This document shows positions 1 to 64,000 of a stretch of DNA of 64,000 nucleotides, piece by piece (the stretch's first letter is position 1; each line of letters opens with the position of its first letter). The stretch lies in the sequence record PQ433349.1. The stretch is one strand, 5' to 3'. Below the pieces are notes generated by a model that saw only the letters and a program-made list of their open reading frames with translations, ran no database searches and had not been told where the DNA came from. The stretch comes from Escherichia phage vB_Ec-G1. A program made the position numbers and the translations under genes.

Positions 1-1619
1 CAACTACAATTACTAATTTACCCGAAACATCAAAAGTTAATGGTTCAGATTACCTGGTTTTAGACCAACCTGATAAGACTGTTAAAAGCACAGTTTCCAA
101 CTTTCTTGCTGACACTGGGGTGGTTTTAGCCACCCAGTTGAAAGATACAGATGGAGCAGATTTAATAGGCTCACCACATGCCGGAACTCTGGCACAAATG
201 TTGCCGTGGGTTACTCCAGAGCAATTTGGCGCTGTTGGTGACGGTGTAACAGATGATATTGCGGCTCTTGACGCCTGTATGTCATACGCGAGAGAACGCG
301 GAGTAGATATCGTATTTTCCAAAACTTATGCCATTTCCAGACCCTACGTAATATATATGGGGCTACGGAGGAACCCACGCCATATAGGTATGGGTAATAT
401 GGCAAAAATAATCATTACAACTACGGCCACATCTGGGCTTCCGGTTGATTCTTATGAGATTCCTATGGACGTTAACGCGGCTGTTATTGTAGCCGCGATC
501 ACAGGTACAGGGTATAACCAGCAACCACAGAACTTCCGCTGGGAAAACATCGACATTGATACTACTGTAAATGCAGATTACGGCATGTATACGACAAAAA
601 TGCAATCAGCATCCATACGGAACTTCAGGACTCATAATTTCAAAACAGGTATCCAAGATAACGGGTCATGGAATACTTTGTATGAAAATATAAAAATGAC
701 AAAACACAGTATTGTTGGCTTCCGTAAGACTAGGGGTACTAGCACTACTATACGTAACTGTTATGTAGAGCAATCCACCGTAGGGTATCACGTTCGCAGT
801 GGCTATTCTCAGCTTGAGGGTTGTGCTTGTGATACAAGTACAGATGTATCTTATTGGATTGAAGGCAACCCTGTAGCGTCTAGTAGTGACGATACTTTCT
901 CTATTGTATCTTGTGGCTCAGAGAACTCAGGCAAAGCTGTTATACGATTAACTGGTACAGTTACACTTAGTGTAAGAAACTTCCAAGCATTTAACTGGGC
1001 GCAGCAGCAAGACCCTATACCTGAATACTTCATGGATTTACAGTCAAATAGCGCTAGTATATCTCTTGAAGATATACGGTATTTAGGTATTAGCGCCGGA
1101 CGAATAAAAGATACTGGGGTTAGTAACAATATAACCATTCGCAACATGACTACACGTGGAAGCGATGTGCGCAGCGGCGATGTACTGCCGAATAGCACCA
1201 AGATTATTGAAATGTCGCGTTCAGGTGTTCGTGTGTCTTCCGGTTATTCCCCTGATGGGATACTTATAGATTTTGACAATCTCTTCTTCACCACAGGGTC
1301 TAGCACTCAGCCAGTAAACTACAGTCCATTATTCAATAAGCAGCGTATATACCGCACGAAGGTGACGGTAACAAGAACATCGGGAACATATGGGAGAGCA
1401 CAAGTAACTTTGCCATTCAATTTTTCTGATACAAGTTATGTAGTGCAACTTACACCCAATGTGTACCATACCGACATAGCTACACATGCTCTCGTGGCTA
1501 CTGTTGGGCCTACAGACAAGACAGTAAACAGTTTTTATGTAAATTTAGGTAGCATCAACGGCAGCAGTACGTGGACTAGTTGTCAGGTTGATGTTACCGT
1601 TTTCGGACTGACTCCATAA
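1..1619 (+). CDS. tailspike/depolymerase-like protein (pectate-lyase-like), 5-prime partial
   Basis: Reading frame of track ORF 120..1619 stays open back to window start (no stop from nt 3); FGAVGDGVTDD motif typical of pectate-lyase-fold tailspikes. Confidence 0.6.
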   Translation, partial: TTITNLPETSKVNGSDYLVLDQPDKTVKSTVSNFLADTGVVLATQLKDTDGADLIGSPHAGTLAQMLPWVTPEQFGAVGDGVTDDIAALDACMSYARERGVDIVFSKTYAISRPYVIYMGLRRNPRHIGMGNMAKIIITTTATSGLPVDSYEIPMDVNAAVIVAAITGTGYNQQPQNFRWENIDIDTTVNADYGMYTTKMQSASIRNFRTHNFKTGIQDNGSWNTLYENIKMTKHSIVGFRKTRGTSTTIRNCYVEQSTVGYHVRSGYSQLEGCACDTSTDVSYWIEGNPVASSSDDTFSIVSCGSENSGKAVIRLTGTVTLSVRNFQAFNWAQQQDPIPEYFMDLQSNSASISLEDIRYLGISAGRIKDTGVSNNITIRNMTTRGSDVRSGDVLPNSTKIIEMSRSGVRVSSGYSPDGILIDFDNLFFTTGSSTQPVNYSPLFNKQRIYRTKVTVTRTSGTYGRAQVTLPFNFSDTSYVVQLTPNVYHTDIATHALVATVGPTDKTVNSFYVNLGSINGSSTWTSCQVDVTVFGLTP

Positions 1620-1625
1620 AACTAA

Positions 1626-1643
1626 GCCCCCGAATTGGGGGGC
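1626..1643 (+). terminator. GC hairpin after tailspike gene (weak terminator)
   Basis: gcccccgaattgggggg inverted repeat right after stop; no clear T-tract. Confidence 0.35.
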
Positions 1644-1660
1644 ACAATTACGGTAATATT

Positions 1661-2104
1661 ATGAATGAATCAGGTGAACTGCTCCTAGTCAGACTGGAGA
1701 AACGATTGAAGACTCTGTTTGATAATCAGGCAATGGATAGACAGGACCGTGAGAAACTGGAGGAAACTTTGGTAGAACTACGGGATTCAATAAACGATAT
1801 AGTAAATAGACTTAACAGCGTGGAGGATATCTTAGCTAAATCTGAACCTACCATCGAAGAGTTCATCACCATTAAACATAAAGTTGCTGGTGCTGGAATT
1901 TTTGGCAAGTGGGCTTCATTAAGGTTCACACAAGATATGTCCTGCAAGCGCATGTCATCGCCATGTGATAAAATGATGAAAACATATCGTAGCAGGGTTA
2001 ATCTTGTCTTTAATTACTATCGTACTAACTCAAAGTGTTGTCACTACCACTGCAAGCCCCTCTTTGGAGGGGGCTTACTTAGAAAAACAAAGAGGTTGTT
2101 ATGA
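1661..2104 (+). CDS. hypothetical protein, coiled-coil N-terminus
   Basis: Track ORF; no clear RBS; 3-prime end runs through a hairpin, real stop may differ. Confidence 0.3.
   Translation: MNESGELLLVRLEKRLKTLFDNQAMDRQDREKLEETLVELRDSINDIVNRLNSVEDILAKSEPTIEEFITIKHKVAGAGIFGKWASLRFTQDMSCKRMSSPCDKMMKTYRSRVNLVFNYYRTNSKCCHYHCKPLFGGGLLRKTKRLL
2055..2080 (+). terminator. stem-loop
   Basis: agcccctc tttg gagggggct inverted repeat. Confidence 0.4.
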
Positions 2105-2409
2105 ATGAAATGTTCTCCCAAGGTGGTAAAGGTTCAACCGGAATCTTAACCAATAAACAAGCAGTAGCCCGTCACTTTGGAGTTAAACAATCTGAGGTTG
2201 TTTACTTCTCAGTTGGTGTGGATTTGGGTGGGTATAAGGTTGTCTATGATAAGGAGACGCAAAGGGCGTATTCCCTACCTGCTGATATTGCCTCAGGTAT
2301 TACTGCCATTAGTCTTAGTGCTGCTGTACTTGTGCATTCAGCGGGTTCTGTAGACCTTGGGGAATTAGCTGTATATCGTGATTTAAAAAGTAATGAGAAC
2401 GCACCATGA
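2101..2409 (+). CDS. hypothetical tail-module protein
   Basis: Track ORF; AAGAGG RBS upstream of ATG; start overlaps previous stop. Confidence 0.5.
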   Translation: MNEMFSQGGKGSTGILTNKQAVARHFGVKQSEVVYFSVGVDLGGYKVVYDKETQRAYSLPADIASGITAISLSAAVLVHSAGSVDLGELAVYRDLKSNENAP

Positions 2410-2648
2410 GAAAATTTTTAATAGGTATGTTTTGTACATATCCTGATAATAAAGTCAGTTCTACTAAAGTCTGGAACGCTGTAGGCATGTCGGTTATGAC
2501 AGGCATGTTTATCTTTTTAGGAATAGAAAAAGAAATTCCTGAATGGATGGGTTGGGCTTTTGTTTTCATGATAACCCCTTCTCGCCTCATGAAAAATCTT
2601 ATTGATTTACGTTGGGGCAGATCACAATCTACCAAAGAGGATGACTAA
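2406..2648 (+). CDS. small membrane protein
   Basis: Track ORF; hydrophobic segments; ATGA overlap with neighbours. Confidence 0.45.
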   Translation: MRKFLIGMFCTYPDNKVSSTKVWNAVGMSVMTGMFIFLGIEKEIPEWMGWAFVFMITPSRLMKNLIDLRWGRSQSTKEDD

Positions 2649-4135
2649 TGGACGAATATGGTTTGACAGATGCGGGATTTGTAATCCCGACTTTTGACGA
2701 TGTTCTAAACAATTATATGACAGCAGTAAAAAACACATTTGGTGCAGATGCAGCCACTTCGGAAGATACTGTGATCGGACAACTGTTTAGAATAATTGCA
2801 TACACAGATTACACATTGTGGGAAGGTATGCAAGGTGTTTATAATACTCAAACACTGGATGGTGCAGAAGGTATTTATCTTGATGAAATCTTTTCTAAAC
2901 GCGGTTTCTATCGAGCAGGGGCAGCAGCAAGTACAGGTTATGCATATGTTAAGAGTAATAACAAAGCAGCTTGGACTTATGAGCTAGGCACGGATATTTA
3001 CTTCAACTCTGATAGTGATATGAACTACTATGTTAGCACACCAACTATGTTGAATGCTAAGATTGCAGCTTATCAAATCTCTCGTGCTAATGCAACTGCT
3101 ACAGGTGTTCCAAATATTACTTTTTATGCACAAAGTGCGGTAGATGGAGGACTAAACAGTAAAACACTTGCACCTGGTTCTTCTACATTTATAACCGATC
3201 TTGAAACTTTTATCAAGGCAAATTTAACAGAAGCTGATCGTAGTCTTGTATTTTCTGATTCAGGTAACTTATCAATTGGTTTTACTTCTTTAACTAGTGA
3301 TACTCCAGTGGGACTGGTAACTCCTATTAAATTTTATGCTAGTGTTCCGGTTGGAACCAAGTGGAGTGAGATTCCGGTAGTTGCAGCAGAGAAAGGATAC
3401 AATCCTGTTGGTGTGGAGTCTATTACAGGGATATCTTCTACCTTTACAGGTTATCTTGACAGTGGTAACTTCTATTCATTTTCTCCTGGTCGAGATGTTG
3501 AGACAGACGCAGAATTCCGCTCTCGTTTCAATGACAATGTTGATGAAGCTAACGCAGGGACACGAGCAGCCATTGTGAAAGCTCTGCTACTTACAGATGG
3601 TGTTACTAAGGTGAAGATTTACGATAACCCTACGTTACATGATCAAGAACATGCTCCGGCTATGACTTTCCAGACTATAGTTTATGGAGGAAGTGCTGAA
3701 GAAGTTGCTGAAGTTATTTACAAAACTAAACCAATCAACAGTTTGACACATGGAACAACCAACATAACTGTTACAACGGAAGACGGAGGACAAGAAATTA
3801 TTCGCTTCTCCCCTGGTGCTTCTGCTATGTATTCCGTAAAACTTGTTTATCAAACTGTCAACGGAACAACTTTAAGTGGAACAGAAAAACAAAACATCGT
3901 AGAAGCTTTACAAAACCTGCAAGCTTACTTTGAGTTAGGTTCTTCAGTAACGAACGATCAAATCAAAGGTGTTATTTATGCAGCACTTGCTTTTGGACGC
4001 TTGACTTCTCTTCGTGTTTATGTTAAACTTAATACTGAGGATGACAGTAAATATACAGAGAATAATATAGTTCCTGCTTATAATGTTGTCCCTTCTTTTG
4101 ACCTTGATAACATTTCTTACGAGTATGGAGTGTAA
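2648..4135 (+). CDS. baseplate protein (Baseplate J-like)
   Basis: 495 aa; position in tail module and N-terminal resemblance to baseplate J-like wedge proteins (from memory, not searched). Confidence 0.5.
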   Translation: MDEYGLTDAGFVIPTFDDVLNNYMTAVKNTFGADAATSEDTVIGQLFRIIAYTDYTLWEGMQGVYNTQTLDGAEGIYLDEIFSKRGFYRAGAAASTGYAYVKSNNKAAWTYELGTDIYFNSDSDMNYYVSTPTMLNAKIAAYQISRANATATGVPNITFYAQSAVDGGLNSKTLAPGSSTFITDLETFIKANLTEADRSLVFSDSGNLSIGFTSLTSDTPVGLVTPIKFYASVPVGTKWSEIPVVAAEKGYNPVGVESITGISSTFTGYLDSGNFYSFSPGRDVETDAEFRSRFNDNVDEANAGTRAAIVKALLLTDGVTKVKIYDNPTLHDQEHAPAMTFQTIVYGGSAEEVAEVIYKTKPINSLTHGTTNITVTTEDGGQEIIRFSPGASAMYSVKLVYQTVNGTTLSGTEKQNIVEALQNLQAYFELGSSVTNDQIKGVIYAALAFGRLTSLRVYVKLNTEDDSKYTENNIVPAYNVVPSFDLDNISYEYGV

Positions 4136-4137
4136 AA

Positions 4138-4767
4138 ATGGCAGTGAGTGTTGACCATGTAACAACTTGGGCCAGTATCAATGAAGACGTTAAAAACCTT
4201 CTGATTGAAGATTTTAAATCTTCTCCTAACATTGTCAAGCTCCTCTACATCGTATCCAGTGAAAAGCAAAAGATAGATCAGGCAATGATCTATCTTGCTA
4301 AACACCGCTTGATCTCCACAGCCACAGGCAAATACCTAGATATCTTAGGAGAAGAAATGGGGATCGAACGTAATGGCTCTGATGATGAAGAGTATAGAAC
4401 AATATTAAAAATCAGGGCTTACCGCGTAGCCTCATCGGGGACTCGTGGTGACATAATTGATATCTTCGCCCGTTTCACAGGAACCGAGCGTGAAACGCTT
4501 AATACTTACGTAGGTTTGAATAAAACCTTTGATGTGTTTTTCTACAACCTGTGTCTTCAATCTGATCAAGCTTTAGAGCAGTTGCTAAGTGTTTTTCCTA
4601 TTATTAGCAGCTACCGTCTTGGAGCAAAAGCAGGATCAGCTTTTGGTTTTAGTTCTTATTATGCTACCAAACCGCCTCATGGTATTGGTGGTTTAGGTTC
4701 CCTGTACATGGAATCTACTGGGGATGAAACAGGACGCATGTGTACGCTTCTCAAGCAAATAGATTAA
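4138..4767 (+). CDS. baseplate/tail formation protein (P2 gpI-like, tentative)
   Basis: Track ORF directly downstream of baseplate J-like gene. Confidence 0.4.
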   Translation: MAVSVDHVTTWASINEDVKNLLIEDFKSSPNIVKLLYIVSSEKQKIDQAMIYLAKHRLISTATGKYLDILGEEMGIERNGSDDEEYRTILKIRAYRVASSGTRGDIIDIFARFTGTERETLNTYVGLNKTFDVFFYNLCLQSDQALEQLLSVFPIISSYRLGAKAGSAFGFSSYYATKPPHGIGGLGSLYMESTGDETGRMCTLLKQID

Positions 4768-4776
4768 GGAGTTTAA

Positions 4777-5838
4777 ATGGCGAAGCCAATATATTATCCT
4801 GACTGGGCTACACAAACTGTAACGCTCCCAGGAACTTTAAACACAAACAAAATTAGACCTAAAGAAACCATCCGCACAGTTGGTATGGATTATGGTCAAA
4901 TCATGACTTGCGAAGAAATGAACTGGATTCTTAATAATATCGGTTTATGGATTCGTTATTTGGTGGATGACTTTATTCCAACTTTACCTAATACTTACTT
5001 GCCTTTAGTTGGAACTAAGATTACAATGGCAGGCGATGCTACTGGTGAGGCTACTTGGAACGGTGATAAAGAAGTTATTTTATCTATCCAAGTTCAAGAT
5101 AACAGTCATAATCACTTATCGGCAAACATTACAGATGCTACTAGTTCAATAGTAACACCAAATGTGTTGGTAAAACGTGATGCAGGTGGTGCTATTTATG
5201 GTGGTGATGTTTATGTTAATGGTACTTCCACAACAGATCCTGCAACCCTGTTTTTCAAGAACTTTGCAGGACAGACTAATGGTGAGATTTCTGCCGAATA
5301 CCAAAGTGGAGGTCAGCTTTATATTTATCGTAGAAATCCTAGCACAGGTAGTGTAGCCGCAGGTGTTCGTTTATATGATGCAGGTTATGTTCTAATAGAC
5401 AATCCAAGATCAAACAATGGACAAGACACTTCTAACGGAAATGCTTTAGTTCGTTTAGATTATCTGAACTCTCGTTTGACTTCCCTTCAGAACACATTGC
5501 AGACGAATATTAACACTGTTCAAAACAACTTGAATAATGTTAACAACAACCTCTCTTCTCGTATAAACAATGTAGAAAGTAATCATCAAAGTCAGATTAC
5601 AAATAACTACAACTATGCTAACGGAACCTTTGTAAGAGATATTCGTTATACTAGCCAAGGTGTGTATTATCCACCAGGGAACGAGGTTTCTTGGACTTAT
5701 ATCTGTTCTTCTGGTTATGTTCTTTCTGGTATTATCGTACAGGAAACAGGACGTAGCTCTGCGGATAACATCGGTGGGGTTTACTTCAAACGCCTCCAGC
5801 GCAACGTTAACGGAAACTGGTACGATATTGGAGGCTAA
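4777..5838 (+). CDS. tail fiber protein
   Basis: 353 aa; Asn-rich coiled stretch NNLNNVNNNLSSRINNVESN; followed by Tfa-like chaperone gene. Confidence 0.55.
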   Translation: MAKPIYYPDWATQTVTLPGTLNTNKIRPKETIRTVGMDYGQIMTCEEMNWILNNIGLWIRYLVDDFIPTLPNTYLPLVGTKITMAGDATGEATWNGDKEVILSIQVQDNSHNHLSANITDATSSIVTPNVLVKRDAGGAIYGGDVYVNGTSTTDPATLFFKNFAGQTNGEISAEYQSGGQLYIYRRNPSTGSVAAGVRLYDAGYVLIDNPRSNNGQDTSNGNALVRLDYLNSRLTSLQNTLQTNINTVQNNLNNVNNNLSSRINNVESNHQSQITNNYNYANGTFVRDIRYTSQGVYYPPGNEVSWTYICSSGYVLSGIIVQETGRSSADNIGGVYFKRLQRNVNGNWYDIGG

Positions 5839-6384
5839 ATGATATTTACAAACTTTAAAAAATATATTCCTGAAGACCCTGAAATAAAAGAATTGGTAGA
5901 AGCAGAGAACATTCTTTTTCTTCGTTGCGATCAAGGTTACGATTGGTATGATTTACGTAGCACAGAATTCAATAACGATAAAATGAAAGTCGTTTTTGAC
6001 GATCAAAATCGTATTGTGTTTTGGAACACTGATCCTACATTACTTTGCCCTGAAGATCTTTCTATAGCACAAGTGGACTTTAATATAGACACTTTTGAGG
6101 ATATTAGAAACAAGGTTCTGGATTTAGAAACTTTGACTCTTAAGGATAAAGAGTATTCCCGTGAAGAGTTGATGACACAAGCTAGTGCAAAAATTCGCTC
6201 TTTACAAGAAACAGCGGTAGCACTTATAACACCTTTACAGTATGCTAAAGATTTAGAAATGGCTACTGAAGACGAATTAGCTTATCTTAAAAATCTTCAA
6301 GTTTATGTAGTTAAACTAAATCGTGTTCCGCTTCAAAAAGACTATCCTTACGCTATAGATTGGCCTACATTACCGACAGAATAA
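5839..6384 (+). CDS. tail fiber assembly chaperone (Tfa-like)
   Basis: C-terminal LQVYVVKLNRVPLQKDYPYAIDWPTLP resembles conserved Tfa C-terminus. Confidence 0.65.
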   Translation: MIFTNFKKYIPEDPEIKELVEAENILFLRCDQGYDWYDLRSTEFNNDKMKVVFDDQNRIVFWNTDPTLLCPEDLSIAQVDFNIDTFEDIRNKVLDLETLTLKDKEYSREELMTQASAKIRSLQETAVALITPLQYAKDLEMATEDELAYLKNLQVYVVKLNRVPLQKDYPYAIDWPTLPTE

Positions 6385-6393
6385 GGGATCACT

Positions 6394-6729
6394 ATGGAAT
6401 TTCAAGAAGCATGGGGACTTGCAAAGGATGCAATAATCCCTTTAATCGGAGTCATCTGGTTCTTTTTCAAACAAAAAATGGATAAATTCGGCTCTGATCT
6501 TGAGGAAATGGAGGAGAAAAGTCGAGAGCTAGAGAAGAAGTTGGTCTTTGTTGAATCAACTTATGCAACTAAAGCCGAACTTACCCAGATGCTAAATCAA
6601 ATTAACTCTACATTAATGGCAAATAATAACACCCTTGAGCAAAAAATTGAAAAGATTATGGACCTCAAGAATGCGACTATCCAAATGATGCTAGATGACA
6701 TAGTTAAACGTACACAGAATAAGGGGTAA
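6394..6729 (+). CDS. membrane-anchored coiled-coil protein
   Basis: N-terminal TM helix (IIPLIGVIWFFF) then coiled coil. Confidence 0.45.
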   Translation: MEFQEAWGLAKDAIIPLIGVIWFFFKQKMDKFGSDLEEMEEKSRELEKKLVFVESTYATKAELTQMLNQINSTLMANNNTLEQKIEKIMDLKNATIQMMLDDIVKRTQNKG

Positions 6730-6732
6730 TTA

Positions 6733-9700
6733 ATGGCAACATTCCCAACATATCCAGCAACGTCTCTCGAACAGGGCGTAGACCTGGTTATTTTCTCATC
6801 TAACCAACTCCATGATGTTATTAATGGAAGTGCTACAGAGAGTATTGAAACAGAATCAGGGTTGATACCAACCCTGAGAAAAGCCCTTGTTGACAACTTT
6901 TTCTTTAAAAGCCCATTGGATTGGGCGCAAGGCACAAACGAAACAGTTTTTAACCAACTTCGTTATTTCCAGAATGGAGTATTGAGCGGTTATTACTATG
7001 CCCCTAACGCTACATTGGTTAACCCAATCCCTATGCAAGGGACTCCAGTAGGAGATAACAACTGGGTATTGTGGGGACTGAAAACAGAACAATTAGCAAC
7101 AGAAGTCACCCCGTGGGTATACTCTGGTGCAACGGGTTATGAAACAGTAATTAGTCCTCCTTACATCTTTGATAGTGCTATTGTTACGATCAATGGTGTT
7201 ATTCAGGTTCTGGGGGAAGCTTTCCGTATAGAAGATAGTAAGATCATCCTATCTGAACCTTTGGGACACGATCCTGCAACAGGACTGCCAAACAAGCTTT
7301 TTGCTTACATTGGTAAAATCGTAGCTTCCGCAGATACAGATCCTAACCTAGAGAACCGTCTTGTCAGTTTAGAAACAAAAACGGAAGAACTAACAGAAAG
7401 CATGGATAAAGTCCCTCTGCAAACTATTGCTCGTAAATATGGTTTGTTAGATGATGAGGTGGCTTACGCAACAGCAGGTCAATCGTTAACAGGGATTAAA
7501 GCTCTGTATGATCCAGTAGCACAGTCTTCCTACACATTACCTCCTAACATCACAGGAACTTTAACATCCTTGTCTGTTTCTGGAGTAATGACTTATTCTG
7601 GGGGGTCTGTAGATCTTTCTGCACTAGCTGTTGAACGTGGACAGTTTGTTCATTTGCCTACAAGCTTTGGTAATAACGTAACTCTGACAGCTAAAAATCA
7701 GACGATTGGACGTGGTGCTGGTCGTTATCGTTGGGCTGGAAGTTTACCAAAAAGTATTTTGGCCTCCGATACATTGGAGACAAGTGGTGGATTAGGTCCA
7801 AATGCATGGGTTCTGACCAATACAGAAGGACTGTTAACCCCTCGTGGTGGAACATACAACGATTTATTCGATGTTGTCTACTTGTCAGAATTTGCTAACA
7901 ACACAACAACATATACCACACCAGAAGCAGCTTTCCAAGCGGCACTGTTAGCAGCAAAAGCTTCGAAAAGCAAGATTCTCGATGCTTACGGTTGCGATAT
8001 GACTTTCACGACAAGCTCTTTTGATATTCAAGGTATCACTTTGCGTGGGGGTGTGTTCCGTGGTCAACGCGACTATCGTGTGCAAAATGCTACAGTAGAA
8101 GGCACAACTTTCCGTAACTCTCGTGTTATGTATTGGGGTGGTGCTGTGCGCATGTTCGATTGTTTGTGGGACGGTGCTCCTCGCGCAGGTCAAGTTGGTA
8201 GCTTGGTATTCCAAGGCAACCCAATATCAGGTACTTTTGAAATTGATAATTGTACTTTTAAAAACGGGTTGTATGGCATCCTTCAACAAGGAACAGGGGA
8301 ACCAGTAACACGTGGTGTCTTCCGTAACCTTACCTTCATGGACATGCAAGGTGATGCAATAGAACTGAACGTCATCAATAAACATTATGACGATGGTTGT
8401 GTGATTGAGAATATTTACCTGTCTAATATCGATGGGACTAACGCTCCTATTCCTCTGTCCAACTGGGGTATCGGTATCGGTGTAGCTGGTAAAGGACCAT
8501 ATGGTTACGGAATCCCTGATGATCAATATTGCAAGAATATTACAATTCGTAACGTTTTTGCAAAACGTTGTCGTCAGATTGTCCACGTAGAAGTTGGTCG
8601 TAATATCTCTATCGAAAACATTCATGGCGATCCAGACCAGACCGTATCTGTTGGGACAGGTTTGGCAACTGGCGCAGTTGTAATGTACGGAAGTAAAGAT
8701 TTTACGATTGACGGTGTTTACGGAGAGCCTAAAACAGACGGTAGCACACTTGCAAGTAATATCCGTATGATTTATTTGGAGTGGGGAACTAACGCAGTTC
8801 TGGACGGAGAGGGTAATCCGGTAGTTCCGGCACAGGGTAGACCTTCAAACCCATGCTTTAACTATTCTGTTCGTAATATTCATACCAAAACTGGACGTGT
8901 TTTTGCGGGAGTTTCCGCTGGGCCAGGTTATGAAAACAGAGTTAGCTTTGAAAATATTCGTTGCGCTGCATTGCAGTTGTTCGGTATAGCTTCTTGGCTT
9001 TCAATGTCTAACATCACCTGTAATATCTTCGATTGTGTTGGTCAACCTGAATCTGGTCCAGGGACATTTTATGATGGATTCTTCCGTAGAGAAAAATCTG
9101 TTCTTGAAATGGTTAACGTAAACTGTTACCCAGATGGCAAGACGATGGTTACTGGTCGTCCACAGTGGAGCCGTTGCCGTTACTCGGATATTCATCGTGT
9201 CAACTGTAATGTTGAAGCTAATATGTATACCAATATCGCAGGTGGTATTGGAGCTATTGTAGGGACAACGGGCAAAGTTTATTACTTAGAGCCTAATCCT
9301 AGTCGAAACATTGATGGAATGCATTTCCCAACAGGGAAAGAGTTTGACAAAGGGGATATGATAGTCAAGGCGGATAATACGTTCTTCCTTGTAACAACAA
9401 GTGGGGCATATATTCCAGATATCCCAGCTTTCGGTATTCGAGCTACACAGGCAGGAGATACCTTCCTGACACAGAACTTGACTCCTAACGGGACAGCAAC
9501 AAATGCTTCTTGGTTGTATCATTACCCTCTGTCAGCAGGGACACGTATCCGTATTCCTGGTGCTGGCGTAGGTGGAGCAGATTTGGACACAGTTATTACT
9601 CGTGCACCTTATCAAGATAATGATACGTGGACTAACCCAGTTAAAATAGACATTGCAGATCCAATTGTAACGCCTACAAGTGCTGGAGTTAGAATTAAAA

Positions 9701-9786
9701 CCATACCTAATGATTCCAGTAATGTTTCTGTAGGTAATACTGCGGTTATTCGCCCAACGCCAGTAGTAGATGTGCCAACAACCTAA
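6733..9786 (+). CDS. tailspike protein with beta-helix domain
   Basis: 1017 aa; conserved N-terminal anchor region then repetitive beta-strand-rich region typical of polysaccharide-degrading spikes. Confidence 0.7.
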   Translation: MATFPTYPATSLEQGVDLVIFSSNQLHDVINGSATESIETESGLIPTLRKALVDNFFFKSPLDWAQGTNETVFNQLRYFQNGVLSGYYYAPNATLVNPIPMQGTPVGDNNWVLWGLKTEQLATEVTPWVYSGATGYETVISPPYIFDSAIVTINGVIQVLGEAFRIEDSKIILSEPLGHDPATGLPNKLFAYIGKIVASADTDPNLENRLVSLETKTEELTESMDKVPLQTIARKYGLLDDEVAYATAGQSLTGIKALYDPVAQSSYTLPPNITGTLTSLSVSGVMTYSGGSVDLSALAVERGQFVHLPTSFGNNVTLTAKNQTIGRGAGRYRWAGSLPKSILASDTLETSGGLGPNAWVLTNTEGLLTPRGGTYNDLFDVVYLSEFANNTTTYTTPEAAFQAALLAAKASKSKILDAYGCDMTFTTSSFDIQGITLRGGVFRGQRDYRVQNATVEGTTFRNSRVMYWGGAVRMFDCLWDGAPRAGQVGSLVFQGNPISGTFEIDNCTFKNGLYGILQQGTGEPVTRGVFRNLTFMDMQGDAIELNVINKHYDDGCVIENIYLSNIDGTNAPIPLSNWGIGIGVAGKGPYGYGIPDDQYCKNITIRNVFAKRCRQIVHVEVGRNISIENIHGDPDQTVSVGTGLATGAVVMYGSKDFTIDGVYGEPKTDGSTLASNIRMIYLEWGTNAVLDGEGNPVVPAQGRPSNPCFNYSVRNIHTKTGRVFAGVSAGPGYENRVSFENIRCAALQLFGIASWLSMSNITCNIFDCVGQPESGPGTFYDGFFRREKSVLEMVNVNCYPDGKTMVTGRPQWSRCRYSDIHRVNCNVEANMYTNIAGGIGAIVGTTGKVYYLEPNPSRNIDGMHFPTGKEFDKGDMIVKADNTFFLVTTSGAYIPDIPAFGIRATQAGDTFLTQNLTPNGTATNASWLYHYPLSAGTRIRIPGAGVGGADLDTVITRAPYQDNDTWTNPVKIDIADPIVTPTSAGVRIKTIPNDSSNVSVGNTAVIRPTPVVDVPTT

Positions 9787-9792
9787 TGGAAT

Positions 9793-9818
9793 AGAGGGGG
9801 AATTCCCCCTCTTCTTCC
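9793..9818 (+). terminator. intrinsic terminator
   Basis: agaggggg aatt ccccctct hairpin then T-rich run. Confidence 0.5.
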
Positions 9819-9848
9819 AATAGAATGGTCTAATGATAGGAGAGATAA

Positions 9849-11873
9849 ATGAATTTAACAAGACCTAATAGTGCGATAGCCGATCTGGTAGAAGCTACTT
9901 ATCGAAAACGTCGCAGCTTTGAGGCAGGTTTTACATTACGTAATTCCCGTGAAGTTTTGCTGTTAGCAGCAGAAGGGAATTATTACCAATGGAAAGGAAC
10001 TTTTCCTAAAGTAGTTCCAGCAAACTCTACGCCAGCCACCACAGGTGGTATTTCTTCCCTTGCATGGCAAAGTGTTGGGACCGCTGATGATATAGCAATT
10101 ATCAATGCCAAGTTTACGGCAATGCAGCAACAGATTGATGATCTGTCGGAAACAATACCTGAAGCTGGTAAATCGGCTTATCAGATCGCACTTGATAATG
10201 GTTTTGTTGGAACAGAAGCACAATGGCTTGCTTCTTTGAAAGGGGATACTGGTGCTCAACTTAATATTAAAGGATCATTAGCAAGCACTAGTGAACTACC
10301 ATCCACAGGTAACGTTGCAGGGGATGGTTATATCGTAGGTGATGTAATCTACGCTTGGGATGGTTCTGTTTGGAAACTTATTTCTTCTCTTGGGCCAGAA
10401 GGTAAATCAGCTTACGAGGTATGGTTGGCAGATGGTAATACAGGATCTGTTTATGATTTTCTTACCTCTATAAAAGGTGATAAAGGCGATGTTGGTCCTA
10501 CAGGGCCACAGGGAGCACCTGGTGTTAACGCCAACGGTTTTGATTATCGTGGGGATTTGCCTTCTACAAGTAACTTACCACAACCTAACTCTGAAAACGT
10601 AAGCCAAGCTTATTCTATCAATGGTAATCTTTATGTCTCTAATGGGACAGCTTGGGTCAACATGGGTAATATTGTTGGTCCTCAAGGTCCACAAGGTGAG
10701 GCAGGTAAAGACGGTCTAGATGGAACAGATGGGGATGAAGGGAAATCTGCATATCAAAGTTGGCTGGATGCTGGTAATGAAGGGACAGAAGTAGATTTTA
10801 TTGCCTCACTTAAAGGTCCAAAAGGAGACAAGGGTGATCAAGGAGAGCGAGGTCCACAAGGTGAACTAGGTCCACAAGGACCAGTGGGTGCAACAGGATC
10901 AGGCTTAGAGATTATCGGGGTTCTGAACAGTGAAGCTGAACTTCCTCCTACTGGAGAAGTAGGTGATGCATATAAAATTAATAATGATTTGTATGTTTGG
11001 GTTCAAGATGCTACGGAATGGATGAATGTTGGCAGTCTTGGAGGAACATCAATTACAGCTAAAGGTCATGTTCCGAACAGTGAAGCTCTCCCTGTTTATA
11101 ATAACTATGGTGATGCCTACTTAACTGAAGATACTAGTAATCTTTACATCTATACCTACGATCAAGACACCAATTCCGCATCTTTTGTTGACATGGGAAG
11201 TATTAAAGGCGACAAAGGTGAAAAAGGGGATAAAGGAGATAAGGGTGATCCTGGAACAAACGGAACCAACGGTACTAATGGGACCAACGGTAAGGACGGC
11301 GCACAGTGGTTTGTAGCAACAACTAATCCAGTCGCAGGTGATGGTGTTATCAATGATTACGCTTTCAATACTACCACTGGGGCAGTGTTTAAGAAAACAG
11401 ATTCTTCTACGTGGACACTTATAGGAACTCTTCCTAGTATACCAGAAGCCCCTCAAGATGGCTTGACGTATGGTCGTTCTGATGGAAACTGGATCGAAAT
11501 ATCAGGATCAGATCCTACGGAAGCTATAACACCAACTAGAGTTACAGCAGGTTTCATGGAACTTGAAACAACTACTGCCAACTCTGGAGCATCTTGGACT
11601 CCTTCTGGAACTTCCAATATGTATGTTGTTACAGTAACTGATGCTCTGACAGTTGGAGCATGGCCTGGTGTCACTGGCTCTACAAAACCTAAAGCGTTTT
11701 CAGCAATGATTTATTTGATTCAAGATACAACGGGACACACGGTTACACTAGATGCGTCTTATGGAGCACTAAATGATACAGAAATAGCAACTGCTGCTAA
11801 CGCAGTAACAATTTTGCAATTAACGTATCCTGGTGTGGGTGATATCGTGGACATGGTTGTTGTAACACGATAA
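9849..11873 (+). CDS. collagen-like tail fiber protein
   Basis: Several Gly-X-Y runs (GPQGPQGEAGKDGLDG, GDKGDQGERGPQGELGPQGPVG, GDKGEKGDKGDKGDPGTNGTNGTNGTNG). Confidence 0.75.
   Translation: MNLTRPNSAIADLVEATYRKRRSFEAGFTLRNSREVLLLAAEGNYYQWKGTFPKVVPANSTPATTGGISSLAWQSVGTADDIAIINAKFTAMQQQIDDLSETIPEAGKSAYQIALDNGFVGTEAQWLASLKGDTGAQLNIKGSLASTSELPSTGNVAGDGYIVGDVIYAWDGSVWKLISSLGPEGKSAYEVWLADGNTGSVYDFLTSIKGDKGDVGPTGPQGAPGVNANGFDYRGDLPSTSNLPQPNSENVSQAYSINGNLYVSNGTAWVNMGNIVGPQGPQGEAGKDGLDGTDGDEGKSAYQSWLDAGNEGTEVDFIASLKGPKGDKGDQGERGPQGELGPQGPVGATGSGLEIIGVLNSEAELPPTGEVGDAYKINNDLYVWVQDATEWMNVGSLGGTSITAKGHVPNSEALPVYNNYGDAYLTEDTSNLYIYTYDQDTNSASFVDMGSIKGDKGEKGDKGDKGDPGTNGTNGTNGTNGKDGAQWFVATTNPVAGDGVINDYAFNTTTGAVFKKTDSSTWTLIGTLPSIPEAPQDGLTYGRSDGNWIEISGSDPTEAITPTRVTAGFMELETTTANSGASWTPSGTSNMYVVTVTDALTVGAWPGVTGSTKPKAFSAMIYLIQDTTGHTVTLDASYGALNDTEIATAANAVTILQLTYPGVGDIVDMVVVTR
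11209..11297 (+). repeat. tandem 9-bp repeats encoding GDK/GTN collagen triplets
   Basis: gataaagga-type and ggaaccaac-type units repeated 3-4 times within the fiber gene. Confidence 0.6.
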
Positions 11874-11875
11874 CA

Positions 11876-11901
11876 GAAGCCCCGAAAGGGGCTTTCTTTT
11901 T
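11876..11901 (+). terminator. intrinsic terminator
   Basis: gaagcccc gaaa ggggcttt hairpin followed by ctttttt. Confidence 0.7.
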
Positions 11902-11914
11902 ATGGAGGGTTTAA

Positions 11915-14587
11915 ATGTTTCCAATTCCAATATTTACTATTATGACCAGCACTGGTGTCGTTCCTCTGCCAGCAGGTATTGTTAAAAAAGTAATTACTTT
12001 AGATTACCCAGATAACGCTGGTAATTCTAACAGCAGTTTAGCAATTTTGCTTAATGATGGTAGATTGTTTACTCAAGGTGCAAACCTCTTTGGTGAGATT
12101 GCAGATGGAACTCGTAGTGCACGATTCAATAATTTCCACTTAGCTTCTACTGTAGTAGCAGATGTGTTTACCGCAGATCGTTGTTTTGTTATTAAAACTA
12201 ACAGTGGGGGATGGCAATATTCAGGATTGACAGCAGGGTTGGTAGGATCTATAGCAGCAGGTGGTACGGATGCATGTGTAACTACTTGGACCAGCTTTCC
12301 ATCTGTGATAACAGGGACTATTTCTTTAGCCAATCTTAAAGAGGTTAAAGGAGGGTATAACAATACTCTCTGGTTAATGAATAGCGGCGTTCTTTATGGA
12401 TCGGGTCAAAACACAGTAGGCAGTTTAGGTGCAAGTACTACTAACGAAGTTTCTACTCCTCGTCAGATAACAAGCGCAGCAGTTGCTTTTGATGCAGGTT
12501 ACAACCAATGCTCTTATGTCAACAATGTGGGAACCTTGCGTGTTTGTGGAGCTAGTAAAGGTTTAGCAGGTAATAATAACACAACAACAGCTTTTGTCAA
12601 TGCCAAGATATCCGCTACTGAAACAGTGTATGTCAAAGATTACATCAATACAGTTTCCCAGACAATAGTTGTAGGAGATACCTCCGGTGGCACGGGTACA
12701 GTAAACTACTTATATGTTAGATCTAATACAGAAACAACCTACACTAAACTGGATACCTTTGCAGCAGGTTTCTCAACATGGAAGTTTCCACCAAGCCGCC
12801 ACTCTTTTTTCGTTGGGATCAATAATTCCTTGTGGGCTATTGGTAAGAACTACACTGCAAACTTAGGTTTGGGGTATGATTCTGCGAGCGGAGATCCACT
12901 CCAAGTGGGAAAACCAGTTAAACCTGAAGGAGTGGGTTCCTGGGATATAAACAAGCTCACAAGCGTTCATACGCTGAATATGGATGTTACTAACCAATTA
13001 GGTTATCAAGGAACCTTTTTCGTTTATAATGGAGATATGTATTATTCCGGTATTTGGAAAGATGGGAAAGCCTCGTATCTGTTCAATAGTGGTCTAAACT
13101 ATAATAAATTCACACCAATAGCAAGCTCCGTGATTACGGGTGATATTCTGGCAACTGGTTTAACTACAGATTCTTTAGGAATTTGTATTGTAGGTGGAAC
13201 TAAACAGTTGACACATTCTGTTAGCCCAGAAGGAGGTAAACTTTTCAATATTAAATACACTTCTTCTGCCCCTCCAAACATGACAATATCATCTACTGGT
13301 TTAATGACTTTCCATGCAGAAGGTGGTTTTGATGCAGGTATGACAGCCTTAAACGCTGAAGGAACAACTTTATCAGATACCTCTGGAGGATATGCTTCAA
13401 CATTGAGCGTTTACACCCCTAGCTTATCTGCGATGGATGTAGGAACAACACAAACAATGGTAGCAGAAATAACACCAACAGGAGCAGCAAGCTTACCTGA
13501 TATGGTTGTTGAGTATACAACTACAGATCCTAATGTTGCTACAGTAGATCCTACAACTGGTGTAATAACTGGTGTTGGTGATGGTGGTTGTAGGATTGGT
13601 TGCACAGCTACGTATCAAGGTGTTGTTACCGCTTCTGATAGTTCTTATTTAACGGTGAATGCTGTTGCGGGAAAGGAGTTAGCTCCATCTCCGAGTAGTA
13701 GTTTAACGGTTCTAAACGGATATTTCAACCACTCGGCAGATGGGGCAATTACGTTCCCAACTTTATCGGGTACTGTTACACCAGCTAACTTTGTAGTTAA
13801 GGTGGATGACGTTGTAGTTCCTTCAAGTAAAGTAATATTTAGAAACAAAGCTTTCTCTACAGTGGATAGTTATCCAGCAGGAGAATATAGACTGACTATT
13901 GAATTTGCAAGTGCTTCAGTAGTTAATAGTGTGGAAGTGTCTATGGAAGCAAACCCAAGTCTTTTAGAACTTTGGGGCGGTAATAGAATCAGTTATTCTA
14001 CAAGCCCAGCCTCACAATTCTTAAAAGGTTGTGCTAACTTAAGACGAATAACTTCTGATTGTTTTAGTAACACATCTTACACCGGAACATCTATAAGCGG
14101 TATCTTCTCTGGCTGCACAAGTTTGACAGCTATCCCTGAAGGATTATTCAGTGATGCTTTATTTCCTTCAATGACAACAATGTCAAGCACGTTTGAAGGT
14201 TGTACATCTTTAACATCTATTCCTTCAGATTTATTTAAGAATCTGTCAAAAGTTACAAGATATTCTTACACCTTTAAAGATTGCACCTCTCTTGCAGAAG
14301 TTCCAGCAGGAATGTTTGATAATATTCCAACGAAAGTGACCTCTTTAACAGCTACATTCCAAGGTTGTTTAGGACTTACAGATTTTAATAAGATCTTTAA
14401 TGACAACCCAGGGTTAACTGTTTGTGGTAAACGTGGAGCATTATCTTCTTTCTTTAGTGGATGCACAAATCTTACAGGAACAGGAACAACATTAACAAAT
14501 ACATTAGGCGGAGTAGCTAATAGTTACCTATTCAGGTATTGCACAAAACTTTCTGATTATAACAACATTCCTTCGGGTTATAAATAA
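11915..14587 (+). CDS. tail fiber/adhesin with Ig-like (Big_2) domain and leucine-rich repeats
   Basis: 890 aa; Big_2-like segment (ATVDPTTGVITGVGDGG); C-terminal repeats FSGCTSLTAIPEGLF / FEGCTSLTSIPSDLF / FKDCTSLAEVPAGMF. Confidence 0.6.
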   Translation: MFPIPIFTIMTSTGVVPLPAGIVKKVITLDYPDNAGNSNSSLAILLNDGRLFTQGANLFGEIADGTRSARFNNFHLASTVVADVFTADRCFVIKTNSGGWQYSGLTAGLVGSIAAGGTDACVTTWTSFPSVITGTISLANLKEVKGGYNNTLWLMNSGVLYGSGQNTVGSLGASTTNEVSTPRQITSAAVAFDAGYNQCSYVNNVGTLRVCGASKGLAGNNNTTTAFVNAKISATETVYVKDYINTVSQTIVVGDTSGGTGTVNYLYVRSNTETTYTKLDTFAAGFSTWKFPPSRHSFFVGINNSLWAIGKNYTANLGLGYDSASGDPLQVGKPVKPEGVGSWDINKLTSVHTLNMDVTNQLGYQGTFFVYNGDMYYSGIWKDGKASYLFNSGLNYNKFTPIASSVITGDILATGLTTDSLGICIVGGTKQLTHSVSPEGGKLFNIKYTSSAPPNMTISSTGLMTFHAEGGFDAGMTALNAEGTTLSDTSGGYASTLSVYTPSLSAMDVGTTQTMVAEITPTGAASLPDMVVEYTTTDPNVATVDPTTGVITGVGDGGCRIGCTATYQGVVTASDSSYLTVNAVAGKELAPSPSSSLTVLNGYFNHSADGAITFPTLSGTVTPANFVVKVDDVVVPSSKVIFRNKAFSTVDSYPAGEYRLTIEFASASVVNSVEVSMEANPSLLELWGGNRISYSTSPASQFLKGCANLRRITSDCFSNTSYTGTSISGIFSGCTSLTAIPEGLFSDALFPSMTTMSSTFEGCTSLTSIPSDLFKNLSKVTRYSYTFKDCTSLAEVPAGMFDNIPTKVTSLTATFQGCLGLTDFNKIFNDNPGLTVCGKRGALSSFFSGCTNLTGTGTTLTNTLGGVANSYLFRYCTKLSDYNNIPSGYK

Positions 14588-14617
14588 GAAAAGGAGCCAT
14601 TTGGCTCCTTTCTTTTA
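14586..14617. terminator. bidirectional intrinsic terminator between convergent modules
   Basis: aaggagcc atttg gctcctt hairpin flanked by A-run and T-run. Confidence 0.7.
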
Positions 14618-14651
14618 TTCAGCGTTCAACCTCATACACTTGAAACAAACC

Positions 14652-15578
14652 TTAGAAGCAATGCAGGAAGTTTCTACCATATTGCAGTCCAATAGGGGCA
14701 AATGGAATATCATCATCGAAGTCCATTGGAGGTTCTTCTTGATTACTTGGTTCTGGTTGTGGTTCAGGTTTCTTCTCTTCTTTCTTCTCTTCTTTCTTAG
14801 GTTGTTCTGCGGAACCACGAATGGCAGCAGCAACTTTATCAGACAGAGCCAGAACTTTACGAGCAGAATCAATCAGATCTTCTACAGATACAGTCTTAAT
14901 GGTATGGTCTTTACAAGCATTGAGAATAGCGTGACCAACAGATGCCCCAAGATCATAATCATTAATATCAACGCCACGAGATTCAGCAATTTCAGATTTC
15001 AGCGTGACAGTTGCAGATTGAACAACCCCAGCGATATCGAAAGCATCGCCTTTAACACCATTACGAATCAGTTCCAGTGCACCATTTACTGCGTGACCAG
15101 TTTCCAGACCTACAGTATCACGTTTTTTATAGGACTGTTTAGGAGCAGCATCGTTGGAACCTTTATTGCCAGAAGATTTGTTAGACTTCTGAACACCATC
15201 GGTAGACAATACTGTAATACGAGATTTTTTAGTATTGTAGTAAGTTTTACCGCCTTTATTATCAACGCGATCAATATCAATACTTACTTCTACACCTTTT
15301 TCAATAGTGATCCAATTATCACCTTCTTTGACTTGCAGGTTTTCATAACCTTCTTTCAGTTCAATATCACCAAGAGAAATCCAAACACCTTTCTCATCTG
15401 GTTTAGCACCTTTCTCTTTCAGAACAAGAGAAGCTCGGTGAGTTGAAACAATCGTTTTTCCTTCCCAATGAAAAGTTTTAGGTTCAGCGAATTTATCCAG
15501 TTTAACGTAGTCTACGATACCAGTTGCATAAGTTACGGTTTTGCCTTTACGATCAGTTTCAGTATTAATTACGGACAT
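14652..15578 (-). CDS. single-stranded DNA-binding protein-like
   Basis: 308 aa; KEEKKEEKKPEPQPEP linker then acidic DFDDDIPF motif (E. coli SSB-Ct-like), followed by 15 more residues. Confidence 0.55.
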   Translation of the reverse strand: MSVINTETDRKGKTVTYATGIVDYVKLDKFAEPKTFHWEGKTIVSTHRASLVLKEKGAKPDEKGVWISLGDIELKEGYENLQVKEGDNWITIEKGVEVSIDIDRVDNKGGKTYYNTKKSRITVLSTDGVQKSNKSSGNKGSNDAAPKQSYKKRDTVGLETGHAVNGALELIRNGVKGDAFDIAGVVQSATVTLKSEIAESRGVDINDYDLGASVGHAILNACKDHTIKTVSVEDLIDSARKVLALSDKVAAAIRGSAEQPKKEEKKEEKKPEPQPEPSNQEEPPMDFDDDIPFAPIGLQYGRNFLHCF

Positions 15579-15594
15579 TATTATCTCCTCTACA

Positions 15595-15987
15595 TTACAT
15601 TAATTTTGCACAGAAAGAGCGGAGTCTTTCCATATCATCTTGCTCTAACAGGTATTTACCTTTACCTATTCCAACTCCAATTTCACCATTAGGGAAATGA
15701 ACTATTTGCACTGGAAAACCTCCGAGTTTAATTGTGGCAGCTTTGCCTTCTTCGTCTATAACGTTTCGGATTGTATCTTGCAGTGAAATGAATTCTTTGT
15801 TTGTAACAGTGGTTTCAATTATTTCAGATGCTTCAACACGAGCAGTTAGCTTCTTGTTTCCACCTTGAATAACCAAAATCTGAAAATAAAAAGAGTTGTC
15901 AAGACCTACAACATTTTTCTCAACTAGTGTTAAACTGGTATAGTTTCCATAAACAGTTTCAACAGCTATCTTAGAACGTTCAGTCAT
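15595..15987 (-). CDS. hypothetical protein
   Basis: Track ORF 130 aa in replication module. Confidence 0.5.
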   Translation of the reverse strand: MTERSKIAVETVYGNYTSLTLVEKNVVGLDNSFYFQILVIQGGNKKLTARVEASEIIETTVTNKEFISLQDTIRNVIDEEGKAATIKLGGFPVQIVHFPNGEIGVGIGKGKYLLEQDDMERLRSFCAKLM

Positions 15988-16032
15988 TGAATGCTATCCT
16001 ATCATAAAATGTTTAATATTGTCAAGCTTTAA

Positions 16033-16626
16033 TTACCAAGGAATATCATCTTCTTCTAATCTGGTATCTACTTGAGGTGGACGTGGAACCTTAACCTCTT
16101 TCACAAAACGAAGATATGGGAAACGTGTAGCAATTTTAATAACATGTTTGGCATCTTCTCTAACATCTTTGTGCAAGAAGCAGATCCCTGTTTCCAAGGT
16201 TGTTTCAAAATCTTTAGAATAATAACAGTCCTTCCCATCAAATGCAGCCTGGCAGATGGATAGATCGAACTCATTTAGAAAGGTTGTCATTACGCTTGGT
16301 TCCATAATCATAAGGTTGCAAAGCTGACCATCACGTTCAAACTCAAAAACGTGTTTAAGACCAGTAACACCCTCGTAGTTATCCGAAGCTTCTTTGTTTC
16401 CTAATTTACGAACATTAGTTCCCATCAAAGCAGATGCAATCAATTCTTGTATTTGCTCTTCTGATCGATGTGCAGGAAGAGACGTGTAAAAATCCAGATC
16501 ACGTCCAGCAATATCAAGAATACGCCAATCACGAACAGCGCCGCCAGCCAAGACAGAATTAGGATCAGCAATCTTTAATACGGTAAGAATTTCTTTGGCA
16601 ATATTGATTTGTTTTGATTTAGTCAT
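16033..16626 (-). CDS. nucleotidyltransferase (Pol-beta superfamily) with acidic DDIPW C-terminus
   Basis: GGAVRDWRILDIAGRDLDF matches GG[AS]VRD...DxD head motif of CCA-adding/polyA-polymerase class; ends EEDDIPW-stop. Confidence 0.55.
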   Translation of the reverse strand: MTKSKQINIAKEILTVLKIADPNSVLAGGAVRDWRILDIAGRDLDFYTSLPAHRSEEQIQELIASALMGTNVRKLGNKEASDNYEGVTGLKHVFEFERDGQLCNLMIMEPSVMTTFLNEFDLSICQAAFDGKDCYYSKDFETTLETGICFLHKDVREDAKHVIKIATRFPYLRFVKEVKVPRPPQVDTRLEEDDIPW

Positions 16627-16837
16627 GGATACGCTCCACAGTTACTTTTACAACATCGTCCATATTAATCTCATCCCCCAAGACCTCAATAACACCTTCC
16701 TCATAAAGTCGAGCACATTCTTCCCACACTTCAGCTTCCGTCATTCCACCTGCAATCTTATTTGCAAGACCTTTAATAACATCTTCATTTTGTTCATCAA
16801 CAAGAATTGAAACATTAAAGCTCACTAATTTACGCAT
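16619..16837 (-). CDS. hypothetical protein
   Basis: Track ORF 72 aa, start overlaps neighbour. Confidence 0.4.
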   Translation of the reverse strand: MRKLVSFNVSILVDEQNEDVIKGLANKIAGGMTEAEVWEECARLYEEGVIEVLGDEINMDDVVKVTVERIHD

Positions 16838-16847
16838 TGTTTTCTCC

Positions 16848-17015
16848 TTATACTTCTAAACGGAAAGTTTCTTTAGATACAAAATCGTATCCACCTTTTT
16901 CAAGCCAGTCATTGTAAACCTCATCGGCTTGAGACTCTATCATAAAATACCGAGTGATAACTTCGTCTCCGACAATACGCACAATTTTATAGCAAATCAT
17001 GATACCATTTCCCAT
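16848..17015 (-). CDS. small hypothetical protein (about 55 aa, not in ORF track)
   Basis: ATG overlaps upstream stop (TAATG); stop 10 nt before next ATG. Confidence 0.35.
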   Translation of the reverse strand: MGNGIMICYKIVRIVGDEVITRYFMIESQADEVYNDWLEKGGYDFVSKETFRLEV

Positions 17016-17206
17016 TAATCTTCCTCCAGATCAATTTCATTATAACAATGTATGCAGAAACCATCATTGTGCATATGTTGTTCATAGGACATATCTTTAC
17101 CACAAGACCAACAACGGATATCCCCATCGTCCCATTCACGTTCTTCTTCACCTTCAAATTCATCTGGTAGGTAAGGCATACCAAGACAATCTAAATCGTA
17201 ATGCAT
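17015..17206 (-). CDS. zinc-ribbon protein
   Basis: CWSCGKD...CIHCYNE (two CxxC pairs), acidic ends. Confidence 0.45.
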   Translation of the reverse strand: MHYDLDCLGMPYLPDEFEGEEEREWDDGDIRCWSCGKDMSYEQHMHNDGFCIHCYNEIDLEED

Positions 17207-17254
17207 ATCTCCTCCTATAAAGGGGCAGAAGCCCCTTATAAAACAATGAGTTAA

Positions 17255-20200
17255 CTAGTGACAGGACGCCCAGGAGTTACCCACATCATATCCGGCAGTA
17301 AGCTGAACATTAAGATTGTAAAATTCTCCAGCCTTAGTAACAGCTAAAGCAGCAAGTTCACCTGCCCGACTATAGGCTGTAAACCATCCACCTTTGGGAG
17401 ATTCATGAATGTTAGCCCAAATTTGCCCTGTCTCTTTTTCCTTATTATGCTTCCATTCTTCAACTTTAGCAAGGCATTCTTTATCAATTTTCTTTTGTTC
17501 TTCAGGATCGTCTACTTTCTTCCAACCTAATGATTCAGGTGAAAACCATTTAAATTCTACAAGGTTACGAGAAACTTCAAGCTGGGCTTCATCGTGATAT
17601 GCAATCATTTGTTGCACGAAGTCTTTATTCTTCCAGTCATCTTTAAAGAAGTCAACACTTAGCCCTTCTTCTTCGATCATGTCGTCATAAATAACCATTG
17701 CACGTTTAGCACAGATAACCCCACCACTTTGGAACAGAGAGTTAAGAATCGCGTGAGCAGAACGAGTAGGAACCTTACGACCGTCAATACCCAAAACATA
17801 CTGTTTACCAGTCTTAACCCAGAAATCGTTTAAACGTTCTTTAAGACGCGCCAGTGGGAATGCAGCTTCCCAGAAAGCATCGAACACCAACTGACCTGTA
17901 AACTTATCGCTACCAATTGTTTTAGCAACCTTGTCGGCTTGTGCACCATAAGTAATACCATACTTAACAGATTTAGCAGGACTACGTTCAAATTTACGTC
18001 CAATAGTTTCAGTGATACGTTTTGCCATCATTGTGTGAACATCATTAGGTTTCTCTAACAACAGAGCGTTACAATATTCATGTGGCTCCGGCTCGTACCG
18101 CCAACAGTTTCCTGTGATGGTAATGCAGTCTTTCTGACGCATGACCCACGTACCAAGTTCTGTTTGTGGACACCAAACATCCTCTACACCCCACTCTTCA
18201 ATAGTCAAACTTTGAACAGGAATGTGAGAGCGGTTAGCCAATGTTACCACTTTTACTTTCTGCTCTTTTGTATTGAAAGCTACAGAGATATTGCCTCCAT
18301 GCACCAGGTACGAGGCAGTTAAAGCTGCTTCAAAAAGTTCACCTGGGTTCTGCGCCCAACGCCAAACAGGTTTTTGTTTATGTTCATGCCAGTAACCATC
18401 TGCAATCAAGAAACCTTCCAAGAAAGCTACACGCTCGGCATGAGACATATTAACTACACGCTCTACCCACGGAACATCCCATTTACCTTGTTGAACAGAA
18501 GTTAAACTATTTACCTGATCTTGTTCCATGTTAAATGGAGCATTACAAATAATATTATCTCCTGTGCAAAGCTCGGCAGTTGTTCTGACTTTAGGCACAT
18601 AAGTATTCCCTTTACTACGGGTATTAACATACCAACGGTGATCTGCTGTTGCACGGTAAGTGTGTGATTTCCCTTTAATCTCAAACGTCTTACTATTTTT
18701 ATAGAAGACCTTACCTTTTACTTTAGTCCATTCTTTCAGACCTGTTTCAGCATTGTACCCTAAAATCTCATCCCCTTCCTTCAGGTCGTGATATCCTACC
18801 CAACCTTTACGAGTCAAAGCTTGAGCATCCATCGGCACACAGTAGTGTGACTCAATCTTTGCTTCCAAAGAGTCGAAGTCATAACCGATCTGGAAGTATT
18901 TAGGAACTTCTACACCAAACAAGTTACGCATCTCCCATCCAAACAAAGATGTGACACGAGGAATATTAGCTACAGATCTATGTTTCATACGAGAGGTTGC
19001 AGCATCACATGTAGCGGCTGGGGTAGGAATACGCCCATCTGCCCTTACTGCGGCTAAGAAACCTTTATCGTATTCTTGATCTTCTTCATCTTCTTCCCAA
19101 TCAGCACCGCCACCTAAAATAGAGTTCCTACGATGCTTATACGTTAAGTATTCTACAATCTGTGTAGCATAGGGAAATTTCTCACCCAAAGCTTGCAAAT
19201 TGGGACAGATTTCTTTTTCCTGACCTTTGGTAAAACATGGGTTAGTCAATACTTTAAGACCGCGACCTTTACCTTTTGCTATACGCTCTTGAATCTTCCT
19301 TTCCAAGGTTTCCGGTGTGCACTCCAGATGATCACAACGGTCCTGACAAAAATTAGAAGATAAAGTTTGCTCAACGTAAGCTCGAATACCTTTCTGAAGT
19401 TCTTCCTCACTCTTTTTAATCTTGGTGCCAGATTTAAGAGTCAAATCTTTATCTTTATATTCTGATGGTACCCAACCTAATCCTACAAGCCAGTTTTTAA
19501 TATGGGTTGTATCGTTCAATGTTGCAGGGATGTTAGGATCACACAGAGGCTCATCTGCTGCAACTGGCAGTTTCCACTCTTTCCCCAACATAACTAACCA
19601 CCAATCGCCATCCCTCTCTTCCAAATGACCATCATGTTTCTTAGCAAAATTGATCATATGGTTAGTTGGTTCTAGGTTCTTTTTAATTTGCAATTTAGGC
19701 GGAATAAAAGCTTTAAGATAACCTTTTGTTGCTGGTTTAGGTGGCAAAATAGGCTCAACGAGTAAACGAAGACGCTCCATTTCTGCATCCAAAAAAGCAA
19801 GGTTCTCTTCTGCTTGTTTCATGTTAAAAGCAAACCCACGGTGTTCCTGGCGTGTAATAATGTCTGCTACACGTTGTTCAAGTTCAAATGGACCTTCCCA
19901 TTTATCATAATCACCCCATTCTTCCATAAGGTAATTATATACGCTCGTATTGGCTTTGTTGTCATAGATACAGTAATAAAGCATATCCGCAGCAAAAGTC
20001 TTAAATCGATCTTCTTCTGGAATCTCTTTACGGAAATCTATTTTTACATCACCACCTGCTTTTCGAGAAAGTGCTGCCAAGCTATGTCCTGATTTGCCCT
20101 CAATCTTTCGATCTGGGTTTAACACTTTACTCAAAATCAAGGAGTCAATAAGTTTTACCTTATTTTTGCCCCACGTATTATATTTAACACTGTAATCTAA

Positions 20201-20587
20201 TCCATAAAACAGTTTTGTAGCCAACCAGTCGTAGTTGATACCGTTGTGAGCCACAGCCATTTCAACCAGATATTCAGGCTTGTCTTTAAAATAACCTTCA
20301 TGATTAATAAAATCTGGGAAATCTTTTAGTTGAAAATGCGTGTAATCTTGCGCCACATACTCTTTAAGAACATATGTGTATTTACCATCTGACTCTTCAT
20401 AAGGACGCCCATCAAAGATGTATTTAGGGCCATCGTGGAAAGCTACTATTTCTCCTGTTTCATGGTTCTCTAAGACAATACAGTGCATTTGAAATGTGTC
20501 TTTGAGACGATAAGGACTAGCTAAATAATCAATAGTGTCATTATTCAACAATCCGTTTGCTTCAATATCCCATGTAAACTTACTCAC
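17255..20587 (-). CDS. DNA polymerase A (Pol I family) interrupted by an intein
   Basis: Motif A-like DFDSLEAKIESHY, motif B-like KSVKYGITYGA, motif C YHDE; about 245-aa insert after motif A. Confidence 0.85.
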   Translation of the reverse strand: MSKFTWDIEANGLLNNDTIDYLASPYRLKDTFQMHCIVLENHETGEIVAFHDGPKYIFDGRPYEESDGKYTYVLKEYVAQDYTHFQLKDFPDFINHEGYFKDKPEYLVEMAVAHNGINYDWLATKLFYGLDYSVKYNTWGKNKVKLIDSLILSKVLNPDRKIEGKSGHSLAALSRKAGGDVKIDFRKEIPEEDRFKTFAADMLYYCIYDNKANTSVYNYLMEEWGDYDKWEGPFELEQRVADIITRQEHRGFAFNMKQAEENLAFLDAEMERLRLLVEPILPPKPATKGYLKAFIPPKLQIKKNLEPTNHMINFAKKHDGHLEERDGDWWLVMLGKEWKLPVAADEPLCDPNIPATLNDTTHIKNWLVGLGWVPSEYKDKDLTLKSGTKIKKSEEELQKGIRAYVEQTLSSNFCQDRCDHLECTPETLERKIQERIAKGKGRGLKVLTNPCFTKGQEKEICPNLQALGEKFPYATQIVEYLTYKHRRNSILGGGADWEEDEEDQEYDKGFLAAVRADGRIPTPAATCDAATSRMKHRSVANIPRVTSLFGWEMRNLFGVEVPKYFQIGYDFDSLEAKIESHYCVPMDAQALTRKGWVGYHDLKEGDEILGYNAETGLKEWTKVKGKVFYKNSKTFEIKGKSHTYRATADHRWYVNTRSKGNTYVPKVRTTAELCTGDNIICNAPFNMEQDQVNSLTSVQQGKWDVPWVERVVNMSHAERVAFLEGFLIADGYWHEHKQKPVWRWAQNPGELFEAALTASYLVHGGNISVAFNTKEQKVKVVTLANRSHIPVQSLTIEEWGVEDVWCPQTELGTWVMRQKDCITITGNCWRYEPEPHEYCNALLLEKPNDVHTMMAKRITETIGRKFERSPAKSVKYGITYGAQADKVAKTIGSDKFTGQLVFDAFWEAAFPLARLKERLNDFWVKTGKQYVLGIDGRKVPTRSAHAILNSLFQSGGVICAKRAMVIYDDMIEEEGLSVDFFKDDWKNKDFVQQMIAYHDEAQLEVSRNLVEFKWFSPESLGWKKVDDPEEQKKIDKECLAKVEEWKHNKEKETGQIWANIHESPKGGWFTAYSRAGELAALAVTKAGEFYNLNVQLTAGYDVGNSWASCH
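18107..18841 (-). mobile_element. intein with LAGLIDADG homing-endonuclease domain inside PolA
   Basis: Insert begins with Cys (CVPMDAQ), contains VAFLEGFLIADGY, ends ...ITGN followed by Cys; junction codons checked against nucleotides. Confidence 0.6.
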
Positions 20588-21381
20588 TATTCCTCCTTTC
20601 TAATGTTCTCCAGAACCCACTGAAGTTCTTTTAAACTTAAACTTCTTACTCCCGCAGTTTTACTAGCTTCAGCTTTAAGTAACGGGTAAGCCTCAATGAT
20701 ACGCGTTTTAAGATCAGAAGTCAAGGCTTTTAAAAAATAGGTAGATGCTTCAGATAAAGAATCTTCTTCTGATAACACTTTACCTGCACTTGCTCCCGCT
20801 CTCCTAACGGCTATATCGTAGTCTTTACTGTTACCTAATACGAATAGTCGATTCTCTCCTAAAACAACGGGAGAACGCTTCTCGTTGCGTTTAATCCATA
20901 TCTGGAATACACAAGGAACATCCCAAGGTTCTCCATGAAGAATAAAAGATCCTTTTGGACATTCTTCTTCGTAAAGAAGATGCATGTGGGGATTTAGTTT
21001 GTGTGCAAAAAAGATTTTTTGAAATGTGCGAGGCAAGATAAAACAAATACCACCTTCGTTATCCAACATTTCAGCACAATGGTTAAAGAACTTAATGGCA
21101 AGACTAGCATTTTTTCCAAACGGAGGATTACCGACAAAAGCAGTTACACTACCAACAGACTCAACAGATTGAGCTAAAAAATCTGCCTCAATACAATCTT
21201 CAAACTTAGGGTCAATATCAAAAGAAGTTATGTTTTTAAAACAAGAAGAGAAAGCTCCTTCTCCCGCAGATGGTTCTACGTAGTTAGCTTCCTCTCCAAA
21301 AATTTCTTTGATCTTATCACATAAGAACCCCGCATAAGCGGGGTTAGTGTAATATTGATCAAGTGTGTTCAACTTGCTCAA
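20587..21381 (-). CDS. DNA N6-adenine methyltransferase (gamma-class amino-MTase)
   Basis: SAM motif VEPSAGEGAF and catalytic NPPF (VGNPPFGK). Confidence 0.75.
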   Translation of the reverse strand: MSKLNTLDQYYTNPAYAGFLCDKIKEIFGEEANYVEPSAGEGAFSSCFKNITSFDIDPKFEDCIEADFLAQSVESVGSVTAFVGNPPFGKNASLAIKFFNHCAEMLDNEGGICFILPRTFQKIFFAHKLNPHMHLLYEEECPKGSFILHGEPWDVPCVFQIWIKRNEKRSPVVLGENRLFVLGNSKDYDIAVRRAGASAGKVLSEEDSLSEASTYFLKALTSDLKTRIIEAYPLLKAEASKTAGVRSLSLKELQWVLENIRKEE

Positions 21382-21390
21382 TAGTCCTCC

Positions 21391-21822
21391 TTAGTTGTTA
21401 GCGAACTCAATAGTGAGGTCAACTTTACCATCATCAGAAATAACCATGTTTTTAGTATTTTTAAAGATGATATCTACTTTACCTTCACTTACACGACAGA
21501 ATGCAACACCATCTGCAACTTTATCGATATAATATTTGTAAGAAAGAATACCCACTTTACTACGACCAGCACCTTTTGTGAAAGAAGGGCTTACATCGAA
21601 ACGGAAACCTTTAGAAGAAACAACACGGTAAGAACGTCCAGTTGGGATATGTTCAATAACAGAGACATTGTTCTCAACAACTTTTACAGCAAACTCTTCA
21701 GGATGATCCTCAACAATCATGTGCGGAATGGCAAATGCCAACGCTTGTTTGTGTTTAATAACACCAGCACCCAGAGCACCAGCAGCTTTAACTTTTGCAT
21801 TCAGATCGATTGTCATACGCAT
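21391..21822 (-). CDS. hypothetical protein
   Basis: Track ORF 143 aa; own promoter upstream. Confidence 0.5.
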   Translation of the reverse strand: MRMTIDLNAKVKAAGALGAGVIKHKQALAFAIPHMIVEDHPEEFAVKVVENNVSVIEHIPTGRSYRVVSSKGFRFDVSPSFTKGAGRSKVGILSYKYYIDKVADGVAFCRVSEGKVDIIFKNTKNMVISDDGKVDLTIEFANN

Positions 21823-21855
21823 TTTTACTTCTCCTCTTGTTTGGTTGATGAGACA

Positions 21856-21884
21856 AGTATAAGTCCCTTCCGCAAAGTTGTCAA
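21856..21884 (-). promoter_or_regulatory. sigma70-like promoter
   Basis: On minus strand TTGACA, 17-bp spacer, TATACT, upstream of gene 21391..21822. Confidence 0.45.
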
Positions 21885-21914
21885 CAGGTATTTTTAATAA
21901 AAGGGCCGAAGCCC

Positions 21915-23693
21915 TTAATAGTTGCTATCCGTAGGCAAATTAGCAGGATTGTTGAAATACTGCTCTTTGTCATGCAGAGTTGCAGTTCTAATATCATAGT
22001 AAAACTGCCCTGCTGGACCAGTTTCCGAGAACTCACGGTTTTTTAGGATAAAGCAATGAGTCGTATTGCGTTCTACAGGGTCTTCAGCGGCTTTATCTCG
22101 TTCCAAAGCCAAGGTAATACCAGCACCTTTAGCCAAGAAACTACTACCCATTGCATCGTCCTCTGTTAAGTGTTCATTGCCACCATTAGCCGATTTCTTA
22201 ACGTGTGAGATGACGATAATAGTTATAGCATACTCTTTCATGATGCGCTTCAACCATGTTGCTAACTCTTCCTGGGCTTGAACATCCATACCAGAAAGCA
22301 AATCAGAATAAGGGTCGATAACAAGAATTGTTACTCCAAAATAGATGATCATCTCCAAAACTTTTTCTTTGATAGACTCCACATCTGCTCCACGATCATC
22401 ACACACATAAAAACGTGGTGATCCATCTTCTCTTTCGTAAAAATCTAGGATTTTTTCTTTATTCTCTTCCAAGATTTGAAATTTCTCTTCCGGTGTTTTC
22501 CTGTGTAGAGGAATATGCAGGAACGAGGACAACAGGTTACGAGAATATTTCTTATAAGTTGCTTCCAAGGACAGAATACCTAGGGTATGTTCTGGGTGCG
22601 CAACAATAATATGTTTGGTGATCTCGTTCACCATCAAAGTTTTACCGATACTGGTCTTTGCCAGGATGACTGTAATCTCTTCCTCTACTAAACCACCACC
22701 CAGCATATTTGCAGCAACACGCATAAAAGGAGGCAAGGTAATCATCTTGGATTCCAAGCATTCTAATGCAGCTTCATACAAGACATTAGAAGCATAAACA
22801 CCTGCTGGGGTGTATAGACGAGCACTCCAAAAAGCTTTTACGAAATCTTTTGCACGACCTTCTTCCAGATACTGATTGGCATCCTTAAGATCCATCTGCA
22901 TACGGTAGACTTTGTTACGAGGCAGCACCTTAACAATATTTTCAAATGCCTCATTACCTGCTTTGTCATTATCCATGCAAACAATAATCTTCTTAAATTT
23001 TTCAAAGAAAGGGTATTGTGCCTGAACTTGTTTATACATACTGGTTTCACCAGTTGTGCCACTAACTACTGCTGGAAGTTCATATTTGTTGTCCAAGTTT
23101 TCAGACAGCATTTGATAAGCTGCCAGAGCATCGTGTTCACCACCTGTAATTACCACAGTATGAGAACGGTCTGCAAAACGGATTTGTCCAAAAAGATCTA
23201 CATCTTTACCTACTTGACCAATAGGTTTACTGAAATCTTTAGGATGAATACGACGCTTAAAACCAACCAATTCTTTACCGATAGTAGTTGGATATAAACA
23301 ACTTTCTACTACCATCTGATCCCCTTCCTGACGGTATTCATAACGAACACCATAGAAAGATGAAACTTTTTCTTTAATGCCTCGATAACCACGTGGGTTG
23401 GTTGATGTTTCTTGAACAATTTTACGATGAATCTGTTTATTAAATTCCGAACCCACAATCTCCTCCTCTTCTTCTAAAACTTCACCATTTTCTCGTAACC
23501 ATTCTACGCTAGGAATAGTGTATTCACACGCAAAGCACTTAGCACCTTTATGCTCTCCATTAGAATCTAATCCATAAACCATCAGGTTATTACGAGAGCG
23601 ATCCTTGCCATTTTTCATGCAGCGCGGACAACCTGTATGCCCTTCCTTGCTAAGATCAACATCAAATCCATATTTAGTTATAATGTGCGACAC
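21915..23693 (-). CDS. primase-helicase (zinc-finger/TOPRIM primase fused to DnaB-like helicase)
   Basis: N-terminal CPRC...CFAC zinc finger, TOPRIM-like acidic motifs, Walker A AKTSIGKT. Confidence 0.8.
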   Translation of the reverse strand: MSHIITKYGFDVDLSKEGHTGCPRCMKNGKDRSRNNLMVYGLDSNGEHKGAKCFACEYTIPSVEWLRENGEVLEEEEEIVGSEFNKQIHRKIVQETSTNPRGYRGIKEKVSSFYGVRYEYRQEGDQMVVESCLYPTTIGKELVGFKRRIHPKDFSKPIGQVGKDVDLFGQIRFADRSHTVVITGGEHDALAAYQMLSENLDNKYELPAVVSGTTGETSMYKQVQAQYPFFEKFKKIIVCMDNDKAGNEAFENIVKVLPRNKVYRMQMDLKDANQYLEEGRAKDFVKAFWSARLYTPAGVYASNVLYEAALECLESKMITLPPFMRVAANMLGGGLVEEEITVILAKTSIGKTLMVNEITKHIIVAHPEHTLGILSLEATYKKYSRNLLSSFLHIPLHRKTPEEKFQILEENKEKILDFYEREDGSPRFYVCDDRGADVESIKEKVLEMIIYFGVTILVIDPYSDLLSGMDVQAQEELATWLKRIMKEYAITIIVISHVKKSANGGNEHLTEDDAMGSSFLAKGAGITLALERDKAAEDPVERNTTHCFILKNREFSETGPAGQFYYDIRTATLHDKEQYFNNPANLPTDSNY

Positions 23694-23705
23694 TTTGTTC
23701 TCCTG

Positions 23706-23984
23706 TTAAAATGGTTCGTTAGTCTCCATCATATATTCTGCTTCTAGTTCTTCCATGTGCTTTCTAAATTGGAAAGCAATTTCTGCTACAGTTACATTTA
23801 AATCTTTTTCAAAAACTTCTGTAGAGCCTTCATAAAAACGAATACCGTCAATTAAAAGCCCTCCGTGGTAATCCCAATCACTTTCACGAGAAAGCGGGTT
23901 AGGCTCTTCATAATAGTAATCCACCTCCACGACTAAGGCTTTCCCGTTACGAGTGGTGTATTCAAAATCAAAAGTGTTAATCAT
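23706..23984 (-). CDS. hypothetical protein
   Basis: Track ORF 92 aa. Confidence 0.45.
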   Translation of the reverse strand: MINTFDFEYTTRNGKALVVEVDYYYEEPNPLSRESDWDYHGGLLIDGIRFYEGSTEVFEKDLNVTVAEIAFQFRKHMEELEAEYMMETNEPF

Positions 23985-24928
23985 TATAGCTCCTCAAATA
24001 AAAGTCTACGACGCTCATTCAACACATCAATGTGATAATGAGTCCTGACATACTTAGCTAATGCTAATCCTTTCTCCATGCAAACATCGGGAGCACTTAA
24101 TAAGTATTCCGTAATATCTTTCCACTCGGAAGGTGTTTCAGCAAAGAATAACAGATCTTTAAACTCTTGTGTATGATAATTCTCACGAGGAGAACAGATC
24201 AAAGGTAAACCCTTAGCACCTGCCTCAAGAATTTTAAGATTGCTTTTTGCATTATTAAACACGTTATCAATCAATGGCGCAAGACTGATTTGATGACCAT
24301 CGTAAGATTCCATGTAGTTGGCATATGGTCTTACACCTTCATAAACACAAGTTGGTGCTACATTTTCCCTGATTACAGACCATTCACGACTACTTAAAAC
24401 TTCAGAATCCCTACGAAAACCACATATTGTAAGATCTTTACCAAAATCGGGCAAGATAGCCAAATCTTGTTTATGTGTTTCACTTCCAGCCCAGACTAAT
24501 GGAGTTTTGGAGTAGCGATCACGGGTCAACACAAATTGACCTTCATCGTAAGGAAGTCCATTAGGGATTATGTGCACATTATCATTGTATTGTGAAAGTT
24601 CAACTTGCAAGGCAGGTGTCGTAGTTGTAACAAGGTCACTGTGCTCTAAAAACCATTTTAAATGTTCACGAATACCTGATTCAAAAATACCTTCTAACAT
24701 GTGTCCTTTTGGAATAACTAAAGAGTCATCCAAATCCATAACCATTTTAAAGCCTAGGTTTTTAAGGGCTAAAAAGCCCTCTTTACCTTTTGTTGGCACC
24801 CCGTTAAAAACGAAAACGTTGTGTTTAGGTTGTGAAGAGAACTGCCTTGAGTAAGGCAGCACTACCCTATGGAAATCGCAGACACTATAATTGATTCCGT
24901 TACGATTGTCAAGAATTATTTGTCCCAT
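23984..24928 (-). CDS. glycosyltransferase (GT-B-like), paralog 1
   Basis: C-terminal KILEAGAKGLPLI resembles GT1/GT4 EAMAxGxPVI motif; paralogous to next gene. Confidence 0.5.
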   Translation of the reverse strand: MGQIILDNRNGINYSVCDFHRVVLPYSRQFSSQPKHNVFVFNGVPTKGKEGFLALKNLGFKMVMDLDDSLVIPKGHMLEGIFESGIREHLKWFLEHSDLVTTTTPALQVELSQYNDNVHIIPNGLPYDEGQFVLTRDRYSKTPLVWAGSETHKQDLAILPDFGKDLTICGFRRDSEVLSSREWSVIRENVAPTCVYEGVRPYANYMESYDGHQISLAPLIDNVFNNAKSNLKILEAGAKGLPLICSPRENYHTQEFKDLLFFAETPSEWKDITEYLLSAPDVCMEKGLALAKYVRTHYHIDVLNERRRLLFEEL

Positions 24929-24935
24929 ACATCAC

Positions 24936-25883
24936 CTACAAACTTTCAATAACCTGGCGTCGCAATTCGTTTGCATCTGCCAGATTGTAGTGTGTTCGAA
25001 CATGTTCAGCCAAGAACAAGCCACGATCTTCCCGATAGTTTGGATTGCGAAGAAGCTTAACAATTTCGTAATGCCATTCTGCTTTATTCTCTGCGTAAGC
25101 AACAGCACGAGCATCTACAGGGTTAAAATAAGGTAACACCTTAGAACAAACAATCGGAATACCTTTTGCCCCAGCTTCCAGGATTTTGAGATTACTTTTG
25201 CAATTATTAAAATCATTATCTACCAAAGGAGCTATAGCAATAGCATGACTTTCGTAAACATTCATGTAATTATCTAAATCTTTTACAGCAGCTTTATATT
25301 TGGCATTTGGTAAATTTCTGCGAATCTTAATCCACTCTTGTCCCGTGATGCTCTGCGATGCTTCATATCCCGCAATAGTAAGAAGTTCATCATCGAAAGT
25401 ATTAGAGACTAGTCGTAAATCGGGTTCGTGACTAGCACCGCCAGCCCATACAACAGGGGTACCGGATGAACGATCATTTGACAAAGTGAATTGTCCACTA
25501 TCAAAAGGAAGTGCATTTCGGATCACAACAACATTCCTATTTAAGTGACGGATCTTATATGCCAAGTATTCCGTAGTCACAATAACCACATCAGCAAGCT
25601 TAACCATAGCCACAATAGCATGAGTGTTTGACTCGTATAAACTTGCCAAATAATGCTCTGGATTAAGTTGGTAAAAATCATCTAAGTCTACAACAATCTT
25701 AACACCTTGGCGTTTCAAAGATAAAACGTATTCTGCACCTTTAGAGTGGATACGGTTAAACACAACAACATCTTTCTTAGGTTGAATATTATTGTTGTTA
25801 AATGGTATAACAATACGATGATAGTCACAACCGCTGTGAGGTTTTGCATCAATTTTTAGTTTAGACCATTTTTTATTTGACAT
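24936..25883 (-). CDS. glycosyltransferase (GT-B-like), paralog 2
   Basis: Shares CD(F/Y)HR(V/I)V(L/I)P N-terminus and KILEAGAKGIPIV motif with 23984..24928. Confidence 0.5.
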   Translation of the reverse strand: MSNKKWSKLKIDAKPHSGCDYHRIVIPFNNNNIQPKKDVVVFNRIHSKGAEYVLSLKRQGVKIVVDLDDFYQLNPEHYLASLYESNTHAIVAMVKLADVVIVTTEYLAYKIRHLNRNVVVIRNALPFDSGQFTLSNDRSSGTPVVWAGGASHEPDLRLVSNTFDDELLTIAGYEASQSITGQEWIKIRRNLPNAKYKAAVKDLDNYMNVYESHAIAIAPLVDNDFNNCKSNLKILEAGAKGIPIVCSKVLPYFNPVDARAVAYAENKAEWHYEIVKLLRNPNYREDRGLFLAEHVRTHYNLADANELRRQVIESL

Positions 25884-26556
25884 GTGCTAGTGCCTCCTCA
25901 TAAGAAAGTCGGATTTTCCCATTTTTAATATCCTCTAAAGATGCTTTGTATTCTTCCCAGTTAATACCAATAGCAGCTTCTTTCTCTTCTTTTGTCAGAT
26001 TAGCAAAAGGCATAGGATTGTTTCCAAAAACATCGTCTGGGTGGATATAAGCCATGATACGAAGTGGACAAGGTGTTGCCTGAATACCATGATTCAAACC
26101 AGCAGCTTTCAAACGGTGTCCCCATTCAGCATCTTCAAAACCATAACCGTGAGTGTAAGGGCGGAAATAACCCATCTTCTCAACAACGGCACGAGAATAC
26201 ATTGCAAATTGACACATTGCAAGTTCCCAGAGAATAACTTCTCCTTTGCTTCCAACAACTTTATCTTTGAAATACTCCGGCATACCAAAGAAATCCCATC
26301 CTCCAGAAACAGCCTGATCTACAAAGTATGTTTCCCATCCTTCCATGACTGGGTAGCAATCATCGTCAAAAATAAACCAATAATCATAACCTTCTTCATA
26401 AAACTGGTGCATAAGTTCATTCCTGGCATAAGCTACACCTTTACGATCTGGATCGTTGAATACTCGAAAATCTGCACGTGGATCTGTTACAAGGTAGTCT
26501 TTAAGTGGACGGACGCCTACAGTGATAACACCCACTCCGATTTTAATATTTTCCAT
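25873..26556 (-). CDS. putative glycosyltransferase (GT-A-like, tentative)
   Basis: 227 aa with acidic DDD motif (WFIFDDDCYP); tentative. Confidence 0.35.
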   Translation of the reverse strand: MENIKIGVGVITVGVRPLKDYLVTDPRADFRVFNDPDRKGVAYARNELMHQFYEEGYDYWFIFDDDCYPVMEGWETYFVDQAVSGGWDFFGMPEYFKDKVVGSKGEVILWELAMCQFAMYSRAVVEKMGYFRPYTHGYGFEDAEWGHRLKAAGLNHGIQATPCPLRIMAYIHPDDVFGNNPMPFANLTKEEKEAAIGINWEEYKASLEDIKNGKIRLSYEEALAHVK

Positions 26557-26564
26557 TATCTCTC

Positions 26565-27128
26565 CTAAATAGTTTTACTGTGATCGTGACAGTGTAATAA
26601 ATGATGTATAGACCGTTGAGGATTTGTTTGACCTAATCTGTAAATGTGAAACAGATACATTCCCCGCATCAATCCTAACCTCTTTCCTTTTTCATGTAAA
26701 GTGCGAGAGAAAATTAAGTCGAATTGGATAGATTTTTCTTCGAAAGGAATTTCATTCCACAACGATTTTCTAAAAAGCAAAAAGAAACCTGCCAGAGGTG
26801 TTCCGAAAGGAACTTCTTCAACACTCACTTTATGATATTCTCTTGCAATCTTAGCATATTCTATATGGTTTAGAATATCTGGATCATCGTTAATTTGGTT
26901 AGAGAAAAGCTGATAACCACTACCTAACCTGTTACAAGTTGCACCTATTACATCAAAAGGTGGGTTTGAAATAACAAGCTCTTCAAGCATAGATGGTTGA
27001 TCAGGCAGGAGGAACATTGTATCGGTATCTCTTAAGCACACCCAACTATCATCTGGAAGAACGGCAATAGCTTCATTGATAGCCTTGCCGATATTTCCTG
27101 TCAGATAGGGAGTAATATAATAAATCAT
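26565..27128 (-). CDS. hypothetical protein, possible nucleotide-sugar transferase
   Basis: 187 aa; CLRDTDTMF DxD-like motif; tentative. Confidence 0.35.
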   Translation of the reverse strand: MIYYITPYLTGNIGKAINEAIAVLPDDSWVCLRDTDTMFLLPDQPSMLEELVISNPPFDVIGATCNRLGSGYQLFSNQINDDPDILNHIEYAKIAREYHKVSVEEVPFGTPLAGFFLLFRKSLWNEIPFEEKSIQFDLIFSRTLHEKGKRLGLMRGMYLFHIYRLGQTNPQRSIHHLLHCHDHSKTI

Positions 27129-27144
27129 TCTCCCCTCCGTTATA

Positions 27145-27336
27145 TTAACTGTCAGCTACAATCCCACGTTTAATCATTTCTTGTTGGATTTGGATGACAC
27201 GATCTCGTGCTTCCATATATTCTTTAAAAGATTCTTGGAGATGGTCACGAGCTACATCCCGTAGTTTAATCAGTTTGTCGTTTGTCACTTCTTGAAGAGA
27301 GATCTCGCCAGTTTCATTGGTCCCAAGCGTTTTCAT
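27145..27336 (-). CDS. hypothetical protein
   Basis: Track ORF 63 aa. Confidence 0.4.
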   Translation of the reverse strand: MKTLGTNETGEISLQEVTNDKLIKLRDVARDHLQESFKEYMEARDRVIQIQQEMIKRGIVADS

Positions 27337-27592
27337 TTACAACCTCCTTAATAGCTACTGCACAGTTCTTACAAATACATTGACCTTTGTTCTTAGAAAT
27401 TTCAATGTAAGGTTCATTTTCGTTTTCTCCGCGTCGTGAATCGTATATTACAGTATTGAAGCAGACAACGCAAATGTTTTTAATAACGACATATTTTTGC
27501 ACTTTCTGTTTAGTGCGGAAATTGACTTCAATGACTTCTCCCATCAGTGAATCTCCCCTAAAATGTTGTTTTGAGACATTACTGCGGAGCAT
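27314..27592 (-). CDS. zinc-ribbon protein
   Basis: CVVCFN...CICKNC; true start may be internal Met. Confidence 0.4.
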   Translation of the reverse strand: MLRSNVSKQHFRGDSLMGEVIEVNFRTKQKVQKYVVIKNICVVCFNTVIYDSRRGENENEPYIEISKNKGQCICKNCAVAIKEVVNENAWDQ

Positions 27593-27891
27593 TCTACAGC
27601 ATCATGAGTCCTTGCAAAACGCTCCCACAGCACAGCATCTACTTTAAGAACCATACAAGGATAAATACTGTCGTTGATCATATCAATGCTATATTTATCT
27701 ACATCCTTTTCATCTTCCATAAACAAAGTAGCGTATGCTTCCAAATGTTTACGGGTGTAGTATACGTCCTCTTCGGTAAGACCGACAACCAGGTAACTTG
27801 CTACAACAACAGTATTATCTTCTTGCATTTTAACTCCCCTTTGGTAGATAGAAACCATGCACTTTATCTCGATAAACAAGACGCATATCAC
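27544..27891 (-). CDS. hypothetical protein
   Basis: Track ORF 115 aa. Confidence 0.4.
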   Translation of the reverse strand: MICVLFIEIKCMVSIYQRGVKMQEDNTVVVASYLVVGLTEEDVYYTRKHLEAYATLFMEDEKDVDKYSIDMINDSIYPCMVLKVDAVLWERFARTHDAVECSAVMSQNNILGEIH

Positions 27892-28351
27892 GCTCCCAGT
27901 GTGTCCTTATATTCCGTTTCTTGAAGTATAGAGCACCTTTAGTAACATCTAAAACAGACCGCAATTCAGGAAAATGTTTCTCTAAATAAAGTAAACGCTC
28001 CGCTATTGCTTTTGCTTCCTGCCACTTATCTTTCTCTGTTACGTTAAAAGTTTTCGCATATGAGAATTGCCCTTTCTGGAACAAGACTCCTCTGACTGTG
28101 TTAGGAAAGTAGGCATCATTTCTTCTATTGATTACCACATTCCCAACGGCATTCATTCCTTTTTTACCCAGACCGCGACCTTCTGCGTAAATTGCACAAG
28201 CTAATAGAATTTTATCATTATATTGCTTTGTACATTTGTGAACTACTTTAGCGGTTTTTACGTTTGCAGCTTCGGCTTTCGCCACAACAGGTGTAAATGT
28301 AAAAGCAGTTAAGGATAGTAACGCAACTGTTACAAAGTTTTTTATCAGCAA
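27830..28351 (-). CDS. secreted cell-wall hydrolase (SleB/CwlJ-like), candidate endolysin
   Basis: N-terminal signal peptide; AIYAEGRG...NVVINRRND...FQKGQFS; TTG start with AAGGAGG RBS. Confidence 0.6.
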   Translation of the reverse strand: MLIKNFVTVALLSLTAFTFTPVVAKAEAANVKTAKVVHKCTKQYNDKILLACAIYAEGRGLGKKGMNAVGNVVINRRNDAYFPNTVRGVLFQKGQFSYAKTFNVTEKDKWQEAKAIAERLLYLEKHFPELRSVLDVTKGALYFKKRNIRTHWERDMRLVYRDKVHGFYLPKGS

Positions 28352-28383
28352 ATTTTGCCTCCTTTTTAAGTTAACGAATTTCT

Positions 28384-28412
28384 AGTATAACACGATAGAG
28401 GCTTTATTGCAA
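28384..28412 (-). promoter_or_regulatory. sigma70-like promoter for the hydrolase gene
   Basis: On minus strand TTGCAA, 17-bp spacer, TATACT, just after a GC hairpin. Confidence 0.45.
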
Positions 28413-28450
28413 GAGGGGGATTTCTCCCCCTCAAAATCATTTGTTAATTA

Positions 28451-29053
28451 TTATGGACATTCATACCATTCTTTTTTACCACCGAAGGCCATCACCACAT
28501 CACAAATATCCAGACCAGCTTTGCCTACACCATATGCTTTCAGCTTCCATTCCCCATCTTCACGAACCAAGGAAGCCACGTGGCAGATTGTGTTGCCAGC
28601 TACTTCAGGAGCCAGGAAGTCAAAATCCAGAATTTCCACATTGCGCTCGGAGTCGAAGATTTTAAGCATACCTTCAGAAGCATGACCAAAACGTTTCAGA
28701 CCTGTATCATCATCAATGGTCAGAACAAAGGCAATCTCTTGTGCATCAGGGGAGATTTTAGCCAGAGTAATATCAATCTGCTCCATGCTGCCAGTTCCAT
28801 CACGAACATCGTCACCAGCGAAGGTAGAACGTTCAGGATCAAACTTGTTAGCATAGCAAACCAGATGACGTGCAGACAGCATTTCAGGATTGCCAGCGGC
28901 ATTGTGACGACAAACCAGTGCACTTACATCCAGATCCAGTTTAGAATCAGATTTCCAAGAGAATTCCAGGCGCAGTTCTTTCAGAGCCGGAGCAACTTTC
29001 TTCAGGGAAATTTTTTCGCTAGAGCCTTTTTTCAGGGAAATTTTATCAGTCAT
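28451..29053 (-). CDS. terD: TerD-domain protein
   Basis: 200 aa; N-terminal KISLKK strand and GDDVRDGTG...IAFVLTIDDD core typical of TerD family. Confidence 0.75.
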   Translation of the reverse strand: MTDKISLKKGSSEKISLKKVAPALKELRLEFSWKSDSKLDLDVSALVCRHNAAGNPEMLSARHLVCYANKFDPERSTFAGDDVRDGTGSMEQIDITLAKISPDAQEIAFVLTIDDDTGLKRFGHASEGMLKIFDSERNVEILDFDFLAPEVAGNTICHVASLVREDGEWKLKAYGVGKAGLDICDVVMAFGGKKEWYECP

Positions 29054-29068
29054 CTTTTGTCTCCTCTA

Positions 29069-29338
29069 TTATTTAAGTGTAATACCAGTTACAGTCAATT
29101 CTACTTCCAAAAGCTTAGATGTGTTTTGGATTGATACTAATTGTGCATGATGGTTTAGTTCTACAGCAGAATAATCATTTTCCCCATCGTCTACTTTTAA
29201 ATAAACAATGATTTCACTAAGGTCTAAACCATTTTCGTCAAATGCATTTTCATAGACGAAAGTATCTCCTACATCCAAATCTTTAATGGTAAGGCATCGT
29301 TTATTTACTTTTTGCTCATCAATTTCGAAGTTTAACAC
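29069..29338 (-). CDS. hypothetical protein, paralog of 30360..30638
   Basis: Shares DLDVGDTF...EVELTVTGITLK with the paralog. Confidence 0.45.
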   Translation of the reverse strand: MLNFEIDEQKVNKRCLTIKDLDVGDTFVYENAFDENGLDLSEIIVYLKVDDGENDYSAVELNHHAQLVSIQNTSKLLEVELTVTGITLK

Positions 29339-29567
29339 TTCTTCCTCCTAATGTTATCTCCGGTTTGTATATACGAAGAATTATAGCGTTTTCATTTTCT
29401 TTGTCAACCCATTCTTCATAATCAGGCCATACATGAATCTCTACTCTACTTACAATATCTTCCATTCGCACAGTCCCAATGAAATACTCTTTGAGACTGC
29501 GCATAATGAAAGCTTCTCTCTCACGCCAATAATTTTCTATGACTTGAGAGGCAAGCTCGTCGATCAT
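29319..29567 (-). CDS. hypothetical protein
   Basis: Track ORF 82 aa. Confidence 0.4.
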   Translation of the reverse strand: MIDELASQVIENYWREREAFIMRSLKEYFIGTVRMEDIVSRVEIHVWPDYEEWVDKENENAIILRIYKPEITLGGRSVKLRN

Positions 29568-30358
29568 TTTTTAGCACCTACTTTAACAACCCACTCTCCG
29601 AACTCTTCAGATAAGAGTTTGTCATAAAGCTCTGAATCTGTCAAGTCTAAATCTTTAATACCAATAAAACCAACATTATCATAAGCATTTGCCAGTTCTT
29701 TCAGGAAGCCAAACTTCTCATTACCAACGCCAACCATGAACCAATAAATAGGTTTATTCTTATTCTCTTCGATAAGACGACGAACAGCACTAGGATCACC
29801 ATTCTCACCATCCGTCTGGAAGAATACAACACCAGGGGTAACGTCAGCACCTGGTTCAGATACAGCTACAACTTTTTCACGCTCTACAGACACTGTTTCA
29901 GTTTTACCAAGCAGACGATTAAAGAAGCCTTTCTTTGGAGCCTCCTCTTGTACCACTTGTTTAGTGGTAATATATTTAGTAACAGTGCCAAAATACTCAT
30001 CGTAGATATCCGCCATTACAGGGGCGTAATTTGTTCCACCTCCGATACGAACATTACGCATACATTTACCAACATAGTCATCGTAAACATCTGCTGTTGC
30101 TGGAGTAAGCTCTTGGGAACTCGTATTGAAGGCCCACATATCAATTTGTTGATTATCGTCGAACAGCATACCAAAAGGAAGCAGTTTACCTACAAAATCA
30201 CTCACTACCCCACTAGAATATAGACCATGCATACTACCAGAAATATCTAGAGCACATGCTACACGAAGAACAATCTTACCTTCATTCAGGTTCTTATTCT
30301 TTTTCAGAGAGAAAGCAAGGTTTTCTTGACGTTTTTTCAGGCTGATTTTCTCGGACAT
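29564..30358 (-). CDS. vWA-domain protein (TerY-like)
   Basis: MIDAS motif DISGSM, GGGTN, TDGENGD; TerD-like KISLKK N-terminus. Confidence 0.7.
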   Translation of the reverse strand: MSEKISLKKRQENLAFSLKKNKNLNEGKIVLRVACALDISGSMHGLYSSGVVSDFVGKLLPFGMLFDDNQQIDMWAFNTSSQELTPATADVYDDYVGKCMRNVRIGGGTNYAPVMADIYDEYFGTVTKYITTKQVVQEEAPKKGFFNRLLGKTETVSVEREKVVAVSEPGADVTPGVVFFQTDGENGDPSAVRRLIEENKNKPIYWFMVGVGNEKFGFLKELANAYDNVGFIGIKDLDLTDSELYDKLLSEEFGEWVVKVGAKK

Positions 30359-30359
30359 A

Positions 30360-30638
30360 TTATTTCTCCTTCTTAAGTGTGATATTGGTAACTTCTAAAT
30401 CTACTTCCACCATATTTGTATCTGGTGGGATGCAATGAGTATAGCCTCGTTGTGCTAGTGATCCATTAATACAGATCGCACTGTTTGTGGAATTTTTAAT
30501 GAACACCAAGTTACGGTAGGTATCCAACCCTGCGTCTTCATAGGCATCATAATACATGAATGTGGCCCCTACGTCAAGATCTTCGAAAGCAATAGGTAAA
30601 TCCTGACTTTTTTCTTCTTGAATATTGAATCTAAACAC
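30360..30638 (-). CDS. hypothetical protein, paralog of 29069..29338
   Basis: Probable GTG start with AGGAGG RBS (track ORF extends to 30704); shares DLDVGATF...EVDLEVTNITLKK. Confidence 0.4.
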   Translation of the reverse strand: MFRFNIQEEKSQDLPIAFEDLDVGATFMYYDAYEDAGLDTYRNLVFIKNSTNSAICINGSLAQRGYTHCIPPDTNMVEVDLEVTNITLKKEK

Positions 30639-31194
30639 GCATACCTCCTCTACCAATTTTGAAGCCCAAATCGTAAGCTTCCTTAGTGATCTTTTGTAAC
30701 TCACTTATAGGAAGTGTTACAAGAGGATCATCTTCTTCAATTTCCATCTTGTCATCTTCTGTTTCAATGAGAGTATTATGCACTTTGTGATAAGGGTTGT
30801 CAACACGTTTAAACTTATTCTTTTCTGTGCTGAAAAAACAGTCTGGATCTTCTTCACCATCACCCCAACCTTGGTTAGGATCTCCGTCAGATTGTTCTGT
30901 AGGGATTTCACCTGTAAAGTACTCTTCCAGCACCATAGCAATACCGTCCCTTGGATTTGAGGAATGCATTAAATCACAAACCTTACCCCAATCCATAGCC
31001 CATTCGAACCGTTCACGAATGCCATTTTCATCCTCCTTCCCAGAGAAAACACAACCATAACTATCATAGTTGCCATACATCTCTTCAATAACAACACCGT
31101 CCTTCAAAAGAAAGAGGTAGCAAGGTGATCCGTCGAAAGAAGTAGAAAGGGCAGCTTTGCCCGATTCTTTGCACAAAAAGCTAAAACAACCCAT
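30631..31194 (-). CDS. hypothetical acidic protein
   Basis: Track ORF 187 aa. Confidence 0.5.
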   Translation of the reverse strand: MGCFSFLCKESGKAALSTSFDGSPCYLFLLKDGVVIEEMYGNYDSYGCVFSGKEDENGIRERFEWAMDWGKVCDLMHSSNPRDGIAMVLEEYFTGEIPTEQSDGDPNQGWGDGEEDPDCFFSTEKNKFKRVDNPYHKVHNTLIETEDDKMEIEEDDPLVTLPISELQKITKEAYDLGFKIGRGGMRV

Positions 31195-31592
31195 TACAAA
31201 CCCTCCTTCAGATTATCAAGAGCTACAGTGGTTTCACAAAATTCTCCATAAGCTTTATGATGTTCCAGAAAAGCTTCGGGTCCACCCCAGTCATTATCTT
31301 GTGTATTCCAGCCATCAATAAAAGCATCTTCAATGATTGTGATCAGTTCCTGTCGAGTCAACGTAATGGTATCAGGTTTCTGCGTAGTTTCCACACGGAA
31401 CCCTGGTTCTTCATAAAAACCTTTAGTTACAATGGATTCTAACTCTTCTGCATCACAGAGGAAGTAGCCACAAAGATAACACCAACCGTCATCATCTTTC
31501 ATTACTTCATAAACTTCACCACTTGCTAACTTGGTGAAAAGAGTAGGGTCTGTTACTGTAAGTTTTAAAAGAATACCTGTTGGATTATACAT
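31194..31592 (-). CDS. hypothetical protein
   Basis: Track ORF 132 aa; start overlaps upstream small ORF (ATGTATAA). Confidence 0.5.
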   Translation of the reverse strand: MYNPTGILLKLTVTDPTLFTKLASGEVYEVMKDDDGWCYLCGYFLCDAEELESIVTKGFYEEPGFRVETTQKPDTITLTRQELITIIEDAFIDGWNTQDNDWGGPEAFLEHHKAYGEFCETTVALDNLKEGL

Positions 31593-31758
31593 CTTCTTCC
31601 TCCTCTAAAATATGGAACCCGTAATTACAATAATCCTGAAAGGTTTCGTGTGCAAGATCTTCTATATCCTCTTGAGACATATCATCTTCAATTTCGATAT
31701 CCACAACCTCATTGCATCCACACCAAGCAGTTTCAATATTCACTCGTAATATTTTCAT
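31585..31758 (-). CDS. small Cys-containing protein (about 57 aa, not in ORF track)
   Basis: GAGGAGGAGGAG RBS directly before ATG; coupled to both neighbours. Confidence 0.4.
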   Translation of the reverse strand: MKILRVNIETAWCGCNEVVDIEIEDDMSQEDIEDLAHETFQDYCNYGFHILEEEEDV

Positions 31759-31955
31759 TACTCCTCCTCCTCATTGAAGTCAATATCTGCAAGGAGTTCG
31801 AATTTACGGAAGTTACGACAACCTTCATAAATATAACAATCACGACAAACTGCTAGAACACTTGGGGGATATATGCCTCCCATCGGTGCGAATCGTTTTT
31901 CGTCATCATAACGGACACCAATGTCTTCATCAATTATATAGATACGGATTCTCAT
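31758..31955 (-). CDS. small Cys-rich protein
   Basis: Track ORF 65 aa; CRDCYIYEGC; acidic C-terminus. Confidence 0.4.
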   Translation of the reverse strand: MRIRIYIIDEDIGVRYDDEKRFAPMGGIYPPSVLAVCRDCYIYEGCRNFRKFELLADIDFNEEEE

Positions 31956-33064
31956 TTACCAAGCCCTCGTTTCACAGCAGCTACCATCCCGTCTTCCAGA
32001 GATTGAACTTCATTAATATAATCAACACGAGCAGCACGGGCTTCCGTATTGATGCGGTTAGTTTCTTCCAACATCTTAACCAAGTTTTCCTGATCGTGAC
32101 GCAGAGTTTCAATATCCAACACTTGACGGTTAGCCAGTGCTGCTGCTTCGATCTGATTCTGTGTAGCAAGATCGCTACCCAGTTTAATTGCCAGGTTAAA
32201 TTCATCAAGAACGTTATTCTGCGTCTCTGCTGCTTTCATTTGACGTAAGCTCTCGATATACATTGAGAAGTTAGCAGAGTAAGCAGGAATAACATTATTT
32301 ACTATGTTACGCGCAGATCGCATTAAGCTTGCAGAAACTTTTTGCATACCTTGTACACGCGGTCCCATTTGGACACACAGTAGGCGCAATGCTTTTAAAT
32401 CTGCAATACGAATCTCCAGAAGATCCAAAGTATCTCGGATCACTTGTCGCTGTTCTACTGCATCTTCTGGAAGAGCAGCCAAAGCTTGTTCTTCTTTTTC
32501 ATAGGTTGCTGTTAGAAGCTGCATATCTCGGTTCAAACTTGCAGCATATTGTCCAATAGCTTGATGTAGCTTTTCAAGATATACCAAGGAATCTTCTTCT
32601 TTGCGAATATCCATTTGAAGGTTCTTTACCAACTCTTCAATACGGTTATTAACATTATCAAACTCCCCAAACAGGTCTTCTTTCATACCCATAACTTTTT
32701 TAATGAGTTTAGTAATACCCTTGCTTTGTTTAATAGAGTTTGGATCAAGTTGTTTTGCCTGTTTAATCAAAGCTGTGAGTCGTTCACTCATCTGATCGCC
32801 TTGATTACTACGTTGATGTTTTAATACCTCGGCATTCAAGGAACGCAAGGTTGTTCCTGCCTCTGCCCCAATCTCTTCGATCTCTTGTCGGGTCATAGAA
32901 GGCAAAACTGGAACTTCTTGCGGTGCCGCTGGTGCATAAACAGGACTGGCATCTAACACGCTTGGAGCGAATACAGATTTACTTGCATCTGTTGTTGCAG
33001 CAAATACGCTCATTTCAGGCTTCTTCTGACCACCAGTAACTGCTTTTAAAAATGGACTTGTCAT
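31952..33064 (-). CDS. telA: TelA-like toxic-anion-resistance protein
   Basis: 370 aa, mostly helical/coiled; size and Ter context consistent with TelA/KlaA family (from memory). Confidence 0.55.
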   Translation of the reverse strand: MTSPFLKAVTGGQKKPEMSVFAATTDASKSVFAPSVLDASPVYAPAAPQEVPVLPSMTRQEIEEIGAEAGTTLRSLNAEVLKHQRSNQGDQMSERLTALIKQAKQLDPNSIKQSKGITKLIKKVMGMKEDLFGEFDNVNNRIEELVKNLQMDIRKEEDSLVYLEKLHQAIGQYAASLNRDMQLLTATYEKEEQALAALPEDAVEQRQVIRDTLDLLEIRIADLKALRLLCVQMGPRVQGMQKVSASLMRSARNIVNNVIPAYSANFSMYIESLRQMKAAETQNNVLDEFNLAIKLGSDLATQNQIEAAALANRQVLDIETLRHDQENLVKMLEETNRINTEARAARVDYINEVQSLEDGMVAAVKRGLGK

Positions 33065-33651
33065 TCTTCATTCTCCTCTTCTGCATCTCTTATATATGGT
33101 GAAACACCGTACTCTTTAGCTACTTTAACCCAATCGTCCCATTTATACAACCATAATTTTCCTTCGGTCCCTTCTTTATCTGATTTCAACCACATATTAG
33201 GTTGCTTACCTGGGTACATGCGATTAGGTTTACGATTATAACCTCTAACACATCTTGTCGCAAACCTATCTACCAGAACAAGAACATATTTATATTCGTG
33301 GTTCAACGGCTCTTTGGAAGTGGCTTTAGGATTAGCCCCTAATTCTGCTGCCAGTTTTTGCCAATGAGCACCGTGCCTACTAAACTTACCCATACAACCA
33401 TCAATAGCATGAGCAATTTCGTGCTTCATTGTATCCACGATCATATCTCTTGTAGAGTTCTTATGCAAGTGCCAATTTACAACAACAATTTTATCTCGGT
33501 AGTTGCACCAACCGAAAGAGTTATTCACTTTGTTTCTAACACAAGCTTTATATCCTGCTTCACGTAACATGTTGTAGTAAACAGGAAAATCTTCTTTTAT
33601 TTCCTGCATCACTTCCCACCACAAGAGTTGCAAGTCTCTCTCGGTATACAT
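33061..33651 (-). CDS. SprT-like zinc metallopeptidase domain protein
   Basis: HEIAHAIDGCMGKFSRHGAHW (HExxH ... HGxxW). Confidence 0.55.
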   Translation of the reverse strand: MYTERDLQLLWWEVMQEIKEDFPVYYNMLREAGYKACVRNKVNNSFGWCNYRDKIVVVNWHLHKNSTRDMIVDTMKHEIAHAIDGCMGKFSRHGAHWQKLAAELGANPKATSKEPLNHEYKYVLVLVDRFATRCVRGYNRKPNRMYPGKQPNMWLKSDKEGTEGKLWLYKWDDWVKVAKEYGVSPYIRDAEEENEE

Positions 33652-33654
33652 AAC

Positions 33655-34248
33655 TTACACCTTAAAAGTGAAATGCGTGGTCGTGGTTTCAAAATCAGGA
33701 CCAGATAAACGTGCACTGAAATCTGAAATATTTGTAATTAAAAAGCTTTTATGCATACCTAACACAGCTACGCTTTCAATATCTTCTACTAACATTTCAA
33801 TCATGTTAGAAACATGGCTGAACGTAGAGTTTTGTTTTTTGATGGTGTAGAAAGAAAGATTACCACCTGCTGTATAAGATACCTCTTCAAAATCTTTAAT
33901 CGTATATTGTGTGCCATCAGTAAAGAAAATGGTAGCTTTATTAGTAGCACGTTTCTTGTTTTTTGGTCCTTTTTTACGTTTACTGCGAGTAGGCAAACCG
34001 TTTGGGAACACCATAGCTACAAATTCTTCAGCAGAAACCTCCTTACCGAAATCATAACCATAAGAAACAGCGTCTATAAACTCGTCATCTTCATTTTTAA
34101 AATAATGGAAATAGGGCCAATTTGAGAGATTATCGAGCATCTTATGCTCGTCCACAGCAGAGAATGTATCCCTCAAAGCGCGTGTGATTTGCAAAGCATT
34201 AGGCAACCTTTTAACACCTACGATGGAAGTACGAATAGAAATTGTCAT
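33655..34248 (-). CDS. hypothetical protein
   Basis: Track ORF 197 aa. Confidence 0.45.
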   Translation of the reverse strand: MTISIRTSIVGVKRLPNALQITRALRDTFSAVDEHKMLDNLSNWPYFHYFKNEDDEFIDAVSYGYDFGKEVSAEEFVAMVFPNGLPTRSKRKKGPKNKKRATNKATIFFTDGTQYTIKDFEEVSYTAGGNLSFYTIKKQNSTFSHVSNMIEMLVEDIESVAVLGMHKSFLITNISDFSARLSGPDFETTTTHFTFKV

Positions 34249-34262
34249 TGTTTTTCTCCTTA

Positions 34263-34700
34263 TTAACGTCGCTTGCTACGAGATGAACTCTTTTTACTTA
34301 AAGGGCTATTGTAAGATTTACGAGTTGTATAGCTACTATTTGTTTTAAAAGTTTGTCTCGGCTTTTCATAAGTTTTTATCTCTTGTTTAGGCTTACCATA
34401 AAAATTAGTTTTCGGTTTAGGTGTATTATAATGCTTATTAATAATCGTTCTGTTATCGTTATAATCCCCACTGTTACGATTACTACCACCACTCATCATA
34501 TGCCCTAACAACATACCTGTAGCAAACTCACCAACACCGCTACTACTAGAACCGCCACCATTGTTGATAATAGTTGTATCTCCGTCAGATCCTTGTTGAG
34601 CGTATTGTTGAGGAGGTTGTTGGTATTGTGCAGGATTTGTTTCATCCTCACAAGCTGTTAAAAAGATACAACCAATTAAAATCAGGGCTAGTTTTTTCAT
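34263..34700 (-). CDS. lipoprotein
   Basis: MKKLALILIGCIFLTAC lipobox then Gln/Gly/Ser-rich low-complexity region; start at internal Met of track ORF. Confidence 0.5.
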   Translation of the reverse strand: MKKLALILIGCIFLTACEDETNPAQYQQPPQQYAQQGSDGDTTIINNGGGSSSSGVGEFATGMLLGHMMSGGSNRNSGDYNDNRTIINKHYNTPKPKTNFYGKPKQEIKTYEKPRQTFKTNSSYTTRKSYNSPLSKKSSSRSKRR

Positions 34701-34883
34701 ATTTGCTTTCCTCATTTTGACTATTAATACATCTGTGTTTGAAATCTCCAGAGAAGCAATAAAGTTGCTCTCCATCTCGGTATAAACTCACTTTACTGCC
34801 GTTGATTACGCTTGTCAATACAAAAATTACAACAAACAACCCTATTGCAAAACAAATATTTTCAAACACAATCAACAAGTATT

Positions 34884-35234
34884 TCATTTTAAAAATACCT
34901 CATCATCAGTTTCATTATCCCAGAAGAACAAATCCCAACCATTCGGATCATTCCATTTGGCTGCTGGAGAAGTCCATATTTGTTCGATATCAATATTCAA
35001 AACTTCACCGTTTCGTTTTGAAACAGCTTTAGTTAATTCCCAACGAGATACAGGCTCTACTTCCCCTGAACCACTCCCACAACAAGCTACCACGTTAGGA
35101 GGCAAATTAATTGGATCTTTGGTCACGATCATAACGCTTACCCCAGGGTAAACTTTTGAAAGATAATCTAAAACGTAATCCACATCACCAGATAAATCCC
35201 AAACAAGTTCTTGAATTTCATCAAAATTATTCAT
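34884..35234 (-). CDS. hypothetical protein
   Basis: Track ORF 116 aa. Confidence 0.45.
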   Translation of the reverse strand: MNNFDEIQELVWDLSGDVDYVLDYLSKVYPGVSVMIVTKDPINLPPNVVACCGSGSGEVEPVSRWELTKAVSKRNGEVLNIDIEQIWTSPAAKWNDPNGWDLFFWDNETDDEVFLK

Positions 35235-35243
35235 AAGTCTCTC

Positions 35244-35270
35244 CTATAAAATAGCCTCCCGAAGGAGGCT
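35244..35270 (-). terminator. intrinsic terminator after terC
   Basis: agcctcc cgaa ggaggct hairpin then T-rich run on minus strand. Confidence 0.5.
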
Positions 35271-35276
35271 CATCTA

Positions 35277-36251
35277 TTAAACAGCAGCTTCTTCTTTTTC
35301 AGGGAAGATAAAGCTTGCAATAACACCAAGAGCTAATGTGCCTAGAACAATCATCAGACTTACGTTAGGGGAAATATCATGCGGGAGGAATGACCACTTG
35401 GCATGAAGTGTTTCACCGAACGGGTGATACATAAGTTTAGCACCGACAAATACCAGAACCACAGCAACAGCTTTCTCTAAGTGAACCAGATATTTCACAG
35501 CCACACTTAACACAAAGAAAAGTGCACGTAAACCAAGAACAGCCATCAGCATTGCAGAATAAACTAGCAGAGGTTCTTGTGTCACACCGATCACAGCCGG
35601 AACTGAATCAAAAGAGAAGACAATATCTGTAAGCTCAATAACAAACACACAAAGAAGAGCAGGAGTTGCATATTTAATACCATTCTTAATGGTGATGAAC
35701 TTTTCACCATCCAGTGCATTGTGCACAGGCAGAACTTTACCTACTAAACGAACAGCCCAATGCTTAGAGTAATCAATATCCTCTTCTTCGTCACCACCTT
35801 TGATGATAGCCACGGCAGACCAAGCTACAATCAAACCGAACAACACTTGGACCGACCAATGAAGGTTAAACAAAGCGGTCCCTGCTGCAACAAAAATACC
35901 TCGGAAGACAATGGCTCCTGCAATCCCCCAAAGTAAAATCTTATGTTGGAGATGTGTGCTCTTAATTCCAAAGCTTGCAAAAATTGCCATGAACACCATC
36001 AGGTTATCTACAGAAAGACTCTTTTCCAACACATAGCCACTTAGGAAAAGCGCGGCAAACTCTTTACCATGTTCTACCCAAATGAATGCGTAATATCCTA
36101 AAGCTAAAGCAATCCAAAAAACAGACCAAAGCAAAGCAGATTTAATTCCAATTTCTTTATTCTCTTTATGACCAAAGAAATCAATACCAATAGACAATGC
36201 TAAAATACCAACTAAAACAACTACATCAATAATGGGGAAACCAAGTTGCAT
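35277..36251 (-). CDS. terC: TerC-family integral membrane protein
   Basis: Multiple TM helices; signature EKSLSVDN and ELTDIVFSFDSVPAV. Confidence 0.85.
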   Translation of the reverse strand: MQLGFPIIDVVVLVGILALSIGIDFFGHKENKEIGIKSALLWSVFWIALALGYYAFIWVEHGKEFAALFLSGYVLEKSLSVDNLMVFMAIFASFGIKSTHLQHKILLWGIAGAIVFRGIFVAAGTALFNLHWSVQVLFGLIVAWSAVAIIKGGDEEEDIDYSKHWAVRLVGKVLPVHNALDGEKFITIKNGIKYATPALLCVFVIELTDIVFSFDSVPAVIGVTQEPLLVYSAMLMAVLGLRALFFVLSVAVKYLVHLEKAVAVVLVFVGAKLMYHPFGETLHAKWSFLPHDISPNVSLMIVLGTLALGVIASFIFPEKEEAAV

Positions 36252-36332
36252 TATTTTCTCCTTTCTCTTTGCGGGGAACCACTCCCCGCCTCATGTGATA
36301 CATCTTACTCTATTCTAAAACTTTGTCAACAC

Positions 36333-36554
36333 TTATTTTGAAGAACTTGAGGAAAAGATCCCACGTAGTACAGCCATGATAAATGCCACACACACCACAG
36401 TCCAGAAGGTGACAGGAACAGTGATATCTGTGTGACCCATCATTTCAACAACGTAGTTATAAGCCAGCAGCAGAAGCCATGCTGGAATCATACTAATCAG
36501 AAAAGCAATAACAAACACAATAATCACTGCAAGAATACCTGCTAAAACGCCCAT
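36333..36554 (-). CDS. small membrane protein
   Basis: 73 aa, two predicted TM helices. Confidence 0.5.
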   Translation of the reverse strand: MGVLAGILAVIIVFVIAFLISMIPAWLLLLAYNYVVEMMGHTDITVPVTFWTVVCVAFIMAVLRGIFSSSSSK

Positions 36555-36567
36555 AATATTTCTCCTC

Positions 36568-37044
36568 TTAAAGTTTATAAATAGTCACATCGTGACCTGT
36601 TTTTACTAAAGTTTCTTCAATCATCACTTCAATGATAGCCCAATTACCTCCTGCCAACCCTGCTCCAATCATAGGTAAGCCGATCTTACATTTTTGGTCA
36701 CGGAGAAGCAAATCATTAGCCATAGCTATTAGTGCATCGTACAAGGCATCATAGTCCAACTGACGACCTTTAGCATTGTATCCGTAACGGTATTGCCCGT
36801 ACAGATTATATACCAAAGGGTCTGATTGTTCGTCTGGCACCCCTAAACTAAAACAACCCAGTTTACTTTGATCACCAGCCATTGTGTCTAAGTCTGCTGC
36901 ATATGCGTAAGGAAATGCTCGTTTGATTTGTGGGGCAATACCTGCCCCCATATTACACATACAGTTGCAACAATGAGCAATAACAGTTACTTCACCTGCT
37001 TTAGCGGCATCAATAAGATTACCTGTTTTCATTTTAAGCATTTT
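36568..37044 (-). CDS. macro-domain protein (ADP-ribose binding/hydrolase)
   Basis: VIAHCCNCMCNMGAGIA and IGLPMIGAGLAGG resemble macro-domain motifs; start at internal Met of track ORF. Confidence 0.55.
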   Translation of the reverse strand, partial: KMLKMKTGNLIDAAKAGEVTVIAHCCNCMCNMGAGIAPQIKRAFPYAYAADLDTMAGDQSKLGCFSLGVPDEQSDPLVYNLYGQYRYGYNAKGRQLDYDALYDALIAMANDLLLRDQKCKIGLPMIGAGLAGGNWAIIEVMIEETLVKTGHDVTIYKL

Positions 37045-37054
37045 TAGCCCCTTA

Positions 37055-37882
37055 TTACAGAATGTGCTGTTTTGTGTAACGATCCAAGAATTCAAAGTTT
37101 TCAGCATACTTTGAAATTCGGTTGTAACCTTCTCCCAAGCATCCAAAGAAAAGTTGCTCTACATAGTAGTGTGGCAATTGACTAAGAATGATTTTGAAGT
37201 CTTCATGATTTTGGCCCATAAGATATTTAATAGGACGAACAAGACACTGTGCATCACGTTCTTCATTAATCATTTTAACAAACGCTTCTGGTGTATTAAT
37301 GTAGTTAAAATTCAGTTTAGCTTCGGTATCTGCTTGATTACCTTCATATTTTGCAAAATACAGGAAGTAAACATCATTTTTAACTTGATTTTCATCAAGA
37401 ATCTCAATCAGTTTGTCTTCATGCGTTCCAGTGATATTTACATCATCAATGAATACAAGCTTCTTATCACCCCAGAATTCTTTGTTGCAGTAGAATGTAT
37501 CCCCATCAATAAGTTTCTTACGACTAGCTTTATCCAAGAAACCATAATCGTTGATATAGCTAACTTTACGATGAATAATGTCCAGTTCTGCTGAACGACC
37601 TTGATCATATTGTGATTGCAACATGTTAAAGTAATTAATAAAATGATCTGTCATCATTGTTGCAGCATTATGCACATGGTTGTAAGGAGAAGGAATGATA
37701 ACAAATTGTTCCCCAATATGTTTCATTGCCACTTGAGCAAAAAACTGAAGTGCCAATTCTTTACCCATACGACGCGCGGCTTGGTTACTACCAAATTTCA
37801 ATTTTGAATAATCTTGGATATCAAAAGTAGCAGTTTCCAGGTCATCAAATTTATTTGCAAAAATTTGAGTTTGATTACGCAT
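37055..37882 (-). CDS. phosphoribosyltransferase (PRTase) domain protein
   Basis: PRPP-binding motif KKLVFIDDVNITGTHEDK. Confidence 0.65.
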   Translation of the reverse strand: MRNQTQIFANKFDDLETATFDIQDYSKLKFGSNQAARRMGKELALQFFAQVAMKHIGEQFVIIPSPYNHVHNAATMMTDHFINYFNMLQSQYDQGRSAELDIIHRKVSYINDYGFLDKASRKKLIDGDTFYCNKEFWGDKKLVFIDDVNITGTHEDKLIEILDENQVKNDVYFLYFAKYEGNQADTEAKLNFNYINTPEAFVKMINEERDAQCLVRPIKYLMGQNHEDFKIILSQLPHYYVEQLFFGCLGEGYNRISKYAENFEFLDRYTKQHIL

Positions 37883-38531
37883 TTACAATTTCTCCTCTTT
37901 TAAGTTTCTCTAGTAAGTCGTTAGGGTTCTTAATATGACAGAAGTTAAATCCTAAGTCAACACATTTTCCATCATATTCTTCACTATCGCCTACGTGCAA
38001 TACTTCGTGCCCTAACAGAGGGATCGGAGAATACGTGAGCGTGCGAGCAAAGAATCGCGGATCTGGTTTACAAAGTAAAGCTTCATCCGAGAAATGGGTG
38101 AACTCAAAACAATTCCAACTATCAAACTTACAAGCACGACGCAGGATATCCCCTGATATAAAGTTGGTATTGCTCTTAATACTCAAATCATAACGTCCCG
38201 AAAGATACAGCAAGTACATCGGCAGATCCACGGCTACGTGTGGTGGAAACTTAAGGAACCACTGTTCACACTCGAAACGAAGCTTTGCAGACTTCCAAGG
38301 TGTTATCCCAAGTTCAGAACCAAGTCTTTCCCAGGCGTATGCTGCACACTCGGCTTTGCCTTGAAGTGCTGCATTATCCAGTTCCTTTTTGATCTTCTTA
38401 TAAGCTGCTCTTGCTTCCACTTCCGTAATATCTCCATATTTTGCGATAGTCCAGGCTCGCATGTCTGCGTAATTGGAGTTTGCTGTGATCAGTGTGTTCC
38501 ATACATCAAAAGAGATATGTTTAATAGTCAT
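37875..38531 (-). CDS. HAD-superfamily hydrolase
   Basis: Motif I FDVWNTL, KPDPRFF, motif IV HVGDSEEYD. Confidence 0.6.
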   Translation of the reverse strand: MTIKHISFDVWNTLITANSNYADMRAWTIAKYGDITEVEARAAYKKIKKELDNAALQGKAECAAYAWERLGSELGITPWKSAKLRFECEQWFLKFPPHVAVDLPMYLLYLSGRYDLSIKSNTNFISGDILRRACKFDSWNCFEFTHFSDEALLCKPDPRFFARTLTYSPIPLLGHEVLHVGDSEEYDGKCVDLGFNFCHIKNPNDLLEKLKRGEIVNA

Positions 38532-38532
38532 A

Positions 38533-39138
38533 TTAAGCCCACCATGCGTCTAAGTTAAGATTACTGTCCACTACCACTTGTTCTATGTGGTAGCCTTTTA
38601 TCTGTATCCCACTGTTCAAGAGCATATCATACGCTTCATTGAAACGCAACTTATCTTCTGCGGAATATAAGCGAGCATTATAAAATCGGTAATCAATTTC
38701 TTCAGCATTAGAAGAAATACGGAAGAAGTTTGTTTCTACTTCGGGATCACTTGCTGAAGTCTTAATGTGAACTTCTCCATAATTTTCTTTACTTAGATCC
38801 ATGAAAAGAACACAGGCAACATGTTTAAACATTCGTTCCAGTTTGTAACGAACAACATTGAAACCTGCATTCTCAAGTTTTTCTACACACTGCAACATTA
38901 AAGTAGTGTCGAGATCGCTTTGATACTTTGTTAACATACGATCACGTTGAGACTTTGTATCCCGATGTAAATCAATTGTTGTGCATTTGGCACCAATAAT
39001 CTTAGCTGCTTTCATCAACTCTTCAGAACTAACGTTAGATAAAGTAAGATGAAAATGGGCTTTCCACACTTTTTTAGCAGGGACACCAAAAGATTTATCC
39101 CCACTATTCGGCATGTTGACTACTACACTATGTTGCAT
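38533..39138 (-). CDS. hypothetical protein
   Basis: Track ORF 201 aa. Confidence 0.45.
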   Translation of the reverse strand: MQHSVVVNMPNSGDKSFGVPAKKVWKAHFHLTLSNVSSEELMKAAKIIGAKCTTIDLHRDTKSQRDRMLTKYQSDLDTTLMLQCVEKLENAGFNVVRYKLERMFKHVACVLFMDLSKENYGEVHIKTSASDPEVETNFFRISSNAEEIDYRFYNARLYSAEDKLRFNEAYDMLLNSGIQIKGYHIEQVVVDSNLNLDAWWA

Positions 39139-39153
39139 TACTTATCTCCTCAC

Positions 39154-39378
39154 TTAAAATGGAAGTCTTTGAAGTTCATCTCCTCCGATATCAAGTAATT
39201 TAGCAACATCTCGATCAGAAAGCAACTCTTTTCTTTGTAAAATATCCACAAGGGTTGCAAGAATGTCCTTAACGTCCCGATCACTGTTCTTCAAAAGTTC
39301 TCCTGCCGTCCCTACTCTATCTCCTACAGCAAAATATGTAACCATGAAACCTCCTAAGTTAATCTGATTGCCAACCAC
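39154..39378 (-). CDS. hypothetical protein
   Basis: Track ORF 74 aa downstream of nrdG. Confidence 0.35.
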   Translation of the reverse strand: MVGNQINLGGFMVTYFAVGDRVGTAGELLKNSDRDVKDILATLVDILQRKELLSDRDVAKLLDIGGDELQRLPF

Positions 39379-39829
39379 TTGCCGTTTTGGTCCATAATCT
39401 TTGATTATCTGACCCTCTGAAAGGTTTTGTAGTTGGATTGTTTATTTCATACTTTCCGTCTACAATAATGTCAACAAGATTTTTAATATACAAAGGCACT
39501 TCCTCAAAAGTATATCCTGTATACACCATTATATCTTTGCTTGACCCATAAACATCTCTAACCTTTTCTATAAGGTTTTTAACATTGTAAATATTCTGCG
39601 GATCTAATGGCTCTCCTCCTAAAATTGTTAAACCTTTTACAAACGGTCTTGACAAATCTTTTAAAACTTGCTCTACATTTTCGTGAGTAAACGGTTTCCC
39701 ATAAGAATAAGACCAGGCTTTTTGGTTAAAACAGCCACGACAACCGTGGCTACAACCACTAACCCAGAGGGAGCACCTAACTCCCTCGCCATTAATAAGA
39801 TCTACAGGTTCATATCCTGCAAAATTCAA
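39359..39829 (-). CDS. nrdG: anaerobic ribonucleotide reductase activating protein
   Basis: Radical-SAM cluster motif CSHGCRGC near N-terminus; adjacent to nrdD. Confidence 0.8.
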   Translation of the reverse strand: MNFAGYEPVDLINGEGVRCSLWVSGCSHGCRGCFNQKAWSYSYGKPFTHENVEQVLKDLSRPFVKGLTILGGEPLDPQNIYNVKNLIEKVRDVYGSSKDIMVYTGYTFEEVPLYIKNLVDIIVDGKYEINNPTTKPFRGSDNQRLWTKTASGWQSD

Positions 39830-41640
39830 AGATGTTTCTCCCTTTGCAAAACTTCCTGCATTTTACCTTTGTTGTAAGGGCGTGAATTAGGGGCAGAAAG
39901 ATACCCTGACACACGTCTAACTACAGAAATAGTTTCTTCTTCATGGTTGCCACAATCAGGACACTCAAACCCTTTAGCCGTTGCCTTAAATTCTCCATGA
40001 AAACCACACTTAAAGCATTGATCCACGGGCTGATTAATACCAAAATAGTGAATATGTTCATAAGCGTAGTCTACTAAAGTCTCCAAAGCTTCTAAGTTAT
40101 TCTTTAAGTTTGGTGTTTCGACATAACTTATGTTACCACCATTACTAATCTGTGCAAAACCTGCTTCATAATCCCATTTTTCAAAAGGATTTGTTACCAA
40201 CCATACAGGTTGATGAAAAGAGTTAGTAAGATAATCTCTTTCTACCAAACCTGGGTATTTTTCATTTAAAGCTGTTGCAAACTTATAGCACAAGGATTCT
40301 GCTGGAGTTCCATAGAGACTAAACGCCAGCTTAGATCGTTCTTTAAACACAGCACACACATCTTTCATATGTTGCAGAATGCTTTTACCAAGTTCCTTTT
40401 TATCTTTTTCTTCTGGATAAAGGATTTCCAAAGCTTCGGCAAGACCTACATAACCAATACTAATAGAAGCATAACCACCTTCAAACAAAACACCAATTTC
40501 ATCATTGGCATTTAAACGCGCTAAAGCCCCTTCCATGAAAAGAATAGGGTTTTCAGATGCTTTGGTATGTCTGATACGGTTTACACGTAGCATGTGAGCA
40601 TCGTAGGCTATCTCCATATGTTTATTAAGAAGATCGGTGAAAGATTCTCCTTTACTTCTTGCTTCCGCAGCAATCAGAGGCAAGTTGATAGAAACTACTC
40701 CAAGGTTGAATCGTCCATCATATTTTTCTCCTTGTTCGGTGGCATAGTACGACAAAAAGGAACGACAACCCATACTCGTAACGGTACCATCTGCTGATCC
40801 CGTAACTTCTTTGTTCAAAGGAACAGAAATAAAATCTGGATAAATACGATCAGCACAACATGCCAAAGCTTGTTGCTTAAGGTCGTAGTTAGGATCACTA
40901 GGTTTCATGTTAACACCTTCTTGTAAAAAGAAAATAACTTTAGGGAATACAGGCGTTACATGATCTTTGCCTAGACCGTTACTATGCACTTTAAGATAGT
41001 TAGCTGTGATCATTCTGCCAAAAACAGAGGTATCCAGACCCATACTGATTGTAATAAAAGGAGATTGTCCATTAACACTCATTAAAGTGTTAACCTGATA
41101 CAAAAGAGTTTGCATAGCGTCATATACATCTTGTTCGGTCATTTCTAGGGCTTCTTTCCTTGCATAACAACCGTAGCGACGTTTGGTTATCTCCATGTTT
41201 TTAAGGAAACTGGCTTCAACATAAGGACTAAGACCTTTATCAATGTGCGCACACGTTTGACCTCCATACTGACTGGAGGCAACAGCTTGGATGATTTGAG
41301 TTAGCACTGTAGTAGCCACCCCAATAGATTTTGGTTTTTCTATCTGTGCGGCTCCGATCTTAAAACCATTCTCTAACATATCTTGATAATTAACAAGACA
41401 ACAGTTTGTAAGAGGAGAGAGTAGATAATCCAAGTCGTGAATATGTCCAAAACCTTCTGTATGCCATTCTGACAAGTTTTTTGGCAGTATCTGTGTCATT
41501 GCCATATGTTTGCTTAAAATCCCCGCCAAGAGATCCCTATGCGTGTTAACGAGGTGGGAAGGTTTGTTTGCATTCTCTCTAGTGTATGTTTCTGAAGTGC
41601 GATCTAAAAAAGAAAAAACATCTTGGTACAAATCTTTCAT
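39826..41640 (-). CDS. nrdD: anaerobic ribonucleoside-triphosphate reductase
   Basis: 604 aa; C-terminal zinc ribbon CFKCG...CPDCG and glycyl-radical motif RRVSGY. Confidence 0.85.
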   Translation of the reverse strand: MKDLYQDVFSFLDRTSETYTRENANKPSHLVNTHRDLLAGILSKHMAMTQILPKNLSEWHTEGFGHIHDLDYLLSPLTNCCLVNYQDMLENGFKIGAAQIEKPKSIGVATTVLTQIIQAVASSQYGGQTCAHIDKGLSPYVEASFLKNMEITKRRYGCYARKEALEMTEQDVYDAMQTLLYQVNTLMSVNGQSPFITISMGLDTSVFGRMITANYLKVHSNGLGKDHVTPVFPKVIFFLQEGVNMKPSDPNYDLKQQALACCADRIYPDFISVPLNKEVTGSADGTVTSMGCRSFLSYYATEQGEKYDGRFNLGVVSINLPLIAAEARSKGESFTDLLNKHMEIAYDAHMLRVNRIRHTKASENPILFMEGALARLNANDEIGVLFEGGYASISIGYVGLAEALEILYPEEKDKKELGKSILQHMKDVCAVFKERSKLAFSLYGTPAESLCYKFATALNEKYPGLVERDYLTNSFHQPVWLVTNPFEKWDYEAGFAQISNGGNISYVETPNLKNNLEALETLVDYAYEHIHYFGINQPVDQCFKCGFHGEFKATAKGFECPDCGNHEEETISVVRRVSGYLSAPNSRPYNKGKMQEVLQREKHL

Positions 41641-41704
41641 TATTAATCCTTATTTTGTGAGTAGAACTATTATTCTACCTCTTCCAACCGAAAAAAGCTT
41701 TGAG

Positions 41705-41734
41705 GGAAATCAAAAAAGGCGCAAAGTGCGCCTT
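41705..41734 (-). terminator. intrinsic terminator
   Basis: aggcgcactttgcgcct hairpin followed by tttttgattt on minus strand. Confidence 0.65.
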
Positions 41735-41743
41735 TAAGTTTTA

Positions 41744-43090
41744 TCATTTGGAGAGGAATTGTCTTCCCATGATCTTACCGTTCTTCACAGCGGTCCCATC
41801 GTGTCCATTGTAATCCCAGGTTCCATCGATATTACGCAAGAAGCTATCACGAACAGTATAGGCTTTACCGTTCTCTACTTTACTTTCTTCCACAATGATT
41901 GCCATAACAAGCTTATTTTCAATTTCGGTAGTAACCGATTCTTTGATACCCTCTGTAACTTCACGATCATATTGGATATAAACTCGCTCCTCGGTTACTT
42001 GCACGTCTACCACATTTTTAAATGTATAGGTCTGTTGTGTAGTGTAGAGGACACGAACGACACTCTTCTTACCTACTGGCGGCTTCTGACGACGCTTGCG
42101 GTAACGTGGAGACGGGTTAAGTTTAATATAACCTACAATATCTGATCCATCTCCAGAGTGGCTCCAATACAACGTCTCTGCCAACAAACCTTTTCCTTGG
42201 TCCCCATTTCGAAAAAGAACATTAACAGGACCATCACAAGGGCGTCTACCTCCGATGTGGGCTTGGTATTTTGCTGTTCTTGGGAGAACAAAATATTCTT
42301 CAATCTGCCATTCACTATCGTATTTCTCCCATTCAAAGTGGTTGGCTTTACATACTTCTAAAACACCATTTTTGTAACGGACTTGAACAAAGTCTTCACA
42401 AGGTTGAATACCTGTATTAGGAATATAGGTAGGCTCTGTGTCTTCTGGTTCAAAAGTCTCTTTTTGTTGTTCCACATCTTCCACTTTTCTTACATGCTTA
42501 GTATAAAACATATCTTTAAACTCCTGTGCTTCAACCTCAACTGCAAATTCATGTTCTCTGACAACCGGAGGCACAAGGCTTCCACACTCAAGATGTAGAG
42601 CATCCAGACCTGCCATTTTATCGTAAAAGATAACTTTTCGATACTTCTTACCGTCTTCTGGAATAGCAGGGTCTACTCGTTTAAGACGGGAAGCATCGCT
42701 TTTAGTCCAAAAACTCTTCCCTGTTGTATTATTGAAAGTAGTAATCATTTCTTCAATTTCTTCTTCGGAAAGGTTACTAGTGTCTGTGTAAACATCTTCA
42801 ATTTTTAGCATTTTAGTTTTCTTAAGAATTAAATCTAGCATTGCATCTCCTGTAAAACGCAGTTCATTATCTCCTACTGTCGGATCTCCAGTAAATTCAT
42901 TGGTCCCGACTGTGTGACAGATGTATGGAAAATTTGTGCAACCGTGTAAAAGAGCATATTTTCCTGTAAGTTTAGGATCTGTCTCTTTGGTCCAACCATA
43001 TGCAATCTCAATAGCTTTGCAAAGCCTGTCGAACAAGCCCCGATTGTTTGCCGCTGTTACCAAATCTTGCTTATGTGCATATACATTCAT
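41744..43090 (-). CDS. hypothetical protein
   Basis: Track ORF 448 aa; no motif recognised by eye. Confidence 0.5.
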   Translation of the reverse strand: MNVYAHKQDLVTAANNRGLFDRLCKAIEIAYGWTKETDPKLTGKYALLHGCTNFPYICHTVGTNEFTGDPTVGDNELRFTGDAMLDLILKKTKMLKIEDVYTDTSNLSEEEIEEMITTFNNTTGKSFWTKSDASRLKRVDPAIPEDGKKYRKVIFYDKMAGLDALHLECGSLVPPVVREHEFAVEVEAQEFKDMFYTKHVRKVEDVEQQKETFEPEDTEPTYIPNTGIQPCEDFVQVRYKNGVLEVCKANHFEWEKYDSEWQIEEYFVLPRTAKYQAHIGGRRPCDGPVNVLFRNGDQGKGLLAETLYWSHSGDGSDIVGYIKLNPSPRYRKRRQKPPVGKKSVVRVLYTTQQTYTFKNVVDVQVTEERVYIQYDREVTEGIKESVTTEIENKLVMAIIVEESKVENGKAYTVRDSFLRNIDGTWDYNGHDGTAVKNGKIMGRQFLSK

Positions 43091-43641
43091 AATAATCCTC
43101 CTCGTTTTATTGCAATAGATGCCCTAGGCTCTGCGATACCAGTGGCGTATAAATACGGATGACCTTGTGGAGAAGTTCTCATCCCAAACGAACCTAATTC
43201 TAACCCATACGTATCTTCCACGTCAAGACCAATATCTGTCTCTATGATTTGAGTTTGAACTTTGTAATACGTCCAAAAGAAATAGCGCATAGTTTCGGCA
43301 TACTCTTTGATGGACGCTCCTGGATAAAACTCAATAATTTCCAACTTCAAGAAAATGTTAAAATGAACATCATCTAACTCTTCCTCTGTTCGGTAGCAAG
43401 GTGTTAGAGCCATATAAGGATGATCTGTTGAAAATTCAAAACCATCTTTCTCCATCTGGAGGAAAGACTGCTCTGCACTGGCTACGTAGAACTTACCATT
43501 AGGATGCCCCAAGGGGCGATCCTCTTTACCTTCTGGTAATGTATATGCAAGGATATCCGCATCTACAAGATAAGGGACTTCCAACATCTCCGCAAATCGT
43601 CCGTAGTAATCAATAGCTTGAGCAATAACAGCTACGTTCAT
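43087..43641 (-). CDS. hypothetical protein
   Basis: Track ORF 184 aa. Confidence 0.5.
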   Translation of the reverse strand: MNVAVIAQAIDYYGRFAEMLEVPYLVDADILAYTLPEGKEDRPLGHPNGKFYVASAEQSFLQMEKDGFEFSTDHPYMALTPCYRTEEELDDVHFNIFLKLEIIEFYPGASIKEYAETMRYFFWTYYKVQTQIIETDIGLDVEDTYGLELGSFGMRTSPQGHPYLYATGIAEPRASIAIKRGGLL

Positions 43642-43889
43642 GATCTTCCTCCTGTGCGGAAAGCGCGTTTAGTAATGTTTGACATAATGATCAAATCTTG
43701 TAAAGTCATATCTGGGAACTGTTGTTCTAAAACTCCCTCTACAGCACCTATAATATCTGATAATTCAACAAGTTGCATTATTTTGCAATCCTGTTCAACA
43801 GCATCAAAAAGTTCTTCTACTTCCTCTTTAATCTTTTCTATACTGCCATAAGGTTGCTTCTTAATATTTGTTATGTGATACCCTGCCAT
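43638..43889 (-). CDS. MazG-like nucleotide pyrophosphohydrolase domain protein (tentative)
   Basis: EEVEELFDAVEQD...ELSDIIGAVEGVLE resembles MazG-type EExxE...ELgD motifs. Confidence 0.35.
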   Translation of the reverse strand: MAGYHITNIKKQPYGSIEKIKEEVEELFDAVEQDCKIMQLVELSDIIGAVEGVLEQQFPDMTLQDLIIMSNITKRAFRTGGRS

Positions 43890-45482
43890 TTAACGATCCT
43901 CTCTGATTTGATTAATCTTACGAGCAAGGGCAGCTATGAGCTTATCTTCTTCGGATACAGGAGCCGTGCTCTTACCTAAACGATGCATGTCTAAAATCTC
44001 TTGAACAGTCCGGTTCCATTGCAGACATTTAATACAACGTGTATGTGCAACATACAGAAGATTTCGTTCTGATTCTTCAAGACCTACCCACTCACCCTTC
44101 TTATCATAATTGGAAGGGAAGTCATTTGCAACAATAACCTGATCCCACTCCAAACCTTTTGATTTATGGGCTGTAGTTAAAGTAACTTTAGCCGTTGGAG
44201 AGTTACGGTGCATACGTAGAGTGTATGCAATATTATTAGCTTTACCAGAAACAACAATGTTTAAAAGTCGTTTTGCATCAGGATCTGATTCTGCACACTC
44301 TACAAATTCTTCCCAGGAAGTATAAGGTAGAACTGTCTCATGCTTAACTTTGTCCAAATCACCTCTACGTAAAGCATTAACACTATCAACCATAGAAATG
44401 AAATCTTTGGTATCTACGTTAATAATAATTTCTTCTCCGTTAGCGATTCGGTCCATAGCTTCGAGCAACAGAGTCAAATTCTTACGGAAAATAATAGTGT
44501 AAGGTTTACTATAATCTACCACATCAGAATGAAAACTTCCAGTGACAGTATCATAACCTTTGCCTACCAGCGGATGCTTCAGAGGTGAGCGATCAGAAAG
44601 GATCGCATTAGCAATGTCCGCAACTTTAGGACCAAAACGAAAACAAGCTGTCAGAGGCAACTCAACTCCATATGTAGCTGTTTGCTTCATCATATTCTGG
44701 CTTCCACGGAACTGATAAATACTCTGAAATTCATCACCCACAACAACAATACGTTTAGCCGATTTAGCATTACGAAGGATAGACAGGAATGCAGGGTTAA
44801 CATCCTGGAACTCATCTCCGAAAATAATATCATACCCTAAATCTTCTTTACTCAATTCAAAGAGTTTCACATAAGTGTCATGAGTCATAATGGTTTCTGA
44901 CTTAGGATCAATACGCTCACGCCAAAGTTGCTTCGCATATTTAACAACTTCGTTAATAAGTTTTTGTTCGTTGATGTTTTTACGTTTAAGATCTGACATA
45001 TGCACTTTAGGAAAATGTTTATGTCCAATATGTTCATCGTCAGAAAACTCATATTTAGCTAAAGTTTGTTTTACCATTAATCCAATCATTGCACGAGTCA
45101 GTAGCACTTTACCATTCTTATCAATCAAGTTCTGAATCTTGAATTTTTTGGCAATCTCACTACCAGTTCCAGCTACGTTAACATATTGACCTTCTGGACG
45201 AGATAATTTGTGTCGAAGGTTTTGTGGAAGACGCTGGTAACAGATAGAATGTAGCGTTCGGCACATAACATTAGGTGGCATTTTACGTCGAGCTTCCTCT
45301 GCCATACTTTTGTTAAATGCCAAGTATAGAATACTATCATTTGTGCCATTAGCCAACATATATAGTGTTGACGTTTTACCTGATCCAGATTTAGCTTGAA
45401 TTGTAACGAAACGATTTTCTTTATACCCACTTTCAATAGCATATTGTTCATCGGTAGGTGTAAAACTCAATTGTGTAGACAC
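43890..45482 (-). CDS. SF1 DNA helicase (UvrD/Rep-like)
   Basis: Walker A AKSGSGKTS, motif II IIFGDEFQD, motif VI-like TTAHKSKGLEWDQV. Confidence 0.7.
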   Translation of the reverse strand: MSTQLSFTPTDEQYAIESGYKENRFVTIQAKSGSGKTSTLYMLANGTNDSILYLAFNKSMAEEARRKMPPNVMCRTLHSICYQRLPQNLRHKLSRPEGQYVNVAGTGSEIAKKFKIQNLIDKNGKVLLTRAMIGLMVKQTLAKYEFSDDEHIGHKHFPKVHMSDLKRKNINEQKLINEVVKYAKQLWRERIDPKSETIMTHDTYVKLFELSKEDLGYDIIFGDEFQDVNPAFLSILRNAKSAKRIVVVGDEFQSIYQFRGSQNMMKQTATYGVELPLTACFRFGPKVADIANAILSDRSPLKHPLVGKGYDTVTGSFHSDVVDYSKPYTIIFRKNLTLLLEAMDRIANGEEIIINVDTKDFISMVDSVNALRRGDLDKVKHETVLPYTSWEEFVECAESDPDAKRLLNIVVSGKANNIAYTLRMHRNSPTAKVTLTTAHKSKGLEWDQVIVANDFPSNYDKKGEWVGLEESERNLLYVAHTRCIKCLQWNRTVQEILDMHRLGKSTAPVSEEDKLIAALARKINQIREDR

Positions 45483-45496
45483 GTATTTCTCCTCTC

Positions 45497-46006
45497 TTAA
45501 TAAAAACTCTTGACAATCCTCATCATTTCCTTAGCTCTGCTGGCGTAAGGTTCTTTTAGATTAGGTGGCAAATGTGCATTAATGTATCCCATTTGTTTTT
45601 CCCATGTCCACTTATCTTTAAATCTTGGCATGGTATCTCCTGCTAAACTGTTTTCTTTTCGTGTTTGAATAATCCAATTACATGGAAAATGCACACCACC
45701 TTTACGGAAGGGAATATAATGTCCCAATGTGAATGCCTTATTGTTCTTTAAACGTCCAGCTAAATTAAGATTAACAATAAGACTACGAAACACATAGTAT
45801 TGATAAAGATTGTCAACAGTATATACAGAGTAGTATGCTCTAAGTGCATTATCTCTACTAAGATTACCAACATCCAAACTGCACCAGTTTAAATTACTTG
45901 GATCATAGTTGTGATTATCAATCCATTCTTCTCTTTCCTCAAATTCTGCATTAACAGCAGATTGCCCTGCTGTAGATACAAAAAGAGAATTTGCATCAAA
46001 GAACAT
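45497..46006 (-). CDS. HNH endonuclease
   Basis: HYIPFRKGGVHFPCNWIIQTRKEN fits HNH H..P...GG...N...N pattern. Confidence 0.5.
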   Translation of the reverse strand: MFFDANSLFVSTAGQSAVNAEFEEREEWIDNHNYDPSNLNWCSLDVGNLSRDNALRAYYSVYTVDNLYQYYVFRSLIVNLNLAGRLKNNKAFTLGHYIPFRKGGVHFPCNWIIQTRKENSLAGDTMPRFKDKWTWEKQMGYINAHLPPNLKEPYASRAKEMMRIVKSFY

Positions 46007-46016
46007 ACTCCCTCCT

Positions 46017-46427
46017 TTAGTTTACATCGTTTAGAGCATTACCAATCTTTAAGATAATAACATCGTTAAGGGCTTCTTCTCCATTAAGGCCAGAGAAAGC
46101 AGGAGTAACGAAAGTTACCATATAATAATGGTCTTCTTGTAGGATTGCGATAACGCCGTCTAGTTTAACATCTCCTGTGAAACGAAAAACTTTCAACTTT
46201 TGTTCTAAAGGAAGATCTCCTTCAACATTTAAAACCATATCTCCAACACCAAACTTTTCTGCCCCGATGTAGATGTAAGCTTGGTCCTCTTTTTTATGAT
46301 AATATAGTGTTGCTTGTTTGTCTTGTAGTGTTGTGATACCAAACACATCTACATCAATAATATTTTTCAAAAATTCTCCTCCCAAATCCAATAATTGTCT
46401 ACATAAGTAGGATGCCTTTTGTCCCAC
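46017..46427 (-). CDS. hypothetical protein
   Basis: Track ORF 136 aa; start likely internal. Confidence 0.4.
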   Translation of the reverse strand: MGQKASYLCRQLLDLGGEFLKNIIDVDVFGITTLQDKQATLYYHKKEDQAYIYIGAEKFGVGDMVLNVEGDLPLEQKLKVFRFTGDVKLDGVIAILQEDHYYMVTFVTPAFSGLNGEEALNDVIILKIGNALNDVN

Positions 46428-46735
46428 TCTTTTCTAGCCCAAGCCACGGCTGCTACCAATACATCTCCATGACAAGGTTGAGGGGAGCAGAAGCAAACTA
46501 AATCTTTCCCTTCTAGCTCTAATAAATCTTCAAGAGTGATCTTACCACAACGAATTTGCTCCCACAACCACTCTTTATACCTTTGTATAGTTGATCCTCG
46601 TGGTTCATCATCTTTTAACTTAAAAGGGTTTGCAAACTTGGAGGCTTTTAGTCCCATATGTGGCATTGCTCTACCAATATAAACAGCACCCTCTGGGATT
46701 GTTTTGCCTAAATGGTAAAAGTTTAATACCTTCAT
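46367..46735 (-). CDS. DUF4326-like protein (tentative)
   Basis: YIGR...SKFANPF...LVCFCSPQPCHGDVL pattern recalled for DUF4326. Confidence 0.4.
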   Translation of the reverse strand: MKVLNFYHLGKTIPEGAVYIGRAMPHMGLKASKFANPFKLKDDEPRGSTIQRYKEWLWEQIRCGKITLEDLLELEGKDLVCFCSPQPCHGDVLVAAVAWARKEWDKRHPTYVDNYWIWEENF

Positions 46736-46736
46736 A

Positions 46737-47099
46737 TTAACCTAAACACATACGTGCGATCAGACCTTGAATTAGTTTATCTGCTTCTTCACGATCATAG
46801 TCGGTATCTTCTATACCACCATCTTCGTCACGATAAACTTTACCTTCCAGGTACCCAGCATCGATCAAACCAATAATCAAATCGAACTGCCAACAAGAAT
46901 TACCGAAAGGACGTTTTCCACTGAAACTGTCTTCTTCTTCCCAAAGTGTAGAGAGCAGTCGTCTGAAATATTCACGCACAGTAACAGTTCCAAGATCATC
47001 GTCTTCAAAAACAACATCTAAAGCGTCTGGTTCAGCTTTCTCTACAACAGGCACATAACGTTGACCATTAATAACAACATCTACAATCGTTTCTCTCAT
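46737..47099 (-). CDS. hypothetical protein
   Basis: Track ORF 120 aa. Confidence 0.45.
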   Translation of the reverse strand: MRETIVDVVINGQRYVPVVEKAEPDALDVVFEDDDLGTVTVREYFRRLLSTLWEEEDSFSGKRPFGNSCWQFDLIIGLIDAGYLEGKVYRDEDGGIEDTDYDREEADKLIQGLIARMCLG

Positions 47100-47458
47100 T
47101 TTTCCTCCTTCTTGTATTCTAAGAACATGTCAACTTCATAAGCTGTCCGTTCATTAAATTTACTAGGGTCTACTAAAATAAAAAGTTGTTTATTTATATC
47201 TTGAAACTCTTTTACTACAATGTAAAGGTGTTTCTTACAAGAGAAGCCTGTTGCTTGATAAGCATCGCCCCAATCATCCACACCTTTTAATGTTTCTACA
47301 TACTTACATTTTATTTTATCTTTACCGTCTTGGTAAAGTGCTTCACCTCCGAACCATGTGAAGAATTTAGTGCGATCTGCCCCAACCTTAAAGCCGTCAC
47401 GAGCAAAAACACCAGCAGAGGCTAATAACAGCAAGGCAAACAGCACTTTTCTCATCAC
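47096..47458 (-). CDS. secreted protein with signal peptide
   Basis: MMRKVLFALLLLASAGVFA signal sequence. Confidence 0.5.
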   Translation of the reverse strand: MMRKVLFALLLLASAGVFARDGFKVGADRTKFFTWFGGEALYQDGKDKIKCKYVETLKGVDDWGDAYQATGFSCKKHLYIVVKEFQDINKQLFILVDPSKFNERTAYEVDMFLEYKKEEK

Positions 47459-47766
47459 ATCTCCTCGTCGGACTTCAAGGCTTTAGAGAATACTACATTA
47501 AACATTTCACCGCAACCATTATTAACATAATACATGATGTAATTATCATCTTCGTCTACAGGCGCACGATACTCCAATTCATAACTATACAGATTAGAAT
47601 TACTTGTGCAACCTTGTGGATACCAAAAGTAAAGTTCACCACAAGATTCTACCCATTTAAGACCAGTCCGATCTTCAAACACCAATGTAGAAGGGTTTTC
47701 TGAATCTTTCACAGCTTCTTCATATTGTTGATGTACCATAACTGCTAATGATAATGTACTCATCAC
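47455..47766 (-). CDS. hypothetical protein
   Basis: Track ORF 103 aa (GTG/ATG start). Confidence 0.45.
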   Translation of the reverse strand: MMSTLSLAVMVHQQYEEAVKDSENPSTLVFEDRTGLKWVESCGELYFWYPQGCTSNSNLYSYELEYRAPVDEDDNYIMYYVNNGCGEMFNVVFSKALKSDEEM

Positions 47767-47936
47767 GCCTCCAAATAGTGTTTACAAATGACAAAACGCC
47801 ATGTTTGTTTATAATAGTCTCTTTTTTCAAGAGCCTCTTTGTAAGAGGGTATACGTTGCGACAGAAGCATCCATTCACAATCTGCACCCATTCTTCCATA
47901 AAGCGCGTAACGGATGTTACTTTGTTTATCTCCCAT
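47763..47936 (-). CDS. small protein (57 aa, not in ORF track)
   Basis: AAGGAGG RBS 5 nt before ATG; TGATG stop-start coupling to next gene. Confidence 0.45.
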   Translation of the reverse strand: MGDKQSNIRYALYGRMGADCEWMLLSQRIPSYKEALEKRDYYKQTWRFVICKHYLEA

Positions 47937-47979
47937 AAATGCCTCCTTAATCTTGTTTACAAGTATACCCTCTAATTAG

Positions 47980-48177
47980 TTACACTTTTTCCCAAGTACC
48001 AAAAGCACAGGAAGGGTAGATTCCAACTTGAGGGTTTCCGTTATCATCTTTGAAAGTAAAACTGTTGTTGTCTTTATCAAGAACTGTAGAATAAATCTTA
48101 CCAACAGTAACGCAGTTGGAAGCTTGACCCAGTTCAGTAAGAGTAAGACATTTCATTTTCTGTTTCTTTGTAGCCAT
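47980..48177 (-). CDS. hypothetical protein
   Basis: Track ORF 65 aa; AAGGAG RBS; promoter upstream. Confidence 0.5.
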   Translation of the reverse strand: MATKKQKMKCLTLTELGQASNCVTVGKIYSTVLDKDNNSFTFKDDNGNPQVGIYPSCAFGTWEKV

Positions 48178-48207
48178 TTATAAAATCTCCTTAGTAAGTG
48201 AATCTTT

Positions 48208-48237
48208 ATTCTACACAAAGAGCTTTGCACATGTCAA
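48208..48237 (-). promoter_or_regulatory. sigma70-like promoter
   Basis: On minus strand TTGACA, 18-bp spacer, TAGAAT. Confidence 0.5.
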
Positions 48238-48259
48238 GTAACTCTTTGTCAGATTAGTC

Positions 48260-48529
48260 TTAATGATTGGTGATGTTGATGACAATCTTAGTTTCAACCT
48301 TAGCCCAACAGGAATCTGCTTCATTAAAACGACTATTCACAATGTATTCTCCTGCACGAGAGCCTGTTAAGCACACTGCACCTGTATCTGTAGCCAAATA
48401 GTATTCCCGTTCTTGTTCATCTACTTCTGCAATGTAGTAGTAGAAAACAGACATAGGTTCAATTTCAGCTAAACGGTATAATTTTGGAACAGGGGATTTC
48501 TCGATAAACTCAACAGAAGTTTTACTCAT
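48260..48529 (-). CDS. hypothetical protein
   Basis: Track ORF 89 aa. Confidence 0.45.
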   Translation of the reverse strand: MSKTSVEFIEKSPVPKLYRLAEIEPMSVFYYYIAEVDEQEREYYLATDTGAVCLTGSRAGEYIVNSRFNEADSCWAKVETKIVINITNH

Positions 48530-48767
48530 TTGTTTTCTCCTAGATCTAAACTAATTAAGAAGTCACGAAGGATGATCATTTGTTCTGTAGACAATGATAA
48601 CACACTCTCCTATTATTGTTCTTGATCTTACGATCATCTACCGATAAGAACAAGTACTTAAATCTCTGTTCTTCGAACATCTAACGATAGAGATTAATCT
48701 ATTACATAATCTATACTCGCTATCGCTCGACCCTTCGGGGTTAGGGTAGCATATTTTTTGAAAAAAG
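48530..48767 (-). promoter_or_regulatory. long structured intergenic leader with palindromes
   Basis: About 235 nt without ORF in a tightly packed region; minus-strand TTGTTC-17-TAAGAT promoter-like element and several inverted repeats. Confidence 0.3.
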
Positions 48768-49124
48768 TCAACATTTATTTTTGGTAAGCAGATAAATCAA
48801 CTGTTCACCTGCTTCTGGTGCATATAGTGATTTAGTATCGAAGTCAAAGAAGTGAGTGACTCCTGTTACTTTGGATGCCTGAATAGATAATCGTGCAAGC
48901 TTAAGCAGATTATCCATTTCCGCAATCTTTGCACGAAATACTGCACGTGTAGCGTCAAAAGCTGCATGTGGCATGTATTTACGATTTAGACTACTACGTT
49001 TAAATTTACGATAATCTGCAATGATCTTGTTACGTTCTTTGTTCAAGTGCTTTACCAGTGCAGTGTATACATGTGGTTCTTTGTTAGCCATTGTTAATCT
49101 CCTCTTCATATGTTGGTAGTGCAT
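48768..49124 (-). CDS. hypothetical basic protein
   Basis: Track ORF 118 aa. Confidence 0.45.
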   Translation of the reverse strand: MHYQHMKRRLTMANKEPHVYTALVKHLNKERNKIIADYRKFKRSSLNRKYMPHAAFDATRAVFRAKIAEMDNLLKLARLSIQASKVTGVTHFFDFDTKSLYAPEAGEQLIYLLTKNKC

Positions 49125-49296
49125 GGTATGCGATCACAGGTGCCAAGTCAAAATAAAAATGACCATTGATAACAGCTATCGTGCCATTGCGTGTTTTGTT
49201 AACTTCACAGAATCCCTTCTTGCCGTTTGCCATGATTACAAGCCACTCTCCGATAGGAACATCCTCGGTACCAGATACTTTAATCCATCCACTCAC
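49084..49296 (-). CDS. hypothetical protein
   Basis: Track ORF 70 aa. Confidence 0.4.
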   Translation of the reverse strand: MSGWIKVSGTEDVPIGEWLVIMANGKKGFCEVNKTRNGTIAVINGHFYFDLAPVIAYHALPTYEEEINNG

Positions 49297-49550
49297 TTTA
49301 CTTCCCCTTTGTAATCGGACACTATACCAGGCCTTACTTTTGCCTTAAGATGTTTCAACTCTACCATAGGAGTTGCCACTTGTATAGGGCTAACTTCAAC
49401 CTTGTAGATAGTATATTCATAAGTCGCATATTTACCTATGGAATGCAAATACTTAATTGCGTGTTCAGGGGAATCTGCTTCAACATACCCTAAATCTTTC
49501 GTAGTACGACCTTCGGTATCGCCTTCAGTGGTTACGTGATAAAGTGTCAT
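49293..49550 (-). CDS. hypothetical protein
   Basis: Track ORF 85 aa. Confidence 0.45.
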   Translation of the reverse strand: MTLYHVTTEGDTEGRTTKDLGYVEADSPEHAIKYLHSIGKYATYEYTIYKVEVSPIQVATPMVELKHLKAKVRPGIVSDYKGEVK

Positions 49551-49870
49551 AAAACCTCCTTCTGGTTGGCTGCTTCAATCATAACGTTAAGAGTCTCCAT
49601 ACCGCTTTCAACTGCTTGAGCAATCTCTTGGAACACTGTTTTCTTAAAGATGTATAAAGATCCTGCCTGTAAGCGTTGCACACAGCATAAGAGGGTTTGG
49701 TGATCCATAACAAAGTCTCCATAAGCACAATCAATTTTCCCTGTGATTGGGTTGTCTCGTGAGCGAGGATCGTATTCTAATGTGATATGCGTTACACCAG
49801 GTAAAGTAACAAACTGACAACGGATGTTGACACGTGGTGCAATTGACACGCTAAACAAACTGTTTGACAT
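49547..49870 (-). CDS. hypothetical protein
   Basis: Track ORF 107 aa. Confidence 0.45.
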   Translation of the reverse strand: MSNSLFSVSIAPRVNIRCQFVTLPGVTHITLEYDPRSRDNPITGKIDCAYGDFVMDHQTLLCCVQRLQAGSLYIFKKTVFQEIAQAVESGMETLNVMIEAANQKEVL

Positions 49871-50017
49871 TTAAACCTCCTCGTAGTAAGGCAAAGCTTT
49901 GATCAGCTGTTCTGAAGTGCCATTCTCTGTCCATGTAACCCCGTTGTCAAGAGAAACATACCCTTTCTTATCGATAAATTTACGGAGACAACCAGTGAAC
50001 TTGTTTTTGTAGATCAT
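49871..50017 (-). CDS. small protein (about 48 aa, not in ORF track)
   Basis: ATG overlaps upstream stop; stop abuts next ATG (TAAATG). Confidence 0.35.
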   Translation of the reverse strand: MIYKNKFTGCLRKFIDKKGYVSLDNGVTWTENGTSEQLIKALPYYEEV

Positions 50018-50457
50018 TTCTTCTTTCCTTTCTTTAATTTGTTGTGACCTTTACCCTTATAAAGCTTGTGATTACGAGCAGATGGGTTATTTTGGTTCTC
50101 CAGTCGGCTAACAGGTGTATTCCAAAGATTTCCTGCTACAAAAGATGCTGCCACAAGTTCTTCCAGGTATACAAAATCCAAAGCAGGTATCTTTGTTTCC
50201 CTCATCTTGCGTTCTACATTAGACAACACGCCTTCTTCCTTACTGTCTTCTTTTTCAATTACAGACCAACCCTCTTCCTGCCAAGCTTCCCCTCTGAACC
50301 AAGTTTCCATGTTATAACCTTGTTCGTCGAGAATAACACCATCTCGCATCTCAAACCATTCGCCACCACAAAAATGGCGGTGCTCAACACGTCTACCTTC
50401 CTTCATTGCTTCTTTAGCTTCGGGCCAAGTCAGTTTGATGTTTTGGATGTTTTGCAT
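50014..50457 (-). CDS. DUF2829-like protein (tentative)
   Basis: N-terminal LTWPEAKEAMKEGRRVEHRHF resembles DUF2829 F.EAL.A.K.GkkV.R..W pattern; first gene after divergent promoter region. Confidence 0.4.
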   Translation of the reverse strand: MQNIQNIKLTWPEAKEAMKEGRRVEHRHFCGGEWFEMRDGVILDEQGYNMETWFRGEAWQEEGWSVIEKEDSKEEGVLSNVERKMRETKIPALDFVYLEELVAASFVAGNLWNTPVSRLENQNNPSARNHKLYKGKGHNKLKKGKKK

Positions 50458-50571
50458 TTGTTTTCTCCTTTTGTTTGGTAGGAGTTGATCTTAACAAGAT
50501 TAAAAAGTATGTCAATACTTGATCTGAAATTATTTTCAGGTATCATGTATGAACATTAACAAGAGAGGTAG
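50458..50571. promoter_or_regulatory. divergent promoter region
   Basis: Non-coding gap between minus-strand and plus-strand operons; TTGATC-17-ATCATG like element and imperfect palindrome GATCTGAAA...TTTCAGGTATC. Confidence 0.4.
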
Positions 50572-50865
50572 ATGATGAACATTACTTTAGCAACTAAGAA
50601 TATTTCTGAAACAATTAACGGTTTTGGTGTGATTGTAGCCTTGCACGGTAACAATGAGAAATGGTTGGCTTCTTTTGAAGAGGATCGTCAACACAACATT
50701 ATTTTAGATGCCCCTATAAAAGTTATGCATATCGTTGGTGAAAGCAAAGTGCTCACTTCCTCCCGTTCAAAAGAACAAATTACAAATGAATTAGTAAAAC
50801 TGCTTGACAATGTTCTTAACATGTTTGATAATGCACCCATCGATACAAAACGTGTCTTAATGTGA
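50572..50865 (+). CDS. hypothetical protein
   Basis: Track ORF 97 aa. Confidence 0.45.
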   Translation: MMNITLATKNISETINGFGVIVALHGNNEKWLASFEEDRQHNIILDAPIKVMHIVGESKVLTSSRSKEQITNELVKLLDNVLNMFDNAPIDTKRVLM

Positions 50866-50877
50866 GAGGAGAACAAA

Positions 50878-51165
50878 ATGTACTATTCACAAGACGAAGC
50901 AGCAAACATTAAACTGGCAGTTGGCGATCTTATTGTGTCACCTAACTACCATTGGGATAACACAGATTTGGTTGAAGTAGTAACTCATGTTGGGTTTGAG
51001 GGTGTTGTGCTCTACACACTGGGTGGAGGTGTTGTTGGGGAAATGGAACGTTATACAACAACGAAGAAACTGGTAAGCTCTTATCGCATGTTTTTACACC
51101 AAGGTTCGGAAGAGTATACAGCTTTCTTGTTGAAATTAGATGCAGATCGGGAGAAGGCACGATGA
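50878..51165 (+). CDS. hypothetical protein
   Basis: Track ORF 95 aa. Confidence 0.45.
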   Translation: MYYSQDEAANIKLAVGDLIVSPNYHWDNTDLVEVVTHVGFEGVVLYTLGGGVVGEMERYTTTKKLVSSYRMFLHQGSEEYTAFLLKLDADREKAR

Positions 51166-51518
51166 AAATTGTACACGATGAAATTCAAATAGAAGAAAGT
51201 GACCTGATGGATTTGGATGCAGTTTTGGGGAAGGTAATCTATGCAGGAATTAAAGCCTTCCGTGAGAAGGCAAACAATAGCACGTTTGTCATGATCCCCA
51301 CTAAACTGATGCGTGTTTTGTATCCAAATAGAAGTGCGTCGTATACAGATGAAGAAGAGGAGACAGGTAGAAGAGAGTGGTTAAATATTTTAGAAAAGAT
51401 GGAGAATGCTTTTATTGATAGTGGTAATCCAGAAATCGTGTATGCTGAAGATCAAAGGAAGGCACGGTTAGAGGGCCGTCTTTTATTCGCTAGTTATTTT
51501 GATAATCTTTGGAGCTAA
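51162..51518 (+). CDS. hypothetical protein
   Basis: Track ORF 118 aa. Confidence 0.45.
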   Translation: MKIVHDEIQIEESDLMDLDAVLGKVIYAGIKAFREKANNSTFVMIPTKLMRVLYPNRSASYTDEEEETGRREWLNILEKMENAFIDSGNPEIVYAEDQRKARLEGRLLFASYFDNLWS

Positions 51519-51697
51519 ATATGTCTGAATTCTTCATAATGGCTTTCTTAGGGATCTATCTGATTATTAGTGCTGTTGGCTTAATCATGTCTCTAATAGA
51601 GGAAATGGGAATTAAGTGGAATTGTGCATTCGGTATAGCTCTTATGCTCACTCCAGTTTGGATCTACATTTGCAAATCGGTTGAACTAATTGGTTAA
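51509..51697 (+). CDS. small membrane protein
   Basis: 62 aa, two hydrophobic helices. Confidence 0.4.
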   Translation: MELNMSEFFIMAFLGIYLIISAVGLIMSLIEEMGIKWNCAFGIALMLTPVWIYICKSVELIG

Positions 51698-51707
51698 TGG
51701 AGGTAAT

Positions 51708-52046
51708 ATGTTTAGTAAAGAAATGAGAGAGGTGATCGCTACTCTGGTAGTTGATCATGGTGTTGAAGTTGAGCGTCACGTTTGGAAAGACGAGCCTCCT
51801 TTCTTTGATTTGGCATCACGGGCTAAAAGTCACATGTATCTCCTTGAAGATGATAAGGATTTTATTCTGCGTATGCGTTATGATCGAGAGTTTAGAATTC
51901 CTCTTGACACAGATCCTGATGATGTAGTATTGTGGTTGGCAGAGCATTTCGCATTTAACGCTCTACATGGAAGAAGTTTTGGTAATGAACGTTGGGATAC
52001 CATTTGTCGTAAACATAATATTGAACCAGAATACGGGAGTATGTAG
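51708..52046 (+). CDS. hypothetical protein
   Basis: Internal Met of track ORF 51690..52046. Confidence 0.45.
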   Translation: MFSKEMREVIATLVVDHGVEVERHVWKDEPPFFDLASRAKSHMYLLEDDKDFILRMRYDREFRIPLDTDPDDVVLWLAEHFAFNALHGRSFGNERWDTICRKHNIEPEYGSM

Positions 52047-52297
52047 TGTTAAGTATCAAACCTAAAATGATTACTGAAGATCAAAAAGATTACATTTATA
52101 AATGTGGTCGGGTGTGGAAAGAATACACTAAAGGTAATGAAGTTATTGTAGTTACGGAACATGCTATTTCTTTATCAGATCTTTTTGGTGATTATTTGCA
52201 AGTCATTAAAATTGGTATTGACAGAGGTTTGGTGCAGGTGTTAACATTATCCCAAGTTGAAGCAGAACACTTAGACAAAATCATTGTCGAGTTCTAA
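52046..52297 (+). CDS. hypothetical protein
   Basis: Track ORF 83 aa. Confidence 0.45.
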   Translation: MLSIKPKMITEDQKDYIYKCGRVWKEYTKGNEVIVVTEHAISLSDLFGDYLQVIKIGIDRGLVQVLTLSQVEAEHLDKIIVEF

Positions 52298-52310
52298 AAG
52301 GAGAAAGAAT

Positions 52311-52475
52311 ATGATCTCTTTAGAATCAATAGCTTTTAAGAAAGGGTATACCGCAGGGTTCAAGTTTGGTATGTTTAATAAAGTAAATCCATATTGTCTA
52401 ATGACACACAAAAAGGAATTCGAAGAATGGGAAGATGGATTTTCTAAAGGCTATCAGGCAAAGGGTTGGTTGTAA
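52311..52475 (+). CDS. hypothetical small protein
   Basis: AAGGAGA RBS before internal ATG of track ORF 52284..52475. Confidence 0.4.
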   Translation: MISLESIAFKKGYTAGFKFGMFNKVNPYCLMTHKKEFEEWEDGFSKGYQAKGWL

Positions 52476-52484
52476 GGAGAGAAT

Positions 52485-52649
52485 ATGATTTTAAACTTCA
52501 TCATCAACTTGTGTTTGACATTGGGACTACTTTGTGCAATAGTATCCCCTTTGGTTGGTGAATATTGTTCTGAATTGGCGATGTTTATAGTTCTTGGTGC
52601 GGCTATTGCTAATATGTTTGTCGCTGCGATTTGTATGTTGTGGGAATAG
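52485..52649 (+). CDS. small membrane protein (54 aa, not in ORF track)
   Basis: AAGGAGAG RBS; entirely hydrophobic. Confidence 0.35.
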   Translation: MILNFIINLCLTLGLLCAIVSPLVGEYCSELAMFIVLGAAIANMFVAAICMLWE

Positions 52650-52660
52650 GAGGGAAGTTT

Positions 52661-53017
52661 ATGAAAAAATTAATCTTAGCCACATTGCTGGCTACCGTAA
52701 GCTTCACCACTTACGCTCAAAAATTTGTAGCAGTTAAAACGGATATTGGTAAAGATGTTGTGATCACAGGCAACAAGTTTTACTATACACCTGGGAATGG
52801 TGTTCTAGAAGAGTGCAAAGATGTTGAGGCATATACAGGAAAAGAAGATAACACGGAACGTCCTTTTTATTCGATTATAGCTACTTGCAAAAATGAAATA
52901 GTAGCTATTAAACAATACAAAGATGCCCCTGGAGGAGAGTACTTATTAATCAAGAATATTAAGAGTGAAAAAACTGCAAAGTTTACAGTAATTATTTTAA
53001 AAGGAGAAACGTTCTAA
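52661..53017 (+). CDS. secreted protein with signal peptide
   Basis: MKKLILATLLATVSFTTYA signal peptide; GGAGGG RBS. Confidence 0.5.
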   Translation: MKKLILATLLATVSFTTYAQKFVAVKTDIGKDVVITGNKFYYTPGNGVLEECKDVEAYTGKEDNTERPFYSIIATCKNEIVAIKQYKDAPGGEYLLIKNIKSEKTAKFTVIILKGETF

Positions 53018-54156
53018 TGAAATACACTATTTTTGGAGATGTAGCTGTTGTAAATAAGGAATATGGCGTTGAAGCTAATAAACTTCCTGCTGGAGTTTGG
53101 GTTGTCAACTGCGATCCGCACGGTAACTACTCTTTAGTGCGTGGCGAAAGTTTCTCTCTTCCGAACACTCTTTATGGGGAAACTAAAGACCGCGCCGCAC
53201 ATGTTATTAAAACATTTGCTCGTCGTAGTAAAGAAGGTAAAAATACTGGGGTGTTACTGACAGGGACAAAGGGCAGTGGTAAGACGATGTTAGCTAAACT
53301 GATTAGCATGTCCCTAATGTCCACAGAAGGTTTAGGTATTCCAACCATTTTGGTGACACAGCCTTACACAGATGCTGGATTCTTAGAATTTATGAGTAAA
53401 ATTACAGATCGTGCTGTTGTTTTATTTGACGAGTTTGATAAAGTGTACGCTAAGAAAGAAGATCAGGAAGCACTGTTGACCTTGTTGGATGGAACAGGAA
53501 GTGGAAATAAACTTTACATCCTCACTAAAAATAGTGGCTATATCTCGGAATATTTTGTAAACCGTCCTAGTCGTATCTACTACAGTTTCAATTACGATAA
53601 ACTGTCTAGTGAAACTATGTTAGATTACTTGGATAAGAACTTGGTAAATAAAAAGCACGTAGATAACTTCCAACGTTTATGGGATGTTAGCACAGAGTTG
53701 TCTTTCGATGTTATTCAAGGCATTGTAGAAGAATTGAATTTCTATCCAAAAATGACTTTTAAAGAATGTCTTGAAATGATGGGTATTTCTTTAGGGAACG
53801 ATGCTAAATGGAATGTGGCTTCTATCGTAGCTAATGGCAAAACCTTGAAGGTGAATTGGATCAATAACTGGCACGACTTCACCCCTACTAAGTTTTTGTC
53901 GGGTGCTTGTTCCCTGAACATCTATCTACAAAGTTTGAAAGATGATGAAGTGGAAGCAATGGAAACCAACAGTTATGTTATCCTGGATGAAGATGGTGAT
54001 CCACATATTGATCTATGTGCAACGGCTGATGGTCTAACTTGTGATCTGATTGAAGGTGGTAAGATTCTGGTTATGAGCACTACACCAGGAAACACTCTGC
54101 GAGTGGTGCTGGAGCCTGTAACACAACGTTCCACTACTTTGGGTAGCGTATTCTAA
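53017..54156 (+). CDS. AAA+ ATPase
   Basis: Walker A GTKGSGKT, Walker B VVLFDEFD. Confidence 0.6.
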   Translation: MKYTIFGDVAVVNKEYGVEANKLPAGVWVVNCDPHGNYSLVRGESFSLPNTLYGETKDRAAHVIKTFARRSKEGKNTGVLLTGTKGSGKTMLAKLISMSLMSTEGLGIPTILVTQPYTDAGFLEFMSKITDRAVVLFDEFDKVYAKKEDQEALLTLLDGTGSGNKLYILTKNSGYISEYFVNRPSRIYYSFNYDKLSSETMLDYLDKNLVNKKHVDNFQRLWDVSTELSFDVIQGIVEELNFYPKMTFKECLEMMGISLGNDAKWNVASIVANGKTLKVNWINNWHDFTPTKFLSGACSLNIYLQSLKDDEVEAMETNSYVILDEDGDPHIDLCATADGLTCDLIEGGKILVMSTTPGNTLRVVLEPVTQRSTTLGSVF

Positions 54157-54172
54157 TAAGGCTCCCTTATTA

Positions 54173-54197
54173 AACCCGCTTCGGCGGGTTTTGTTAT
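54173..54197 (+). terminator. intrinsic terminator
   Basis: aacccgcttcggcgggtt hairpin followed by ttgtt. Confidence 0.7.
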
Positions 54198-54224
54198 ATT
54201 GATTTCAGTTTAATAGGAAGAGAA

Positions 54225-55226
54225 TTGTTAGATATGCCAGTAAAGAAGAGTATTGAAACATATATGGAAGAATGTAAGCCGATAGCTGAGGCTAAAGGGA
54301 TTACCATTCTCGGCACGTATGGAGAAGATAAAGGTGTGCATACGAAGATGATCAATCGTTGTGAACATGGTCATGAATGGAACACTACAACCTTTAATAA
54401 ATTTAAGTCTGGTCGTGGTTGCCCTGTTTGTAGGTATGAGAGAGCAGGACAAGCTAAAACTATTCCAGATGATCAGCACATACAAGATTTTATGAATACA
54501 GGCAAGTTTAAACCTGGGACTATCTTCACTAATACAGGAAAACGAGCTAAAGGAGGGCGCAATATTTTATGGTGTGTAGAGTGTCCTGTTTGTAGTGTTG
54601 ATGAATATGTTCAAGCGGGTGTCTGCAATGGTAAATTTTACTCTACAGGGAGTAGCCTTAAAAAAGGGCAAACCCCTTGCCGTTGTGCAACTAACTATCA
54701 CCACACAGAAGAACAGATCACCTACAGAACAAAGAAGGAAGTAGAGAGTAAAGGATACATTTGGATAGGATGGATCGGGAAACCTTTTGCACATGGTAAG
54801 TTTAAATATGGATGTAAGGAGCACGGAGAGCAGATAGGACGTGCAAGGGATTTATTACACCAGGGTAGTGGTTGTCCTGGTTGCGCTGGCAAGAATCAAC
54901 AACAGGCATACATTAACAACGTCTATGATGAACAAGGTGTTCTTTGTGCATTGAAGTTTGGCATTGCCAATAATAGCGATCAGCGTATTAAGATCCAGAA
55001 CTACAACAATGTGTTTACGATGAAACAAACCCAAGTGTGGCGCTTCCCTACTGTGAAGCAATGCAAAGATGCAGAGAAGCGTTGTAAGCGTGTCCTTCAC
55101 ACGGAAGCAGTGAGCAAATATTCTATGCCAGATGGCTACACAGAGACAGTGGAGTTATCTTGCATGGCATCAATACAAAATATTTATAAACTTTATGGTG
55201 GAACATTACAGGAGGAAACATGTTAG
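54225..55226 (+). CDS. zinc-ribbon-repeat protein with GIY-YIG/T5orf172-like C-terminal domain (tentative)
   Basis: Three repeats of C.HG..W ... G.GCP.C; C-terminal YINNVYDEQGVLCALKFGIANNSDQRIK; sits right after a terminator. Confidence 0.45.
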   Translation: MLDMPVKKSIETYMEECKPIAEAKGITILGTYGEDKGVHTKMINRCEHGHEWNTTTFNKFKSGRGCPVCRYERAGQAKTIPDDQHIQDFMNTGKFKPGTIFTNTGKRAKGGRNILWCVECPVCSVDEYVQAGVCNGKFYSTGSSLKKGQTPCRCATNYHHTEEQITYRTKKEVESKGYIWIGWIGKPFAHGKFKYGCKEHGEQIGRARDLLHQGSGCPGCAGKNQQQAYINNVYDEQGVLCALKFGIANNSDQRIKIQNYNNVFTMKQTQVWRFPTVKQCKDAEKRCKRVLHTEAVSKYSMPDGYTETVELSCMASIQNIYKLYGGTLQEETC

Positions 55227-55585
55227 TTGACGTTCAAATTATGCGCAACGAAAGAATGGACTTCTTTGAAGCAGTAGAGAAACATCTGATCCGATGGGAC
55301 TATGAATTTGTTCCTGCTGGATGTGGACCAGTAGAGCATTTAGCGGAAGACGACGATGTATACATGATCATTCGTCAAGTGTACCAGACAGACCAGTGTG
55401 AAGAAACTCCCGAACTGATTTTGTTTGAGTGTAAAGATCTTGCAAAATATTTTGACTATGGCGGAAAAGAGGGTCATAATCTCTCCAGATACAATAAACG
55501 TCTACTTATCTTAGACTACATGCGGAACAACAAACACAAACTCATCGACGCAGACGCAGTTTATGGCTACTGGTGGATGGACTAA
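55220..55585 (+). CDS. hypothetical protein
   Basis: Track ORF 121 aa. Confidence 0.45.
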   Translation: MLVDVQIMRNERMDFFEAVEKHLIRWDYEFVPAGCGPVEHLAEDDDVYMIIRQVYQTDQCEETPELILFECKDLAKYFDYGGKEGHNLSRYNKRLLILDYMRNNKHKLIDADAVYGYWWMD

Positions 55586-55598
55586 CAAAGGAGAAACT

Positions 55599-55778
55599 AT
55601 GGCACGTTTAGCAGATCATGAAATCTTTAAACCTATTCTGAACCACTATGATGAACTTAAAGCAGTGTTGGATTGTTATAGAGAGGATGAAGAACGTTTG
55701 GAAGTCAATCTTAAGATAGTTCTGATGAAAGCTTTTCAAGACGGGCAAGCTAAAGTTTTAGAAGGCATGAAAAAATGA
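55599..55778 (+). CDS. hypothetical small protein
   Basis: GGAG RBS before internal ATG of track ORF 55563..55778. Confidence 0.4.
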   Translation: MARLADHEIFKPILNHYDELKAVLDCYREDEERLEVNLKIVLMKAFQDGQAKVLEGMKK

Positions 55779-56317
55779 GAATAACTGATGAATATGTATT
55801 CTTCTTTTCACATAAAGATGTGTTTAGTAATTGGTATATTGCACCCTTTACAGAAACTGAACCAGGTTACAATGAGACTTTCTGTTGTGTTGAGCAATAT
55901 ATGATGTGGCGTAAGGCTTTGCTGTTCAAGGATCATGCGATTGCAGCAGCTATCCTTGATCACTCAACTATACGTGACAACGAGAGGAAACAAGCATACT
56001 ACAAACGTATGGGTCGAGCGGTATCTGGTTTTAATAATGATATGTGGGAAGAGAACCGTGAGCGTATTGTTATGCGAGGCTTATGCTTGAAATATGTACA
56101 GAATCCAGATTTGTATGCAGACTTACACCTTTACCAATACAAAACGTTTGTTGAAGCAAGCCCCTACGATAAGGTTTACGGAATTGGAATGGGGATGTAT
56201 GAACCAGGGGTGCTAAACCCTGCTACCTGGAAAGGGCAGAATCTTTTAGGCAAATATCATAATAAACTGATCGAAATACTTTTCCCAGACAAAATACCGC
56301 AAAGACGATATTTGTGA
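55775..56317 (+). CDS. NADAR-domain protein (YbiA-like ADP-ribose processing)
   Basis: FSNWY, CVEQYMMWRKALLF, RMGRAVSGFNNDMWEENRERIVMRGLCLKYVQNPDL, ASPYDKVYGIGMG align with E. coli YbiA as recalled. Confidence 0.75.
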   Translation: MRITDEYVFFFSHKDVFSNWYIAPFTETEPGYNETFCCVEQYMMWRKALLFKDHAIAAAILDHSTIRDNERKQAYYKRMGRAVSGFNNDMWEENRERIVMRGLCLKYVQNPDLYADLHLYQYKTFVEASPYDKVYGIGMGMYEPGVLNPATWKGQNLLGKYHNKLIEILFPDKIPQRRYL

Positions 56318-56372
56318 TATTTTAACTTTTTTCATTTTTAGAACAAAGGTGTCACTTTGTAGCACAGAAATA

Positions 56373-56408
56373 AGGCTCCTACAGCACCGTAGAGAGCCTG
56401 TTATTTTG
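56373..56408 (+). terminator. intrinsic terminator
   Basis: ggctcctac agcacc gtagagagcc hairpin followed by tgttattttg. Confidence 0.6.
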
Positions 56409-56561
56409 TCCTATACAAACCCTTATCTTTTTCAGTTTGCATCACTAGGATTCGATCTAAGTGGGTTCCTGAAGGTCTGCCAATAAGATTAAAGGTTATC
56501 TCAAATTCCCACTACCTATTATCTCAAAAATCCCTCAAATTATTTAAACTTTTTAAGAATT

Positions 56562-56740
56562 TACAAAAGTGAAAGTTGAAAACCAAAATTTAAAGTTTAG
56601 GAAAATTATCTTAAAATGTTAGATACAAAACAAAACTCAAAAATCAAGGAAAATTTTAAAAATTTTGCGCGCCCACAGTATTTAAAGTTTTTTTGCTTTT
56701 ACAAAAATGAAAGTACAAAAGCAAAATTTAAAGTTTACAA
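56562..56740. repeat. two about 38-bp direct repeats in an AT-rich non-coding region
   Basis: acaaaagtgaaagttgaaaaccaaaatttaaagtttag (56562-56600) vs acaaaaatgaaagtacaaaagcaaaatttaaagtttac (56701-56740), about 33/38 identical. Confidence 0.6.
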
Positions 56741-56789
56741 AAATTTATGCAGATGGGAATGAGAAGAGTTCTCATATGGAAATGCAAAT

Positions 56790-56860
56790 GATAATGATTC
56801 GCATTTAGGTTTATAAATGAGATTGATTCTTATTCAATAAGGTAAATGATAATCATTCTC
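56790..56860. promoter_or_regulatory. pair of Fur-box-like sites
   Basis: gataatgattcgcatt and aatgataatcattctc versus E. coli Fur consensus GATAATGATAATCATTATC. Confidence 0.45.
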
Positions 56861-57097
56861 ATTTAAAGAATGACGCGCAGGGGCGGTGTTTGTCTCGCGC
56901 TCCCGTGTCCCCTCGCCATGTAATAAGAATAACAGATCCAGCCAGGAAAGCAAGCGATTATTTTATCTTTACATTTCTTTACAAATATATAGCGCCCAGC
57001 CTACCGGCGATCAACCTTCCAACCAGTGCCCCCTGGTATGTTAGCCCCGCCTTTACGCCGTGGGGTGGCGCTTCCTCTTCTGTATGTAAAACAGTAT

Positions 57098-57135
57098 AAG
57101 CCCGATCCCTGGGCTTGTCAAGATTATTTTTTGTT
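57098..57135. terminator. stem-loop with T-run
   Basis: aagcccgatccctgggctt hairpin then ttattttttgtttt on plus strand; also just past stop of minus gene. Confidence 0.4.
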
Positions 57136-57390
57136 TTCTTGCCAGGATAGGACACCTAACCAAAAATATATATCGCCCCGCGCCCCTGGTGGTATCTTGC
57201 TTTCCCCGCCGCCACTGCAAGCCCATAGATAACCATTTGCGAACGTATCAAAATGATCTATCTCTTCCACCTTATGATCGCCCAGGTTGAGAACGGTTTC
57301 AACCTTTAAGCCCGTTGCGCTTGCTACCTGGTGCACCGTGCCGCCTTGCCAGCCCAATGAGTGCATAAGGTGTAATGTAGTATTTGTCAT
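57124..57390 (-). CDS. hypothetical protein in GC-rich island
   Basis: Track ORF 88 aa; codon usage unlike rest of window. Confidence 0.45.
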   Translation of the reverse strand: MTNTTLHLMHSLGWQGGTVHQVASATGLKVETVLNLGDHKVEEIDHFDTFANGYLWACSGGGESKIPPGARGDIYFWLGVLSWQENKK

Positions 57391-57499
57391 GGTATCGCCC
57401 TTTCTTTGATGTGCGCCCTGGTTGGCGCGGTAGAAAGATGATAGCCCTTTCTTTTATATATAGCAAGCAAAAAGAAAATAAAAAAGATTGAAAAAGTGA

Positions 57500-57556
57500 T
57501 TGACGTTCGCCAGGTGGCGGCATAATATTTACCACGTAGGGCGGCAATGGTGCCGC
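57500..57556 (+). promoter_or_regulatory. promoter plus leader hairpin cassette A
   Basis: TTGACG-17-TAATAT, then ccacgtagggcggcaatggtgccgc hairpin. Confidence 0.6.
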
Positions 57557-57577
57557 TCATTATTTGGAGTTAAAATC

Positions 57578-57775
57578 ATGGCAACATTGCACATTGTGGC
57601 GAAAGCTGGACAAATAAACGTGGTAGTAAACGGTTTTACTGAGTTCAGTCATCCCCAGGATGATCATGAAACGGTTTTATCTTTCATTGATTCACTGTTA
57701 GAAATGGGAGTAATTACAGAAGACCAGCACGCTACAAAATGCAAGCGCGTTAATCAAATTGCAGGGATAGAATAA
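57578..57775 (+). CDS. small protein (65 aa)
   Basis: ATG after cassette A and GGAG RBS; internal Met of track ORF. Confidence 0.5.
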   Translation: MATLHIVAKAGQINVVVNGFTEFSHPQDDHETVLSFIDSLLEMGVITEDQHATKCKRVNQIAGIE

Positions 57776-57781
57776 AAAGTA

Positions 57782-57842
57782 TTGACAACAAACAACAACC
57801 TGATAAGATGTATCACATAGGGCGGCGGAATGGTCCAGCCGC
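57782..57842 (+). promoter_or_regulatory. promoter plus leader hairpin cassette B
   Basis: TTGACA-16-TAAGAT (TG upstream), then tcacatagggcggcggaatggtccagccgc. Confidence 0.6.
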
Positions 57843-57867
57843 TCACAACAGAAGAGAGATTATAATC

Positions 57868-58140
57868 ATGGCATCATATAGCGCAACAATGATCGTAGCT
57901 GGCACCACTGGTAAACCTATGCGCGGTGGCGGATCTTTCGCTAATATCAATATTGACGGGCGTTTATCCCTGGACGCAGCGATCACCGTGGCGCGGGAAA
58001 CATTTAAGAAAGAATGTAAATTCAATAAACAAGATTATCTCGGTTTCGCTATTGAAAAAACCGCGCGTTTTGTTGATTATAAAAGCCCAAAAATGGTTGA
58101 TACTACACTAAAAGCGCAAGATGTAGCGTTTTTGCTTTAA
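57868..58140 (+). CDS. small protein (90 aa)
   Basis: ATG after cassette B and AGAGAG RBS. Confidence 0.5.
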   Translation: MASYSATMIVAGTTGKPMRGGGSFANINIDGRLSLDAAITVARETFKKECKFNKQDYLGFAIEKTARFVDYKSPKMVDTTLKAQDVAFLL

Positions 58141-58143
58141 GGC

Positions 58144-58199
58144 TTGACATTAACGAATAATTTGTTAATATGTTACATAAAGCGGGAATAGTTCCCGCT
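58144..58199 (+). promoter_or_regulatory. promoter plus leader hairpin cassette C
   Basis: TTGACA-17-TAATAT, hairpin agcgggaatagttcccgct. Confidence 0.55.
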
Positions 58200-58216
58200 A
58201 TTTGTAAGGTGGTAGA

Positions 58217-58474
58217 ATGTTTTACATCAAATTAAAAGGTCACGTGATCGCGTTCAAAGATAACGCTTTTTACAGATTAGCAAAATATGCGTTAATACAT
58301 CCCCACTATGTTTATATAAGGGGGCGTGATGAAATAAATATCTTTGATCAAACAACATGCGAGAACATCGAGATCCGCAAGGTTGGCGTACGTGATTATC
58401 GTACATCTTTCTACCCTTGCAAGGATTCAGCAAGTCTTTTTAAAGTATGCCAATTGTTGAAAAAAGGTGGTTAA
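58217..58474 (+). CDS. small protein (85 aa)
   Basis: Track ORF; AAGGTGG RBS. Confidence 0.5.
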   Translation: MFYIKLKGHVIAFKDNAFYRLAKYALIHPHYVYIRGRDEINIFDQTTCENIEIRKVGVRDYRTSFYPCKDSASLFKVCQLLKKGG

Positions 58475-58475
58475 T

Positions 58476-59033
58476 ATGGGCCGCGAATATGTGATCCAGT
58501 CTTGGGTAAAACATGAAGCAGATGATCCGCGCATCATTCCCGATCATCTTATCGATGAATCCACGGGATATAGCGGTGAGCAAATAGGTAACAGATTAGC
58601 ACGTAGTAACGGCAACGTAAAAGCGCGTTATGTGCGCCCTGGTTGGCTGGCAAATGGTAACGCTGATTTATCCAGTGCGGAAGATGCGAGCGACGGCGCG
58701 AAAGATAATCCTTTGTACAAAGTTGATCCGGCTTTTCGTGTCCTGGATGAATACCCCAGCAAGATAGCGGCGCTCGATCAGGCCCTGGAAAGTAAGCGCA
58801 TCACCTGGACCGCTTACAACATGGCAAAAAACGTACTTGATGGTAAATTGATTCAAGCTGAAAGAAAATTAGCCAAAATTGCAGCCATAGCCCAGGAGGA
58901 AGACGAGGAGACAACGGAAGAGGAAGAGTACGAAGAGATCCCGCCGTTGTTGTGTGTTGATGCTTTTCCTGATTATCAGCCGACAGAGGAAGAAAAAAGG
59001 ATCGCACTAGAAAACTTTGAAAATAGTCTTTGA
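58476..59033 (+). CDS. hypothetical protein with acidic C-terminal region
   Basis: Internal Met of track ORF 58467..59033; no own cassette, likely co-transcribed. Confidence 0.5.
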   Translation: MGREYVIQSWVKHEADDPRIIPDHLIDESTGYSGEQIGNRLARSNGNVKARYVRPGWLANGNADLSSAEDASDGAKDNPLYKVDPAFRVLDEYPSKIAALDQALESKRITWTAYNMAKNVLDGKLIQAERKLAKIAAIAQEEDEETTEEEEYEEIPPLLCVDAFPDYQPTEEEKRIALENFENSL

Positions 59034-59086
59034 CATATCGCCGCCACTGGCATAATATTTACCACGTAGGGCGGCAATGGTGCCGC
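59030..59086 (+). promoter_or_regulatory. promoter plus leader hairpin cassette D
   Basis: TTGACA-17-TAATAT overlapping previous stop; about 45 nt identical to cassette A. Confidence 0.6.
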
Positions 59087-59115
59087 TCATAGTGAAATTA
59101 TGCAAGAGGCTTACA

Positions 59116-59211
59116 ATGATTAATAAAGAAAATAGCTTGACGGTTGGAACGATTAACGCTATCATTCTAGCCGTTCCATTTTGGATTGTAGTAGCGGCTA
59201 TTATTTTCTAA
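59116..59211 (+). CDS. small membrane peptide (31 aa, not in ORF track)
   Basis: ATG after cassette D; single hydrophobic helix. Confidence 0.35.
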   Translation: MINKENSLTVGTINAIILAVPFWIVVAAIIF

Positions 59212-59219
59212 AAATATTC

Positions 59220-59280
59220 TTGACAACGTTTTTTAATCTGATAAGATGTATCACATAGGGCGGCGGAATACTTCCCCGCC
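59220..59280 (+). promoter_or_regulatory. promoter plus leader hairpin cassette E
   Basis: TTGACA-16-TAAGAT, tcacatagggcggcggaatacttccccgcc. Confidence 0.6.
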
Positions 59281-59301
59281 AAAACAAAAAAGGGTAACAC
59301 A

Positions 59302-59664
59302 ATGAGCAAGCAAATCAATACTATCATGTTTAATCTGGTATCTTTCCGCGATGATATGAAAAATTTACCACGTGAAACGGTTGATATTCATGTTTCAGCT
59401 TATCGCGCCCTTATTGACATGTTACCGCTAAAACGTGATCAACATGCCGCTAATATGATGCTTAATGCTATGCTTAAAAAGATGATTCAAACGGATCTTA
59501 CTCTGGCGTATGAGTATCAAGGGCGCTTATATGCGACTTACAACAAAGCGGTACCTGGTCTGGGAAGTACCGAAGAGTTGCACGGCTTAAACCTGGATCA
59601 AAACACTTGGGATAGTATGCGCCGCGTTATGGTATGGGCCGAAAGCGGTAAAATTTACGAATAA
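59302..59664 (+). CDS. hypothetical protein (120 aa)
   Basis: Track ORF after cassette E. Confidence 0.55.
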   Translation: MSKQINTIMFNLVSFRDDMKNLPRETVDIHVSAYRALIDMLPLKRDQHAANMMLNAMLKKMIQTDLTLAYEYQGRLYATYNKAVPGLGSTEELHGLNLDQNTWDSMRRVMVWAESGKIYE

Positions 59665-59670
59665 AAACGG

Positions 59671-59726
59671 TTGACACTGTTTAAACTTCTGGTATAGTTT
59701 ATCACGTAGGGCGGCAATGGTGCCGC
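59671..59726 (+). promoter_or_regulatory. promoter plus leader hairpin cassette F
   Basis: TTGACA-16-TATAGT, tcacgtagggcggcaatggtgccgcc. Confidence 0.6.
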
Positions 59727-59747
59727 CAACAATAAAAGGTTAACATC

Positions 59748-59927
59748 ATGGCTATCATTGCAAAAACTGAGATTATAGGTTTAGATTCGATCCTCCTGGC
59801 TTATGAGGAAACTTTAAAAATGTATGTAGTGACCTATGGTGATTATGTGCGTGAATACGAATACATTGATCTTGCTTTCGAATGTTACATTCGCCAGGTC
59901 AATAAAGCCTATAATGATTATCGTTAA
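59748..59927 (+). CDS. small protein (59 aa, not in ORF track)
   Basis: ATG after cassette F with AAAGG RBS. Confidence 0.45.
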   Translation: MAIIAKTEIIGLDSILLAYEETLKMYVVTYGDYVREYEYIDLAFECYIRQVNKAYNDYR

Positions 59928-59946
59928 AAGTTTTAGTCTTATACTA

Positions 59947-59997
59947 TTGACAATGAGTGATAGTATAAGCATAATAACTTTTATCGGGAATACTTCC
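59947..59997 (+). promoter_or_regulatory. promoter plus leader hairpin cassette F2
   Basis: TTGACA-17-CATAAT flanked by palindrome cttatactat...atagtataag; hairpin gggaatacttccc. Confidence 0.5.
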
Positions 59998-60024
59998 CAC
60001 TAACCAAAAAGAGAGAGTGACACC

Positions 60025-60390
60025 ATGGCTATTAATATCAATGTTTCCGCTTATGCTACCCTGGCTAACACGGCTAAAATTGAATTATCCAGCATTGAGG
60101 CGGTGCATATTAGCGCCCGTCGCTGGTTTCAACGGTCCTACGGTAATACATATTTTTCTTTAATGGTTGACGTTGAGATCGGCGGTAAACTGATCGAGGT
60201 GGTTAACGTTCCGTTTCAATATGGCTATGGTGATCATTTTGATACCGTCGCCCTGGAAGAATTTAGCAAGGTTATTAATATGGAAGGTAAAGAGTTTTCA
60301 CGTGGCGCGTATCTTTCCCGTTTTTGCCGTGATAATGGGATCACTGTATACAGTCATGCAAGCGATGTAAAACGTAAAAAAGATTTATAA
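60025..60390 (+). CDS. hypothetical protein (121 aa)
   Basis: Track ORF; AGAGAG RBS. Confidence 0.55.
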   Translation: MAININVSAYATLANTAKIELSSIEAVHISARRWFQRSYGNTYFSLMVDVEIGGKLIEVVNVPFQYGYGDHFDTVALEEFSKVINMEGKEFSRGAYLSRFCRDNGITVYSHASDVKRKKDL

Positions 60391-60396
60391 AAAGCA

Positions 60397-60456
60397 TTGA
60401 CAGCACGAATAAAAAGAGTAAACTGTATTACATAGAGAGCGGGAATAGTTCCCGCC
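60397..60456 (+). promoter_or_regulatory. promoter plus leader hairpin cassette G
   Basis: TTGACA-16-TAAACT, ttacatagagagcgggaatagttcccgcc. Confidence 0.55.
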
Positions 60457-60479
60457 TCACTGAAAAAGAGAGAAAAATC

Positions 60480-60719
60480 ATGGCTAAATCTAAAATGTAC
60501 AACGGTCACAAAAACAAAACTCATTGGAATGTAAGCCTGTGGATTAATAACGATGAGGGATTGTATCGGTTTGCATTGGGATTGATCAATGAGTGCGGTA
60601 ATAAAGATCAGGCGGCTGATTTAATGTGCTACCGTTTGAAACAGGATGGAATCACTACAACGCCAGACGGCTTTAAGTATAGTAAAACTGCAATCCGCGC
60701 CGCTATGGTTGGAATGTAA
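60480..60719 (+). CDS. small protein (79 aa)
   Basis: Track ORF after cassette G. Confidence 0.5.
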   Translation: MAKSKMYNGHKNKTHWNVSLWINNDEGLYRFALGLINECGNKDQAADLMCYRLKQDGITTTPDGFKYSKTAIRAAMVGM

Positions 60720-60728
60720 TAAAAACAG

Positions 60729-60787
60729 TTGACAACGTTTAAAATTAGTGTAAGATGTATCACATAGGGCGGGAAATGGTTTCCCGC
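60729..60787 (+). promoter_or_regulatory. promoter plus leader hairpin cassette H
   Basis: TTGACA-16-TAAGAT, tcacatagggcgggaaatggtttcccgc. Confidence 0.6.
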
Positions 60788-60813
60788 TCACAACAGAAGA
60801 GAGATTAAAGATT

Positions 60814-61041
60814 ATGGCTATCAATATTGTTCGCGTATCCGGTACCGTTGGTAACTCCCAGGTTGTAGCAGTTATCACAGAGAAGAAAGGGGATGATCTT
60901 CACTCTTCCTTGAATAGCTGGGCGGTCGCTAACTTCGGGCAATGGTCGAGCGTTGAGTACATCGAATCCTACCAGGTGCCGACGATTAGCCTAACCGATC
61001 TCAACGTTGATCGCTTGTTGTGCCTGGATGAATTAATCTGA
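60814..61041 (+). CDS. small protein (75 aa)
   Basis: Track ORF after cassette H. Confidence 0.5.
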   Translation: MAINIVRVSGTVGNSQVVAVITEKKGDDLHSSLNSWAVANFGQWSSVEYIESYQVPTISLTDLNVDRLLCLDELI

Positions 61042-61051
61042 AAAAAGATTA

Positions 61052-61111
61052 TTGACACCGGAAAGAAAAAGAGTAGAATATATTACATAGGGCGGCGGAA
61101 TGGTCCACCGC
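61052..61111 (+). promoter_or_regulatory. promoter plus leader hairpin cassette I
   Basis: TTGACA-16-TAGAAT, ttacatagggcggcggaatggtccaccgc. Confidence 0.6.
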
Positions 61112-61136
61112 TCACAACAGAAGAGAGATTATCACG

Positions 61137-61352
61137 ATGGCTAATATCCGCACTTTACTGAAAAATGCAAGTCAAGTTTTATTTTCAGATGACGAGTATT
61201 TCAATAAAGACATTACAGGCGTGAAAAATTTAAAAGACGTGAAGGATGTTATCGGTATCCGTGGATCTTTACGTAAGGGCGATTACTACGGTAACAAGGT
61301 GCAATATAAACTGTCAAAGGATTACAATTTTACTTTGACAATTATTTCATAA
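61137..61352 (+). CDS. small protein (71 aa)
   Basis: Track ORF after cassette I. Confidence 0.5.
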   Translation: MANIRTLLKNASQVLFSDDEYFNKDITGVKNLKDVKDVIGIRGSLRKGDYYGNKVQYKLSKDYNFTLTIIS

Positions 61353-61358
61353 AACCGC

Positions 61359-61418
61359 TTGCAATACTGCAAAAATAAAGTAAACTATATTCATCAAGGC
61401 GGGGAATGGTCCGCCGCC
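61359..61418 (+). promoter_or_regulatory. promoter plus leader hairpin cassette J
   Basis: TTGCAA-16-TAAACT, hairpin ggcggggaatggtccgccgcc. Confidence 0.5.
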
Positions 61419-61442
61419 TAACAAAGAGAAGAGGAAAACATC

Positions 61443-61610
61443 ATGATCACTTTCGCTACCCGTGAAGCCGCTCGCAACGTTGCACGTAAAGTTAACGCCG
61501 CCAACCTGGGCGCTACGCTTAAAGCCCCGGTGAAAGATGAATCAGGCAAATGGATCTTCCCTGGTCTGCGTCATGCTGACAAGTTAGGTACTTTAAGCCT
61601 TAAAAAATAA
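61443..61610 (+). CDS. small basic protein (55 aa, not in ORF track)
   Basis: ATG after cassette J; first 21 nt identical to start of 61685..61906. Confidence 0.45.
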   Translation: MITFATREAARNVARKVNAANLGATLKAPVKDESGKWIFPGLRHADKLGTLSLKK

Positions 61611-61613
61611 TCG

Positions 61614-61649
61614 TTGACTTTTCGTTATAGCGCCTTACAATGGGCGCTA
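61614..61649 (+). promoter_or_regulatory. promoter-like element with hairpin, cassette K (variant)
   Basis: TTGACT then hairpin tagcgcc ttacaatg ggcgcta; -10 unclear. Confidence 0.35.
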
Positions 61650-61684
61650 TAGAGAAGAGAAACCACTGCTAACAAGGAAACATC

Positions 61685-61906
61685 ATGATCACTTTCGCTA
61701 TTGTCGCCGTTGTCGCTGGTCAGGTTTACGTAAACGATACATTCACCACAGAAGACAAGGCCGCAGGAGACATAACCGCCGTTTACAATGAGTGCAAGGC
61801 AGTAGAAAGGATGTTAGCGCCTTGTATGCTAATGAGTGAACGCCAGGACGGGATAACAGTATTTACTAACATTGAAACAGGGTACCAAATGGTAGTAACA
61901 AAATAA
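61685..61906 (+). CDS. small protein (73 aa)
   Basis: Track ORF; N-terminus MITFA shared with 61443 ORF. Confidence 0.5.
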   Translation: MITFAIVAVVAGQVYVNDTFTTEDKAAGDITAVYNECKAVERMLAPCMLMSERQDGITVFTNIETGYQMVVTK

Positions 61907-61909
61907 AGC

Positions 61910-61965
61910 TTGACACGGATTTAATTTTTAGTAAACTGTTACACGTAGGGCGGGAATAGTTCCCG
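61910..61965 (+). promoter_or_regulatory. promoter plus leader hairpin cassette L
   Basis: TTGACA-16-TAAACT, ttacacgtagggcgggaatagttcccgc. Confidence 0.6.
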
Positions 61966-61985
61966 CTCAAAAAGAGAGAAAGACC

Positions 61986-62339
61986 ATGAAAGCACAAAAT
62001 GCAATTAAAGAGTACATCCTTGCCGCTATCGATTTTAATGATTACGGTATTACAACCGAAAAAGAGAAGATCGCGGAATTGATGCGCCGTTTTAATTCCG
62101 AGTACTGGTACCCTGATAACCAATCACGTTTTAATTATAGTATTGTTAAAGCACTTGCATCATGGTTACAAGGCTTGCCATCAGATATCAATATCGCTTT
62201 CGAATATTGGGAAATTGATCGCCTGTTAACATCCTGGGGATACATTAAAGAGAATAGCAGCGATGATAAAATCCAACGAGAAAGGGAAAATTATTGGCTT
62301 TATATTGCAGGCGTGATCCTTGCTTGCTCTTATGAATGA
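61986..62339 (+). CDS. hypothetical protein (117 aa)
   Basis: Track ORF after cassette L. Confidence 0.55.
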   Translation: MKAQNAIKEYILAAIDFNDYGITTEKEKIAELMRRFNSEYWYPDNQSRFNYSIVKALASWLQGLPSDINIAFEYWEIDRLLTSWGYIKENSSDDKIQRERENYWLYIAGVILACSYE

Positions 62340-62345
62340 TAAACC

Positions 62346-62398
62346 TTGACAATTTTACAAAACAGTTTAAATTAACAATATAGCGGCAATGGTGCCGC
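62346..62398 (+). promoter_or_regulatory. promoter plus leader hairpin cassette M
   Basis: TTGACA, AT-rich -10 region, hairpin gcggcaatggtgccgc. Confidence 0.5.
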
Positions 62399-62418
62399 TC
62401 ATATGAAGAGGAAACAAA

Positions 62419-62565
62419 ATGAATACATCTAATCGCGCAGAAAAAATTCAATCTTCCAAGATCCGCAAGGCCTGGAACGAGGAAGTGATCCGCAAAGGCG
62501 ACAAGCGCAATAAAACAAAGCGCGGGAAGAGTGACAAATATAATTGGATGGATTTAGAGGATTAA
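62419..62565 (+). CDS. small basic protein (48 aa, not in ORF track)
   Basis: ATG after cassette M with GAGGAA RBS; terminator follows. Confidence 0.4.
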   Translation: MNTSNRAEKIQSSKIRKAWNEEVIRKGDKRNKTKRGKSDKYNWMDLED

Positions 62566-62572
62566 CATAACA

Positions 62573-62600
62573 AGGGCGCACCAAGCGCCCTTTCTTTTTA
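62573..62600 (+). terminator. intrinsic terminator
   Basis: agggcgc accaa gcgccct hairpin followed by ttctttttat. Confidence 0.75.
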
Positions 62601-62620
62601 TATACAGAGGATAAACAAAG

Positions 62621-62806
62621 ATGACTTTAAACGAGCTTAAAACAGCCTACAACGCAACATTAAAAATAGCCGTGCGTTACCGTGATGCGTATGGTTTTAT
62701 CGCGCAGGGCGTGATCCTGGGCTTTTCTGACGATGGTTTGATCTATGTTGATGCACATCACAACAAGGTTAAACCTGAAAACGTCATTAACATAAAATAT
62801 CTTTAA
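62621..62806 (+). CDS. small protein (61 aa)
   Basis: Track ORF; GAGGA RBS. Confidence 0.5.
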   Translation: MTLNELKTAYNATLKIAVRYRDAYGFIAQGVILGFSDDGLIYVDAHHNKVKPENVINIKYL

Positions 62807-62812
62807 AAACGG

Positions 62813-62870
62813 TTGACACCATAACCGGACCTGTTAAACTGTATTACATCAGGCGGGGGAATAGTTCCCC
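62813..62870 (+). promoter_or_regulatory. promoter plus leader hairpin cassette N
   Basis: TTGACA-16-TAAACT, ttacatcaggcgggggaatagttcccc. Confidence 0.55.
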
Positions 62871-62892
62871 ACCATACAAAAAGGTAAATATT

Positions 62893-63099
62893 ATGATCAC
62901 CGCAAAACAAGAAAAAATTATTATCGACGTTGCAGCCGTTGCCGCTATTGCTATTATTGGATCTTATTATGATACCCGTTTCCCGTCGGCTATGCATGAG
63001 ATCGCCGCCGTTGCATCAGTTGGCGTGCTGTTTTACGTTGGTAAACGCTATTTATCACCAATGATTAACAAGCTAACACCGTGGAAAAATAAAGGTTGA
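62893..63099 (+). CDS. small membrane protein (68 aa)
   Basis: Track ORF; two hydrophobic helices. Confidence 0.5.
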   Translation: MITAKQEKIIIDVAAVAAIAIIGSYYDTRFPSAMHEIAAVASVGVLFYVGKRYLSPMINKLTPWKNKG

Positions 63100-63150
63100 T
63101 CCTGCTTTATATTGTGTTATAGTTATCGTGTAGGGCGGCAATGGTGCCGC
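63096..63150 (+). promoter_or_regulatory. promoter plus leader hairpin cassette O
   Basis: TTGATC-16-TATAGT, tcgtgtagggcggcaatggtgccgc. Confidence 0.55.
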
Positions 63151-63171
63151 GCCCCCTTTGAGGATGAAATC

Positions 63172-63456
63172 ATGAGTAAAGCTAACACCGTGCTAATGTT
63201 TTCCTTGGTTAATGATGCCGCTTACTTGTCCAACATGACGCAGGAGGGTAACACATTAACGGCAACATTCACCAATAAGCTTAATCGAGTGATCATCATC
63301 TCACTGAAAACAATTAGTAAAGGCGTTTACTCGTTAGCTTATCATTGGATCACTGATACCAACGAGACAAGCCAGGACTATAGCGCCCCTTTCCCTGAAT
63401 CAATGGCACGGGAGATCATCGCCGCCGTTGTAAATGATGGTTTGTTTACTGCATAA
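63172..63456 (+). CDS. hypothetical protein (94 aa)
   Basis: Internal Met of track ORF 63112..63456, after cassette O. Confidence 0.5.
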   Translation: MSKANTVLMFSLVNDAAYLSNMTQEGNTLTATFTNKLNRVIIISLKTISKGVYSLAYHWITDTNETSQDYSAPFPESMAREIIAAVVNDGLFTA

Positions 63457-63474
63457 AATAATTTAGAAAAAGGC

Positions 63475-63530
63475 TTGCAATCATTTTGAGATAGTGTATA
63501 TTTAATTCATAGGGCGGCGGGAATAGTTCC
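63475..63530 (+). promoter_or_regulatory. promoter plus leader hairpin cassette P
   Basis: TTGCAA-16-TATATT, ttcatagggcggcgggaatagttccc. Confidence 0.55.
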
Positions 63531-63554
63531 CAAGGCAAACGAGAGGATTACACG

Positions 63555-63674
63555 ATGAGCAAGTACACAGTAGAATACACGGTACAAAATCCGGCAGTAT
63601 CCGAAGGTAAAAAGATGACATTTGCCATCAGTATAATCGCTTTCGTTGTCACTATCTTATTAATCATCTTATAA
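63555..63674 (+). CDS. small membrane peptide (39 aa, not in ORF track)
   Basis: ATG after cassette P with GAGAGG RBS; C-terminal hydrophobic helix. Confidence 0.4.
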   Translation: MSKYTVEYTVQNPAVSEGKKMTFAISIIAFVVTILLIIL

Positions 63675-63684
63675 GGTGCGTACC

Positions 63685-63846
63685 ATGAAAACAACAGACA
63701 TTATCAAAGAGATCGCCCTTGCCGCTGACGTTGAGATCGAGGAAGTGATCGCGCTCAATCTTACAGAAGAAGACTTGCGCAATTATGAAGCGGAAAGCGT
63801 GAAAGCAAGCGGCGCGGTCCTGGCATATAATCCGGCTAACAAGTAA
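63685..63846 (+). CDS. small acidic protein (53 aa, not in ORF track)
   Basis: AAGGTG RBS then ATG. Confidence 0.4.
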   Translation: MKTTDIIKEIALAADVEIEEVIALNLTEEDLRNYEAESVKASGAVLAYNPANK

Positions 63847-63855
63847 GGGGATAAC

Positions 63856-64000
63856 ATGAATCCGAAAGATATGCAAGCATGGAAAGGGTACGACGATCTA
63901 AGCGCCTTGCGCAATAAGTCAAGCCGTAACCTTAGACGGTTAGAAGCAAAGAAAAAGAAAAACAGTTTGACAAGTCCGCTTAATCTGGTAAAGTGTATCT
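63856..64000 (+). CDS. small protein, 3-prime partial at window end
   Basis: AAGGGG RBS then ATG; ORF open to window end. Confidence 0.35.
   Translation, partial: MNPKDMQAWKGYDDLSALRNKSSRNLRRLEAKKKKNSLTSPLNLVKCI
63966..64000 (+). promoter_or_regulatory. promoter cassette Q (partial at window end)
   Basis: TTGACA-17-TAAAGT followed by gtatct as in other cassettes. Confidence 0.45.

Follow-up and report, generated by a model that had tools for sequence, protein, structure and literature searches.

Why does a virulent coliphage carry what look like operators of its host's iron sensor, Fur, in a part of its genome that encodes almost no protein? The question arose from a sequence-only reading of 64,000 nucleotides of Escherichia phage vB_Ec-G1 (PQ433349.1; this whole stretch is referred to below as the window), which noted two Fur-box-like sequences in a non-coding region and proposed that they could be a captured host iron-regulated promoter, a Fur-titrating decoy, or a means by which iron controls a phage transcript or small RNA. 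Beyond that reading, the present analysis found the phasing of what proved to be four boxes, two conserved leftward promoters, the position of the boxes at the border of an early-gene block, and a link to the injection stop of phage T5.

The window belongs to a Phapecoctavirus (a phAPEC8-like myophage, Stephanstirmvirinae): the 1.3 kb around the boxes are 97-99% identical to the Phapecoctavirus genomes vB_EcoM_UP17, ESCO13, and phAPEC8, and these relatives are virulent E. coli myophages of ~150 kb. The boxes sit in a 1.26-kb, nearly geneless gap (56318-57577). To its left, the rightward gene of a NADAR-domain protein ends at 56317; to its right, a series of small rightward ORFs with no assigned function starts at 57578, a set that is typical of early genes and has sigma-70 promoters. 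Within the gap, ORF88 (Table 1) is annotated in ESCO13 and ASO2A and belongs to phrog_19316, a family with no assigned function; it has no Pfam match. A 113-aa ORF annotated in phAPEC8 is split in the window. Together with the AT-rich repeats, the array of boxes and the GC-rich element mark the inner border of the block that the small early genes form.

A Phased Array of Fur-Type Boxes

A Fur matrix was derived from 105.5 kb of E. coli K-12 DNA containing 12 Fur-regulated promoter regions (fepA-fes, fepD-entS, fepB-entC, fhuA, tonB, cirA, fecA, fecI, fur, exbB, feoA, and ryhB) by a de novo motif search with 300 random starts for a palindromic 19-mer, the consensus of which is AATGATAATCATTATCATT. 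In leave-one-out scoring, the E. coli sites reach 6.2-21.8 bits. All 12 matches of at least 14 bits in the 105.5 kb fall inside Fur-regulated promoters, two of them outside the training set (a second fepB site and oppA), and shuffled genomes of the related phage DIJ07P1 (143 kb) give 0.9 matches of this strength per genome.

Both strings that the sequence-only reading had picked out are present, gataatgattcgcatt at 56790-56805 and aatgataatcattctc at 56845-56860, 39 nt apart, and its count of 14 matching positions out of 15 in the core of the second is correct (7-1-7 core TGATAATCATTCTCA, one mismatch). They are real Fur-type sites, but their number was underestimated: a repeat finder places four boxes here with a period of exactly 29 bp, the noted pair being units 2 and 4 (Table 1). 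Scoring against a Fur matrix, which had been suggested as a check, bears the assignment out, in that the four units of the array are the four best matches in the window, at 14.4-24.6 bits, and the best match outside the array reaches 12.8 bits. Boxes 2 and 4 outscore every E. coli training site, including the best one, ryhB. Compared with the 19-mer consensus GATAATGATAATCATTATC, the string GTAAATGATAATCATTCTC (56842-56860) agrees at 16 of 19 positions and is the sole match with three or fewer mismatches in the 64 kb, where shuffled sequences lead one to expect 0.02. A search of the window with the perfect palindrome of T5-like phages, AAATGAGAATCATTCTCATTT, allowing up to five mismatches, finds the four array units only; the phage units are 1-5 mismatches away from this palindrome and the E. 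coli sites at least 6.

Finer features of the boxes are also those of Fur operators. Boxes 2 and 4 are each overlapped by a partner site at a 6-bp offset, the spacing reported for paired Fur dimers on opposite faces of the DNA in footprinted clusters (PMC2189734). Box 3 carries an unusual variant, GAGATTGATTCT, which it has in common with the T5 site at 9691. The two arms of the boxes are complementary at just 7-8 of 9 positions and the Fur scores are high nonetheless, and in relatives the boxes persist despite a varying number (1-5) and an inverted order; both observations indicate selection on the boxes and not on hairpin potential. By sequence, the four boxes are thus predicted Fur operators of the highest class. 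A Zur box was rejected: in a comparison made by hand, without a Zur matrix, only the outer AAATG...CATTT arms agree with the E. coli Zur consensus (about 13/23), as against 16/19 and 24.6 bits for Fur.

Known Fur operators of E. coli (ryhB, fhuA, fecI, fepA-fes, and the aerobactin-type "iron boxes") are built on the same 19-bp palindromic motif as the array, with the same GAGAAT/GATAAT hexamer variants and overlapping sites 6 bp apart, and a single base separates box 4 (AATGATAATCATTCTCATT) from the operator of ryhB (AATAATAATCATTCTCATT). Unlike these operators, the array is carried by a virulent phage and has no iron gene downstream; it consists of four sites at a regular 29 bp, is not centred on a strong promoter, and lies downstream of two promoters that are directed into it.

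Table 1. The Fur-type array and the elements flanking it, with positions in the window
Feature	Position	Strand	Remarks
AT-rich repeat tract	56400..56750		24.5-30% GC, left of array
72-nt direct repeats (D2/D3)	56536-56607, 56674-56745		Within AT-rich tract
Fur box 1, AATGAGAAGAGTTCTCATA	56758..56776		14.4 bits; weakest unit, rank 4 in window, first in array
6-bp-offset partner of box 2	56781-56799		13.0 bits, overlaps box 2
Fur box 2, AATGATAATGATTCGCATT	56787..56805		22.2 bits; same variant in T5-like phages
Fur box 3, AATGAGATTGATTCTTATT	56816..56834		19.3 bits
6-bp-offset partner of box 4	56839-56857		12.1 bits, overlaps box 4
Promoter-like element GTAAAT-18-AAGAAT	56842..56871	+	Weak; overlapped by box 4
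Fur box 4, AATGATAATCATTCTCATT	56845..56863		24.6 bits, higher than all E. coli training sites
GC-rich non-coding element	56866..57125		48-51% GC; kept across genera; includes GGTGTTTGTCTC
P2(-), sigma-70-like promoter TTGCTT-16-TATTCT	56926..56953	-	7/12 in window lineage
CTTTACA-N3-CTTTACA repeat	56967-56985		Part of GC-rich element
Hairpin ATGTTAGCCCCGC / GTGGGGTGGCGC and pyrimidine tract	57038..57082	+	Conserved; terminator-like in scan
P1(-), sigma-70 promoter TTGACA-17-TATACT	57093..57121	-	Strong, 11/12
ORF88 (88 aa)	57124..57390	-	Sole conserved small gene in gap; reads towards array

The flanks are as the sequence-only reading described them, with AT-rich repeats on the left and a GC-rich island on the right. 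Together, the AT-rich tract and the array form the lowest-GC 500-bp segment in the whole genome of a relative, and other genera have repeats of their own to the left of the array, AT-rich or iteron-like. The GC-rich element is non-coding, because its alignment contains 1-nt indels among close relatives and 1-, 4-, 6-, and 12-nt indels in other genera; a coding role for the island is ruled out.

Three promoters or promoter-like elements surround the boxes. P1(-) and P2(-) are both directed into the array; the P1(-) hexamers are kept at 9-11/12 in all 13 aligned phages, with varying spacers, and P2(-), which reads TTGCAA-17-TATATT in most relatives, is found at 9/12 in 11 of the 13, again with variable spacers. 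The rightward element has a -10-like AAGAAT at 56866-56871 behind a poor -35, GTAAAT. It is decent in rV5, PVP-SE1, and CR8, where it reads TTGAAT-18-CAGAAT; in another lineage its -10 is a poor CTGAAT, and the promoter scan, with a threshold of 9/12, did not report it. Of the hairpin with a T-run that had been noted downstream, the hairpin exists (57038-57071) but the T-run does not: the stem is followed by a pyrimidine tract, CTTCCTCTTCT, without a clean U-run. The stem has 12 pairs, among them three invariant G.U pairs that exist in the plus sense only.

Relatives, T5, and the Reader of the Boxes

The array is conserved over five genera of large Enterobacteria myophages. A sensitive search matched the box region and the start of the GC-rich island in Justusliebigvirus, rV5-like Vequintavirus, PVP-SE1 (Seunavirus), and CR8 (Certrevirus), as well as in Klebsiella, Proteus, and Erwinia phages; the same search matched the box region alone in T5-like siphophages. 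An alignment of 15 distinct sequences has a common layout that runs, left to right, from genus-specific repeats through 1-5 Fur boxes, mostly spaced at 29 bp, to the GC-rich element and the hairpin. The last box (box 4) stands 186-199 nt before the conserved hairpin in 14 of these 15 sequences. PVP-SE1 has a single box at the array site, and phage tuntematon has retained the boxes in an array of inverted order.

A second cluster lies on the other side of the early genes. In the complete genome of DIJ07P1, boxes of at least 14 bits occur in two places only, the array and a second gene-free region of 1.9 kb beyond the early genes, at the opposite end of their block; the same two-cluster layout is seen in UP17 and in PVP-SE1, which belongs to a different subfamily. 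Counting rightward from the array, one reaches the start of the UP17 second cluster after 11.8 kb, ~4.3 kb past the right end of the window; the distance between array and second cluster varies from 7.5 to ~12 kb. Homology links the second cluster region, in the opposite orientation, to the left end of phage BME3, for which a 342-bp direct terminal repeat was reported from PhageTerm (PMC12210895); Fur boxes lie in this repeat at positions 53 and 248. From this homology, the early block would appear to be a terminal genome segment with Fur boxes on either side. The termini of the window phage are placed by homology to BME3 alone, the ETEC-TG record being circular and the R7 repeat ambiguous.

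Boxes of the same type also occur in an unrelated phage. In T5 (NC_005859.1), the matrix detects a cluster at 9552, 9587, 9610, 9656 (24.6 bits), and 9691. The cluster (9552-9715) falls in the feature that the annotation names "injection stop signal" (9140-10149); it is 33 bp away from the major nick, likewise annotated, and adjoins the calculated first-step-transfer shear point at ~9618 in repeat DRE2 (bioRxiv 10.1101/866236). By blastn, a 55-nt two-box module (window 56780-56834) is 84-85% identical to T5-like phages, and HASG4 and T5 have the same variants of the boxes; the likeness of the module in T5-like phages and in the window points to common descent or transfer. T5-like phages have their boxes between convergent operons, behind an annotated terminator. 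Repeat Region 3 of T5 (DRE/DRC repeats and palindromes) resembles the window in having the two-box module and a top-scoring Fur-matrix cluster, and both loci are large, repeat-rich, gene-free regions with converging transcription units at the inner border of an early block, which is terminal in T5 and would, by homology, be terminal in the window phage. They differ in that paired DnaA boxes (IRD'/IRC'), DRD repeats, a terminal repeat of 10 kb, and the A1 and A2 proteins of T5 were not found in the 64 kb of the window, and in that T5 enters in two steps, whereas two-step entry is not known for these myophages. The papers of 2020-2026 consulted on the T5 injection-stop repeats give their function as unknown and leave Fur unmentioned, and in the full texts searched we found no mention of Fur boxes in virulent coliphages or in T5. 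Fur is a candidate protein for the T5 injection-stop repeats.

What, then, reads the boxes? None of these phages encodes a Fur homologue. A DNA-binding protein shared between the phage families was considered and rejected: in tblastn searches with A1 and the DNA-binding protein A2, which T5 needs for its second-step transfer, the matches listed comprise only T5-like and distant non-enterobacterial phage records, with no Phapecoctavirus or rV5-like record among them, and the ORF products of window 53-64 kb gave no match to the T5 terminal repeat. Genome contigs of bacteria from diverse taxa, at least 120 in number, contain the exact phage palindrome, AATGAGAATCATTCTCATT. In the bacterial loci sampled, it stands upstream of genes for iron uptake, and the proteins encoded next to it are three TonB-dependent receptors, a P19-type Fe2+ transport protein, an ABC-transporter ATPase, and a PepSY_TM protein. 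A motif common to unrelated phage families and to bacterial iron promoters is most simply read by a host protein, and the reader of the boxes would most simply be a host factor and not a phage factor.

The possibility that the region is a captured host promoter finds no support. Blastn against 5,426 complete E. coli genomes gave no similarity, so that recent capture from the host can be discounted; the region is an old, conserved phage module.

What the Array Might Do

From the sites, their strength, phasing, and conservation, the promoters, and the border position, all established in silico, we infer Fur occupancy of the predicted boxes and a barrier function for them. The reading that we consider best, with a probability of roughly 0.4, is that Fe-Fur on the array would act conditionally, as a barrier or as an operator, where the early block has its inner border. 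Because 19-bp sites are spaced at 29 bp, bound Fur would cover ~105-120 bp without a gap. In an iron-replete host, Fe-Fur would coat the array and form a protein barrier or operator on the DNA; this would stop RNA polymerase that starts at P1(-) (57121-57093) and P2(-) (56953-56926) from entering the AT-rich repeats, and would also occlude the weak promoter that reads rightward and overlaps box 4. Iron shortage in the cell would lift the barrier, and passage across the border would thus depend on the iron status of the host. Such a barrier could halt other DNA-tracking or spreading agents as well, for example H-NS filaments spreading from the AT-rich tract.

One form that the barrier could take, following the case of ftnA, is a boundary against H-NS. 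Tandem Fur sites in the DNA upstream of ftnA reportedly reverse H-NS silencing, in work attributed to Nandal et al. in 2010. There, as in the phage, several tandem Fur boxes lie beside AT-rich DNA and would act as a protein array and not as a simple promoter block; ftnA, however, is a host gene whose activation was reportedly demonstrated by experiment, whereas an H-NS link at the phage array is pure conjecture.

Several observations fit a barrier. The hexamers of the two leftward promoters, both aimed at the array, are conserved across 13 phages while their spacers vary; box 4 keeps a fixed distance from the GC-rich element; genes from either side converge on the gap; and box clusters stand at both borders of the early block in DIJ07P1, PVP-SE1, and UP17. 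Other observations weigh against it. Fur boxes are A/T-rich and promoter-like in any case, and the promoter overlaps may be by-products of this. P2(-) is weak in the present lineage (7/12), as is the rightward promoter, the left side offers nothing obvious to protect beyond non-coding repeats, and transcription could more simply be stopped by ordinary terminators. In T5-like phages, with their boxes behind a terminator between convergent operons, a transcription barrier is not obviously needed. Nor does a barrier by itself explain sites stronger than those of the host, which a sponge would.

That alternative, the Fur-titrating decoy of the sequence-only reading, holds that the boxes soak up host Fur during replication of the phage genome and so derepress iron uptake and supply the iron enzymes of the phage, with no phage transcript regulated by the boxes. 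A cell contains about 5,000-10,000 Fur monomers, and some 8-10 sites per genome in hundreds of copies would be of the same order as this pool, which makes a decoy quantitatively plausible. The sites equal or exceed the best host operators, arrays multiply them in variable number and order, a second cluster exists elsewhere in the genome, and boxes identical to the consensus turn up often in viral contigs of diverse kinds, some of them in arrays of 3-4. A pure sponge, however, needs none of the tight positioning relative to promoters, GC-rich element, and both early-block borders that is observed; PVP-SE1 retains one box at the site; and T5, which degrades host DNA early, keeps its cluster, so that derepression of host genes cannot be the purpose there. 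We regard this explanation as unlikely. Somewhat less probable still are two others, which we hold to be about equally doubtful. One of them places the boxes in the DNA-level business of a genome end, where the array, bound by Fur, would signal in cis for staged entry, or be a site for a host factor in origin function or packaging. It rests on parallels with other phages, namely the T5 cluster within the injection stop signal, near the nick and the shear point, the two-box module shared with T5-like phages at 84-85% identity, and the BME3 terminal repeat, with its Fur boxes and its homology to the second cluster region; in addition, no tract of the genome is more AT-rich than the one beside the array, and iteron-like repeats specific to each genus lie there too. 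Two-step entry is not evidenced for these myophages, however, and it is hard to see how a repressor in the cytoplasm would halt the entry of DNA. No A1/A2 homologues are among the matches listed, the gap contains no DnaA boxes (no TTWTNCACA in window 56000-57800), and GC skew follows gene orientation, with no origin-like switch at the locus; the termini are placed by homology only, and the second cluster lies at a distance as variable as 7.5 to ~12 kb. A bolder extension of the same idea, to which we give very little weight, would make Fur-box arrays a shared, portable cis signal that, in large virulent Enterobacteria phages, delimits the terminal DNA that is expressed first; Fur would be the host factor that T5 lacks an assignment for at its injection stop, or in what happens after it, and genome entry or expression would be T5-like, staged or gated, and iron-sensing in phAPEC8-, phi92-, rV5-, and PVP-SE1-like myophages.

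The other of the two doubtful explanations is a plain Fur-repressed promoter for a non-coding RNA, with box 4 as operator and a rightward transcript of ~215 nt ending at the 57038-57071 hairpin. A transcript or small RNA starting near 56870, which the sequence-only reading had envisaged, is possible but weakly backed for this phage: beside the poor -35, the search for one yielded no Rfam match, no folding signal, and no compensatory covariation. Scanning 56200-57700 against Rfam at E <= 5 gave two chance-level matches and no family; RNAalifold on 12 sequences gave -19.6 kcal/mol, of which the covariation term is -0.5 kcal/mol, without compensatory pairs; and folding was better than that of shuffled sequences on neither strand, being worse on the plus strand (z = +1.26; minus strand, z = +0.39). 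A Fur-repressed structured small RNA from the region is not supported. In favour of a promoter, box 4 spans the -35 and the spacer of TTGAAT-18-CAGAAT in rV5, PVP-SE1, and CR8, its distance is the same in all genera, and a near-identical box is found at the ryhB promoter. One-sided substitutions in the terminal hairpin retain the wobble pairing of its three invariant G.U pairs in the plus sense only, a hint that favours a plus-sense RNA. Against it stand the -35 of the present lineage and the -10 of another, the absence of the element from the promoter scan, a "terminator" without a U-run, and boxes 1-3 and the second cluster, neither of which it explains. A mimic or sponge of RyhB was rejected as well: blast returned the shared Fur box and a 10-12-nt identity, TTGTCTCGCGAT, only, and the plus strand gave duplex energies with RyhB no better than those of shuffles, in a calculation that is unreliable at such lengths. 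Less probable again is the view, to which we also give very little weight, that the likeness to Fur operators is coincidental and the repeats serve a phage protein of their own (e.g., as origin iterons of the lambda type) or form RNA hairpins. Four dyad-symmetric direct repeats beside an AT-rich tract do resemble the layout of the lambda origin, and the phage units are closer to one another than to individual E. coli sites, by the mismatch counts given above. Yet many bacteria have this 19-mer as an operator of their Fur regulon, and the motif is common to unrelated phage families with no detectable shared protein nearby; repeats shared by unrelated phages and bacteria argue against a phage-specific initiator. 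Departures from dyad symmetry, moreover, preserve the Fur score and not the pairing, and the 6-bp-offset partner sites are a hallmark of Fur.

Host-Sensor Operators in Other Viruses

If Fur binds the boxes, virulent coliphages of two unrelated families would have wired the host's iron sensor into the non-coding borders of their early blocks, and a lytic phage would have a route by which to read or manipulate the iron status of its host. Phages are known to use the operators of host sensors: Shiga-toxin phages have a Fur box at the stx1 promoter, and cyanophages have PhoB and NtcA sites. The array is like the stx1-type operators in that a host sensor would be borrowed by carrying its operator. 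Those cases, however, are single operators at the promoter of a defined cargo gene, whereas the sites described here form arrays that border a block of genes, in virulent phages and with no identified coding gene under their regulation. Arrays of predicted host Fur operators at non-coding borders of virulent phages would be what is new. Phapecoctaviruses are used in phage-therapy work, in which iron limitation of the host is the normal condition.

The phenomenon may be general, as the enrichment of AATGAGAATCATTCTCATT in metagenomic viral contigs, often in arrays, suggests: the palindrome is present in at least 120 viral contigs, and two scrambled palindromes of the same composition in 0 and 0. 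No recurrent downstream gene family appeared among the 120 viral loci listed. At the viral loci with AATGAGAATCATTCTCATT, 63% of the boxes lie outside ORFs, compared with 19% of random positions. Many of these loci have extra strong boxes close by, some of them regularly arrayed; locus L081 has three perfect copies 30 bp apart, and locus L129 has four boxes 26 bp apart.

Predicted Fur boxes in T5 and in other viral sequences

The DRE/palindrome repeats of the annotated injection stop signal of T5 are top-scoring predicted Fur boxes, and the annotated major nick lies 33 bp to their right. One further predicted Fur site was identified near the left end, within dmp. The exact Fur palindrome, a 19-mer of T5-like phages, is present in at least 120 IMG/VR viral contigs (L018-L137), as against none for two scrambled palindromes of the same composition. 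Among the matches listed, the contigs diverge widely in GC content and the predicted boxes are for the most part intergenic; some form regular arrays of three to four units with 26-37-bp spacing, and approximately one-quarter, by a rough hand count, lie less than 300 bp from a contig end.

A second group of strong predicted Fur boxes, present in DIJ07P1 and UP17, lies past the right end of the window. It occupies another gene-free region, across the early-gene block from the array, and this region shows homology to that end of phage BME3 which carries the terminal repeat.

The array and its flanks

In phage tuntematon, array units 3 and 4 have been flipped together and so run opposite to those of the window; the inversion is bounded by inverted-repeat arms (I1) that arise from the predicted Fur boxes themselves. 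The counterpart of the AT-rich repeats and array is the lowest-GC 500-bp window in a relative's whole genome (27.8% vs 38.9%). At the position of the AT-rich repeats, other genera carry different iteron-like repeats, palindromic and GATC-rich (TCTCGATCGGTTTTTCAAAATCGAGATCG). The gap's immediate left-hand neighbour is a gene for a NADAR-domain protein, and the gene preceding it matches endonuclease and HNH-endonuclease PHROGs. Several GenBank records labelled "Campylobacter phage" (MG065650.1, MG065645.1, and others) share 89-96% identity with this coliphage region and with rV5-like phages; these entries are probably mislabelled or contaminated.

Motifs in the GC-rich element and a possible early leader

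A direct repeat, CTTTACA-TTT-CTTTACA(AA), is kept in all genera immediately upstream of the -35 of the leftward promoter P2(-); we take it to resemble tandem response-regulator (OmpR-type) half-sites. The sequence TTGTCTCGCG(AT) in the GC-rich element is identical to E. coli ryhB across its transcription start, over 10 nt in the window and 12 nt in PVP-SE1, a match that may be due to chance (E about 0.01-0.1).

Coordinates of features in the window and in related sequences
Feature	Sequence	Position	Detail
Gene preceding NADAR-domain gene	window	54225-55226
NADAR-domain gene	window	55775-56317	PF08719, E = 3e-35
AT-rich repeats and array	window	56400-56860
I1 arms	window	56786-56822 / 56828-56864	37 nt
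TTGTCTCGCG(AT)	window	56889-56898	10 nt
TTGTCTCGCG(AT)	PVP-SE1	~1545-1556	12 nt
CTTTACA repeat	window	56967-56985
GGGCGGCAATGGTGCCGCTC hairpin	window	57539-57558
Inverted units 3 and 4	tuntematon	1819-1866
Predicted Fur boxes, injection stop	T5 (NC_005859.1)	9552-9715	20.1, 24.6, 21.3 bits
Major nick	T5	9748/9749
Predicted Fur site in dmp	T5	231-249	17.0 bits
Second predicted cluster	DIJ07P1	35201, 35957, 36130-36154
Second predicted cluster	UP17	12613
Regular predicted array	contig L081	1810/1840/1870
Regular predicted array	contig L129	7038-7116

A hairpin, GGGCGGCAATGGTGCCGCTC, separates the early promoter from the first early gene, and similar sequence occurs at three other sites within the DIJ07P1 early block. 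This hairpin may be a conserved 5'-leader element; sites of its type are annotated in phAPEC8 as PHIRE "promoters."

Follow-up and report, generated by a model that had tools for sequence, protein, structure and literature searches.

Tandem promoter and leader-hairpin cassettes preceding small ORFs in a phAPEC8-like coliphage, a variant of the PeSL-type cassettes of T4-like phages

PeSLs, known from T4-like phages, are cassettes that combine an early promoter with a stem-loop and border ORFans in hyperplastic regions (PMC2839356, PMC4122927). An RB49 stem-loop strongly reduced expression of a lacZ reporter, to about the same extent as rrnB T1, and PeSL mini-circles were found by inverse PCR in RB49 and phi1, one with its crossover in the loop (PMC2839356). 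Here, we describe an array of related cassettes in a 64,000 nt stretch of Escherichia phage vB_Ec-G1 (PQ433349.1; ‘the window’), which belongs to a phAPEC8-like coliphage of the genus Phapecoctavirus and is ~95% identical to ESCO13. A first-pass annotation did not recognise the repeated unit as a described promoter class. Given that PeSLs had already been described, we conclude that the array is an undescribed variant of PeSL-type cassettes rather than a wholly new promoter class. The two systems differ in the position of the hairpin: in the RB49 PeSLs, the sequences of which we read directly, it lies within the promoter and is missing from that promoter's own transcript, whereas the typical cassettes here carry it in the leader of the transcript, ~3 nt away from its predicted 5′ end. 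Because the RB49 hairpin is outside its own transcript, a function common to both systems cannot need a 5′-terminal position. The RB49 hairpins are intergenic and have no T-tracts, a lack that they share with 16 of 17 hairpins here, and one cassette of the array, at 61614, has its hairpin around the -10 element in the RB49 layout. GenBank record MZ726793 annotates the hairpins described here as ‘rho-independent terminators’ (WebGeSTer), together with some of the promoters.

The plus strand from 57500 to 64000 carries 18 near-consensus sigma-70 promoters in a head-to-tail row (Table 1). This confirms an array of at least 18 promoter and leader-hairpin cassettes, as first proposed, except that the hairpin layout is atypical in one cassette and the hairpin weak in two. 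The repeated module is ~75–105 nt long and consists, in order, of an A-rich stretch, a sigma-70 promoter (TTGACA, mostly a 16 bp spacer, TAnnnT), a start region conserved across modules (C-A-C-R-T-A-G-G), a GC-rich hairpin, an RBS and a small ORF. An RBS and ATG follow in all 17 complete cassettes, supporting the original description of the unit as a sigma-70-type promoter, a leader hairpin, an RBS and one small ORF; in cassette 4, the -35 hexamer contains the TGA stop codon of the upstream ORF. The pattern TTGACA-N15-19-TANNNT-N5-12-TAGGGCGG occurs seven times, against 0.00 expected from shuffles, and all 10 exact copies of TAGGGCGG are on the plus strand within 57537–63517. The limits first given for the array (57480–64000) were too narrow, since there is a further cassette on the minus strand at 36329, upstream of a homologue of the ESCO13 TerC-like membrane protein, and the ESCO13 array extends ~3 kb past the equivalent of the window end; the ESCO13 orthologue of cassette 18 goes on into hairpin GGGCGGCAATGGTGCCGCTC. 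A visibly higher GC content had also been reported, but the difference is marginal (0.40–0.42 in the array and 0.36–0.43 elsewhere, with 8–12 kb being higher), and enterobacterial-like codon usage in the array was not borne out.

Table 1 Cassettes and associated features of the window. Plus-strand cassettes begin at the first nucleotide of the -35 hexamer; promoters are given as -35, spacer (bp) and -10
Feature	Coordinates	Strand	Promoter or sequence	Hairpin	Downstream ORF or remark
Solitary same-class cassette	36252..36329	-	TTGACA-16-TAAGAT	36289-36271 (GCGGGGAGTGGTTCCCCGC)	ATG 36251
Cassette 1	57500..57577	+	TTGACG (57500-57505), TAATAT (57523-57528)	57539-57558 (GGGCGGCAATGGTGCCGCTC)	57578-57775 (65 aa)
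Cassette 2	57782..57867	+	TTGACA-16-TAAGAT	57820-57844	57868-58140 (90 aa)
Cassette 3	58144..58216	+	TTGACA-16-TAATAT	58181-58199	58217-58474 (85 aa)
ORF (185 aa)	58476-59033	+			Adjoins cassette 3 ORF; no cassette of its own
Cassette 4	59030..59115	+	TTGACA-17-TAATAT	59069-59088	59116-59211 (31 aa, hydrophobic)
Cassette 5	59220..59301	+	TTGACA-16-TAAGAT	59259-59280	59302-59664 (120 aa)
Cassette 6	59671..59747	+	TTGACA-16-TATAGT	59710-59727 (core)	59748-59927 (59 aa)
Cassette 7	59947..60024	+	TTGACA-17-CATAAT	59986-59998 (weak, -5.5 kcal/mol)	60025-60390 (121 aa)
Cassette 8	60397..60479	+	TTGACA-16-TAAACT	60435-60458	60480-60719 (79 aa, Pfam DUF7249)
Cassette 9	60729..60813	+	TTGACA-16-TAAGAT	60767-60789	60814-61041 (75 aa)
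Cassette 10	61052..61136	+	TTGACA-16-TAGAAT	61090-61113 (C.A mismatch)	61137-61352 (71 aa)
Cassette 11	61359..61442	+	TTGCAA-16-TAAACT	61397-61419	61443-61610 (55 aa)
Cassette 12 (atypical)	61614..61684	+	TTGACT-16-TACAAT	61626-61651 (-16.2 kcal/mol; -10 in loop)	61685-61906 (73 aa)
Cassette 13	61910..61985	+	TTGACA-16-TAAACT	61948-61968	61986-62339 (117 aa)
Cassette 14	62346..62418	+	TTGACA-16-TAAATT	62382-62399	62419-62565 (48 aa, basic, Pfam Phage_1_1, T7 gp1.1 family)
Canonical intrinsic terminator	62572..62592	+	AAGGGCGCACCAAGCGCCCTT then TCTTTTTATA		Within array
ORF (61 aa)	62621-62806	+			Downstream of terminator; no promoter of its own
Cassette 15	62813..62892	+	TTGACA-16-TAAACT	62852-62873	62893-63099 (68 aa, hydrophobic)
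Cassette 16	63096..63171	+	TTGATC-16-TATAGT	63133-63153	63172-63456 (94 aa)
Cassette 17	63475..63554	+	TTGCAA-16-TATATT	63519-63531 (weak, -7.8 kcal/mol)	63555-63674 (39 aa, hydrophobic)
ORFs	63685-63846; from 63857	+			Both downstream of cassette 17 ORF
Cassette 18	63967..64000	+	TTGACA-16-TAAAGT		Cut by window end

Of the 17 complete cassettes, 16 have a hairpin that begins 8–16 nt (mostly 10–11 nt) past the -10, and in the remaining one it encloses the -10. Fourteen of the 16 are stable (-11.4 to -16.6 kcal/mol), starting 8–11 nt past the -10, and two are weak. When the predicted leaders were folded, as the first-pass annotation had suggested, the remainder of the leader in the 14 stable cassettes was predicted to be open, including the purine-rich RBS. 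Relative to shuffled sequences, 13 leaders have z-scores of -2.3 to -4.0, with -1.5 for cassette 4 and, despite a good fold, only -0.9 for cassette 16. Hairpin-to-ATG distance has a standard deviation of 4.2 nt, as compared to 2.1 nt for the spacing from the -10; note that the former is also fairly constrained, and that the selection filter used accounts for part of the narrow -10 spacing in the set of 81 cassettes. Only the hairpin of cassette 1 has a T-rich tail (1/17), whereas the terminator at 62572–62592 has a T-tract.

The two arms of the hairpin co-vary. For 47 distinct hairpins, mean folding energy was -12.6 kcal/mol, as compared to -9.1 kcal/mol for chimeras with swapped arms, and none of 2000 permutations reached the real mean. 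The wobble pairs, 24 in number, all have G in the 5′ arm and T in the 3′ arm, and there are nine mismatches of the C.A or A.C kind, a pattern that mildly favours plus-strand RNA. At orthologous sites in six relatives, all 44 variant hairpins fold at -9 kcal/mol or better; the variation includes swaps of complete hairpin variants and, in one case, a C-to-T substitution by which a C.A mismatch becomes a T-A pair. Note that recombination homogenises the cassettes, which are paralogues, so that their similarity within one genome does not count as independent evidence.

Arrays were also found in phi92, rV5-like and Certrevirus phages, in line with an earlier proposal to look for the motif in other phage genomes. 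ESCO13, Mt1B1_P17 and 536P1 (Phapecoctavirus), phi92 (Justusliebigvirus), slur16 (Vequintavirus) and PcCB7V (Certrevirus) have the same architecture, and we conclude that it is conserved across four genera. Loop sequences differ between genera, with pairing and -10 spacing kept: in rV5-like phages, the discriminator has diverged as well as the loop, but the distance from the -10 to the start of the hairpin is still 10–12 nt. Whole modules vary between relatives. Phage KKP 3954 lacks the cassette 6 ORF and cassette 7, three relatives have an extra ~310 nt module inserted at the cassette 12 site, and ORFs inserted in relatives either bring their own cassette or reuse an existing one. Of the 16 breakpoint ends seen in comparisons with phi92 and four relatives in Phapecoctavirus, 12 fall within cassettes, which make up ~27% of the region, although this enrichment is partly built in, since breakpoints were taken from BLAST alignment ends, which are biased to conserved cassettes.

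Our leading explanation, which we hold tentatively and at somewhat less than even confidence, is that the array forms the front portion of the rightward early region of a phAPEC8-like myovirus, with early promoters whose leader hairpins protect and insulate short mRNAs, and with repetition driving module shuffling. A 5′ stem-loop on early mRNAs was among the functions first suggested, and we likewise rank it first. E. coli RNA polymerase would fire from each module right after infection. The transcript would begin with the purine that ends CAC(A/G), the seventh to eighth nucleotide past the -10, placing the hairpin ~3 nt from the mRNA 5′ end, where it could block 5′-end-dependent decay by RNase E and RppH, much as an ompA-type 5′ stem-loop. 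In read-through transcripts from upstream modules, the same hairpin would sit just 3′ of the preceding cistron and, after processing, might act as a barrier against 3′ exonucleases. In this view, the hairpin acts in RNA form to protect ends and to insulate, and it may also prevent the G-rich leader from disturbing the RBS. It is probably not an efficient terminator, since a strong terminator just downstream of a promoter would shut off the very gene that the promoter serves. Being near-identical repeats, the modules could double as homology tracts through which whole ORF modules are gained, lost or replaced and hairpin variants copied from module to module, much as has been suggested for PeSLs in T4-like phages. 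Protection of the 5′ end is at odds with the RB49-type cassette at 61614, the two weak-hairpin cassettes, the strong hairpin-less promoters elsewhere in the genome and the lacZ attenuation seen with RB49. A search of the accessible literature on this phage group turned up neither mapped transcription starts nor RNA half-lives or timing of expression.

Alternatively, the hairpins may have the role suggested for the stem-loops of PeSLs, as attenuators, terminators or 3′-end barriers for upstream transcription that would limit the build-up of read-through along the array, their location in their own leader being incidental. The lacZ reduction by the RB49 stem-loop (PMC2839356), the intergenic, T-tract-free hairpins of RB49, the layout of cassette 61614, the WebGeSTer calls in MZ726793 and the confinement of this hairpin class to the tandem array and one other site, also with a co-directional upstream gene, are all consistent with such a role. 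Nonetheless, we consider it rather unlikely: the T-rich tail used in the phage's canonical terminator is missing from 16 of 17 hairpins, efficient termination downstream of a hairpin's own promoter would abort its own transcripts at ~+30, cassette 1 has a hairpin despite ~1.2 kb of upstream sequence with no co-directional gene, and attenuation does not require the -10 spacing that rV5-like phages keep despite their divergence. A protein might alternatively read the hairpin as an RNA tag, either a boxB/nut-like loading site for antitermination or a handle by which a phage or host factor shuts off or degrades immediate-early mRNAs together. Uniformity of the loop region, (G/C)-A-A-T-(G/A)-G-T, within Phapecoctavirus and phi92 goes far beyond pairing needs, and the rV5-like hairpins have GC stems and A-rich loops of 4–6 nt, which we take to be reminiscent of the lambda and P22 boxB elements. 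In addition, the hairpin is promoter-proximal, like nutL, expression of ORF 62621–62806 needs read-through of the in-array terminator, and the array codes for a small, very basic T7 gp1.1-family protein. However, loop sequences vary between genera, uniformity within a genome is explicable by gene conversion, T7-like phages also have gp1.1 homologues without such arrays, and we found no boxA-like element and no Rfam match; an RNA tag therefore seems to us quite improbable.

Two further explanations place the function of the hairpin in DNA. Following the PeSL mini-circle model, the cassette could be kept as a recombination module whose palindrome, with no RNA function, promotes exchange of ORF modules, for example by forming cruciforms or slipped structures or by serving as a recombinase or nuclease site. 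Consistent with this, insertion, deletion and replacement breakpoints lie within cassettes, orthologous sites swap whole hairpin variants, and the RB49 and phi1 mini-circles include a crossover in the loop (PMC2839356). The breakpoint enrichment is partly a product of the alignment-end bias, however, and the 40–60 nt of promoter and leader homology would suffice for exchange, leaving unexplained both the fixed distance from the -10 and the pairing kept through sequence change in four genera; we regard this explanation as very improbable. The inverted repeat might otherwise be a double-stranded DNA operator spanning +4 to +27, at which a dimeric phage repressor turns off all early promoters together, as was also suggested initially. 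A palindrome just past the predicted start site, at fixed spacing from the -10, is in the classical roadblock position. Nevertheless, half-sites differ among cassettes (GGGCGGCA, GCGGGAA, GGGGCG, GGGGCAAG and others), stem lengths vary, and the conserved outer blocks, GCGG and CCGC, are 8 to 13 nt apart. Since complementarity is kept through compensatory rather than sequence-preserving changes, with more G.T wobbles than A.C-type mismatches, we give an operator almost no credence.

The first-pass description of the cargo as small ORFs, several of membrane type, agrees with our analysis: several are hydrophobic, and their functions are unassigned. They had also been put forward as candidates for host takeover or anti-defence; family matches were limited to the T7 gp1.1 family (62419–62565) and one DUF (DUF7249, 60480–60719), the former giving the array an early-gene flavour. 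Elsewhere in the genome there are strong promoters that lack a hairpin, at window positions 21884, 48237 and 50515 on the minus strand.

The first-pass annotation had described an array of promoter-hairpin cassettes near the end of the window, and a script and promoter scan confirmed it, placing 18 sigma-70-like promoters on the plus strand from 57500 to 63967. The −35 is a perfect TTGACA in 12 of the 18 cassettes and the −10 is TAnnnT in every cassette but one, which has CATAAT; the spacer is 16 bp long in 14 cassettes and 17 bp in four. An A-run lies upstream of the promoters, often overlapping the preceding stop codon, and a conserved start region, CAC(A/G)TAGG, precedes the hairpin. The composite TTGACA-N15-19-TANNNT-N5-12-TAGGGCGG occurs seven times against 0.00 expected, and the exact octamer TAGGGCGG ten times, always on the plus strand and always within the array. 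These 18 copies in 6.5 kb lie beside small ORFans; in ESCO13 the matching segment opens a long rightward block of small hypothetical genes, with a non-coding divergent region directly before it. The last of the 18, cassette 63967, is truncated at the end of the window. Two details were revised. The GC content of the segment (0.40–0.42) is barely above that elsewhere in the window (0.36–0.43), and the cassettes are not limited to the proposed interval, since a cassette of this class is also present on the minus strand, upstream of a TerC-like membrane gene. The whole segment is 94–95% identical over its full length to ESCO13, ECML-183-2, ECO340P1, Mt1B1_P17 and many other phages; these phages are members of Phapecoctavirus, a phAPEC8-like genus of Stephanstirmvirinae whose genomes are ~150 kb long. 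The ESCO13 array extends ~3 kb past the point that matches the end of the window.

Folding bore out the hairpins read by eye in the leaders: 14 cassettes have a single dominant hairpin of 7–10 bp (−11.4 to −16.6 kcal/mol), and no pairing is predicted for the remaining leader sequence or its purine-rich RBS. Relative to dinucleotide shuffles, z-scores are −2.3 to −4.0 in 13 leaders and −1.5 for cassette 59030 (cassettes are named by the start of their −35); cassette 63096 combines a good fold with a poor z-score (−0.9), and the hairpins of cassettes 59947 and 63475 are weak. G predominates in the 5′ arm and C in the 3′ arm. The 14 stable hairpins begin 8–11 nt past the last base of the −10, and in 16 of the 17 complete cassettes the hairpin starts 8–16 nt after the −10, beyond the expected start site. 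In cassette 61614, the −10 hexamer lies within the loop of a −16.2 kcal/mol hairpin. As a discriminator, the variance of the −10-to-hairpin distance differed only modestly from that of the hairpin-to-ATG distance, and this comparison is partly circular because of the selection filter used. Rfam gave zero matches at E values up to 1, and a tRNA search found none. Mt1B1_P17 and ECO340P1 keep the promoter, RBS and ORF of the first cassette but have, in place of its leader, an unrelated one of 113–120 nt that lacks the standard hairpin. A degenerate cassette in phage 536P1 has the promoter and the TCACGTAGGGC start region but is missing the hairpin, comparable to the ‘half PeSLs’ described in T4-like phages, where PeSL denotes a promoter-early stem-loop cassette.

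MAFFT alignments of the cassettes had gaps distributed asymmetrically between the arms. Because they gave no trustworthy column-wise structure, we used an arm-swap permutation and a comparison of orthologues; pair counts on paralogues with differing stem length would be inflated by register shifts. Swapping arms among 47 distinct hairpin sequences from six genomes weakened the mean fold from −12.6 to −9.1 kcal/mol, and none of 2000 random re-pairings matched the real mean, a value that is flattered by the hairpins having been picked partly by fold energy. The promoters in the window were found independently of the hairpin, and 14 of 17 nonetheless have a stable hairpin after the −10. Among 93 comparisons of orthologous sites across six Phapecoctavirus genomes, 42 are identical and 44 differ, and all 44 that differ fold at −9 kcal/mol or better; the remaining seven, with weak folds, all come from two cassettes whose hairpin is weak in each of the genomes. 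In one case a C-to-T substitution converts a C.A mismatch to a T-A pair. Elsewhere one hairpin variant replaces another wholesale at a single site, as at cassette 61052 (GGGCGGCGGAATGGTCCACCGCTC to GGGCGGCAATAGTGCCGCTC), which suggests that gene conversion occurs among the cassettes. There are 24 wobble pairs, every one a G.T with its G in the 5′ arm, compared with nine C.A or A.C mismatches, a mild bias towards pairing in plus-strand RNA over minus-strand RNA or symmetric duplex DNA.

The first-pass annotation had suggested looking for the motif in other phages, and direct inspection of relatives found cassette arrays in four genera. BLAST with one 95-nt cassette matched 143 phage records, usually in three to eight places each; these records are 136–161 kb long and mostly named members of Stephanstirmvirinae and Vequintavirinae. 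An rV5-like phage departs from Phapecoctavirus both in the loop, which is AACA, AAA, GACGT or AACAA, and in the stretch that links the −10 to the hairpin, yet its hairpin still starts 10–12 nt past the −10 and keeps its G-rich 5′ and C-rich 3′ arms. An IMG/VR scan for the 15-mer TATCACRTAGGGCGG returned 48 short loci with fragmentary flanks; contig sizes suggest that most of these are chance matches in unrelated contigs, and they were not used. Among the BLAST matches, the same cassettes occur at high identity in ‘Campylobacter phage’ C3 and A141 (140–146 kb), ‘Acinetobacter phage vB_AbaM_ABPW7’ and ‘Klebsiella phage ZCKP1’; these host labels may be unreliable, or the hosts unusually broad or misassigned.

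We scanned the complete genome of 536P1 (149,471 bp) on both strands with the hairpin sequence unfiltered. There are 107 strong promoter-like sites on the two strands; the hairpin class comprises the 16 sites of the array and a solitary terC site, with none among the remaining strong sites. Near-consensus sigma-70-like promoters that lack a hairpin instead have a short unstructured leader and precede genes outside the small-ORF array, both in 536P1 and in the window. We conclude that the hairpin is an extra element that belongs to the small-ORF array and does not characterise the promoters of this phage in general.

Positions and copy numbers of cassettes and associated features in the window and in related phages
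Feature	Genome	Position	Strand	Detail
Array segment	window	57480-64000	plus	
Counterpart of array segment	ESCO13	139035-145541		
Solitary cassette	window	36329	minus	upstream of TerC-like gene
Hairpin-class sites	536P1	83.5-90.7 kb		
Degenerate cassette	536P1 (L061)	~42318 (record position 92318)		
Replaced first-cassette leader	Mt1B1_P17 (L003)	2879-2993		orthologous to window 57529-57557
Replaced first-cassette leader	ECO340P1 (L057)	280-401		orthologous to window 57529-57557
Cassettes	phi92 (Justusliebigvirus)			at least 12 copies
Cassettes	slur16 (Vequintavirus, rV5-like)			8 copies
Cassettes	PcCB7V, Pectobacterium phage (Certrevirus)			at least 3 copies
Hairpin-less promoters	window	21884, 48237, 50515	minus	leader type CATCAACCAAACAAGAGGAGAA-ATG
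Hairpin-less promoters (examples)	536P1 (L060-L062)	47016, 76210, 101964, 115025, 133429		
Hairpins annotated as terminators	ASO2A, MZ726793 (L005)	148173-151259		
First-cassette hairpin	window	57539-57558		passes terminator scan
Canonical terminator in array	window	62572-62592		AAGGGCGCACCAAGCGCCCTT-TCTTTTTATA, T-tract
ORF with DUF7249 match	window	60480-60719		
T7 gp1.1-family ORF	window	62419-62565		48 aa
ORF after canonical terminator	window	62621-62806		
Stretch without convincing ORF	window	56320-57120		~800 nt
Direct repeat, 72 nt	window	56536-56607 and 56674-56745		82% identical
Tandem repeats	window	56758-56865		29-nt spacing
Fur-box-like sequence	window	56842-56860		GTAAATGATAATCATTCTC
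Region conserved in phi92	window	57001-57529		94.7% identity

Alignment of the window with four Phapecoctavirus relatives and phi92 showed that insertions, deletions and replacements relative to the five are whole ORF modules. Mt1B1_P17, ECO340P1 and tuntematon carry an extra module of ~310 nt, with a 219-nt ORF, inside the leader of cassette 61614, and a 361-nt module after 63845 has its own cassette with a different hairpin, GGGGCGACAAGCGCCCC. KKP 3954 lacks 59754-60021, comprising one ORF and the following cassette, and the deletion junction falls at CATCATGGCTA, which is common to two cassettes. In phi92, other ORFs lie between conserved cassettes. Junctions were inspected at 61665/61680, 59754/60021 and 63845. 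Overall, 12 of 16 breakpoint ends are inside cassettes, although these account for ~27% of the sequence; this enrichment is consistent with cassette-mediated exchange but does not prove it, because alignment ends favour conserved sequence.

Pfam searches covered all 20 complete ORFs of the array; PHROGs searches covered the first ten, which matched unknown-function families only. Several ORFs, including ones of 31, 39 and 68 aa, are short and hydrophobic, and one matches DUF7249. The very basic product of another falls into the T7 gp1.1 family (Pfam Phage_1_1, E = 5e-13) and is 98–100% conserved in Phapecoctavirus and 60% in phi92. At its N-terminus, NRAEKIQSSKIRKAW bears a loose resemblance to the arginine-rich motif of lambda N. 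The protein is a speculative candidate for an RNA-binding partner of the hairpins.

The first-pass annotation had not recognised the array as a described class of promoter, and this stands only in part. PeSLs were first reported from RB49 and phi1, two T4-like phages, and subsequently from PST/T4 and nt-1/KVP40, as a sigma-70 promoter with a stem-loop made of a G-run, a loop and a C-run; they sit between the ORFans of hyperplastic regions and are linked to indels, with formation of mini-circles possible, and one PeSL stem-loop had an attenuating effect in a lacZ reporter (Arbiol et al. 2010, PMC2839356; Comeau et al. 2014, PMC4122927). The array agrees with PeSLs on four points: repeated intergenic cassettes of 60–100 nt with an A/T-rich stretch, a near-consensus sigma-70 early promoter, a Shine-Dalgarno sequence and an ATG; in the same cassette, a G-run/loop/C-run stem-loop lacking a T-tract; clustering in a hyperplastic region of small ORFans; and indels or replacements between close relatives that are bounded by cassettes. 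It departs from PeSLs in its hosts, which are unrelated to T4 (Stephanstirmvirinae and Vequintavirinae, not Straboviridae), and in position. PeSL subclasses have the stem-loop upstream of the −35, over the −35, in the spacer, over the −10, or after the −10 before the start (PMC2839356), and the PST and nt-1 cassettes carry it upstream of the promoter (PMC2839356, PMC4122927). In the RB49 hyperplastic region, we found hairpins in the −35/−10 spacer (TTGACAGGGGATCACCGATCCCCTATAAT) or enclosing the −10 (GGGAGTGTCGCTAAGATACTCCC), without a T-tract, and leaders that are unstructured. In the array, by contrast, the hairpin of 16 of the 17 complete cassettes lies in the predicted transcribed leader, at a near-fixed distance in the stable ones, and cassette 61614 alone fits the RB49-type layout. 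We conclude that the array consists of PeSL-like cassettes with a leader-encoded hairpin, in the phi92 and rV5 phage groups.

Our literature search did not find the motif in phAPEC8-, phi92- or rV5-like phages, although an earlier mention in the phi92 or PVP-SE1 papers is possible. The rV5 paper and its Table S4 give promoters only to 7 nt past the −10 and do not mention hairpins. The structure, striking and conserved, is apparently undescribed for these phages. The initial interpretation was supported in part. The concept has a precedent, and the proposed function is read from sequence. Dense, strong, host-type early promoters serving many tiny genes of unknown function are also known from the SPO1 host-takeover module, the hyperplastic regions of T4 and the pre-early region of T5, and the array similarly has many promoters for very small genes at one end of the early region. 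T4-like PeSLs aside, a conserved leader hairpin behind every promoter is not known from such regions.

The array hairpins resemble intrinsic terminators in being GC-rich and 7–10 bp long, but 16 of 17 lack a T-tract and they lie downstream of their own promoter, so that an efficient terminator at this position would abort that promoter's transcripts. In a terminator scan only the hairpin of the first cassette passes; the tails of the others have 0–4 T in 8 nt and are mostly A-rich. The one canonical, T-tract terminator within the array is separate from the cassette hairpins, indicating that the phage employs a T-tract where termination is wanted. We therefore rank the canonical-terminator reading of the array hairpins low. 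In phage ASO2A, hairpins of the array type are annotated as ‘rho-independent terminator’ (WebGeSTer), and some of the promoters are annotated too; annotation software has caught the promoter and hairpin halves separately, with no joint interpretation, and from sequence these terminator labels are probably a systematic misannotation in this phage group. The canonical terminator looks bidirectional and directly follows the gp1.1-family ORF. The ORF after it has an RBS and no recognisable promoter, so that its expression seems to need terminator read-through.

Transcription in E. coli usually starts at the seventh or eighth nucleotide after the −10, at a purine that follows a pyrimidine. The conserved C-A-C-(A/G) matches this pattern exactly, which puts the hairpin ~3 nt from the predicted 5′ end; with a start at the seventh or eighth nucleotide, 0–4 unpaired nt precede it. 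A stable stem-loop a few nucleotides from the 5′ end shields E. coli mRNAs from 5′-end-dependent attack by RNase E, with ompA as the paradigm; Emory, Bouvet and Belasco reportedly described the hairpin of the ompA 5′ UTR in 1992 as a 5′-terminal mRNA stabiliser. Given such a start, the array leaders would resemble that of ompA, with a predicted hairpin ~2–4 nt or less from the 5′ end and an open RBS after it, but they differ in that the element is repeated ~20–25 times per genome and also lies between cistrons in read-through RNA. We reasoned that the hairpin would protect the 5′ end of its own mRNA from RNase E, as in ompA, and that in read-through RNA, where it sits 3′ of each cistron, it could block 3′ exonucleases after processing. 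We therefore rank first a function in RNA end-protection and insulation, combined with a role of the repeats in recombination. The Srd protein of T4 stimulates RNase E. A Srd-like protein is noted in the rV5 paper, and such a protein is a possible reason to shield early phage mRNAs. The main argument against end-protection is parsimony with RB49: the RB49 hairpin lies outside the transcript of its own promoter, so any single function shared with the array would have to work through read-through RNA, as attenuation or as a 3′ barrier, or else through DNA. The rival readings are ordered on that basis. A double-stranded DNA operator for a dimeric regulator, which had been proposed earlier, ranks lowest, since the half-sites differ in sequence and spacing but remain complementary.

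It is also conceivable, though we consider it improbable, that the hairpin is a regulon-wide tag on all immediate-early mRNAs, akin to boxB/nut or put, for read-through or shut-off. The reader would be a phage-encoded small basic protein or RNA polymerase itself; recognition would license read-through of downstream terminators into the ~30-kb early region or, alternatively, trigger coordinated shut-off of all tagged mRNAs, and genus-specific loops would co-evolve with the reader protein. The array does resemble lambda nut (boxA and boxB) and HK022 put in having a promoter-proximal RNA hairpin in predicted early transcripts, and the A-rich loops on GC stems of the rV5-like versions recall lambda boxB. 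However, the array loops vary between genera, there are many copies rather than one per operon, and no N-like factor was identified for the array; no boxA-like element was seen on reading the cassettes by eye.

The array would extend composite promoter/stem-loop gene cassettes beyond the T4-like phages. Large virulent phages would then have come to organise and shuffle accessory early genes in this manner repeatedly, probably by convergence. Because the hairpin sits at a fixed place in the leader, a clean test is possible between action at the 5′ end of the hairpin's own mRNA, on read-through RNA and on DNA, options that promoter-embedded PeSLs are unable to separate. Array hairpins should not be annotated as terminators in genomes of Phapecoctavirus, Justusliebigvirus and Vequintavirus, many of whose phages are therapy candidates. 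The cassettes would mark ~20–25 small early genes per genome as separately promoted modules, natural candidates for screens for host-takeover or anti-defence functions, and would offer compact, strong, insulated expression units for E. coli.

Just upstream of the array, a stretch without a convincing ORF separates leftward from rightward transcription units and contains a long direct repeat; its candidate roles are those of an origin, a packaging site and a regulatory hub, and the rV5 paper likewise mentions a ‘non-coding’ box. Adjacent sequence is more similar to phi92 than are the neighbouring ORFs. The non-coding stretch also holds three tandem repeats, one pair of which forms a 21-nt inverted repeat. 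They resemble E. coli Fur boxes, one sequence having three mismatches to the 19-nt Fur consensus (0.02 expected by chance), and may bind Fur, or act as a decoy site, in this virulent phage.
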